A stretch of 15,659 nucleotides of DNA from Promethearchaeota archaeon (lineage in GTDB: Archaea; Asgardarchaeota; Lokiarchaeia; Sigyniarchaeales; SOKP01): contig JBHLMP010000015.1 of NCBI GenBank assembly GCA_048938025.1, forward strand, positions 52,070-67,728. The letters run 5' to 3'. This document shows positions 1 to 15,659 of the stretch, piece after piece (positions within the stretch are counted from its first letter, which is position 1; each line of letters opens with the position of its first letter). The notes under the pieces are model-generated. The model was not told where the DNA came from, made no database searches, and saw only the letters and a program-made list of their open reading frames with translations. The translations under genes and the position numbers were made by a program.

Positions 1-14
1 AGCCAAAGGGAGGA

Positions 15-1265
15 GTGCTTAATAGAATAAATTTAGATGGATTTAAAGTAATTCAAGAAAAATATACAAAAGATCGCTTGCTCTGCAAAAAACTTTTAGA
101 AGTTGAAGGTAGATGGAGATTAGATGTAAATTATGGACCTCAGTTTGAAACAGAACTAAGAACTGAAAGAGCAGGAAAAATTCTTGTTCAAACAGATGAA
201 ACAACTATGCTTGGGGGAGGTGGAACGGCTATTCACCCTATTTCCTTATGTATGGTCGGATTTGGAGGGTGTTTCACAGCTGCTTTTGCTAAGTGGGCAG
301 CAATGCAGAACATCGAATTAAACACATTAAAAATAAGAGCTAAAGCAAATATTGATTTATCTAGTAGTTTTGGAATTGATGATACTATTCCTATGATAGA
401 TAACTATCAATTAGATTTATTTATAGAAAGTGATGCAACTATGGATAAATTTCGTGAAATTCTAGAGTTAACTAAGCTAAGATGCTTTTGCTATTATTGC
501 GCAACAACCCCTATATTTCCTACTGTTCTACTACGTAAAGAATATTCTAATAATGAATTTAATACAATCCAGGTTCAAAATGAAGATCACATTGTAAATC
601 GAATTAATTTAAAGGGTTTTAATGAAATTCGAAAACTTTATTCTGAAAACCGTTCATTATGTAAAAAAACTTTAGAAATAGAAGGCGAATGGAAATTAGA
701 TGTTCAATATGGACCCCAATATCAAACAAAATTACAAACTGAAAGAGCAGGAGAAATCCTCCTTCAAACAGATGAAACTATTATTTTAGGTGGTGGTGGA
801 ACTTCATTTCACCCAGTTCATCTTTGTATGGCAGGATTTGCAGCTAATTTTTGTTCAGAATATGCTAAATGGGCTGCAATTGAAGGTGTTAAATTAGATA
901 ATTTAAGGATTATTGTAAAACAATATATAGATTTATCAACTGGTTTTGGTATTGAGCCTAATGTTCCAATGATAGATGATTATCAAGTCGAGTTAATTGT
1001 GGATAGTAATGCTAATATAGAAAAATTACTAGATATTTTAGAAATTATTAAGAAAAGAAGTTTTTGTTATAATTGTTTAGTTACACCTACAGTTCCACTT
1101 ATTACAATACATAAAGTAATTTCTGATAGTCAAGATAAATCATTTAAAGTAGTAAAGAAAGAGTTAATTCCTGAAACTAATATAATATCAATATCAAGAG
1201 AAAATAACCTACTATTAAGTTCTATTTTTAAGAAAAGAAAGGTAATGCAAATGAAGAAAATTTAA
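15..1265 (+). CDS. Tandem two-domain OsmC/Ohr-like protein (5' end may lie upstream of the window)
   Basis: Two homologous ~175-aa units with a 192-aa period (NRINLxGF...QTDETxxLGGGGT..HP..LCM.GF). Unit 1 has OsmC-type Cys positions (GGC86F, RC157F). The frame is open to the window edge (PKGG before the GTG), so the start is uncertain. Confidence 0.8.
   Translation: MLNRINLDGFKVIQEKYTKDRLLCKKLLEVEGRWRLDVNYGPQFETELRTERAGKILVQTDETTMLGGGGTAIHPISLCMVGFGGCFTAAFAKWAAMQNIELNTLKIRAKANIDLSSSFGIDDTIPMIDNYQLDLFIESDATMDKFREILELTKLRCFCYYCATTPIFPTVLLRKEYSNNEFNTIQVQNEDHIVNRINLKGFNEIRKLYSENRSLCKKTLEIEGEWKLDVQYGPQYQTKLQTERAGEILLQTDETIILGGGGTSFHPVHLCMAGFAANFCSEYAKWAAIEGVKLDNLRIIVKQYIDLSTGFGIEPNVPMIDDYQVELIVDSNANIEKLLDILEIIKKRSFCYNCLVTPTVPLITIHKVISDSQDKSFKVVKKELIPETNIISISRENNLLLSSIFKKRKVMQMKKI
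18..1115 (+). repeat. Intragenic tandem duplication (unit 1 ~18-539, unit 2 ~594-1115, 576-nt period)
   Basis: Also visible at DNA level, e.g. actgaaagagcagga and caaacagatgaaac occur in both units. Confidence 0.9.
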
Positions 1266-1314
1266 TGAAAGAATTCTTTTTATTGTTATACTAATATGAA
1301 CTATATTTAAAATC

Positions 1315-1323
1315 AAGGTGGGT
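1315..1323 (+). promoter_or_regulatory. Shine-Dalgarno site
   Basis: AAGGTGGGT 6 nt before ATG 1330. The track's GTG start at 1318 lies inside this site. Confidence 0.65.
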
Positions 1324-1329
1324 ATTTTT

Positions 1330-1794
1330 ATGTCTATAAACTGGTCGTTTAAACCTAAAGATCTTAAAAGAACTATAGATGATTTAGAAAAAAAGATAAA
1401 AATTAAGTATGTAGAAAATAAACAAAAAAAGGAAGAAATTAACATCCTACTTAGTAAATTAGAAAACAATTCAGATAATATTAGAGATATTGAATCAAAG
1501 TTAGAATATGCGGAAGGAGAAATTAATGTTTTAAACGATAAATTAGAAAAATTAAATTCAGAGATCTTAATTTTGCAAAGAGAAATTAGTGATTTAAATA
1601 AAGATATATTAATAAAGAAAGGAAAAATTACAGAACTACGTTCAATTAAAACTAATTTAGAGGAAAAGCATTTTTTAAAGGTAGGTTTAAATAATCTAAA
1701 ATCAGATAAGTTAATTAAATTAATTAAAGAAATTTTGTTTCAAAAAGGATTTTTGTCTCAAAAGGAATTTGAAGATTTGACTCAAAAAATTTGA
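1330..1794 (+). CDS. Coiled-coil protein with C-terminal SHOCT-like motif (154 aa)
   Basis: Long Leu/Ile heptad pattern rich in K/E; C-terminus LIKEILFQKGFLSQKEFEDL resembles SHOCT (LxxxGxISxEEF). Start moved to SD-preceded ATG 1330. Confidence 0.7.
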   Translation: MSINWSFKPKDLKRTIDDLEKKIKIKYVENKQKKEEINILLSKLENNSDNIRDIESKLEYAEGEINVLNDKLEKLNSEILILQREISDLNKDILIKKGKITELRSIKTNLEEKHFLKVGLNNLKSDKLIKLIKEILFQKGFLSQKEFEDLTQKI

Positions 1795-1824
1795 ACTTAT
1801 TAGCCTCCTCTATTAAACCTAATT

Positions 1825-1835
1825 AAAAAAAAAAA
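1825..1835 (-). terminator. Oligo-T archaeal-type terminator after lpdA
   Basis: A11 run on + strand (T11 on -) 7 nt past the lpdA stop, between convergent genes. Confidence 0.5.
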
Positions 1836-1842
1836 TAATTTC

Positions 1843-3324
1843 TCAATGGAAGATAGGTCGCCCTTTTTTATGGATTGCTTTTCCTACTACAGCTTCACAC
1901 CCTTCAAGAACCATTTCTGAAACTGTTGGATGGCTATGAATGGTTTCTGTGACGTCATGTATTGTTAGTCCATGTTGCATTGCTAAGGCAATTTCCGCGA
2001 TTAATTCAGATGCTTCCACACCTATACAAGATGCACCAATGATTTTATGAGTCTGCTTTTCGGCGAGTACCATTATAAATCCTTCTTCTTCGCCCATACA
2101 CTTAGCTTTGCCAAGAGATTGATACGGAAATTGTCCCATTAAAACATCAATGCCTTGATCTTTTGCTACTTTTCTTCTCAGTCCGACAGATCCTATATTG
2201 GGTGAAGTAAAAATGGTTGCAGGTACTATATTATAATCAGGAGTCATTTCTTGAACTGGAAAACCACCAATACTTGCTAATGCATTTGCTACTGCTACAT
2301 CTGCCTCATGATATGCTACATGTGCAAGCATAAGTCCCCCAGTAACATCCCCAATTGCATATATGCCTTCTGCTGCTGTTTCTAAAGTTTTAGGATTTAC
2401 TTTAATTGCTCCTCTGTCAGTCTTAATTCCCATTTCCTCTAATCCTATCTTACTTGACTCTTTAGCTCTACCTATTGATACTAAGCAGATATCGGCTTCA
2501 AAAGTAAATTTTTCAGCACTATCAACTTGATCCCTTGGAATAGAAGCAGAACAAGTAGTAGCTTTCACTCCTGAGCCAATATTTTCAACAGAAATTACAT
2601 TTTGTGAAACATAAATTTCAATTCCTAAAGAATTAAATTTCTTCTGTAATTCTTTAACAATCATAGGTTCTTCGGTAGCAATTGGAGTAGGAAGATATTC
2701 TAGCATAATTACCTTACTTCCAAATTTGCTAAATATGTTAGCAAATTCACATCCAATAACGCCAGCTCCTATTATCAACAATCTTTTAGGAACTGTTTTA
2801 AAATTTGGATCTAATATATCATCACTGGTCAATATCCTTTCATGATCAATATTGAATGCAGGAATTAATGCTGGTGATGAACCAGTAGCTATAATAACTC
2901 TTTTACCATTTATTAGTTTATCATCATCTCCTTGAATTGATATTTCAAATCCGGTTTCAGGAATACCTCCATTTATTTTACCAAATCCAATGAATATATC
3001 ATTTTTCCATGCATTTTCTAAAGCAGCAATACCCTCAACTAGTTCTTGTACAATTTTATTTTTTCTATCTACAGCTTTAGCAAAATCTACCTCAAAATCA
3101 GCGATTTCAATACCAAAATCTCCTGCCTCTTGCATTTTTTCAATCATATGAGTTGAGGCATATAAAGCTTTTGTTGGAATACATCCTCTATTTAAACAGG
3201 TCCCTCCAATATATTTTTTCTCAATTAAAGCAACTTTAGCTCCATATTGAGCGGCTCTAATAGCAGCATGGTAACCCCCAGGACCTGCTCCTATGATTAC
3301 TATATCATATTGTTGTTCAGTCAT
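1843..3324 (-). CDS. lpdA: Dihydrolipoamide dehydrogenase (E3/L-protein)
   Basis: FAD motif GAGPGG, redox disulfide GGTCLNRGCIPTK, NAD motif GAGVIG, IYAIGDV, LAHVA, C-terminal HSHPTVSE His-Glu pair. Confidence 0.95.
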   Translation of the reverse strand: MTEQQYDIVIIGAGPGGYHAAIRAAQYGAKVALIEKKYIGGTCLNRGCIPTKALYASTHMIEKMQEAGDFGIEIADFEVDFAKAVDRKNKIVQELVEGIAALENAWKNDIFIGFGKINGGIPETGFEISIQGDDDKLINGKRVIIATGSSPALIPAFNIDHERILTSDDILDPNFKTVPKRLLIIGAGVIGCEFANIFSKFGSKVIMLEYLPTPIATEEPMIVKELQKKFNSLGIEIYVSQNVISVENIGSGVKATTCSASIPRDQVDSAEKFTFEADICLVSIGRAKESSKIGLEEMGIKTDRGAIKVNPKTLETAAEGIYAIGDVTGGLMLAHVAYHEADVAVANALASIGGFPVQEMTPDYNIVPATIFTSPNIGSVGLRRKVAKDQGIDVLMGQFPYQSLGKAKCMGEEEGFIMVLAEKQTHKIIGASCIGVEASELIAEIALAMQHGLTIHDVTETIHSHPTVSEMVLEGCEAVVGKAIHKKGRPIFH

Positions 3325-3567
3325 TTTTTTAAAAAAGACACATATTACACAAGTAATTATTTATTTTATTGAGTAATTAAATAAATCAGTAAATATTAAG
3401 TTTATTTAAACAATCCTTTTTATCGAAAAAGATCAAAATTAGCAAATTAAATAAGGCATTTGATTAATTACATTAAAAATAATAAAAACAACGATCATAT
3501 TCATTAATAATTGATAAAAATCATTAGTTAAATCTAAGACAAGAATCTAAATTATAGTTGAAATTTT

Positions 3568-4995
3568 ATGTATATCAAAAATACCTCCCAACTTTTTATA
3601 AGGAAATTAAACGAAGATCAATTTTATTTAAGGAAAATTGGGATAAGTTCAATTGAGATTGCTTTAAATTCTGTTCAACCAAAAAAGTTAATCGAAAAAG
3701 CAGTAAAAATTGTTAATAATAAGTTATTTATCATGAATGATGAATATAATCTAGATGATTTTGACAAAGTATACATAATAGGGGGTGGAAAAGCCACTGC
3801 TGAGATGGCATTTTCGTTAGAAAATATCTTAGTAAATTCCAATATCAACTATGAGGGAGTTACAAACATTCCCGAGGGCTTAGATATAGACCAATCTAAA
3901 TTATCTGGAAAAATAAAACTTAACTATACTTCTCATCCTATTCCTAATCTAAATGGACTAAATGGAACTAAACAAATGATAGAAATAATTGAGAATGCCT
4001 CTCAAAAAGATATTATATTCTGTCTCATCTCAGGTGGGGGCTCTTCATTATTACCCTTGCCAAAAAAAGATATTTCCCTTAAAGACCTGCAAGAAATAAA
4101 TTCACTCCTTTTAGTGTCAGGTGCTTCTATTCATGAAATAAATACTATTCGAAAACATTTATCCGATATTAAAGGGGGTAATTTAGCAAAAAAATTATAT
4201 TATTCGAGTGGTGCAACATTAATTTCTCTAATAATTTCTGATGTTGTAGGAGATAAATTGGATTCTATTGCTTCTGGGCCCACTGTGCCAGATCTAACTA
4301 CATACAAAAATGCTATTGATATTTTAAAAAAGTATAAGATTTATAACAAGGTTCCAGGCTCTATTCTAAAACATCTAGAGGAAGGTATGCTTAATGTCGA
4401 ATTAGAAACGCCAAAACCGAATGATGCCTGTTTTAATAATGTACATAATTATTTAATAGGTAGTGTAATATTTGCTGCCGAAGAAATAGGCTCCTATTTA
4501 AGAGATCAATCTTTTACAGTAAGTTATTTTTCTAAGGATATTGTTGGTGAAGCGAATGAATATGGATCATTACTTTCCAGTATAACGTATAAAAAAATTC
4601 ACGATAAATTAAAAAATGAAAAAATCTCAAAGATTGCCTTTATTGGAACGGGTGAATTAACAGTAGCAGTTAAAGGAAATGGTATTGGTGGGAGAAATCA
4701 AGAAATGTTACTTAGTTTTCTTGATAATATTATAAATCAAGACATTTATTACAATTTTGTAATTATAGCTGTAAATCTTGATGGTATAGAGGGTAATAGT
4801 AAAGCAATGGGTGCCTTAGTAGACAATTTCGTATTAAATCAAACGAAAAAGAAAAATATTAACCTTAACAAATATTTAGAGTCAAATGACTCTAATTCTT
4901 TTTTCAAAATTATAAAAAGTGAAATAATTACAGGTCAAACTGGTTGTAACGTAAATGATTTAGTACTTATTCTAGCGTCAAAAAAAATTAAATAA
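3568..4995 (+). CDS. Glycerate 2-kinase, class II (DUF4147 + MOFRL family)
   Basis: GGGKA, SHPIP, LISGGGSSL, NTIRKHLSDIKGG, IISDVVGD..SIASGPT, GIGGRNQE, TGxTGCNVNDL. Confidence 0.9.
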   Translation: MYIKNTSQLFIRKLNEDQFYLRKIGISSIEIALNSVQPKKLIEKAVKIVNNKLFIMNDEYNLDDFDKVYIIGGGKATAEMAFSLENILVNSNINYEGVTNIPEGLDIDQSKLSGKIKLNYTSHPIPNLNGLNGTKQMIEIIENASQKDIIFCLISGGGSSLLPLPKKDISLKDLQEINSLLLVSGASIHEINTIRKHLSDIKGGNLAKKLYYSSGATLISLIISDVVGDKLDSIASGPTVPDLTTYKNAIDILKKYKIYNKVPGSILKHLEEGMLNVELETPKPNDACFNNVHNYLIGSVIFAAEEIGSYLRDQSFTVSYFSKDIVGEANEYGSLLSSITYKKIHDKLKNEKISKIAFIGTGELTVAVKGNGIGGRNQEMLLSFLDNIINQDIYYNFVIIAVNLDGIEGNSKAMGALVDNFVLNQTKKKNINLNKYLESNDSNSFFKIIKSEIITGQTGCNVNDLVLILASKKIK

Positions 4996-5068
4996 ATAGA
5001 AATATATAGTTAATCGTTTCTTGATCTAATTGAAAATCATAAAGATAAATAATTAAGACCTAAAAATA

Positions 5069-5242
5069 ATGGGATTAGGAAATACAATGATAAGAGTATG
5101 CCCTGTTTGTGGTTTTAGCTTCAAACCATATGATCCAAAAACAAAAAAGAAAATAAGTACTTGTCCAAGGTGTGGTCAGAAAATTATTGACCCTAATATC
5201 CTTCCTGACAAGCTAGATGAATTTGATAAAAAATTCTTTTAA
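5069..5242 (+). CDS. Small CPxCG-type zinc-finger/zinc-ribbon protein (57 aa; alternative ATG at 5087), absent from the ORF track
   Basis: Manual translation: MGLGNTMIRVCPVCGFSFKPYDPKTKKKISTCPRCGQKIIDPNILPDKLDEFDKKFF*, with two CPxCG knuckles. Confidence 0.85.
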   Translation: MGLGNTMIRVCPVCGFSFKPYDPKTKKKISTCPRCGQKIIDPNILPDKLDEFDKKFF

Positions 5243-5440
5243 CTCTAAGCTTATAGAAAGAGTTTTTTGAGAAAAATCTAATTTTTAATACTAATTAAAA
5301 AAAATTATGTTTCTTAATAACTACATTGTAAGTAAAAAATTTTTTAAAGATTGTGGGTTAAATTATTTTATCGATTAATGTTTATTAATCCATAAATAAA
5401 TCTTAATTTAAAAAAAAATTATACAATTTGGTAAGGAATT

Positions 5441-7594
5441 ATGGGAAAAAAAGAAAAAAAGAAGAAACCAGAACGCCGAATGGGCTGGGGCGAGGAAGAA
5501 TTTAAAGAAGAATTAGTTGCCGATGCATTAAAAAGGACTGATTTGGATGAAGGGCGTGTAGAATTAGTTGATAGAGATACTAGGACTCCCGTTATAGAAA
5601 CTTATGATAAAGACACAGGAGAAGTTGAAGGTTCAATCATCCTAAAAAATAAAAATCGAGAAGGGTTATTAGCACAAGTAAAGATAATTGAAGAAGTTGA
5701 TGTAAAGCAAGACCATTATGGAAAACTTGCCTCCATAGGTTTTGTTGGAAAACTAAATATCGAGAACCCTTCCACTACTGATCGAATTTGGGATATAGAC
5801 TTATCGCTTAAAAATATTGGAAGTACGAACTTAAAAACAAAAGATATTTCAATAAGAGAATTAAGCACAGATGCTCCTGATAATATTAACTCACGTGATT
5901 TTCAATTAACTGGAGATGTTAAAAATCTTTTATTAGTAAAAGAATTTATCAGTACATTGCCTAATGCCGATGATCTGTTAAATATTCACGATATTGAGAA
6001 TGAGCTTTTAAAATTAAAAGAAATAACAAAAAAACCCTCAAAAATGGCAAGCAAACCAAAAGTAGAGAAGGCTACCGAATATGAAGAAGAGGAAGAGGAG
6101 GAAGAAGAGGATGAAGGTGAAACATGGGAGGATGGAGGAATTTCTGCTGCATCTGGATTAGAAACTTATGGTATTTCCATTGATAAAGAAAATACGGTAA
6201 CATTTGCTATTGCTATTAGGAGCGAATTTGATAAACCAGTTTCTAATATTAAAGTTGTTAAAAATATTCCCGACGATTTTACTAATCCAGTAATTCGAGA
6301 TAGATCAGTAGGAAGAGCTGAAATTGAAGGTAAAAAAGTTATTTGGACAATCGATGTTTTACCCCCTGAAAGAACTGCATTGTTAAAATTTACATGTTCT
6401 ATTTTTGTAACTGATATTACTAAAAGAAAAACGGGAAATGTTGAGGTTACGTATCAAGCAGCTTCTTCCTTTGCCGAAGGTTTAGATATAGATAAATTCG
6501 ATGCCTATACACGTAATAAATTTTATGTTGATACAGTTGAAAGAGACGAAGAGCCAGGAGTATGGGATTGTAAGCTTGTTTTTGACAATTCTTCAGAATT
6601 TATAATACAACTTTTTAATGCAGATGTCTACTCTCCAGACGATAAAACCACTAAATTCGTAGATATTGATCCTGAAGATGTTCCTTTACTACCTGCTGGA
6701 GCTCAATGGCACTCAAAGAAATGGCAATATGAAAGTGATGATTATCCTTCTTTTAGAAAGAAACTAGAATTTAGAGTAATGCCTGATTTCCGAACAATAG
6801 TTAATGGCTCAACGGCAATATCTGATGTTATTCTAGAGATCGCTAGCATCACTGGTGAAATGAAATATGATAAAACTGAAACTCCAACTTATAAAACTCA
6901 AGACATTATCGCTACACTTAAGATGGCTAATAATGGTTCTGCTCCTCTAAATGAATTAACTATCGTACAGCAATATTTCGCCGATGAATATCAACCTCCT
7001 AAAGCTAGTGAAATAACAATGATATGGGACGGAGATGAAGTCGAGTTATCTCCTGCAGCTGTAAGTTTTGAAGCTAATGTATTTACTATCTCTCTAATGA
7101 ATTTAAAAGATAGTGTTACCGGGTTGTTTAAACCCGATTCTACTATTGAATTTGAATATCCCATCCATTGTGTCAATCCTGCAAAAGGTTCTACATTTGA
7201 ATCAGAAATATTCTACCGTGCTAATACCTTTCCAGTAAGCCAGGAGTTAGAATTCAAGCCTGAGGTTCCAATAATAGAAGCATTGCACATCAGAAGGAAG
7301 TTCCGTGTTGGAAAAGAAGTACAAGCTTTTGGAACTCTTGGAAATTACAGAATAACCTTAATTCTTGAAAACATTGGTGAATCACGGCTTTATAATCTTG
7401 TTTTGCTTGATAAAGTACCTGATAACTTCGAGTATGGAACCTATTCTATGACCCCAGAAATTACTGATGAAGTTGGAGCTGATACGTTAAAATGGGAAAT
7501 AGATACTTTAGAAGTTGGAGATAAATTAGAAATTACATATGAAATTACGGGTACTGGCGCATATAGCCCATCGGATGCTCAAATAGCTCTATAA
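5441..7594 (+). CDS. Cytoplasmic multi-beta-sandwich protein: mu-homology-like domain (AP mu/delta-COP type) plus additional Ig/DUF11-like domains
   Basis: No signal peptide or TM helix. MHD-like motifs in order: E84-x9-G94-x8-G103, FQLTGDVKNLLLV, IRSEF..NIKVVKNIP..VG..VIWTI..LP, VEVTY..EGLDIDKFD. C-terminal DUF11-like unit (ITLILENIG..LVLLDKVPDNF..LKWEIDTLEVGDKLEITYEI). AAGGA SD upstream. The CDS is certain; the function call is inference. Confidence 0.65.
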   Translation: MGKKEKKKKPERRMGWGEEEFKEELVADALKRTDLDEGRVELVDRDTRTPVIETYDKDTGEVEGSIILKNKNREGLLAQVKIIEEVDVKQDHYGKLASIGFVGKLNIENPSTTDRIWDIDLSLKNIGSTNLKTKDISIRELSTDAPDNINSRDFQLTGDVKNLLLVKEFISTLPNADDLLNIHDIENELLKLKEITKKPSKMASKPKVEKATEYEEEEEEEEEDEGETWEDGGISAASGLETYGISIDKENTVTFAIAIRSEFDKPVSNIKVVKNIPDDFTNPVIRDRSVGRAEIEGKKVIWTIDVLPPERTALLKFTCSIFVTDITKRKTGNVEVTYQAASSFAEGLDIDKFDAYTRNKFYVDTVERDEEPGVWDCKLVFDNSSEFIIQLFNADVYSPDDKTTKFVDIDPEDVPLLPAGAQWHSKKWQYESDDYPSFRKKLEFRVMPDFRTIVNGSTAISDVILEIASITGEMKYDKTETPTYKTQDIIATLKMANNGSAPLNELTIVQQYFADEYQPPKASEITMIWDGDEVELSPAAVSFEANVFTISLMNLKDSVTGLFKPDSTIEFEYPIHCVNPAKGSTFESEIFYRANTFPVSQELEFKPEVPIIEALHIRRKFRVGKEVQAFGTLGNYRITLILENIGESRLYNLVLLDKVPDNFEYGTYSMTPEITDEVGADTLKWEIDTLEVGDKLEITYEITGTGAYSPSDAQIAL
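6077..6133 (+). repeat. Low-complexity GAA/GAG tract encoding poly-Glu (EYEEEEEEEEEDEGETWED)
   Basis: Directly visible GAR codon run in frame with the 717-aa ORF. Confidence 0.85.
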
Positions 7595-7611
7595 AATTAA
7601 ATTAAATTTAA

Positions 7612-7634
7612 TTATTTTTTATTTTTTTATTTTT
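7612..7634 (+). terminator. Possible oligo-T terminator
   Basis: Successive T-runs (ttttttatttttttatttt) about 20 nt after stop 7594. Confidence 0.4.
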
Positions 7635-7747
7635 ATATTGACATAAGGGTTAAATAGATTTAGGAATAAATATTAAAAGATCATAGAAAATTTAATTATT
7701 TTAATTATTATTAAAAGATTCCAAATTTAAACGAATTTTCAGAAATC

Positions 7748-9412
7748 ATGATAAGGAAACGATATCAACTAAATTGGATGTTTGAGTGTCCTGAAGCAGT
7801 GCTAACGTGTTCTATTCTAAGATGTCATAATAATAATTATTTAGTATTTGGTGGACATGATAAGACATTATATCTTATGGACGAGAAAATGAATATTGTA
7901 GATGATAGAGCATTTGATGGTTGGTGTCGATGTAGTTATGCTATTGATTTAGATGGAGATGGATGTGATGAGATTTTAGTTGGAGCAGGAGATGGAACTT
8001 TCATGGTTTTAAAGTTAAACATCGAGAAACAGAAGTTAGTAGGGGTTATGCGATATAGATCTACAGGGAAGGTAAATTGTTGTATTGCTGGCGATTTTAA
8101 TAGAAATGGGAAAGCAGATTTAATATTTGGAGGCGAAGATAAGACTCTTAAAATTTTTGATAGTATAAATTATAAAGAACCAAAATTCGTATTCTATTAT
8201 GATTCTTGGGTAACAGCTTGTACTTTGGGATATTTACAATTACCTGATAATAAAATACCTATATATGGATTATTAGTTGGTACTAAAAATGGTTCAGTTC
8301 AATTAATTCAAATTCAAGAAGGTAACCCTGATATTATTTGGCAAAAAGATTTTCATTCCCAGATTAATGATATTCAAGTTGGAGATGTTACAAATGATGG
8401 ATTTAATGAAATTATATTGAGTACTGATGATTCTAACATTAAAGTCCTTAACAGTGAAGGTGAGCTCTTGAAAGAGATCCCAATCGAAGAAGGGCGTCCA
8501 CTTTCCTTATTAATTGAAGATATAGACGGTGATAATGCCAAGGAAATTATTGCTGGATGTGCTGATGGCTCCTTAAAAGTTTTTCACAATCCTTCCTTGA
8601 ATTCTAAAGAGATTGAGTTAAAATGGAAAACAAAGGTATCCACTTCTATTCAAGATATCTGTTATCTTATGAGTACGGAACAAAATGTAAAACATATAGT
8701 ATTTGGGGGATATGATAGATCTCTACGAAATCTTACAGATTTTGAATGGGGTCAAAAACCTGTTTTGGAAATTCCTCAACAAATTCAAATTCCAGAAGTG
8801 CAAATAAGCGAAGAGAAGAAGATTGAAGAAGAGGTTAAAATAGAAAAAGTACCCACCAATATAAGAGAATATATTTTTAAAATCTTAAAAGATGTAGGGT
8901 TTTTGCAGGATTTAATTAAGGAATTAATGAAGTTAGGATATACTCATAGTGAGATTCTCGAAGAATTTGAAATAATGAGAACCCAAAAAATTATTACTTA
9001 TGAAAAGGTAGTCTATCCTGTTTGGAGTTTGCCTGGAGAAGAAAAACCAGAAAAAGTAGAGGAAATCGAAATTCCAACAGAGGAACCAAAAGTTATTGTG
9101 AAACCTATGGTTATTGAAGAAGTTGCTAAATCCGATAAAGAAAGATTGGTTGATGCACTTGAGCTTTATCCAGAAGAATCTGAACAAGCTGTTCCAGCTG
9201 TTAAACCTACTTCCACTCAACCATTAAATAATGTTATTATTGATTATTTAAAACAAAATAAAATTGTTCCAACTAAAACTAAATTTGTGGAAGATATAAT
9301 ACTGAAAGGATTTAGCAAAGATATTGTTGAGAAAGAAATCGAATCATTGAAAGAACAAGGGATAATTAGCTATTCACGAGGAACACCACGTGGTTGGAGT
9401 TTAGCTAAATAA
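7748..9412 (+). CDS. Seven-blade WD40/FG-GAP-type beta-propeller protein with two C-terminal winged-helix-like repeats
   Basis: Seven blade motifs: GGHDKTLYL, GAGDGTFMV, GGEDKTLKI, GTKNGSVQL, STDDSNIKV, GCADGSLKV, GGYDRSLRN. Four DxDGDG-like loops. Glu/Pro linkers separate two ~60-aa repeats ending IIxY..xWSL. No signal peptide. Confidence 0.8.
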   Translation: MIRKRYQLNWMFECPEAVLTCSILRCHNNNYLVFGGHDKTLYLMDEKMNIVDDRAFDGWCRCSYAIDLDGDGCDEILVGAGDGTFMVLKLNIEKQKLVGVMRYRSTGKVNCCIAGDFNRNGKADLIFGGEDKTLKIFDSINYKEPKFVFYYDSWVTACTLGYLQLPDNKIPIYGLLVGTKNGSVQLIQIQEGNPDIIWQKDFHSQINDIQVGDVTNDGFNEIILSTDDSNIKVLNSEGELLKEIPIEEGRPLSLLIEDIDGDNAKEIIAGCADGSLKVFHNPSLNSKEIELKWKTKVSTSIQDICYLMSTEQNVKHIVFGGYDRSLRNLTDFEWGQKPVLEIPQQIQIPEVQISEEKKIEEEVKIEKVPTNIREYIFKILKDVGFLQDLIKELMKLGYTHSEILEEFEIMRTQKIITYEKVVYPVWSLPGEEKPEKVEEIEIPTEEPKVIVKPMVIEEVAKSDKERLVDALELYPEESEQAVPAVKPTSTQPLNNVIIDYLKQNKIVPTKTKFVEDIILKGFSKDIVEKEIESLKEQGIISYSRGTPRGWSLAK

Positions 9413-9442
9413 TAAAGTTTTGGAAATCTTAAAAAGGAAAAA

Positions 9443-9886
9443 TTATTCAAGAAATGCTTTTATCTCATCTAAAAAAGATTCGAATTGATTTAATTCTGTA
9501 AAATCGCTATTGTTATATCTTTGATTGAATAATTCTAAAATAGGTTCTGCAGTATCAAAAAACTTCTTTACTAATTTATCTGGATTCTTCTTTTTTTTGT
9601 CTATTAAGCCATACATAATAATTGGTTCCTTTAATCCACTATCGCTTGATTTTATATCTGAAATCTTGAAAATAAAAAGAATTGAACCAGATTCTAAATA
9701 TTCTAAGGACGTATTATTGAACGCGCTCTTGGCAAATGTATTTATTGCAGATATAAAAGCTCCTCTTAGATCCTTTGCAACACACTTTTCTTTTTGAGTA
9801 GGTATCTCTTTAACTATATAATTTATAAGCACAAAACCTCGAAATACTATTCCTAACTCATAGAGATATTCGCTTAAAGGTGCTAT
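9443..9886 (-). CDS. Stand-alone longin-like domain protein (~147 aa; proposed ATA start, track start GTG 9832)
   Basis: Frame is open upstream of 9832 to TAA 9913-9911 and adds APLSEYLYELGIVFRGF (first beta-strand). It continues with DLRGAFISAINTFAKSAF (helix 1), three strands and two C-terminal helices (LELFNQRY, NQFESFLDEI). Confidence 0.7.
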   Translation of the reverse strand: MAPLSEYLYELGIVFRGFVLINYIVKEIPTQKEKCVAKDLRGAFISAINTFAKSAFNNTSLEYLESGSILFIFKISDIKSSDSGLKEPIIMYGLIDKKKKNPDKLVKKFFDTAEPILELFNQRYNNSDFTELNQFESFLDEIKAFLE

Positions 9887-9892
9887 AACAGA

Positions 9893-9899
9893 TCCACCT
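9893..9899 (-). promoter_or_regulatory. Shine-Dalgarno site before ATA
   Basis: Minus strand reads tAGGTGGA-tctgtt-ATA-gca-cct. Confidence 0.55.
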
Positions 9900-10044
9900 A
9901 TTATATTATTTTATCAGTTGAATTATCAATAGTTATCTTAAGAAATTAAAAGACTTTTTACTATTTAATTTTAAATAAAATATTAAACTTCCTTATAAAA
10001 TTGCACTTTATAAGAAGATATAATAAATTATAATTTAATAAATT

Positions 10045-10731
10045 CTAAAATGAAAAAGAATTTCCTACACATATTCTTTGATATTGGTTAGGAAATTGTT
10101 CACGGATTGATTTTATATGTTGTGTACAATGACATGCTCCGATTAAATCAACCCCCTTTAAATAAGAAAACTTATTAAAACCATGAAAACCACCAAAAAT
10201 AGCTTTAATTTTACCTAATTTTTGTGCTTCTATAATAAATTTCTCTAACCCTGGATGAGCACAACCAACAGTTATTATAATTTCATTATTTTTAGTTCTT
10301 AAAAATAAAGCCTGTTCCTTTGTAGAATGCTGCCCAAATTGACCTGAGGAATATAGATTTTTTCCAATTATGGTTAATTCTGAAATACCATGAACCTTCG
10401 ATTCAGAAAATGCTTTTTTATATGGTGCTAAATTTGCTAAAGGGACATATATTTCAATTTTAGGGTTCAATTTATAGATTCCCTCTAAACCAGCAGCATG
10501 GTCGCCATGATTATGTGAGATTATAACTTTTTTAATGCTGGAGATATCAACCTTTAGCTTGTTAATATTATGAAGTAAAATCCTGCTATTTCCTCCTGTG
10601 TCAAAAAGTAAATAATTTTCCGTTGAAAAATTATAAATTAATGCTGAAAATCCAAATCCAGGTAAAAATCCTTCTTCTACACACTTATTATCGAATACAA
10701 TACTAATTTGAAAAGAATATTTTAAATTCAT
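10045..10731 (-). CDS. MBL-fold metallo-hydrolase, COG1237/DHPS-like family (228 aa)
   Basis: ISIVFDN, GFSALI, LLFDTGG, ISHNHGDH (HxHxDH), EQAL, GCAHPG, GGFH, CHCT. Start reassigned to ATG 10731 (MNLKY), 31 nt past the upstream gene's stop. Confidence 0.85.
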   Translation of the reverse strand: MNLKYSFQISIVFDNKCVEEGFLPGFGFSALIYNFSTENYLLFDTGGNSRILLHNINKLKVDISSIKKVIISHNHGDHAAGLEGIYKLNPKIEIYVPLANLAPYKKAFSESKVHGISELTIIGKNLYSSGQFGQHSTKEQALFLRTKNNEIIITVGCAHPGLEKFIIEAQKLGKIKAIFGGFHGFNKFSYLKGVDLIGACHCTQHIKSIREQFPNQYQRICVGNSFSF

Positions 10732-10762
10732 ATATTTTGAATAATGATTCTTTATTATAAAA

Positions 10763-11566
10763 TTACTGCTGTTTTTTAAGTAAAAAAATCGCATTATTAG
10801 GACATTTAGAGACACAAATACCACATCCAAAGCATCTAATGGAATTAAAATGCAATTTACCATCTTCCATAGTTCTTGCACCAAAATAACACCAATCGGA
10901 GCATTCCCCACAATTTGAACATTTTTTTGGATTGGTTTTAGCAACAAAATCGCTTTTGATCATCTGGGGAGATCCACTTGATAGGAATTTGTTTAAAACA
11001 ACACAACAGCAAGGACAACAATTACAAATTATATAATAAAATTGGGGATTCGGAAAATAAATTAATTGATGCACTAATCCTCGTTCATCACATTCTTTTA
11101 ATAGCTCCGTTACTCTCTTTTTTGATACTTTTTTTAAATTATAAGATTTATAAGGGATCTCATATAAAGATTTCCCAAAGCTAAGATGAATACAGGTATA
11201 AAGTGGATGATCACAATTAGGTTCTTCATATTTTCGTTGTACAGCTCTACAATAGCAATAACCTATACCACTTACATTTGAGCGTTTAATAATCTCCAAG
11301 ATTTCTTGACTGGGTAAAAATCTTGAATCTAAGTCAATATTTGTATTTAAAGGAACAACTTTTCCTCCCCATCGACCTTTTAAAAAATATTTATTAATGA
11401 TTCCCATTGAGTATATATTCAATTTGTTATCAATTCTACGCAATAACTCAAGGATATAAATTTCAAAAACTCCGAAAAGACTAGTTAAAATCTTACCTAA
11501 TGCACGAAATCTTTTAAGCATTTTATCTATAAGAGATTTAAATTTTCTAGCTGGTAACGCACTCAA
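10763..11566 (-). CDS. 4Fe-4S dicluster ferredoxin-domain protein with Cys-rich central domain
   Basis: CSNCGECSDWC and CFGCGICVSKCP ferredoxin motifs, plus CYCR..C..P..TC and ICNCCPCCC. Start is TTG 11566 or the downstream ATG (MLKRF). Confidence 0.85.
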   Translation of the reverse strand: MSALPARKFKSLIDKMLKRFRALGKILTSLFGVFEIYILELLRRIDNKLNIYSMGIINKYFLKGRWGGKVVPLNTNIDLDSRFLPSQEILEIIKRSNVSGIGYCYCRAVQRKYEEPNCDHPLYTCIHLSFGKSLYEIPYKSYNLKKVSKKRVTELLKECDERGLVHQLIYFPNPQFYYIICNCCPCCCVVLNKFLSSGSPQMIKSDFVAKTNPKKCSNCGECSDWCYFGARTMEDGKLHFNSIRCFGCGICVSKCPNNAIFLLKKQQ

Positions 11567-11709
11567 ATCTTAGCTTGTTTTTCTTTAAATTTCAATGATA
11601 GCAAATAATAAATTATATTTTACTTTATACTTGAATTTTAAGTATTCAATATAATCTAGATTAAGAAAGAGGAAATCAATTGGGATAGGGTATCAGATTA
11701 GGAAAGATT

Positions 11710-12798
11710 TTAGAAAAAATGATCTTTTACTATTTTATTTATAGGTTTAAATACTCTTAAATCACCTTTCCAGTCTTTGAGAACACTTGCATAAATTTTT
11801 TCAATATTTTCAATCAAATTTTTTAATAATATTCGAATAGAGATTAAACTACCTTTAGATATTAGCGCTCCATAAAGATATTTACCAGGTTGAATAATAA
11901 TTAACTTAGCTGGTTGTTCAATTACTGAAAATTCTTCTTTATTACTAATTCCCTCTAACATCATTTTTAAGCTTGTAATTTTTCCTGAAATTGAAGATTC
12001 ATAAAGATTTTCGTCTTTTGTTACAAATGATTTCTGGAAAATAAGTAAACCAGACTTATGAATAATAAATAGACTATCTAAATTTTGCTGCCACTCGTAT
12101 TCTGAAAATGAAGGGGTTGATATGAAAAATAAAAACAAGAAAATAATAGCACAAGTTTGCACGATATCTCCAATCATACGCATAATTAATCCAAAATTTA
12201 TAATCATTAAATCAGTAGTTAAACCAAATCCTGCAATAAATAGAATTATTCCAAATAGTAAACTAAGATATTTAAATATAAATCTTCCAAGTACTGGGTT
12301 TCTTTTAAATATCGAATATAATTTAAATGAATAAAAAATAAAGAATACTACAAAAATAGGCCAAAAAGTAAAAGATATAAATTGTGTAAGATCAATATTG
12401 ATAATTAATATTAGGAAGAAGGCGATTATATTAAGTGAAAAAATGACTGTAAAAAAATATTTTATTATGAAAATTTTATAGCTTTCAATAATATAGATAA
12501 AAATTAGGACACTAGTCATTAATGAGATATAACCACAATTTAAAAAAATCAGGCGAACAATTGAAGTTTCAACATAATAATCGCTTATAATAAAAAACAT
12601 CCACATGAAACTAAATCCAAGAAATAACCATATATAAGCTTTTTCCTGAAGGCTTCTTAGTTCTTTCTTATACTTATTAACCCTAAACAAAAAGGTTAAT
12701 GCTAATTCAAGTGATAAAAATGTGATAAGCCATTCATATACTAATAATAGATCTGCTAATGAACCGCTTAATGGAAATTGGAAAATTGTAAAATTCAT
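11710..12798 (-). CDS. Seven-transmembrane protein fused to a C-terminal longin-like domain
   Basis: About 7 hydrophobic segments in aa ~17-227, then LDSLFIIHKSGLLIFQKSF..ISGKITSLKMMLEGI..LIIIQPGKYLYGALIS..WKGDLRVF, a longin-type beta2-alpha-beta3-alpha2 pattern. Confidence 0.75.
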   Translation of the reverse strand: MNFTIFQFPLSGSLADLLLVYEWLITFLSLELALTFLFRVNKYKKELRSLQEKAYIWLFLGFSFMWMFFIISDYYVETSIVRLIFLNCGYISLMTSVLIFIYIIESYKIFIIKYFFTVIFSLNIIAFFLILIINIDLTQFISFTFWPIFVVFFIFYSFKLYSIFKRNPVLGRFIFKYLSLLFGIILFIAGFGLTTDLMIINFGLIMRMIGDIVQTCAIIFLFLFFISTPSFSEYEWQQNLDSLFIIHKSGLLIFQKSFVTKDENLYESSISGKITSLKMMLEGISNKEEFSVIEQPAKLIIIQPGKYLYGALISKGSLISIRILLKNLIENIEKIYASVLKDWKGDLRVFKPINKIVKDHFF

Positions 12799-12813
12799 TT
12801 TTTTGATTTGAAA

Positions 12814-13962
12814 TTAATTCAATTTTAATATCTTAACTATATCATTATTAAAATCTTCAAATATTTGTGGATATTCTCCTTCAAGATTTTCTAACTCTAT
12901 CAATATATTCTTATAAATATCGTTAAATTTATTCTTTACAGTATTTAAAAAATATCTCATACTGACCATTTCTTTTTTAACTAAAATACAAAAAATTAGA
13001 AAACTCATATTCTCTCCTCCATAGTCTAATAAGATTAAATTTTCTCCTTGTTGAACTTTTTCAATTTTAGATTCTTTTGATTTAGTGATAACTGAAATTA
13101 TACTTTCCATTCCAACGATCCCCCCTGGAAAGATTATATTATATGCTTGCAATGTATTTGAATCTTCCTTTATCTTTCTTTCATTGTTCCCTTTCCTTGA
13201 GAAATTATAATAATAAAGAATTTCTAAACGCCTACTATCAATTATGAATAACTTTACTAAGTTATCTTGCCAATTAAATTCCAAAAAAATTGGAAAATTA
13301 TAAATCGCATAGAATACAATCATTTGACCCAGAATCATTAAAGGATTATAAATTAAAGCTACAATTTGTTGTTGCATAGGGTTAAATAAATATGGATTTT
13401 TTTCTGCTCCAATTACAACCATCATGATAATCAAGATTTCTCCAAAAAATAATATTAATATTCTTCTCTTAACATTTCCAGCGGATTTTTGAATTAGTTT
13501 AATGTGAAAATATACCATAAAAATACTCCCTAAAAAAAGTGATATTATTACAAATACACCGTCTAGAATTATATTATCTATTATTAAAATGAGAAGTGAT
13601 AAGAAAAAGGTGATTATAGAGACTATTTTTGAGAAGTTTGTATTAATTAATTTATTGAAAGATTTTTGAGAAACAATCATTAAAAATGAAAAAGCACCAA
13701 AAAAGATTAGTATGTGTGATAAATTAAGTAGAAAATCATTTATTAATGAATTATTTATATAATAACTATTAATAGTACGAATTCCTATTCCAGTAAAACC
13801 AAAAAAATATAATAGTCCAAATGCTAATAAAAATTTATTTATCCCTAATTTTTCATCTTTTATTTGAAAGTACCTATAAAAGAAATACACACTTATTTGA
13901 AAAGAAAGAAGTAAAACTATAAAAACAAAGGGATAATGAAATGCTCTCAATAATTTCTCCAT
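12814..13962 (-). CDS. Seven-transmembrane protein fused to a C-terminal longin-like domain (paralog of the downstream gene)
   Basis: About 7 hydrophobic segments. Shared junction PIFLEFNWQDNLVKLFII vs PSFSEYEWQQNLDSLFII. Only 15 nt separate the two genes. Confidence 0.75.
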   Translation of the reverse strand: MEKLLRAFHYPFVFIVLLLSFQISVYFFYRYFQIKDEKLGINKFLLAFGLLYFFGFTGIGIRTINSYYINNSLINDFLLNLSHILIFFGAFSFLMIVSQKSFNKLINTNFSKIVSIITFFLSLLILIIDNIILDGVFVIISLFLGSIFMVYFHIKLIQKSAGNVKRRILILFFGEILIIMMVVIGAEKNPYLFNPMQQQIVALIYNPLMILGQMIVFYAIYNFPIFLEFNWQDNLVKLFIIDSRRLEILYYYNFSRKGNNERKIKEDSNTLQAYNIIFPGGIVGMESIISVITKSKESKIEKVQQGENLILLDYGGENMSFLIFCILVKKEMVSMRYFLNTVKNKFNDIYKNILIELENLEGEYPQIFEDFNNDIVKILKLN

Positions 13963-14134
13963 AATTCATTAATAGTTTTTTTATCAATAAATTTTTTATT
14001 CTCTTTACAGGAATGTAAATTGTATACTTTTATTTATTTTTTTAAGTAATATGATAATCAGCTAAAAGTTAAAATTAAATTCTTTTATATTTAATATTAT
14101 TCCTTTAAATTTCTTTACTTAGTAATAGATAACA

Positions 14135-14140
14135 GAGGGA
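14135..14140 (+). promoter_or_regulatory. Shine-Dalgarno-like site before ATA
   Basis: GAGGGA-attagg-ATA-tca; same geometry as GAGGGGA-tttgg-ATG at 15371-15385. Confidence 0.5.
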
Positions 14141-14146
14141 ATTAGG

Positions 14147-14683
14147 ATATCAATTGATTTAGCATTCAAAATAAGTGTTTTTGGCGATTCTGGAGTTGGT
14201 AAGACTTCATTAATTAATCGATTTATGACAAACAAATTTGATTTAGATGTTGGAAAGACTATGGGAGTAAATATTTCGACAAAAAATGTAGTTATTGAGA
14301 ATTTAAGAGTTGTACTTCAAATTTGGGACTTTTTAGGGGAGGAACGTTTTAGAAGCATTATTAAAACTTATGCTAGTGGAACCTTTGGAGGTATCTTTAT
14401 GTATGATATTACAAGTAAAAATAGTTTGATGAATTTAAATGAATGGATAGCCCTTTTTCATAATACATTTCCAAGTACCAAAAAAAAAATACCAATTATC
14501 TTAGTTGGAGGAAAATCTGATCTAAATAATGAAAGAGAAATAACAAAAGAAGATGCTTTATCTATATTAAGATTACATAATATGTTTACTTTTATTGAAT
14601 GTTCATCAAAAACAGGTGAAAATATTGAAGAAGTTTTTTTTTCTTTGACTAATAAAATAATGAAAATTAATGGATATATTTAA
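14147..14683 (+). CDS. Rab-like small GTPase (Ras superfamily), ~178 aa; proposed ATA start (the track start at 14225 omits the P-loop)
   Basis: In-frame upstream of 14225: SIDLAFKISVFGDSGVGKTSLINRF (G1). Then KTMGV (G2), LQIWDFLGEERFRSI (G3), FMYDIT, LVGGKSD (G4), ECSSKTG (G5). Confidence 0.9.
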   Translation: MSIDLAFKISVFGDSGVGKTSLINRFMTNKFDLDVGKTMGVNISTKNVVIENLRVVLQIWDFLGEERFRSIIKTYASGTFGGIFMYDITSKNSLMNLNEWIALFHNTFPSTKKKIPIILVGGKSDLNNEREITKEDALSILRLHNMFTFIECSSKTGENIEEVFFSLTNKIMKINGYI

Positions 14684-14854
14684 CCTTTTAAGAAGATTTG
14701 CCCGATGTTGAAAGCTATATACAATAATAGATCATCAGACATTGTTTAATTGTTGTCTTTGTTAGGAGTTCGAATTTTTTTTATAAAGTATAAATTTTTA
14801 TATTAAATTTTATCTATAAAATAATTAAGATTGAATATAATTTAGGTGACTAAA

Positions 14855-15361
14855 ATGTCTGAAAAAGATATATTAAATAAGGCTTTTGAATTAGGAAAAA
14901 AGTATGAAATGAAATTTACAGGATGTGCTCAAACAACTATTGCTGCTATTTTTGAAGCATTAGGGATTTGGAATGAAGATGTATTCAAAGCAGCCAGTGG
15001 ATTAGCTGATGGTCTGGGATTAACAGGAGATGGGTCATGTGGGGCTTTAGTGGGGGCATCTATGGTTATAGGATACCTTTTTGGAAGAGAACACAAAGAT
15101 TTTAAGGATATGTATAAACCAAGGAAATCCTATGCTCTCGTTAAACAACTTCATGACCAATATGTAGAAAAATATGGGTCATGTCGATGCTTCGATGTGC
15201 AAACTAAATTAGTGGGAAGAACTTACAACCTCTGGGATGAAAAGGAGTATGAGGAAGCATTTGAATCTGATATGATACATCATTGCTCCGATGTAGTAGG
15301 AACTGTTGCAAAAATGGCAACTGAAATTATCTTGAATAATGAATTTATTCCTAAGAACTAA
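14855..15361 (+). CDS. C-GCAxxG-C-C family putative redox-active protein (168 aa)
   Basis: GCAQTT, GLADGLG, SCGALVG, YGSCRC, HCSDVV. AGGTGA SD (14844-14849) contains the track's GTG and precedes ATG 14855 by 5 nt. Confidence 0.85.
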   Translation: MSEKDILNKAFELGKKYEMKFTGCAQTTIAAIFEALGIWNEDVFKAASGLADGLGLTGDGSCGALVGASMVIGYLFGREHKDFKDMYKPRKSYALVKQLHDQYVEKYGSCRCFDVQTKLVGRTYNLWDEKEYEEAFESDMIHHCSDVVGTVAKMATEIILNNEFIPKN

Positions 15362-15382
15362 CTAATTCTAGAGGGGATTTGG

Positions 15383-15659
15383 ATGGTTAAAGATATTAAC
15401 TCACGATTTGATGAAAAAATTAAAGATTTAGAAGAAACTTTACCAACACTAGATACTAATAGGAATTGTGCTGCCCTCACTCTAACAAATATTCTTGAAA
15501 CTCTTGGATTGGGCAATATTTATTTTCACAACCTTGCTATTCCATTGTCAGGCGGTTTTGGTGGTTTTAAATCATTAAAAGGCTGGAAAGGTCCTTGTGG
15601 TGCAGTTTGTGGAGGATGTGCGGCAATTGGTATAATAATGGGAGGACAGGAAAAAATAA
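15383..15659 (+). CDS. Second C-GCAxxG-C-C family protein, truncated by the window end; absent from the ORF track
   Basis: Manual translation MVKDINSRF...NRNCAALTL...PLSGGFGG...GPCGAVCGGCAAIGIIMG..., with GAGGGGA SD 5 nt upstream and no stop before the edge. Confidence 0.85.
   Translation, partial: MVKDINSRFDEKIKDLEETLPTLDTNRNCAALTLTNILETLGLGNIYFHNLAIPLSGGFGGFKSLKGWKGPCGAVCGGCAAIGIIMGGQEKI

Follow-up and report, generated by a model that had tools for sequence, protein, structure and literature searches.

Introduction

The mu chains of AP-1 to AP-4, delta-COP and the muniscins (FCHo/SGIP1/Syp1) have the mu-homology domain (MHD) in common, with which eukaryotic vesicle adaptors bind cargo. 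The AP mu chains and delta-COP have an N-terminal longin domain, and FCHo and Syp1 have an F-BAR domain. MHD-domain proteins have already been reported in Asgard archaea, in passages of Eme et al. (2023, PMC10307638) that describe homologues of the "C-terminal domain of the mu subunit" and term them "sparsely distributed".

A beta-propeller of one type is found in BBS2, BBS7 and BBS9 of the BBSome and in ITFG2 of KICSTOR. In the three BBS proteins the propeller is followed by GAE, platform and helical domains. Pairing with an MHD gene is not known as a feature of either the BBSome or KICSTOR. In a preprint (10.64898/2026.10.28.762692), a BBS7/ITFG2 structural cluster is among the catalogued Asgard-eukaryote families.

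The window analysed here is a stretch of 15,659 nucleotides of DNA from a Promethearchaeota archaeon (GCA_048938025.1 JBHLMP010000015.1:52070-67728). A preliminary description had recognized in it three adjacent genes, for an MHD-like protein, a seven-blade propeller and a stand-alone longin, and had proposed that these form a proto-adaptor complex with a split mu chain, close to genes for 7TM-longins and a Rab-like GTPase. The three genes are indeed adjacent (Table 1), and the propeller and longin genes converge with their stops (9412 and 9443) 30 nt apart. The fold assignments of all three products and the presence of the GTPase have been borne out. The proposed complex is supported in part only, as described below.

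Table 1. Features of the window, in positions counted from its first nucleotide
Feature	Residues	Nucleotides	Strand	Basis
Gene for the 717-aa MHD protein (charged N-terminal segment, MHD, two Ig-like domains)		5441..7594	+	ORF, AF2 model
Mu-homology domain, split by an insert	~73-464	5657..6832	+	fold search, HMMER alignments
MHD insert	~172-243	5954..6169	+	pLDDT, alignment
GETWEDGG motif	226-233	6116-6139	+	alignment
Ig-like domain, pilin/cohesin type	~465-617	6833..7291	+	fold matches
C-terminal DUF11 Ig-like domain	~620-717	7298..7591	+	PF01345 1.4e-09, residues 631-703
Gene for the 554-aa seven-blade FG-GAP/BBS7/ITFG2-type beta-propeller protein		7748..9412	+	Pfam, repeats
Propeller part	~1-340	7748-8767	+	seven repeats
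Stand-alone longin-domain protein, ~147 aa, non-canonical start		9443..9886	-	model, fold search
Two paralogous membrane proteins, ~7 TM segments each		11710-12798, 12814-13962	-	hydropathy
Ras/Rab-type small GTPase, 5' end approximate		14159..14683	+	PF00071 positions 1-161/162, 4e-42

The MHD protein

The AF2 model of the 717-residue protein (pLDDT 87.7, pTM 0.76) was compared with 48,161 PDB chains by VIA-align, an unbiased fold search in which Foldseek was not used. The top match is AP-2 mu2 (Z 16.1), with 229 residues aligned between model residues 73-464 and mu2 residues 168-437. Other MHDs matching the model are those of mu4 (Z 15.1), mu3A (14.9), delta-COP (14.0) and mu1 (14.0), as well as the muniscin MHDs of SGIP1 (13.3) and Syp1 (11.7). 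Over the whole range of MHD matches, Z 16.1-11.7, about 209-229 residues are aligned with an rmsd of 2.8-4.3. The two-subdomain all-beta MHD fold is matched across the entire domain, so that the whole-domain fold is common to the predicted archaeal structure and to the AP mu chains, delta-COP and the muniscins.

The sequence comparisons point in the same direction, although the similarity is weak. A profile of the family (A2) run against all PDB sequences gave 20 matches at E<=10, all 20 of them adaptor-complex chains, with E-values of 0.022 for AP-3 mu, 0.17 for AP-2 mu, 0.31 for delta-COP and 0.42 for gamma1-adaptin. The HMMER alignments include the beginning of the mu2 MHD, together with the part of the mu2 and mu3A MHDs covered by Pfam positions 121-243. 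The Pfam family PF00928 (Adap_comp_sub) is matched by 32 of 66 family members, with a best E-value of 1.9e-10. Relatives score 24.6-40.7 bits, some of them (P0012, 34.5; P0260, 40.7) above the gathering threshold of 31.6 bits; these matches cover only about 98-243 of the 259 profile positions, and the same residues overlap DUF11. The window's own protein gave no PF00928 match at E<=10, DUF11 being its sole Pfam match. A PDB search with this single sequence was uninformative, and Foldseek, given the whole model, returned generic multi-Ig proteins with no MHD among the best 50 listed. Judged by its predicted structure, the 717-residue protein is a genuine archaeal mu-homology-domain protein.

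The surroundings of the domain differ from those in the known adaptors, as neither the N-terminal longin of the AP mu chains and delta-COP nor the F-BAR domain of FCHo and Syp1 is present. The charged N-terminal segment (residues 1-72) instead contains one helix and has no Pfam match, and hydropathy reveals no hydrophobic or transmembrane segment in the protein. In contrast to adaptor MHDs, the domain is interrupted by an insert of about 70 residues, made up of a helix, a Lys/Pro/Ala spacer, a poly-Glu run and the acidic motif GETWEDGG. The pLDDT falls below 50 at residues 202-237. In an alignment of 124 sequences (the window's protein and 123 relatives) GETWEDGG is conserved, while the spacer varies in both length and sequence. 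A further difference from adaptor MHDs is what comes after the domain, first a pilin/cohesin-like Ig domain, then a DUF11 domain. The first of these (model residues 465-618) matches SpaD and BcpA (both Z 13.9), RrgB (13.6) and cohesins (10.7-11.6).

In mu2 the Tyr of YxxPhi motifs is held by an Asp (D176), whose position appears to be occupied by a Lys in the archaeal protein when the HMMER alignment is inspected by eye. This suggests that recognition of cargo motifs need not persist in the MHD protein.

Orthologs with 66-91% identity occur in many Lokiarchaeal MAGs, and at E<=1e-10 a survey of 301 sampled Asgard genomes detected the family core (residues 240-717) in 231, which differs from the "sparsely distributed" of the passages of Eme et al. 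(2023, PMC10307638). The window's protein very probably belongs to their mu C-terminal set. Those passages mention neither a confirmation at the level of the fold nor the Ig/DUF11 architecture nor a partner propeller; the supplementary tables may list more. Literature searches for Asgard archaea with the mu homology domain, or for MHD with adaptor, found nothing. Searches on the Asgard BBSome, ITFG2, clathrin adaptor/PF00928/muniscin/TSET and coatomer/longin found no description of the gene pair, though the families may be listed in the supplements of Eme 2023 and Liu 2021. Neither the MHD-propeller pairing, the MHD-Ig-DUF11 architecture nor the GETWEDGG motif was found in the literature searched.

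The propeller protein

The 554-residue product of the downstream gene matches the Pfam family Beta-prop_BBS7 (PF23743; 1.5e-21, 77.4 bits against a cut-off of 27), together with BBS2_Mid (PF14783; 42.2 bits against 27), Itfg2 (PF15907; 29.5 bits) and FG-GAP_3 (PF13517). Seven evenly spaced blade repeats can be discerned, in agreement with the seven-blade propeller proposed earlier. Among PDB sequences the best match is ITFG2 (0.007), then BBS7 and BBS2, the propeller type being that of BBS2/BBS7/BBS9 and ITFG2. The gene is the only one of its type in the genome.

The C-terminal part appears to be unlike that of BBS2, BBS7 and BBS9. In the place of the GAE, platform and helical domains, two winged-helix-like domains (about residues 370-430 and 495-554) were recognized by eye from the sequence pattern, a weak Rrf2 match (E 0.058) being the sole search support for them. 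Pfam and PDB sequence searches with residues 350-554 gave nothing significant, only weak Rrf2/MLLE matches, and detected no GAE, platform or helical domain in this region. No hydrophobic or transmembrane segment is apparent from hydropathy.

Linkage of the MHD and propeller genes

In family f1, 51 genomes have both genes on one contig (21 of genus g1, the window's own Lokiarchaeal genome among them, 25 of g4, and G270, G168, G186, G183 and G279), and in every one the propeller gene lies directly downstream of the MHD gene and on its strand. About 130-700 nt separate the two genes in 50 cases, and 2.5 kb in G279. A related-locus search with the single MHD protein as query gave 11 loci. The same arrangement is present in L002-L007, L010 and L013, and is also seen by locus tags.

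It might be argued that there is no functional module here, and that the locus represents conserved gene order within one archaeal order, among independent proteins with eukaryote-like domains. The adjacency in f1 is weak on its own, because the DLD and glycerate kinase genes upstream are equally syntenic. Furthermore, only a 46-aa remnant of the MHD gene is left in G138, where the propeller gene is intact. More distant members of the MHD family have other neighbours, for instance a run of genes that may be HerA/NurA/Mre11/Rad50-like. Neither a propeller nor a longin neighbour was found at 36 of 39 further MHD-family loci, some of them on short contigs; the 36 are L014 and L015 (paralogs with 44-48% identity) and relatives with 23-30% identity from other Asgard families and f2. 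L009 (45% identity) likewise has no propeller or longin neighbour.

Nevertheless, this explanation is rather unlikely, since the pair stays together in the sister family f2 despite a different orientation and neighbourhood. The two genes are at most about 5.4 kb apart in 8 of the 8 f2 genomes that have both on one contig. Unlike in f1, the arrangement has mostly been rearranged to convergent: the genes are adjacent and convergent in G165, G234, G306 and G312, and convergent at about 0.9 kb in G309 and 1.4 kb in G213, while in G310 they are on the same strand 1.4 kb apart and in G307 they are 5.4 kb apart. In addition, f1 genomes with the same flanking genes either have the whole pair or lack it altogether. 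Both genes are missing in 11 genomes (genera g2 4/4, g3 4/4, g6 3/5), a count over related, non-independent genomes that may stand for one to three events; the completeness of these genomes is 82-100%. Within the Lokiarchaeial order the MHD gene and the propeller gene make up a cassette of two, whose adjacency has survived rearrangement and which is present or lost jointly.

Among metatranscriptomes only X20 (share 0.05) had matches, to parts of the MHD and longin genes, with no cover of the propeller gene by its contigs. This is no proof of transcription, because contigs from an RNA library do not prove it. A complex prediction with alignments, in which the Ig domains and the winged-helix half were cut (<1000 residues), combined MHD residues 1-470, propeller residues 1-345 as the scored partner, and the longin; it scored 0.00 in two runs, a result that speaks neither for nor against binding.

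The longin and the neighbouring genes

ORF calling placed the longin gene at 9443-9832. The start at 9886 is plausible because a conserved N-terminal strand is encoded upstream in frame, without ATG, GTG or TTG. In the model (pLDDT 74) the order of elements is beta-beta-alpha-beta-beta-beta-alpha-alpha, and the predicted structure has the beta2-alpha-beta3-alpha2 arrangement of a longin with the C-terminal helices packed on the sheet. The fold is shared with VAMP7, Sec22, the TRAPP proteins synbindin and sedlin, the AP sigma and mu N-termini and the Lokiarchaeal Roadblock-Longin protein 8yqg (Z 11.2-9.6). The top match is a Lokiarchaeal longin (Z 11.2), and others are VAMP7 (10.7), synbindin (10.1), Sec22 (10.0), AP-3 sigma (9.8) and the mu2 N-terminus (9.6). 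Longins align over model residues 7-147, roadblocks over 3-125 only. No longin subtype can be assigned, because the matches lie within about 1.5 Z of one another; with the AP sigma chain only the general fold is in common. No Pfam family was matched, Foldseek found nothing at E<=0.001, and comparison with PDB sequences was uninformative for the single sequence and gave nothing relevant for the profile.

The Ras-family GTPase, 4.3 kb away, has the P-loop GDSGVGKT in frame and a full G domain once extended upstream to 14159. Its start is non-canonical and its 5' end approximate, because the first ATG comes only after the P-loop. The genes of the window could together be regarded as a small-GTPase regulatory system, with an ITFG2/WDR41/BBS-like propeller, the longin as a GAP/GEF platform for a Ras/Rag/Arf-like GTPase and the MHD protein as a membrane or cargo anchor. 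ITFG2 is part of KICSTOR, WDR41 of C9orf72-SMCR8-WDR41, and BBS propellers bind Arl6. This reading would agree with the ITFG2 and BBS7 matches of the propeller in Pfam and with ITFG2 as its best PDB sequence match, and also with fold matches of the longin to FLCN, Mon1-Ccz1, C9orf72-SMCR8, Lst4 and the C-terminal domains of Lokiarchaeal Rag (Z 8.9-9.5). The first hairpin of the window's longin includes a conserved Arg (consensus FRGF), and a 2025 study (PMC12290439) reports Asgard longins with an arginine finger and a GP motif in common with eukaryotic GAP longins. However, the only GTPase near the cassette loci of relatives is a weak match (23% identity) in L010, a locus with just 5.4 kb of downstream sequence; the likeness to ITFG2 and BBS proteins may be generic, because FG-GAP-type blades are widespread; and longin and propeller do not share one distribution. 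A regulatory system of this kind is quite unlikely.

The distribution of the longin also bears on the proto-adaptor complex of the preliminary description, in which MHD protein, propeller and free longin would form a coat-like assembly with a split mu chain, joined by 7TM-longins and the Rab-like GTPase. The three folds are real, the order of the triplet is retained in L002-L006, L010 and L013 and, judged by locus tags, in many MAGs, and the resemblance of the longin to the AP sigma and mu N-termini (Z 9.8-9.6) is within about 1.5 Z of its best match. However, all 5 genomes examined that have neither the MHD ortholog nor the propeller still carry an ortholog of the longin (E 1e-43 to 1e-62). 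In these genomes (L053-L057) it is at the same locus, directly after glyK in L053 and L055-L057 and after DLD in L054, and no remnants of the cassette precede it. Conversely, no longin was found near the MHD-propeller pair in the f2 loci L016, L017 and L020, nor in the 744 nt that remain on the contig after the pair in L007. A longin profile matched none of 270 MHD-family proteins, and no member examined carries this longin in fused form. Since the longin keeps its locus with or without the cassette, it is unlikely to correspond to half of a split mu chain or to part of an AP-like tetramer. It seems to be a bystander, a conserved neighbour that is independent of the cassette, and adjacency alone should not be a ground for counting it as a subunit. 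The comparison across relatives that had been suggested as a check on the triplet thus upholds the MHD and propeller genes, which are co-located and co-absent, and not the longin, which is not tied to them.

The 7TM genes were not found near the cassette in relatives either: of the relatives' loci, five have 8.7 kb or more of downstream sequence (L003-L006 and L013), and none of these has the 7TM genes. Both proteins have about seven hydrophobic segments in the first 226 residues, as proposed, followed by a C-terminal domain of 135-155 residues; these alpha/beta domains are 24% identical (E 5e-7). The longin-like nature ascribed to them is a lead only. The domain is possibly roadblock/longin-like (Atlas feature score 0.80), and hhalign of the longin family against the two C-terminal domains found no similarity (probability <1%).

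Other adaptor subunits were also sought. The window has no alpha-solenoid (adaptin) subunit, in agreement with the preliminary description, and no adaptin-type solenoid is linked to the cassette. A genome-wide solenoid search gave one unspecific HEAT protein (C48:114776-115570, with a summed score of 44.2 bits and a cut-off of 37), and the same HEAT model also matches in 4 of 14 control prokaryotes. For the sigma/zeta chain (PF01217) the best scores in the genome are 16.7 and 14.6 bits, below the cut-off of 22.5; neither belongs to the window's longin, and no sigma-like partner is linked to the cassette. The proto-adaptor triplet, already weakened by the phyletic pattern, is very unlikely, and neither the longin nor the 7TM proteins nor the GTPase appears to be a dedicated subunit.

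Extracellular adhesins are the typical setting of FG-GAP propellers and of DUF11 or pilin-like Ig domains, and a surface or adhesion system would accord with the DUF11 and FG-GAP Pfam matches and with PrgB, integrin legs and antigen I/II as the top Foldseek matches of the 717-residue model, but the probability of such a system is negligible, as the N-termini of the MHD and propeller proteins are highly charged, the poly-Glu insert and winged-helix-like domains would suit a cytosolic protein, and the MHD, which is intracellular, gives the best rigid match. An extracellular adhesin was rejected as the identity of either protein because neither has a hydrophobic signal or anchor segment.

A possible role of the cassette

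The best explanation of the locus, with about an even chance of being correct, is an archaeal cassette of an MHD protein and a BBS7/ITFG2-like propeller protein acting as one unit, whose neighbours are not dedicated subunits. It is genomic evidence that suggests that the two proteins work together. Both are taken to be cytosolic because neither has transmembrane segments. By analogy with the MHDs of AP, COPI and the muniscins, the MHD and Ig-like domains may form a ligand-binding or membrane-proximal platform, for which the propeller-winged-helix protein would be a scaffold or effector partner. The contact between MHD protein and propeller could conceivably be made by the acidic tryptophan motif GETWEDGG in the disordered insert. 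At most, the locus has an MHD-plus-propeller pair of a type that could have given rise to coat-like machines. There is a slim chance that the cassette is a still extant archaeal forerunner of the adaptor-to-cage link of eukaryotic coats, in which a membrane- or cargo-bound MHD protein recruits a BBS/coat-like beta-propeller through the short acidic tryptophan motif in its disordered loop.

The origin of vesicle coats and adaptors is one of the questions of eukaryogenesis. Adaptor-like domains of Asgard archaea have been known as scattered occurrences rather than as parts that work together. The present analysis contributes fold-level confirmation, in a predicted structure, of a complete MHD in a widespread Asgard family, and a concrete, conserved pair of genes for an MHD protein and a BBS/ITFG2-like propeller, with a candidate linear motif. 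If the two proteins bind each other, they would be the first defined archaeal two-protein unit made of coat or adaptor parts in the literature searched. If, in addition, the cassette were a precursor of the adaptor-to-cage link, linear-motif-driven coat assembly would be older than eukaryotes.

Genomic setting

The window is the final 15.7 kb of a 67.7-kb contig (C87:52070-67728) in an assembly of 3.52 Mb, comprising 88 contigs with 29% G+C, a completeness of 96.7% and a contamination of 5.1%. Close homologs carry Promethearchaeota or Lokiarchaeota labels. Counting DNA runs in which at least a fifth of the window's sampled words are present, 16 runs (11 studies) match; they are sediment, marine sediment, mangrove and seawater metagenomes, or carry no habitat label. 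In X20, a metatranscriptome labelled as leaf litter, an odd habitat for this lineage, four short contigs fall on the MHD-protein and longin genes (5522-6792 and 9575-9769). One of them has 2 differences in 229 nt, and the contigs are no proof of transcription. At the left edge of the window, an ORF of 420 aa (3-1265, + strand) has an internal tandem duplication with a unit of about 190 aa, the same motif run appearing in both halves of its translation.

Features of the window and of the mu-homology domain (MHD) protein; residue numbers refer to the MHD protein
Feature	Position	Strand	Basis or remarks
MHD-protein gene	5441-7594	+	ORF, 717 aa
MHD	residues ~73-464	+	VIA-align of AF2 model
MHD insert: helix and disordered acidic loop	residues ~172-243	+	AF2 model
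Pilin/cohesin-type Ig domain	residues ~465-617	+	SpaD and BcpA, Z 13.9
DUF11 domain	residues 620-717	+	Pfam
Propeller gene	7748-9412	+	ORF, 554 aa; Pfam
Longin gene	9443-9832 as listed ORF; 9443-9886 extended	-	GTG start and 129 aa as listed; homolog comparison
Membrane proteins (two)	11710-12798 and 12814-13962	-	~7 hydrophobic segments, then a 135-155-aa domain
Ras-like GTPase	extended start 14159	+	174 aa; whole Ras profile, 4e-42

The MHD protein

The MHD protein has an N-terminus rich in Lys and Glu and lacks hydrophobic segments. In Pfam it matches DUF11 only (residues 631-703, 1.4e-09), and the Adap_comp_sub profile PF00928 is not matched even at E<=10. Close orthologs match PF00928 with 24.6-35 bits against a cut-off of 31.6, always at about profile positions 121-240 of 259 and on residues that also match DUF11. 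In A2, an alignment of 66 members of the wider family, DUF11 is found in 62 and PF00928 in 32 (best E 1.9e-10). When the A2 profile was compared with 177,635 distinct PDB sequences, all 20 matches at E<=10 were adaptor-complex chains, among them AP-3 mu (0.022), AP-2 mu (0.17), the delta-COP MHD (0.31) and gamma1-adaptin (0.42). The alignments consist of two separate matches. Residues ~76-105 pair with the first strands of the mu2 MHD, and the first sandwich past the acidic insert pairs with the part of the mu2/mu3A MHD that corresponds to Pfam positions 121-243.

The AF2 model built from A2 is confident, with a pTM of 0.76 and a pLDDT of 87.7 that falls below 50 only at residues 8-14 and 202-237. 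The 50 best Foldseek matches of the whole model are generic multi-Ig proteins. In a Foldseek-free comparison with 48,161 chains by VIA-align, MHDs rank at the top. The best match is AP-2 mu2 (Z 16.1, rmsd 3.8, 229 aligned, model 73-464 versus chain 168-437), with a second AP-2 mu2 score of 15.8, followed by mu4 (15.1), mu3A (14.9), bovine delta-COP and mu1 (both 14.0), SGIP1 (13.3), yeast delta-COP (12.4) and Syp1 (11.7). The MHD of the window's protein is therefore complete, and the initial assignment of the fold was right.

When 124 sequences are aligned, namely the window's protein and 123 relatives 650-760 aa long, the disordered insert differs among them both in its length and in its residues, apart from an acidic run and GETWEDGG (residues 226-233, window 6116-6139). 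This motif is 70-99% conserved and is preceded by a poly-Glu run. It resembles a short linear interaction motif, for which it would be a candidate. In coat networks, motifs with acidic residues around a tryptophan are a classical type of ligand.

The propeller protein

The best Pfam match of the propeller protein is Beta-prop_BBS7 (1.5e-21, 77.4 bits), and further matches are to the lambda-carrageenase propeller, FG-GAP_3, BBS2_Mid, FG-GAP and Itfg2. Among PDB sequences, ITFG2 is the best (0.007), followed by BBS7 and BBS2. Blade repeats begin at residues 32, 76, 125, 175, 222, 267 and 317, seven as in the propeller originally called, and FG-GAP-like Asp/Asn loops occur in four of the seven blades. 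Since the blade pattern was written after the sequence had been seen, it is evidence of periodicity but does not count as a test. Over its C-terminal 200 residues the protein resembles a putative pair of winged helices with a charged linker between them, judging from a sequence alignment and a weak Rrf2 match (0.058). This is the sole BBS7-type propeller in the genome. A BBS7/ITFG2 structural cluster is already among the Asgard-eukaryote families catalogued in a 2026 preprint (10.64898/2026.10.28.762692).

Conservation of the two-gene cassette

Linkage was determined from gene coordinates in two samples, one of 301 genomes from the phylum and one of 91 from the order. In f1, the family of the window's genome, the propeller gene lies directly downstream of the MHD gene on the same strand in 51 of the 51 genomes having both on one contig. 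Contig ends (G216, G104, G153/L059, G135) or fragmented assemblies (G125, G291) account for the misses. The order MHD, propeller and opposite-strand longin is kept, according to tblastn, at loci L002-L006, L010 and L013, as are DLD and glycerate kinase upstream, and locus tags in NCBI names give the same gene order in further MAGs. At L005 and L060, which span the same part (5000-17394) of a contig of 17394 bases, the MHD and propeller genes are separated by two additional copies of the C-terminal DUF11 domain; these match residues 640-717 with 73-76% identity and widen the gap to ~2.5 kb.

Within f1, neither the MHD ortholog nor the propeller occurs in the four genomes of genus g2, the four of g3 or three of the five of g6, at a completeness of 82-100%. 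Most genomes without the cassette keep only a distant MHD paralog (E 1e-25 to 1e-33); two lack any match. The five cassette-less genomes examined for it all have the longin ortholog (E 1e-43 to 1e-62). At their loci, L053-L057, it is convergent and stands right after glycerate kinase (after DLD in L054), with no remnants of an MHD or propeller gene. This co-absence between fixed flanks shows that the MHD and propeller genes form a cassette whose two members are there together or missing together. The longin belongs to its flank. Thus, of the triplet in the preliminary description, the first two genes are a conserved cassette, whereas the longin stays without them.

The sister family, f2, has the orthologous pair (MHD core 32-40% identical, propeller 25-27%) in a different gene context and mostly in convergent orientation. 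The two genes are adjacent in G165, G234, G306 and G312, and in G309, G213, G310 and G307 the distance is 0.9-5.4 kb, which makes 8 of the 8 genomes having both on one contig; in G089, G094 and G282 they are on different contigs. At the three f2 loci inspected, no longin turned up close to the pair. One exception is G138 (L058, G138:C25:1-14597), where all that is left of the MHD gene is a remnant of 46 aa from its C-terminus. A 1925-aa ORF ends ~350 nt upstream of this remnant, and the propeller gene, still intact, and two longin copies in tandem come after it. Here the cassette seems to have been disrupted recently.

The wider MHD-protein family

In a representative search, 365 clusters match at E<=0.001, and 93 do so at 1e-30, with residues 240-717 as the conserved core. 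Matches at E<=1e-10 occur in 231 of the 301 Asgard genomes. Alignment columns E84 and G103, kept in at least 90% of the members, and the invariant N109 all lie in the first half of the MHD, indicating that the whole domain is common to the 66 aligned members.

The window's genome has a second family gene (L001, C45:32131-34266, - strand, 711 aa), 23% identical over core residues 249-708 and surrounded by unrelated-looking ORFs. A third paralog class in some f1 genomes (L014, L015) is 44-48% identical, in frames of 790-830 aa; judged by its 45% identity, L009 probably belongs to it. Propeller and longin neighbours are absent at these three loci and at relatives of 23-30% identity from other Asgard families. 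In the search that covered L014, L015 and these relatives, 36 of 39 family loci have neither neighbour. Two members from other metagenomes, P0366 and P0378, carry short N-terminal HEAT repeats (HEAT_2 E 8.5e-15 and 2.5e-06) before the MHD/DUF11 core; by their predicted domains they are solenoid-MHD fusions in some Asgard lineages.

The longin, the membrane proteins and the GTPase

Most longin homologs have 148 aa. The window codes for their conserved first strand ahead of the listed ORF and in the same frame (9833-9886), in a stretch lacking ATG, GTG and TTG. The start first proposed, 9886, is an Ile codon and is therefore reasonable. Annotations of close relatives also use the shorter start of the listed ORF. 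The longin model (pLDDT 74) shows the order beta-beta-alpha-beta-beta-beta-alpha-alpha. Foldseek gives weak matches only. A wide VIA-align search places longins at the top, upholding the stand-alone longin: the longin domain of a Lokiarchaeal Roadblock-Longin protein (Z 11.2, 130 aligned), VAMP7 (10.7), synbindin (10.1), Sec22 (10.0), AP-3 sigma and TRAPP (both 9.8) and the mu2 N-terminus (9.6). These model-based matches do not single out a subtype. Roadblock proteins differ in that their alignment to the window's longin is limited to residues 3-125. The first beta-hairpin has a conserved Arg (consensus FRGF); arginine-finger/GP motifs are described, in a 2025 paper (PMC12290439), as common to eukaryotic GAP longins and some Asgard longins.

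The C-terminal domains of the two membrane proteins are paralogous (24% identity, E 5e-7). These proteins had been described as 7TM-longins. The transmembrane part of this holds, but a profile comparison found no similarity between the free longin and the C-terminal domains, and the genes were found near the cassette in none of the five relatives' loci having at least 8.7 kb downstream. In the Atlas, the domain is nearest to archaeal 'Roadblock/LAMTOR2' clusters, some with Fuz_longin_1 (feature score 0.80), making a Roadblock/longin-like nature a candidate lead only. The Rab-like GTPase matches the Ras profile. In relatives the sole GTPase match near a cassette locus is a weak one at L010. The window's GTPase ORF from the first ATG lacks the P-loop, which is encoded in frame upstream (14159-14224). 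Conserved N-terminal sequence encoded upstream of the first ATG, GTG or TTG, here and in the longin gene, points to non-canonical start codons, of the ATT/ATA type or another, in this low-GC lineage.

The metallo-beta-lactamase ORF and the Fer4 gene (10045-10947 and 10763-11566, both - strand) overlap by 185 nt. Alignments begin at residue 47 or 78 of the former in five of six relatives' matches, so its start is probably further downstream.

The adaptor interpretation

No sigma-type chain over the Pfam cut-off was found in the window's genome. The search for an adaptin-N-like solenoid gave one HEAT protein at a contig end (C48:114776-115570, - strand), which passes Adaptin_N only with its pieces summed (44.2 bits); of 14 control prokaryotic genomes, 4 match this profile as well. 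Eme et al. 2023 (PMC10307638) report that every AP/COPI domain, the C-terminal one of mu among them, has homologues in Asgard archaea, which are 'sparsely distributed' and 'not fused to each other'; many longin/roadblock families are described by Liu et al. (2020 preprint). A description of the MHD-propeller gene pair was not found in the literature searched, in main texts.

The observation behind the preliminary description is thus confirmed, and its reading as an adaptor module is partly supported. The longin, the membrane proteins and the GTPase are neighbours rather than established partners. The MHD protein of this archaeon is genuine, and its gene shares a conserved two-gene cassette with that of a BBS/ITFG2-like propeller, the putative physical partner.

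Follow-up and report, generated by a model that had tools for sequence, protein, structure and literature searches.

Paired seven-helix proteins with longin-like C-terminal domains and a linked Rab-like GTPase in an Asgard archaeon: a candidate membrane-embedded longin platform

The window that we analyzed, a stretch of 15,659 nucleotides from a Promethearchaeota archaeon of the Lokiarchaeia, contains a compact three-gene cassette (Table 1). Two neighboring genes, which we call A and B, encode seven-transmembrane (7TM) proteins with a longin-like C-terminal domain, and lie head to head with the gene of a Rab-like small GTPase. This is the layout given in a preliminary description of the locus, with both 7TM genes on the minus strand, and the short spacer between them indicates that A and B probably share one transcript. 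The divergent arrangement around a shared intergenic region of about 185 nt, described at the same time, also stands, but the length of 184 nt holds only if translation of the GTPase begins at the ATA codon at 14147. Only about 11 residues precede the P-loop of this protein, and no ATG, GTG or TTG is found in the reading frame ahead of it; the first ATG (14225) comes after the P-loop. Since ATA or ATT occupies the start position in 7/10 GTPase orthologs, the gene appears to start at the non-canonical ATA, and gene callers limited to ATG, GTG and TTG will truncate or miss GTPases with these conserved starts. Alignment of the intergenic region with three orthologous loci reveals conserved AT-rich blocks and, at the GTPase start, a conserved ACAG[AG]GGG...AAGGAT[AT]TCA element.

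Table 1. Features of the cassette, in window coordinates.
Feature	Position	Strand	Description	Basis
Protein A gene	12814-13962	-	382 aa; 7TM and C-terminal longin-like domain; upstream member of the tandem	ORF
Protein B gene	11710-12798	-	362 aa; 7TM, junction helix and longin domain	ORF
A-B spacer	12799-12813		15 nt, A stop to B start	ORF coordinates
Divergent intergenic region	13963-14146		184 nt	Alignment with three orthologous loci
Rab-like small GTPase gene	14147-14683	+	178 aa; putative ATA start	Pfam Ras
Junction motif of A, PIFLEFNWQDNL	13258-13293	-	P224, F226, L227, E228, F229, W231 invariant	
Junction motif of B, PSFSEYEWQQNL	12079-12114	-	P229, F231, E233, W236 invariant or nearly so	
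C-terminal domain of A, predicted longin	12817-13257	-	residues about 236-382	BLASTP to B longin, hhalign
Longin domain of B	11713-12081	-	residues 240-362; β-β-α-β-β-β-α-α	AF2 model and structural matches
Segment common to both close-relative losses	11544-14774		holds B, A, intergenic region and GTPase	blastn/tblastn

Hydropathy places seven hydrophobic segments in each of A and B, and the abundance of K/R in loops 1, 3 and 5 implies an N-out/C-in topology for both. Seven long helices are also present in the AF2 model of B (residues 13-227; pLDDT 84.8, pTM 0.80), in agreement with the 7TM, C-terminus-in arrangement proposed earlier; the equivalent domain of A covers about residues 10-220. Conserved polar or charged residues lie within the helices of both proteins (E22, E31, E52, D73, E105, R207 and Q214 in B; E37, N42, R62, S82, H83 and H153 in A). 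The best structural match of the bundle is the membrane hydrolase ACER3 (Z 13.5, rmsd 4.0, 190 aligned), with a designed GPCR-like fold at Z 13.0, GPCR chains at 10-12 and ion-pumping rhodopsins at about 11-11.7, all of which (Z 10-13.5) fall in the range that the structure-comparison tool flags as common among helical bundles. The bundle has no specific structural relative among the matches listed and no Pfam family; a role as a sensor is therefore only one option, and the label "GPCR-analogous" given to the system would describe a generic seven-helix bundle. The ACER3/PAQR group has a Ser/His/Asp zinc-site pattern, with which we compared the conserved residues of A and B. As A has an adjacent S82-H83 and a single further His (H153), we see no paired-His motif in it, nor does the pattern occur in the conserved-residue list of B, and a hydrolase of this type was rejected.

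These observations bear on an alternative in which the flow is reversed, the seven-helix proteins being effectors (a channel, a transporter or a membrane enzyme) switched by the GTP-bound GTPase on their longins, as SRβ-GTP acts on the SRX domain of SRα. We consider it unlikely. It would accommodate the hydrolase and rhodopsin matches, the conserved intrahelical residues, the SRX domains among the longin matches described below, and the transporter-like appearance of five B-family variants of 525-562 aa, which have 8-11 hydrophobic segments (10-11 in 4/5) and a membrane part matching the profile more than once. However, the bundle matches are of the kind common for helical proteins, the paired-His motif is not seen in A, and, in the same genome, the same type of longin forms the C-terminus of single-pass receptor-like proteins, an 11-TM protein and a PAS histidine kinase, which fits an output module better.

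In the model of B, a short junction helix (232-239) precedes a domain made of strands 240-247 and 252-257, helix 267-284, strands 291-295, 298-304 and 308-314, helix 319-335 and further C-terminal helices. Residues 239-362 superpose on Sec22 (3egd_C; Z 13.4, rmsd 2.3 Å, 115 of 137 aligned), and other good matches are CPLANE (7q3d_C, Z 12.8), VAMP7 (12.7), AP2 sigma (12.6), synbindin (12.3), sedlin (12.2), SRX (10.6-11.3), Ykt6 (10.8), the archaeal longin of a Loki Roadblock-Longin protein (8yqg_B, 10.6) and Mon1-Ccz1 (10.2-10.3). The 50 structural matches listed include no chain named as roadblock, and their longin-type rows are longin domains. All Foldseek matches are longin or roadblock, with a best E of only 1.8e-3, MglB at rank 9 and LAMTOR chains as well, and a profile search of the PDB gives Trs23 (E 0.013). 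The C-terminal domain of B is thus a longin fold as modeled. Both proteins had been credited with such a domain; for B this is borne out by model and superposition, while for A we infer it from homology to B only. No Pfam longin family reaches its gathering threshold with either protein. Among B-family members, Clat_adaptor_s is matched weakly by 1/30 (E 0.00096) and Robl_LC7, below threshold, by 5/30 (best E 0.0054); in the A family, 0/14 members match Pfam longin families, and the Atlas offers for the C-terminal part of A a weak lead (score <0.8) to a cluster with Fuz_longin_1 in 22% of its members. Where TM7 meets the longin, the sequences of A and B both fit the junction P-x-F-x-E-[FY]-x-W-Q-x-N-L that had been pointed out, of which the core P-x-[FLIMV]-x-E-[FYLWH]-x-W alone is a family signature (93/146 full-length family proteins examined); this core is absent from all 10 other related-longin proteins checked in the genome.

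A and B align by BLASTP over their C-terminal 152 columns (E 5e-7), and their family profiles over 311 columns that include the membrane part (hhalign, 97.8%, E 1e-12), so that, as judged from these alignments, they are full-length paralogs, as had been claimed. Neither protein falls within a Pfam or NCBIfam family. Database relatives number 15 for A, counting two entries of the window itself, and 30 for B, with 1448 representatives at E<=1e-3; a related-locus search with B as query returned one locus, from an uncultured archaeon. Longer B-family forms (666-2000 aa) were not found at E<=0.001, which is weak evidence, and no GTPase fusion is seen in the five variants of about 525-562 aa. The A-type gene precedes the B-type gene in 19/20 related loci. 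Distant Asgard lineages have a single gene in 15/20 loci and tandem copies in 5/20, and the distinct A and B types set against these form the pattern expected of a homodimer that turned into a heterodimer. An A/B heterodimer is predicted only on the grounds that this tandem, with its two different types of paralog, is conserved. The genes that adjoin the family in distant lineages (DinB, MFS, DUF362, ABC ATPase, flavoprotein) were discarded as a functional lead, being mere local synteny among kin.

The third gene of the cassette encodes a clear member of the Ras superfamily (Pfam Ras, 4.3e-42 over 161/162 positions), whose closest solved sequences are Rab11, Rab14, Ypt31/32, Rab4 and a Thorarchaeota Rab (1.9e-34 to 6.8e-32). 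Its C-terminus (...KINGYI) offers no Cys for prenylation, a terminal Cys being absent from all 10 members of its clade, and the earlier reading of it as a Rab-like, unprenylated GTPase is upheld. The motifs are GDSGVGKT (G1), DFLGEE (G3), GKSD (G4) and SSK (G5), without the catalytic Gln of G3 (DxxGQ), which is replaced by Glu, and the Asn of G4 (NKxD). Across the clade (10 sequences) D61, G64, G122, K123 and D125 never vary, and F62 and E65 hardly do; in the whole genome, Glu follows DxxG in 12 GTPase-like ORFs and Gln in 46. Because of this Glu, the GTPase may need help hydrolysing GTP, and the longin pair could then be its GAP or off-switch, as MglB is for MglA, or in the manner of FLCN-FNIP, Nprl2-Nprl3 and C9orf72-SMCR8. 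We regard this as improbable. The near-invariant E65 in DFxGEE, the sub-threshold Robl_LC7 matches in the B family and the presence of MglB among the Foldseek matches would suit it, and longin GAP complexes are indeed the subject of a published work (PMC12290439). However, the topology and the top structural matches are longin and not roadblock, and neither longin has an invariant Arg, the best candidate being R245 of A (9/14 sequences) and the other conserved basic positions being Lys. An Arg-finger GAP is rejected on these grounds, and the wider GAP reading only weakened, since an MglB-like GAP needs no finger.

Is the GTPase a partner of the pair or a neighbor by accident? In the window and in 9/20 related loci, no more than 300 nt separate the pair from a GTPase gene. 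This gene is divergent in three loci and the window, downstream of the pair in two and upstream in four, on the same strand in these six. By chance, a random 1.1-kb segment would come within 300 nt of any of the 87 GTPase-like ORFs in the genome with p = 0.062. GTPases are the commonest neighbor family over 41 loci (12 loci). According to one alternative, pair and GTPase are neighbors with no functional consequence: the pair would act alone or with other partners, and a GTPase of a very large family would happen to sit alongside it in one lineage. The genome indeed has 87 GTPase-like ORFs in 3.5 Mb; an adjacent GTPase is missing from 11/20 related loci and from 20/20 loci of more distant Asgard families, so that the 7TM-longin family does not need one; and the related genomes are kin, their counts not independent, which leaves as independent events the three gene orders and two indels. 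However, the GTPases next to the pair, 10 in all, group in one clade (support 100/89) that includes just one paralog from the genome of the window, the adjacency survives three rearrangements, and the cassette has different genomic surroundings in three of the loci (L040-L042).

The losses argue in the same direction. Two closely related genomes, collinear with the window and about 89% identical in nucleotide sequence, are without A, B and the GTPase through indels of different end points: in one (G008) window positions 10929-14774 are absent, and in the other (G171) 746 nt replace 11544-15405, as seen by blastn and tblastn. Furthermore, in genomes of the same genus that lack the pair (5/5), the GTPase finds a best match of 44-49% identity. 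This is paralog level, the GTPase being 45.7-47.3% identical to paralogs of its own genome and 52-60% to the GTPases beside the closest pairs, and by this measure an orthologous GTPase is missing from all five. In five genomes with the pair but no adjacent GTPase, a search for an unlinked member of the GTPase clade gave many paralogs of 215-244 bits, with no gap in score that would set an ortholog apart. The GTPase has been gained, lost and moved together with the pair; the link is not due to chance, and it is limited to one family-level lineage. The earlier expectation that adjacency would exceed what many GTPase paralogs produce is therefore supported by the single clade, the three orders and the joint presence and absence, and tempered by the 9/20 loci of its own group and the 0/20 distant ones. 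We consider accidental adjacency very improbable. As a side observation, the B-A-GTPase block has on either side a copy of a direct repeat of 22 nt (11520-11541 and 14807-14828, 86%), maybe by chance in such AT-rich DNA; it coincides with the end points of neither indel, and we dismissed it as the footprint of a mobile element.

One element of the preliminary description is not supported. The free longin at 9443-9886 had been named as a possible third partner, and it is a true longin fold, for which the Atlas gives a lead only (score 0.88) to a cluster with Fuz_longin_1 in 34% of its members. However, A and B do not resemble it in sequence, and in other loci it is not in synteny with them; it is conserved in 71/71 genomes of the family, on contigs other than that of the pair, and is convergent with the gene of a BBS7-like β-propeller in 28/30 loci. 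It pairs, then, with the propeller and not with the cassette. Within the genome, the B-family profile matches two other free longins (E 2.4e-6 and 7.8e-6), which match the MON1/FUZ/HPS1 family of Pfam (Fuz_longin_1) with 29.0 and 25.9 bits, the cut-off being 26.1. No GTPase adjoins any of the other longin proteins checked (10 related-longin proteins and the free longin), save one at a distance of 975 nt. Of the earlier interpretation, the topology, the fold, the paralogy, the tandem order, the unprenylated Rab-like GTPase and the linkage have held.

In Mon1-Ccz1, TRAPP, Ragulator, MglB and SRα-SRβ, the GTPase binds to a platform formed by a longin or roadblock dimer. We give about an even chance to the reading that A and B form a longin platform, embedded in the membrane, on which a cognate Rab-like GTPase docks and is regulated. 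A and B are specialized paralogs of an Asgard-specific seven-helix family, each with a cytoplasmic longin (in A, by homology) joined to TM7 by a conserved short helix. Under this proposal they would lie side by side in the membrane with their longins forming the usual longin-longin platform. The neighboring GTPase, which lacks a lipid anchor, would dock on this platform and so be held at the membrane. Its nucleotide state would be controlled by the platform, most probably in the role of an exchange factor or of a nucleotide-state-specific receptor, and the junction helix may relay changes in the polar seven-helix bundle. A heteromer of A and B, direct binding of the GTPase, one or another mode of regulation (GEF, anchor or GAP) and any ligand sensing are predictions of this proposal. 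Complex prediction with the longins of A (222-382) and B (226-362) and the GTPase scored 0.82, 0.81 and 0.81, and controls with a replaced partner scored 0.01 and 0.07, but swapping chain 1 for an unrelated protein still gave 0.73, so that the prediction counts neither for nor against binding.

The closest parallels are the tri-longin Rab GEFs (Mon1-Ccz1, Fuzzy-Inturned/CPLANE and HPS1-HPS4), which similarly combine two paralogous longin proteins with a Rab-type GTPase and of which CPLANE and Mon1-Ccz1 are among the structural matches of the B longin (Z 12.8 and 10.2-10.3). In contrast to their three longins per subunit, A and B have a single one after the 7TM part (362-382 aa in total), fused to the membrane domain instead of being recruited peripherally; both stay below every Pfam longin threshold, and their GEF role is putative. 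In Ragulator-Rag and MglB-MglA a dimer of the longin/roadblock superfamily also docks a small GTPase, and the Ragulator platform is held at the membrane as well. However, the topology of B is that of a longin, with C-terminal helices, the anchor is an integral 7TM domain and not the lipidated LAMTOR1, and the GTPase is Rab-like and not Rag- or MglA-like. Longin SNAREs (Sec22b, VAMP7, Ykt6) and the SRX domain of SRα provide the best structural matches, and their longins too are membrane-tethered. The SNAREs have an N-terminal longin, a SNARE motif and one TM, whereas in A and B the longin is C-terminal to seven helices and no SNARE motif is seen; SRX binds its GTPase in the GTP form, and the membrane-anchored partner in SR is the GTPase. 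The 7TM-RGS proteins of plants and protists combine a seven-helix receptor and a cytoplasmic C-terminal G-protein regulator domain in one polypeptide. The seven-helix domains of A and B likewise bear a cytoplasmic, putatively GTPase-regulating domain at the C-terminus, but this is a longin and not an RGS domain, its target would be a Rab-like GTPase and not Gα, and we found no sequence relation (on 7TM-RGS proteins, see PMC9283941).

Asgard genomes encode dozens of Rab-, Arf- and Rag-like GTPases together with dozens of longin and roadblock proteins. Many longins are described from them, including fusions to GTPases and to two-component domains, as is an operon of a LAMTOR1-like protein, a Rab-like GTPase and DENN (Liu et al., 10.1101/2020.10.19.343400; Tran et al., PMC10933270). 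In MK-D1, GTPase genes generally lie outside the operons with longin genes, and because the genes are usually unlinked, the matching of regulators to GTPases in Asgard archaea is mostly unsettled (Tran et al., PMC10933270). The words "transmembrane" and "7TM" are absent from the main texts of these two works, and we found no description of a 7TM-longin fusion in the literature; supplements (asCOGs, ESP lists) may cover the family. A 2026 preprint (10.64898/2026.10.28.762692) mentions a "class C GPCR" cluster and, as one of the Asgard families from Eme 2023 or Liu 2021, "7TM proteins", without detail on either. In this setting, the cassette is a rare testable pairing of an archaeal small GTPase with a likely membrane regulator. 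What marks it out is synteny in three gene orders, the shared presence or absence of the genes, and GTPases that all fall in one clade.

A bolder version, which we hold to be doubtful, is a complete receptor-to-small-GTPase pathway, in which a heteromeric seven-helix receptor would sense, in its polar bundle, a ligand or the state of the membrane and, through TM7 and the junction helix, switch the longin dimer into a GEF that loads and recruits the lipid-free Rab-like GTPase. As the same type of longin is found at the cytoplasmic end of receptor-like proteins, of an 11-TM protein and of a PAS histidine kinase, "receptor-longin" would then be a general output module. If true, this would be a functional counterpart of the coupling between GPCRs and G proteins, made from longin and Rab components to which eukaryotes later gave a role in organelle identity. 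A longin platform built into the membrane bears on how small GTPases without an anchor could be brought to membranes in the time before eukaryotic prenylation and organelle-identity systems, and, if the seven-helix part senses something, the cassette would represent a route from receptor to small GTPase without heterotrimeric G proteins.

The two tandem proteins of the cassette, A and B, are encoded 15 nt apart on the minus strand and match no Pfam or NCBIfam family. Each has seven hydrophobic segments, and since loops 1, 3 and 5 are rich in Lys and Arg, both are predicted to be N-out/C-in, in line with the preliminary description of 7TM proteins, for which an inward C-terminus was expected. 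BLASTP aligns their C-terminal parts only (E 5e-7, 24% identity over 152 columns); the profiles of the two families (30 sequences for B, 14 for A) align across 311 columns, membrane part included (97.8%, E 1e-12). The paralogy already proposed for A and B is therefore borne out, and over their full length. The junction strings between TM7 and the longin domain, PIFLEFNWQDNL and PSFSEYEWQQNL, are those originally reported. Their core, P-x-[FLIMV]-x-E-[FYLWH]-x-W, is present in 93 of 146 full-length family proteins and in none of the ten other proteins with a related longin checked in the same genome.

An AF2 model of B built from 30 sequences (pLDDT 84.8, pTM 0.80) has seven long helices at residues 13-227, a short helix bearing the junction motif at 232-239, and a C-terminal domain of β-β-α-β-β-β-α-α order. 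In an exhaustive structural comparison, residues 239-362 align to longin domains: Sec22 (Z 13.4, rmsd 2.3 Å over 115 residues), a CPLANE subunit (Z 12.8), VAMP7 (12.7), AP2 sigma (12.6), Synbindin (12.3), Sedlin (12.2), SRX (10.6-11.3), a Lokiarchaeal longin (10.6) and Mon1-Ccz1 (10.2-10.3). Foldseek returned longin or roadblock chains only, with weak E-values (best 1.8e-3), and the B profile meets yeast Trs23 at E 0.013. Of the longin-like domains first claimed for both proteins, that of B stands on its modelled fold and structural matches, whereas A would have the fold by homology to B only. The membrane part of B gives Z 13.5 with ACER3, 13.0 with a designed GPCR-like fold, about 12 with adhesion and class C GPCRs and about 11-11.7 with microbial rhodopsins. 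Values in this range are common for helical bundles, and we take it for a generic bundle of seven helices rather than a member of the GPCRs. A sensing role of the bundle is suggested only by its conserved intramembrane charges and the conserved junction helix.

Features of the window and C-terminal longin proteins elsewhere in the same genome
Feature	Position	Strand	Remarks
BBS7/ITFG2-like β-propeller	7748-9412	+	554 aa; Pfam Beta-prop_BBS7, BBS2_Mid, Itfg2
Free longin	9443-9886	-	
Metallo-β-lactamase-fold protein	10045-10947	-	listed ORF
4Fe-4S protein	10763-11566	-	listed ORF
B	11710-12798	-	ORF, 362 aa
A	12814-13962	-	ORF, 382 aa
Rab-like GTPase	14147-14683	+	apparent ATA start
C_GCAxxG_C_C family gene 1	14846-15361		putative redox-active protein; in tandem with gene 2
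C_GCAxxG_C_C family gene 2	15383-15658		putative redox-active protein; runs off contig end
Receptor-like protein	C15:27280-29595		772 aa; N-terminal and second TM segment, then longin
Receptor-like protein	C66:40911-43250		780 aa; N-terminal and second TM segment, then longin
Protein with related longin	C72:72046-76743		1566 aa
11-TM protein	C12:47209-49431		741 aa
PAS-PAS-HisKA-HATPase kinase	C69:21248-23506		753 aa

Longins of the same type recur elsewhere in the genome, where the B profile has 11 further matches, with ORFs located for ten. Two are free longins (137 and 135 aa; Pfam Fuz_longin_1 29.0 and 25.9 bits, cut-off 26.1), three are soluble or single-segment proteins of 244-283 aa, and the five in the table carry the longin at the C-terminus, so that 'receptor plus longin' is a recurrent design among the predicted proteins of this genome. 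This suggests that the related longin serves in the cytoplasm as an output or adaptor module. The own-genome proteins agree with the Asgard longin fusions to two-component domains noted by Liu et al. (10.1101/2020.10.19.343400). None of the ten genes adjoins a GTPase, except that for the 1566-aa protein, which has one at 975 nt.

The divergent gene encodes a Rab-like protein (Pfam Ras, 4.3e-42) whose nearest solved proteins are Rab11, Rab14, Ypt31/32 and a Thorarchaeota Rab; its C-terminus, ...KINGYI, is without Cys, in keeping with the view that it is unprenylated. G3 reads DFLGEE and G4 GKSD, and the Glu that replaces the catalytic Gln is nearly invariant in its clade. Among 87 GTPase-like ORFs of the genome, Glu follows DxxG in 12, versus Gln in 46, and the Glu-type ORFs listed carry G/S-K-x-D instead of N-K-x-D; they appear to make up a fairly large Rab-like subfamily whose catalytic site is altered.

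In the plus-strand frame of this gene, which ends at 14683, the stretch from the in-frame stops (TAG TAA TAG) to the P-loop contains no ATG, GTG or TTG; the first ATG of the frame, at 14225, lies downstream of the P-loop. Six orthologs in other genomes likewise lack these codons before the P-loop and have ATA or ATT a few codons ahead of the first β-strand; in one ortholog, ATT occupies the very position that holds ATG in three others. We therefore place the start at ATA 14147 (14147-14149), where translation appears to begin, and the divergent spacer becomes 184 nt, close to the 185 nt or so initially described for the head-to-head genes. A conserved ACAG[AG]GGG...AAGG element precedes the ATA or ATT in the window and in the three closest orthologs. 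Genome-wide, 4 of 85 GTPase-like ORFs are without a canonical start before the P-loop. The free longin resembles the GTPase here: neither gene has ATG, GTG or TTG at a position giving a complete fold, and in both the apparent ATA start follows a purine-rich element. That of the free longin would be ATA 9886 (9884-9886), following GGTGGATC; at the corresponding position ATA is found in three of its orthologs and ATG, TTG or GTG in most, and a start at GTG 9832 would cost the model β1 and part of β2. Together, the observations of ATA or ATT where others have ATG or TTG cover loci L040-L044, L051, L103, L106 and L107; a literature search on such starts in Asgard archaea found nothing.

Linkage was followed in 40 loci, fetched from the top of each score range among roughly 125 places listed: 20 from the window's family and one neighbouring family (related loci) and 20 from more distant families. 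In 19 of the 20 related loci the order is A-type gene, then B-type gene; the twentieth runs off its contig. In nine of the 20, spanning four of six sampled genera, the pair has a GTPase no more than 300 nt away (divergent, as in the window, in three, downstream on the same strand in two and upstream on the same strand in four); in two more the GTPase is 0.9-3.4 kb distant and belongs to another clade, and nine have none. For a random 1.1-kb segment of the window's genome, the probability of falling within 300 nt of any of the 87 GTPase-like ORFs is 0.062. In a tree of the ten adjacent GTPases, three nearby ones and those 45 own-genome GTPase domains that scored best (roughly 41 more distant or shorter domains being left out), the ten form one clade (support 100/89) that includes just one paralog from the own genome. 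Of the distant loci, 15 have one copy of the family gene and five have tandem copies; an adjacent GTPase was found in none of the 20, one lying about 5.8 kb off. The adjacency proposed at the outset is very unlikely to be due to chance in the related loci and was not seen in the 20 distant ones. That two paralog types are kept in tandem, with single-copy forms in other lineages, leads us to infer an A-B heteromer.

The family is large: of 1.84 billion cluster representatives, 1448 match the B profile at E<=1e-3 and 177 still do at E<=1e-30, most of them about 360 aa long and matched end to end. In the phylum, 93 of 301 sampled genomes have a match at E<=1e-20; the counts are 30/68 in the window's family (own genome left out), 44/76, 4/5, 5/7 and 4/19 in four other families, and only 6/21 in the window's own genus. 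Five variants of 525-562 aa (L122-L126; G138:C61, G182:C71, G265:C8, G005:C14, G294:C278) contain between 8 and 11 hydrophobic segments (10-11 in all but one). Ahead of their one C-terminal longin they show repeated matches to the profile's membrane part; a single chain may carry a duplicated membrane domain. A GTPase domain was sought in these five and not found.

Two genomes of the same genus, G008 and G171, can be aligned collinearly with the window, with about 89% of nucleotides identical, yet lack the cassette. G008 has no counterpart to 10929-14774, which holds most of the 4Fe-4S protein gene with B, A and the GTPase, and the flanks abut, with a run of T on either side of the junction. 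In G171, 746 nt replace 11544-15405, and the first C_GCAxxG_C_C gene is missing along with B, A and the GTPase. The two events differ in their end points, and their common part is the three-gene cassette. A 22-nt direct repeat (11520-11541 and 14807-14828, 86% identical) flanks the cassette and does not match these end points; it may be chance in AT-rich DNA (GC of the window 0.23-0.35). In all five same-genus genomes without the pair (94-100% complete), the best GTPase match has only 44-49% identity, which by sequence is the level of own-genome paralogs (45.7-47.3%), against 52-60% for GTPases beside the closest pairs. In L040-L042 the cassette has different genomic surroundings.

The window is the final 15.7 kb of a 67.7-kb contig (genome 3.5 Mb, 97% complete), and relatives of its proteins bear the source labels Promethearchaeota/Lokiarchaeota and other Asgard names. 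The ORFs of the metallo-β-lactamase-fold and 4Fe-4S proteins share 185 nt; for several orthologs of the former the alignment begins only at residue 64 or 78, so the true start of this protein probably lies downstream of the listed one. The free longin, modelled as β-β-α-β-β-β-α-α (pLDDT 80) with structural matches to longin and roadblock at weak E-values, had been put forward as a third partner. No similarity to A or B is detectable, and the gene occurs in 71 of 71 family genomes, including those without the pair. Only 1 of 20 loci has it close to a 7TM pair; in 28 of 30 it is tail to tail with the β-propeller gene. It belongs to another module, and the third-partner idea is not supported. A β-propeller paired with a longin recalls CPLANE or BBSome-type assemblies. 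A BBS7/ITFG2 Asgard cluster is listed in a 2026 preprint (10.64898/2026.10.28.762692).

Given the architecture, the fold of B, the paralogy of A and B and the genomic coupling of the three genes, the best-supported reading is that A and B would form a membrane-embedded longin pair to which the Rab-like GTPase, itself without an anchor, docks and which controls the nucleotide state of that GTPase, both the direct binding and the direction of regulation being inferred. Were the pair an Arg-finger GAP, an invariant Arg would be expected; neither longin has one, which makes this role unlikely. An MglB-like GAP is a possible alternative, and so is the reverse arrangement, in which the GTPase acts as the switch and the seven-helix protein as its effector. 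The cassette is not yet a new kind of system. In the literature we did not find a 7TM-longin fusion or the cassette described, and supplementary tables may list the family. Its architecture is new, and the cassette gives the known longin-GTPase theme a new instance that can be tested.

Follow-up and report, generated by a model that had tools for sequence, protein, structure and literature searches.

A Ras-family GTPase gene very probably started at AUA in a Promethearchaeota archaeon, and SD-led AUH initiation as a probable habit of its lineage

An intact small GTPase gene of the Ras/Rab family in a Loki-type Asgard archaeon of the Promethearchaeota very probably starts at an AUA codon, as one case of a habit of its lineage in which AUA, AUU or AUC (AUH; ATH in DNA) serves as the initiation codon behind a well-placed SD motif. 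The case is built on comparative analysis of sequences. The gene lies in the window, i.e., the whole stretch of 15,659 nt analysed here (G000:C87:52070-67728, at a contig end), from a 3.52 Mb MAG of 29% G+C, G000, with a completeness of 96.7% and an estimated contamination of 5.1%. A search of the window for Rfam families gave no match. The features on which the argument draws are, in window coordinates:

14083..14099, + strand: TATA-like A/T-rich element TTTTATATTTAATATTA, a putative archaeal promoter, about 48 nt 5' of the start
14126..14128, + strand: in-frame TAG of the sequence, closing the frame 5' of the GTPase
14135..14140, + strand: SD-like GAGGGA, its AGGGA at -11..-7 relative to ATA 14147
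14147..14149, + strand: putative ATA start codon; ATH at the aligned codon in 9 genomes, two of them with TAA one codon 5'
14147..14683, + strand: Ras/Rab-family small GTPase gene (Pfam PF00071), 178 codons plus TAA
14183..14206, + strand: P-loop GDSGVGKT (G1) in the translation, 5' of every NTG; pN/pS 0.20 over codons 7-26
14225..14227, + strand: first in-frame ATG (residue 27), the start chosen by gene callers; database protein P0001, 152 aa
9443..9886, - strand: second ATA-started gene, 147 codons plus stop, no Pfam family; AGGTGG at 9894-9899, 8 nt, then ATA

After the TAG at 14126-14128 the frame reads ITEGIRISIDLAFKISVFGDSGVGKTSLINRF before it reaches ATG 14225, and the 32 codons between the two contain no ATG, GTG or TTG. 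An NTG-free stretch of this length is not improbable by itself; its significance here comes from the conserved domain and P-loop that it contains. In the read-through frame, Pfam Ras (PF00071) matches with an E-value of 4.9e-42 and 143.7 bits, against a gathering cut-off of 21.6; profile positions 1-161 of 162 fall on residues 14-178 of that frame, with position 1 on the K of FKISVFG, and the domain therefore begins 19 codons 5' of the first NTG. The NTG-free part encodes strand beta-1 and the P-loop, and the translation carries the Ras hallmarks G1 (GxxxxGK[ST], here GDSGVGKT) and G3 (DxxG, here DFLG). The usual G4 guanine-specificity motif is [NT]KxD; at 14498-14509, in the IPIILVGGKSDL region, the gene has GKSD and its close relatives GKSD or SKLD, with K and D kept and the first residue departing from the usual form. 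The nearest named database relatives are labelled 'Rab family GTPase', and the database entry for the gene itself exists only as the 152-aa form from ATG 14225, devoid of the P-loop. Sequence and Pfam thus confirm the original observation of an NTG-free frame from TAG 14126 to ATG 14225 with the P-loop inside, and its expectation that gene callers would truncate the protein describes what the database holds.

The motif upstream of the ATA occupies the position at which ATG genes of the genome carry it. In a reference set of 1470 confident ATG genes, in which the first NTG is an ATG at most 8 codons from the upstream stop, the stretch -14..-8 is enriched in G and the enriched 4-mers spell GGAGGTGA, with peaks for GAGG at -14, GGTG at -11 and GTGA at -10; the mode is -11 for AGGG and -10 for GGGA. 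The AGGGA of the window stands exactly at -11..-7 of ATA 14147, in the register of these ATG genes, and ATTAGG (14141-14146) separates GAGGGA from the ATA (14147-14149) by 6 nt, exactly as originally stated. The next gene but one in the window, at 15383, has a motif of the same type before its ATG (GAGGGGATTTGG ATG). GAGGGA is weaker than GGTGA, and the MAG assembly contains no 16S rRNA; the 16S 3' end being unassembled, complementarity to the anti-SD is deduced from the motif statistics. Further upstream, the TATA-like element is adjoined by a divergently transcribed gene, and a TTAATATTA-type element is found at a comparable distance in most GTPase orthologs; the element at 14083..14099 may act as the promoter and set the transcription start.

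Orthologs were compared in nine genomes: G000, the 7 of 53 other genomes of the genus that have an ortholog (E<=1e-56), and one extra MAG that came from a scan of public genome contigs. The orthologs of the seven genus species are 52-59% identical. At the codon aligned to ATA 14147, ATA occurs four times, ATT four times and ATC once; GGGGA, GAGGGA, GTGGGA or GAGGGG ends 6 nt 5' of this codon in all nine genomes, and neither GGG at -10..-8 nor AG at -3,-2 varies (9/9). Two orthologs read GGGGA TAA AGG ATH, with a stop within the spacer, so in-frame translation cannot arrive from upstream; in the window, the TAG lies 6 codons before ATA 14147. NTG is absent ahead of the P-loop in eight of the nine genomes; ortholog G065 has an in-frame GTG 4 codons 5', inside the SD, which may be used as a start. 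In seven orthologs the first in-frame NTG comes 38 codons after the ATH, past the P-loop, and none of the seven has an ATG at the position of ATG 14225. The frame is open in all nine genomes for at least 178 codons, and the nine orthologs give pS 0.535 and pN 0.142 over codons 2-38 (pN/pS 0.27) and pN/pS 0.20 over codons 7-26, the P-loop segment on which selection was to be looked for. The conserved ATH and SD, the upstream stops and the pN/pS values therefore argue that the segment before the first NTG is translated and constrained. An internal isoleucine conserved as ATH would look alike; what carries the call of the start codon is thus the pair of upstream stops, the SD register and the parallel with eL21 described below. 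ATA 14147, originally put forward as the best candidate, is supported as the start by its SD register, by eight orthologs and by the two among them with an upstream stop.

Other accounts of the missing NTG fit these data poorly. One is decay into a pseudogene, another a true ATG misread or misassembled as ATA: NTG is absent and the source is a MAG. Logan contigs from runs X2, X3, X5 and X7 along 13950-14700 leave 14132-14157 uncovered. Decay or error is nevertheless highly improbable, with ATH kept in nine species, a frame open for at least 178 codons, an N-terminal pN/pS of 0.27 and a like pattern in dozens of other genes; the outcomes named in advance as refuting, an ATG in relatives or a decaying copy, are not what is seen, as the relatives are without ATG and the copy is not decaying. 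It is just as improbable that the 152-aa protein from ATG 14225, which gene callers produce, is the true product: this form lacks the P-loop along with strand beta-1; at that position ATG is missing from seven orthologs, which reach their first NTG 38 codons past the ATH; and the segment upstream is under purifying selection.

The position of the start within the leader leaves more choice, since three further ATH codons (ATA 14129, ATT 14141 and ATT 14153) lie between TAG 14126 and the P-loop, and G065 has its GTG 4 codons 5'; initiation at one of these non-NTG codons, or at a codon that varies among species, is nonetheless unlikely. The codon aligned to ATT 14141 is TTA, AAA or the stop TAA in eight of eight orthologs, that aligned to ATT 14153 is TTT, TTC, GTA or ATA, and ATA 14129 has no SD and, in two orthologs, falls outside the open frame; 14147 alone is both ATH in 9/9 and in SD register. 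Recoding, by read-through of TAG 14126 or by a frameshift from an upstream ORF, could also supply the N terminus. Nothing specific speaks for it, beyond the fact that G000 does recode TGA in HdrA-like genes, and it can be given very little credence: orthologs differ in which upstream stop they have (TAG, TAA or TGA) and in where it lies (1 to 25 codons), no ORF is conserved upstream, and a conserved TATA-like element lies about 45 nt 5', beside a divergently transcribed gene.

Several frames elsewhere in G000 are unusual in their own ways. Four HdrA-like paralogs, on contigs C87 (ORF offset 40200), C15 (21348), C26 (4657) and C85 (13361), have an in-frame TGA at a C-x-[TGA]-G-[VI]-N-I site with homology continuing 5', and these TGA are probably selenocysteine codons. 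In a GTPase paralog on contig C12 (minus-strand ORF offsets 34061-34559), about 30 nt separate beta-1 (FVFKI) from the P-loop (LIGDGAVGKT) and include a perfect 8-bp hairpin (CTACTGAA AAAG TTCAGTAG) and a stop; an insertion, a small intron-like element or a frameshift could account for this insert. Another GTPase, on contig C11 (minus-strand ORF offsets 1053-1965), has GGTGA followed by TTT CTC TTT, neither NTG nor ATH.

An AUA start at 14147 would be one of many such starts in the genome. A strict test considered in-frame codons from the upstream stop to the first NTG in about 2960 non-overlapping ORFs of at least 100 codons: GGTG stands at -12..-10 of 57 of the 2279 pre-NTG ATH codons vs 33 of 12984 other codons (odds ratio 10, Fisher p 1e-25). 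The preceded ATH codons divide into ATT (29/1119), ATA (16/901) and ATC (12/259); control codons, counted in a slightly different ORF set, are almost never so preceded (AAA 2/1529, AAT 1/1038, TTA 1/1043, TAT 0/732). The spacing profile of ATH peaks at -11, the same as for ATG, TTG and GTG. With a looser SD definition than this strict GGTG register, the contrast is 2-3 fold. Read from the motif, 82 cases of GGTGA, 6 nt, a codon and at least 100 open codons comprise 31 with ATH (ATT 13, ATA 11, ATC 7) vs 11 with ATG, and include TTG 10, AAA 8 and CTG 2; the 3079 GGTGA sites without a long frame have ATT at 125, ATA at 82 and AAA at 199.

Homology and domain matches extend into the same pre-NTG territory. 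Among 1570 ORFs with a paralog, 92 have paralog homology at least 8 aa 5' of the first NTG: 31 of these have an SD-registered ATH or CTG, 37 resemble split, frameshifted or recoded genes, 23 have no assignable ATH or CTG and 1 contains N. A set of 60 GGTG-registered candidates (57 ATH and 3 CTG, with two pairs nested in one ORF) was compared with Pfam; 41 have a family at E<=1e-5, and 19 of the matches begin 5' of the first NTG, often with profile position 1-2 on residues 2-10. Examples are eL21, AFOR_N, GCHY-1, NifU_N, CbiM, ThiF, HpaB_N, two Ras, two Response_reg, a TFIIB zinc ribbon, Robl_LC7 and, behind CTG, Fer4. G000 has 86 GTPase-like ORFs; of the 84 GTPase matches with a P-loop, 7 lack a plausible NTG ahead of it, and ATA or ATT stands behind a G-rich motif in five of the seven. 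One GTPase ATT aligns to the ATG of a paralog. From the GGTG register and paralog homology, ATH starts are estimated at about 2-3% of genes, a lower bound because starts without an SD are invisible to this approach. A CTG start was also seen 6 nt after GGTGA, opening an ETF-alpha/ferredoxin gene (G000:C88:1858-3048, minus strand; L201) in which Fer4 profile position 2 is residue 3.

Both of the genome-wide checks proposed at the outset, a count of genes whose homology extends 5' of the first NTG and a search for ATA enrichment behind SD motifs, here extended to ATH, gave positive results (92/1570, 31 of them with SD-registered ATH or CTG; 57/2279 vs 33/12984). The suggestion of relaxed start selection across the lineage is upheld by this enrichment, by the Pfam coverage and by the orthologs of eL21 and aIF1. 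The other suggestion, a translational down-tuning of signalling genes, is not supported as a rule, because housekeeping genes (eL21, NifU, a TFB paralog and an XPD-like helicase) likewise use ATH. A second AUA start within 15 kb had also been claimed, and it exists: on the minus strand at 9443-9886, AGGTGG is followed by 8 nt and ATA. AGGTGG precedes ATA or ATC in this gene in G000 and the four species closest to it; more distant orthologs have TTG 4 codons downstream in 13 of 15 and GTG in one. The gene adjoins membrane proteins and a beta-propeller gene.

The ribosomal protein eL21 (loci L202-L231 and L285-L304), encoded in G000 at C5:48792-49103 on the plus strand with an ATC start, shows how the habit is distributed. 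In 23 genomes of the genus the start is ATA in 10, ATC in 6, ATT in 4, TTG in 2 and CTG in 1 (ATH in 20/23), nearly always behind AAGGTG. Seven genomes of another family have ATG (4) or TTG (3), and, within the same family, 20 genomes from 12 further genera have ATG (9), TTG (7), GTG (1) or ATH (3), the three ATH cases falling in two genera; the 27 genomes outside the genus pool to ATG 13, TTG 10, GTG 1 and ATH 3. ATG, TTG, GTG, CTG, ATA, ATT and ATC thus all occur at one aligned position, which places ATH at the exact site of the relatives' ATG or TTG. The GGTG register, applied to other genomes, gives 6/334 ATH vs 8/2361 other codons (p 0.004) in a 400-kb sample of G006, of the same genus, 0/280 vs 7/1738 in a 400-kb sample of G032 (31% G+C), from another family of the order, and 1/199 vs 42/4060 in G033 (53% G+C). 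A strictly genus-limited habit is rejected by the eL21 ATH in 3 of the 20 sampled other-genus genomes of the family; most of the habit appears to lie within the genus, with scattered cases elsewhere in the family, as judged from sampled genomes of which related ones are not independent.

The factor expected to police start codons is itself encoded behind a poor one. The aIF1 (SUI1) gene is present in G000 (C24:2575-2904, minus strand), and all 22 aIF1 loci of the genus (L112-L133) have AAGGTTGTGA, an in-frame stop, two or three codons, and ATT AAA GAC GAC GAC ATT TGT. There is no NTG before the zinc knuckle; the first comes 15-80 codons past the first Cys. In another family, aIF1 has a GTG, TTG or ATG start in five of seven genomes, and in the other two, of genus g5, it is likewise without NTG. 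These two (L136, L140) share an out-of-frame ATG AAA AAA C directly 5' of ATA CCA AAA, which is compatible with either an ATA start or a +1 shift at the A run. An altered aIF1 protein was considered as the basis of the habit and rejected: there are only seven genus-specific substitutions, six of them conservative (F/L, I/V, D/E, V/I, L/I, A/Q) and the seventh, T/K, a change of charge; the basic RKWGR loop is retained. An altered initiator tRNA is rejected within the scope of the comparison: 4 genus and 8 non-genus genomes share one and the same anticodon arm (GGGCTCATAACCC, with A1:U72). In G000 itself no initiator tRNA was found, the single pattern match there not being a tRNA; ARAGORN finds 14 tRNA genes in this genome and Rfam 25. 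Introns at unusual positions interrupt several tRNA genes, among them initiator tRNA genes of relatives.

The proposed mechanism is as follows. AUA 14147 would initiate the GTPase, placed by the SD-like AGGGA 6 nt 5', and in the genus AUA, AUU and AUC, sometimes CUG, behind a well-placed SD would be regular starts of roughly 2-3% of genes. The ordinary initiator tRNA (anticodon CAU) would read AUH by third-position mismatch and insert Met. Relaxed proofreading of start codons, with the SD duplex holding the P site in place, may make such decoding tolerable. aIF1, the factor that proofreads, is itself made from a conserved AUU and could form a self-limiting loop. On these patterns we infer the Met N terminus, the efficiency of the start and the aIF1 feedback. 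In bacteria, IF3 is autoregulated via the AUU start of infC. Among eukaryotes, eIF1 autoregulates through poor AUG context (Ivanov 2010, as cited in PMC6237735), and in Sulfolobus aIF1 is reported to discriminate against non-canonical starts (PMC6237735); taken together, the two make a self-limiting aIF1 loop plausible, with one lineage-level correlation behind it. A broader possibility, which must be regarded as speculative and rather doubtful, is that start stringency has been reset in the genus as a system: AUU-made aIF1 would settle at a level where SD-led AUH is ordinary and the start set is AUN plus KUG. If true, the reset would give the archaeal lineage nearest to eukaryotes its own equivalent of the IF3/infC and eIF1 loops.

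The practical consequence concerns annotation. Searches for eukaryote-like proteins (small GTPases, roadblock/longin proteins, E2 enzymes and tubulins, among others) draw on Asgard archaea; should 2-3% of genes begin with ATA, ATT or ATC, standard calls would systematically strip N-terminal strands, P-loops and zinc ribbons. The GTPase of the window is stored without its P-loop, and truncation of this kind can create false 'degenerate' or 'inactive' family members. Routine near-cognate initiation and an AUU-started aIF1 also bear on start-codon fidelity in the archaeal lineage nearest to eukaryotes.

Compared with Asgard Ras/Rab-family small GTPases (PF00071), the window protein is alike in its full-length Ras match, P-loop and DxxG, and differs by the G4 GKSD and the ATA start. 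SD-led initiation at AUU, AUA or AUC is known from bacteria, e.g., E. coli infC and pcnB, and NCBI table 11 lists ATT, ATC and ATA as starts. An ATT start is likewise described for E. faecalis ebpA (PMC4447247). The likeness lies in a near-cognate AUH at normal SD spacing, with callers choosing a downstream ATG and truncating the protein; bacterial AUH starts are, however, a handful of regulatory exceptions, whereas here an estimated 2-3% of genes are involved, including one for a ribosomal protein, in an archaeon with eukaryote-type factors (aIF1, aIF2).

The closest Asgard precedent is AtubA of a Kariarchaeaceae MAG, for which a 'rare ATT start codon' was proposed (PMC13394414): there too an Asgard gene is annotated short, its first beta strand missing and an ATT plausibly spaced from the RBS. 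That proposal concerns a single gene in another Asgard class and stands in the Methods, with no orthologs, statistics or genome-wide claim in the sections available. SD motifs are described as rare in an annotated Lokiarchaeon genome, and AUH starts go unmentioned in the accessible parts of these sources (PMC7531240; PMC12993045); in the literature searched, supplements aside, this one anecdotal Asgard ATT start was found and no genome-wide description of such AUH starts. In comparison with the IF3 and eIF1 systems, feedback by aIF1 would be a prediction from sequence, and the protein departs from that of NTG-using relatives mainly by conservative changes; the likeness is that the gene of a factor that rejects poor starts has a poor start of its own, ATT at 22 of 22 aIF1 loci.
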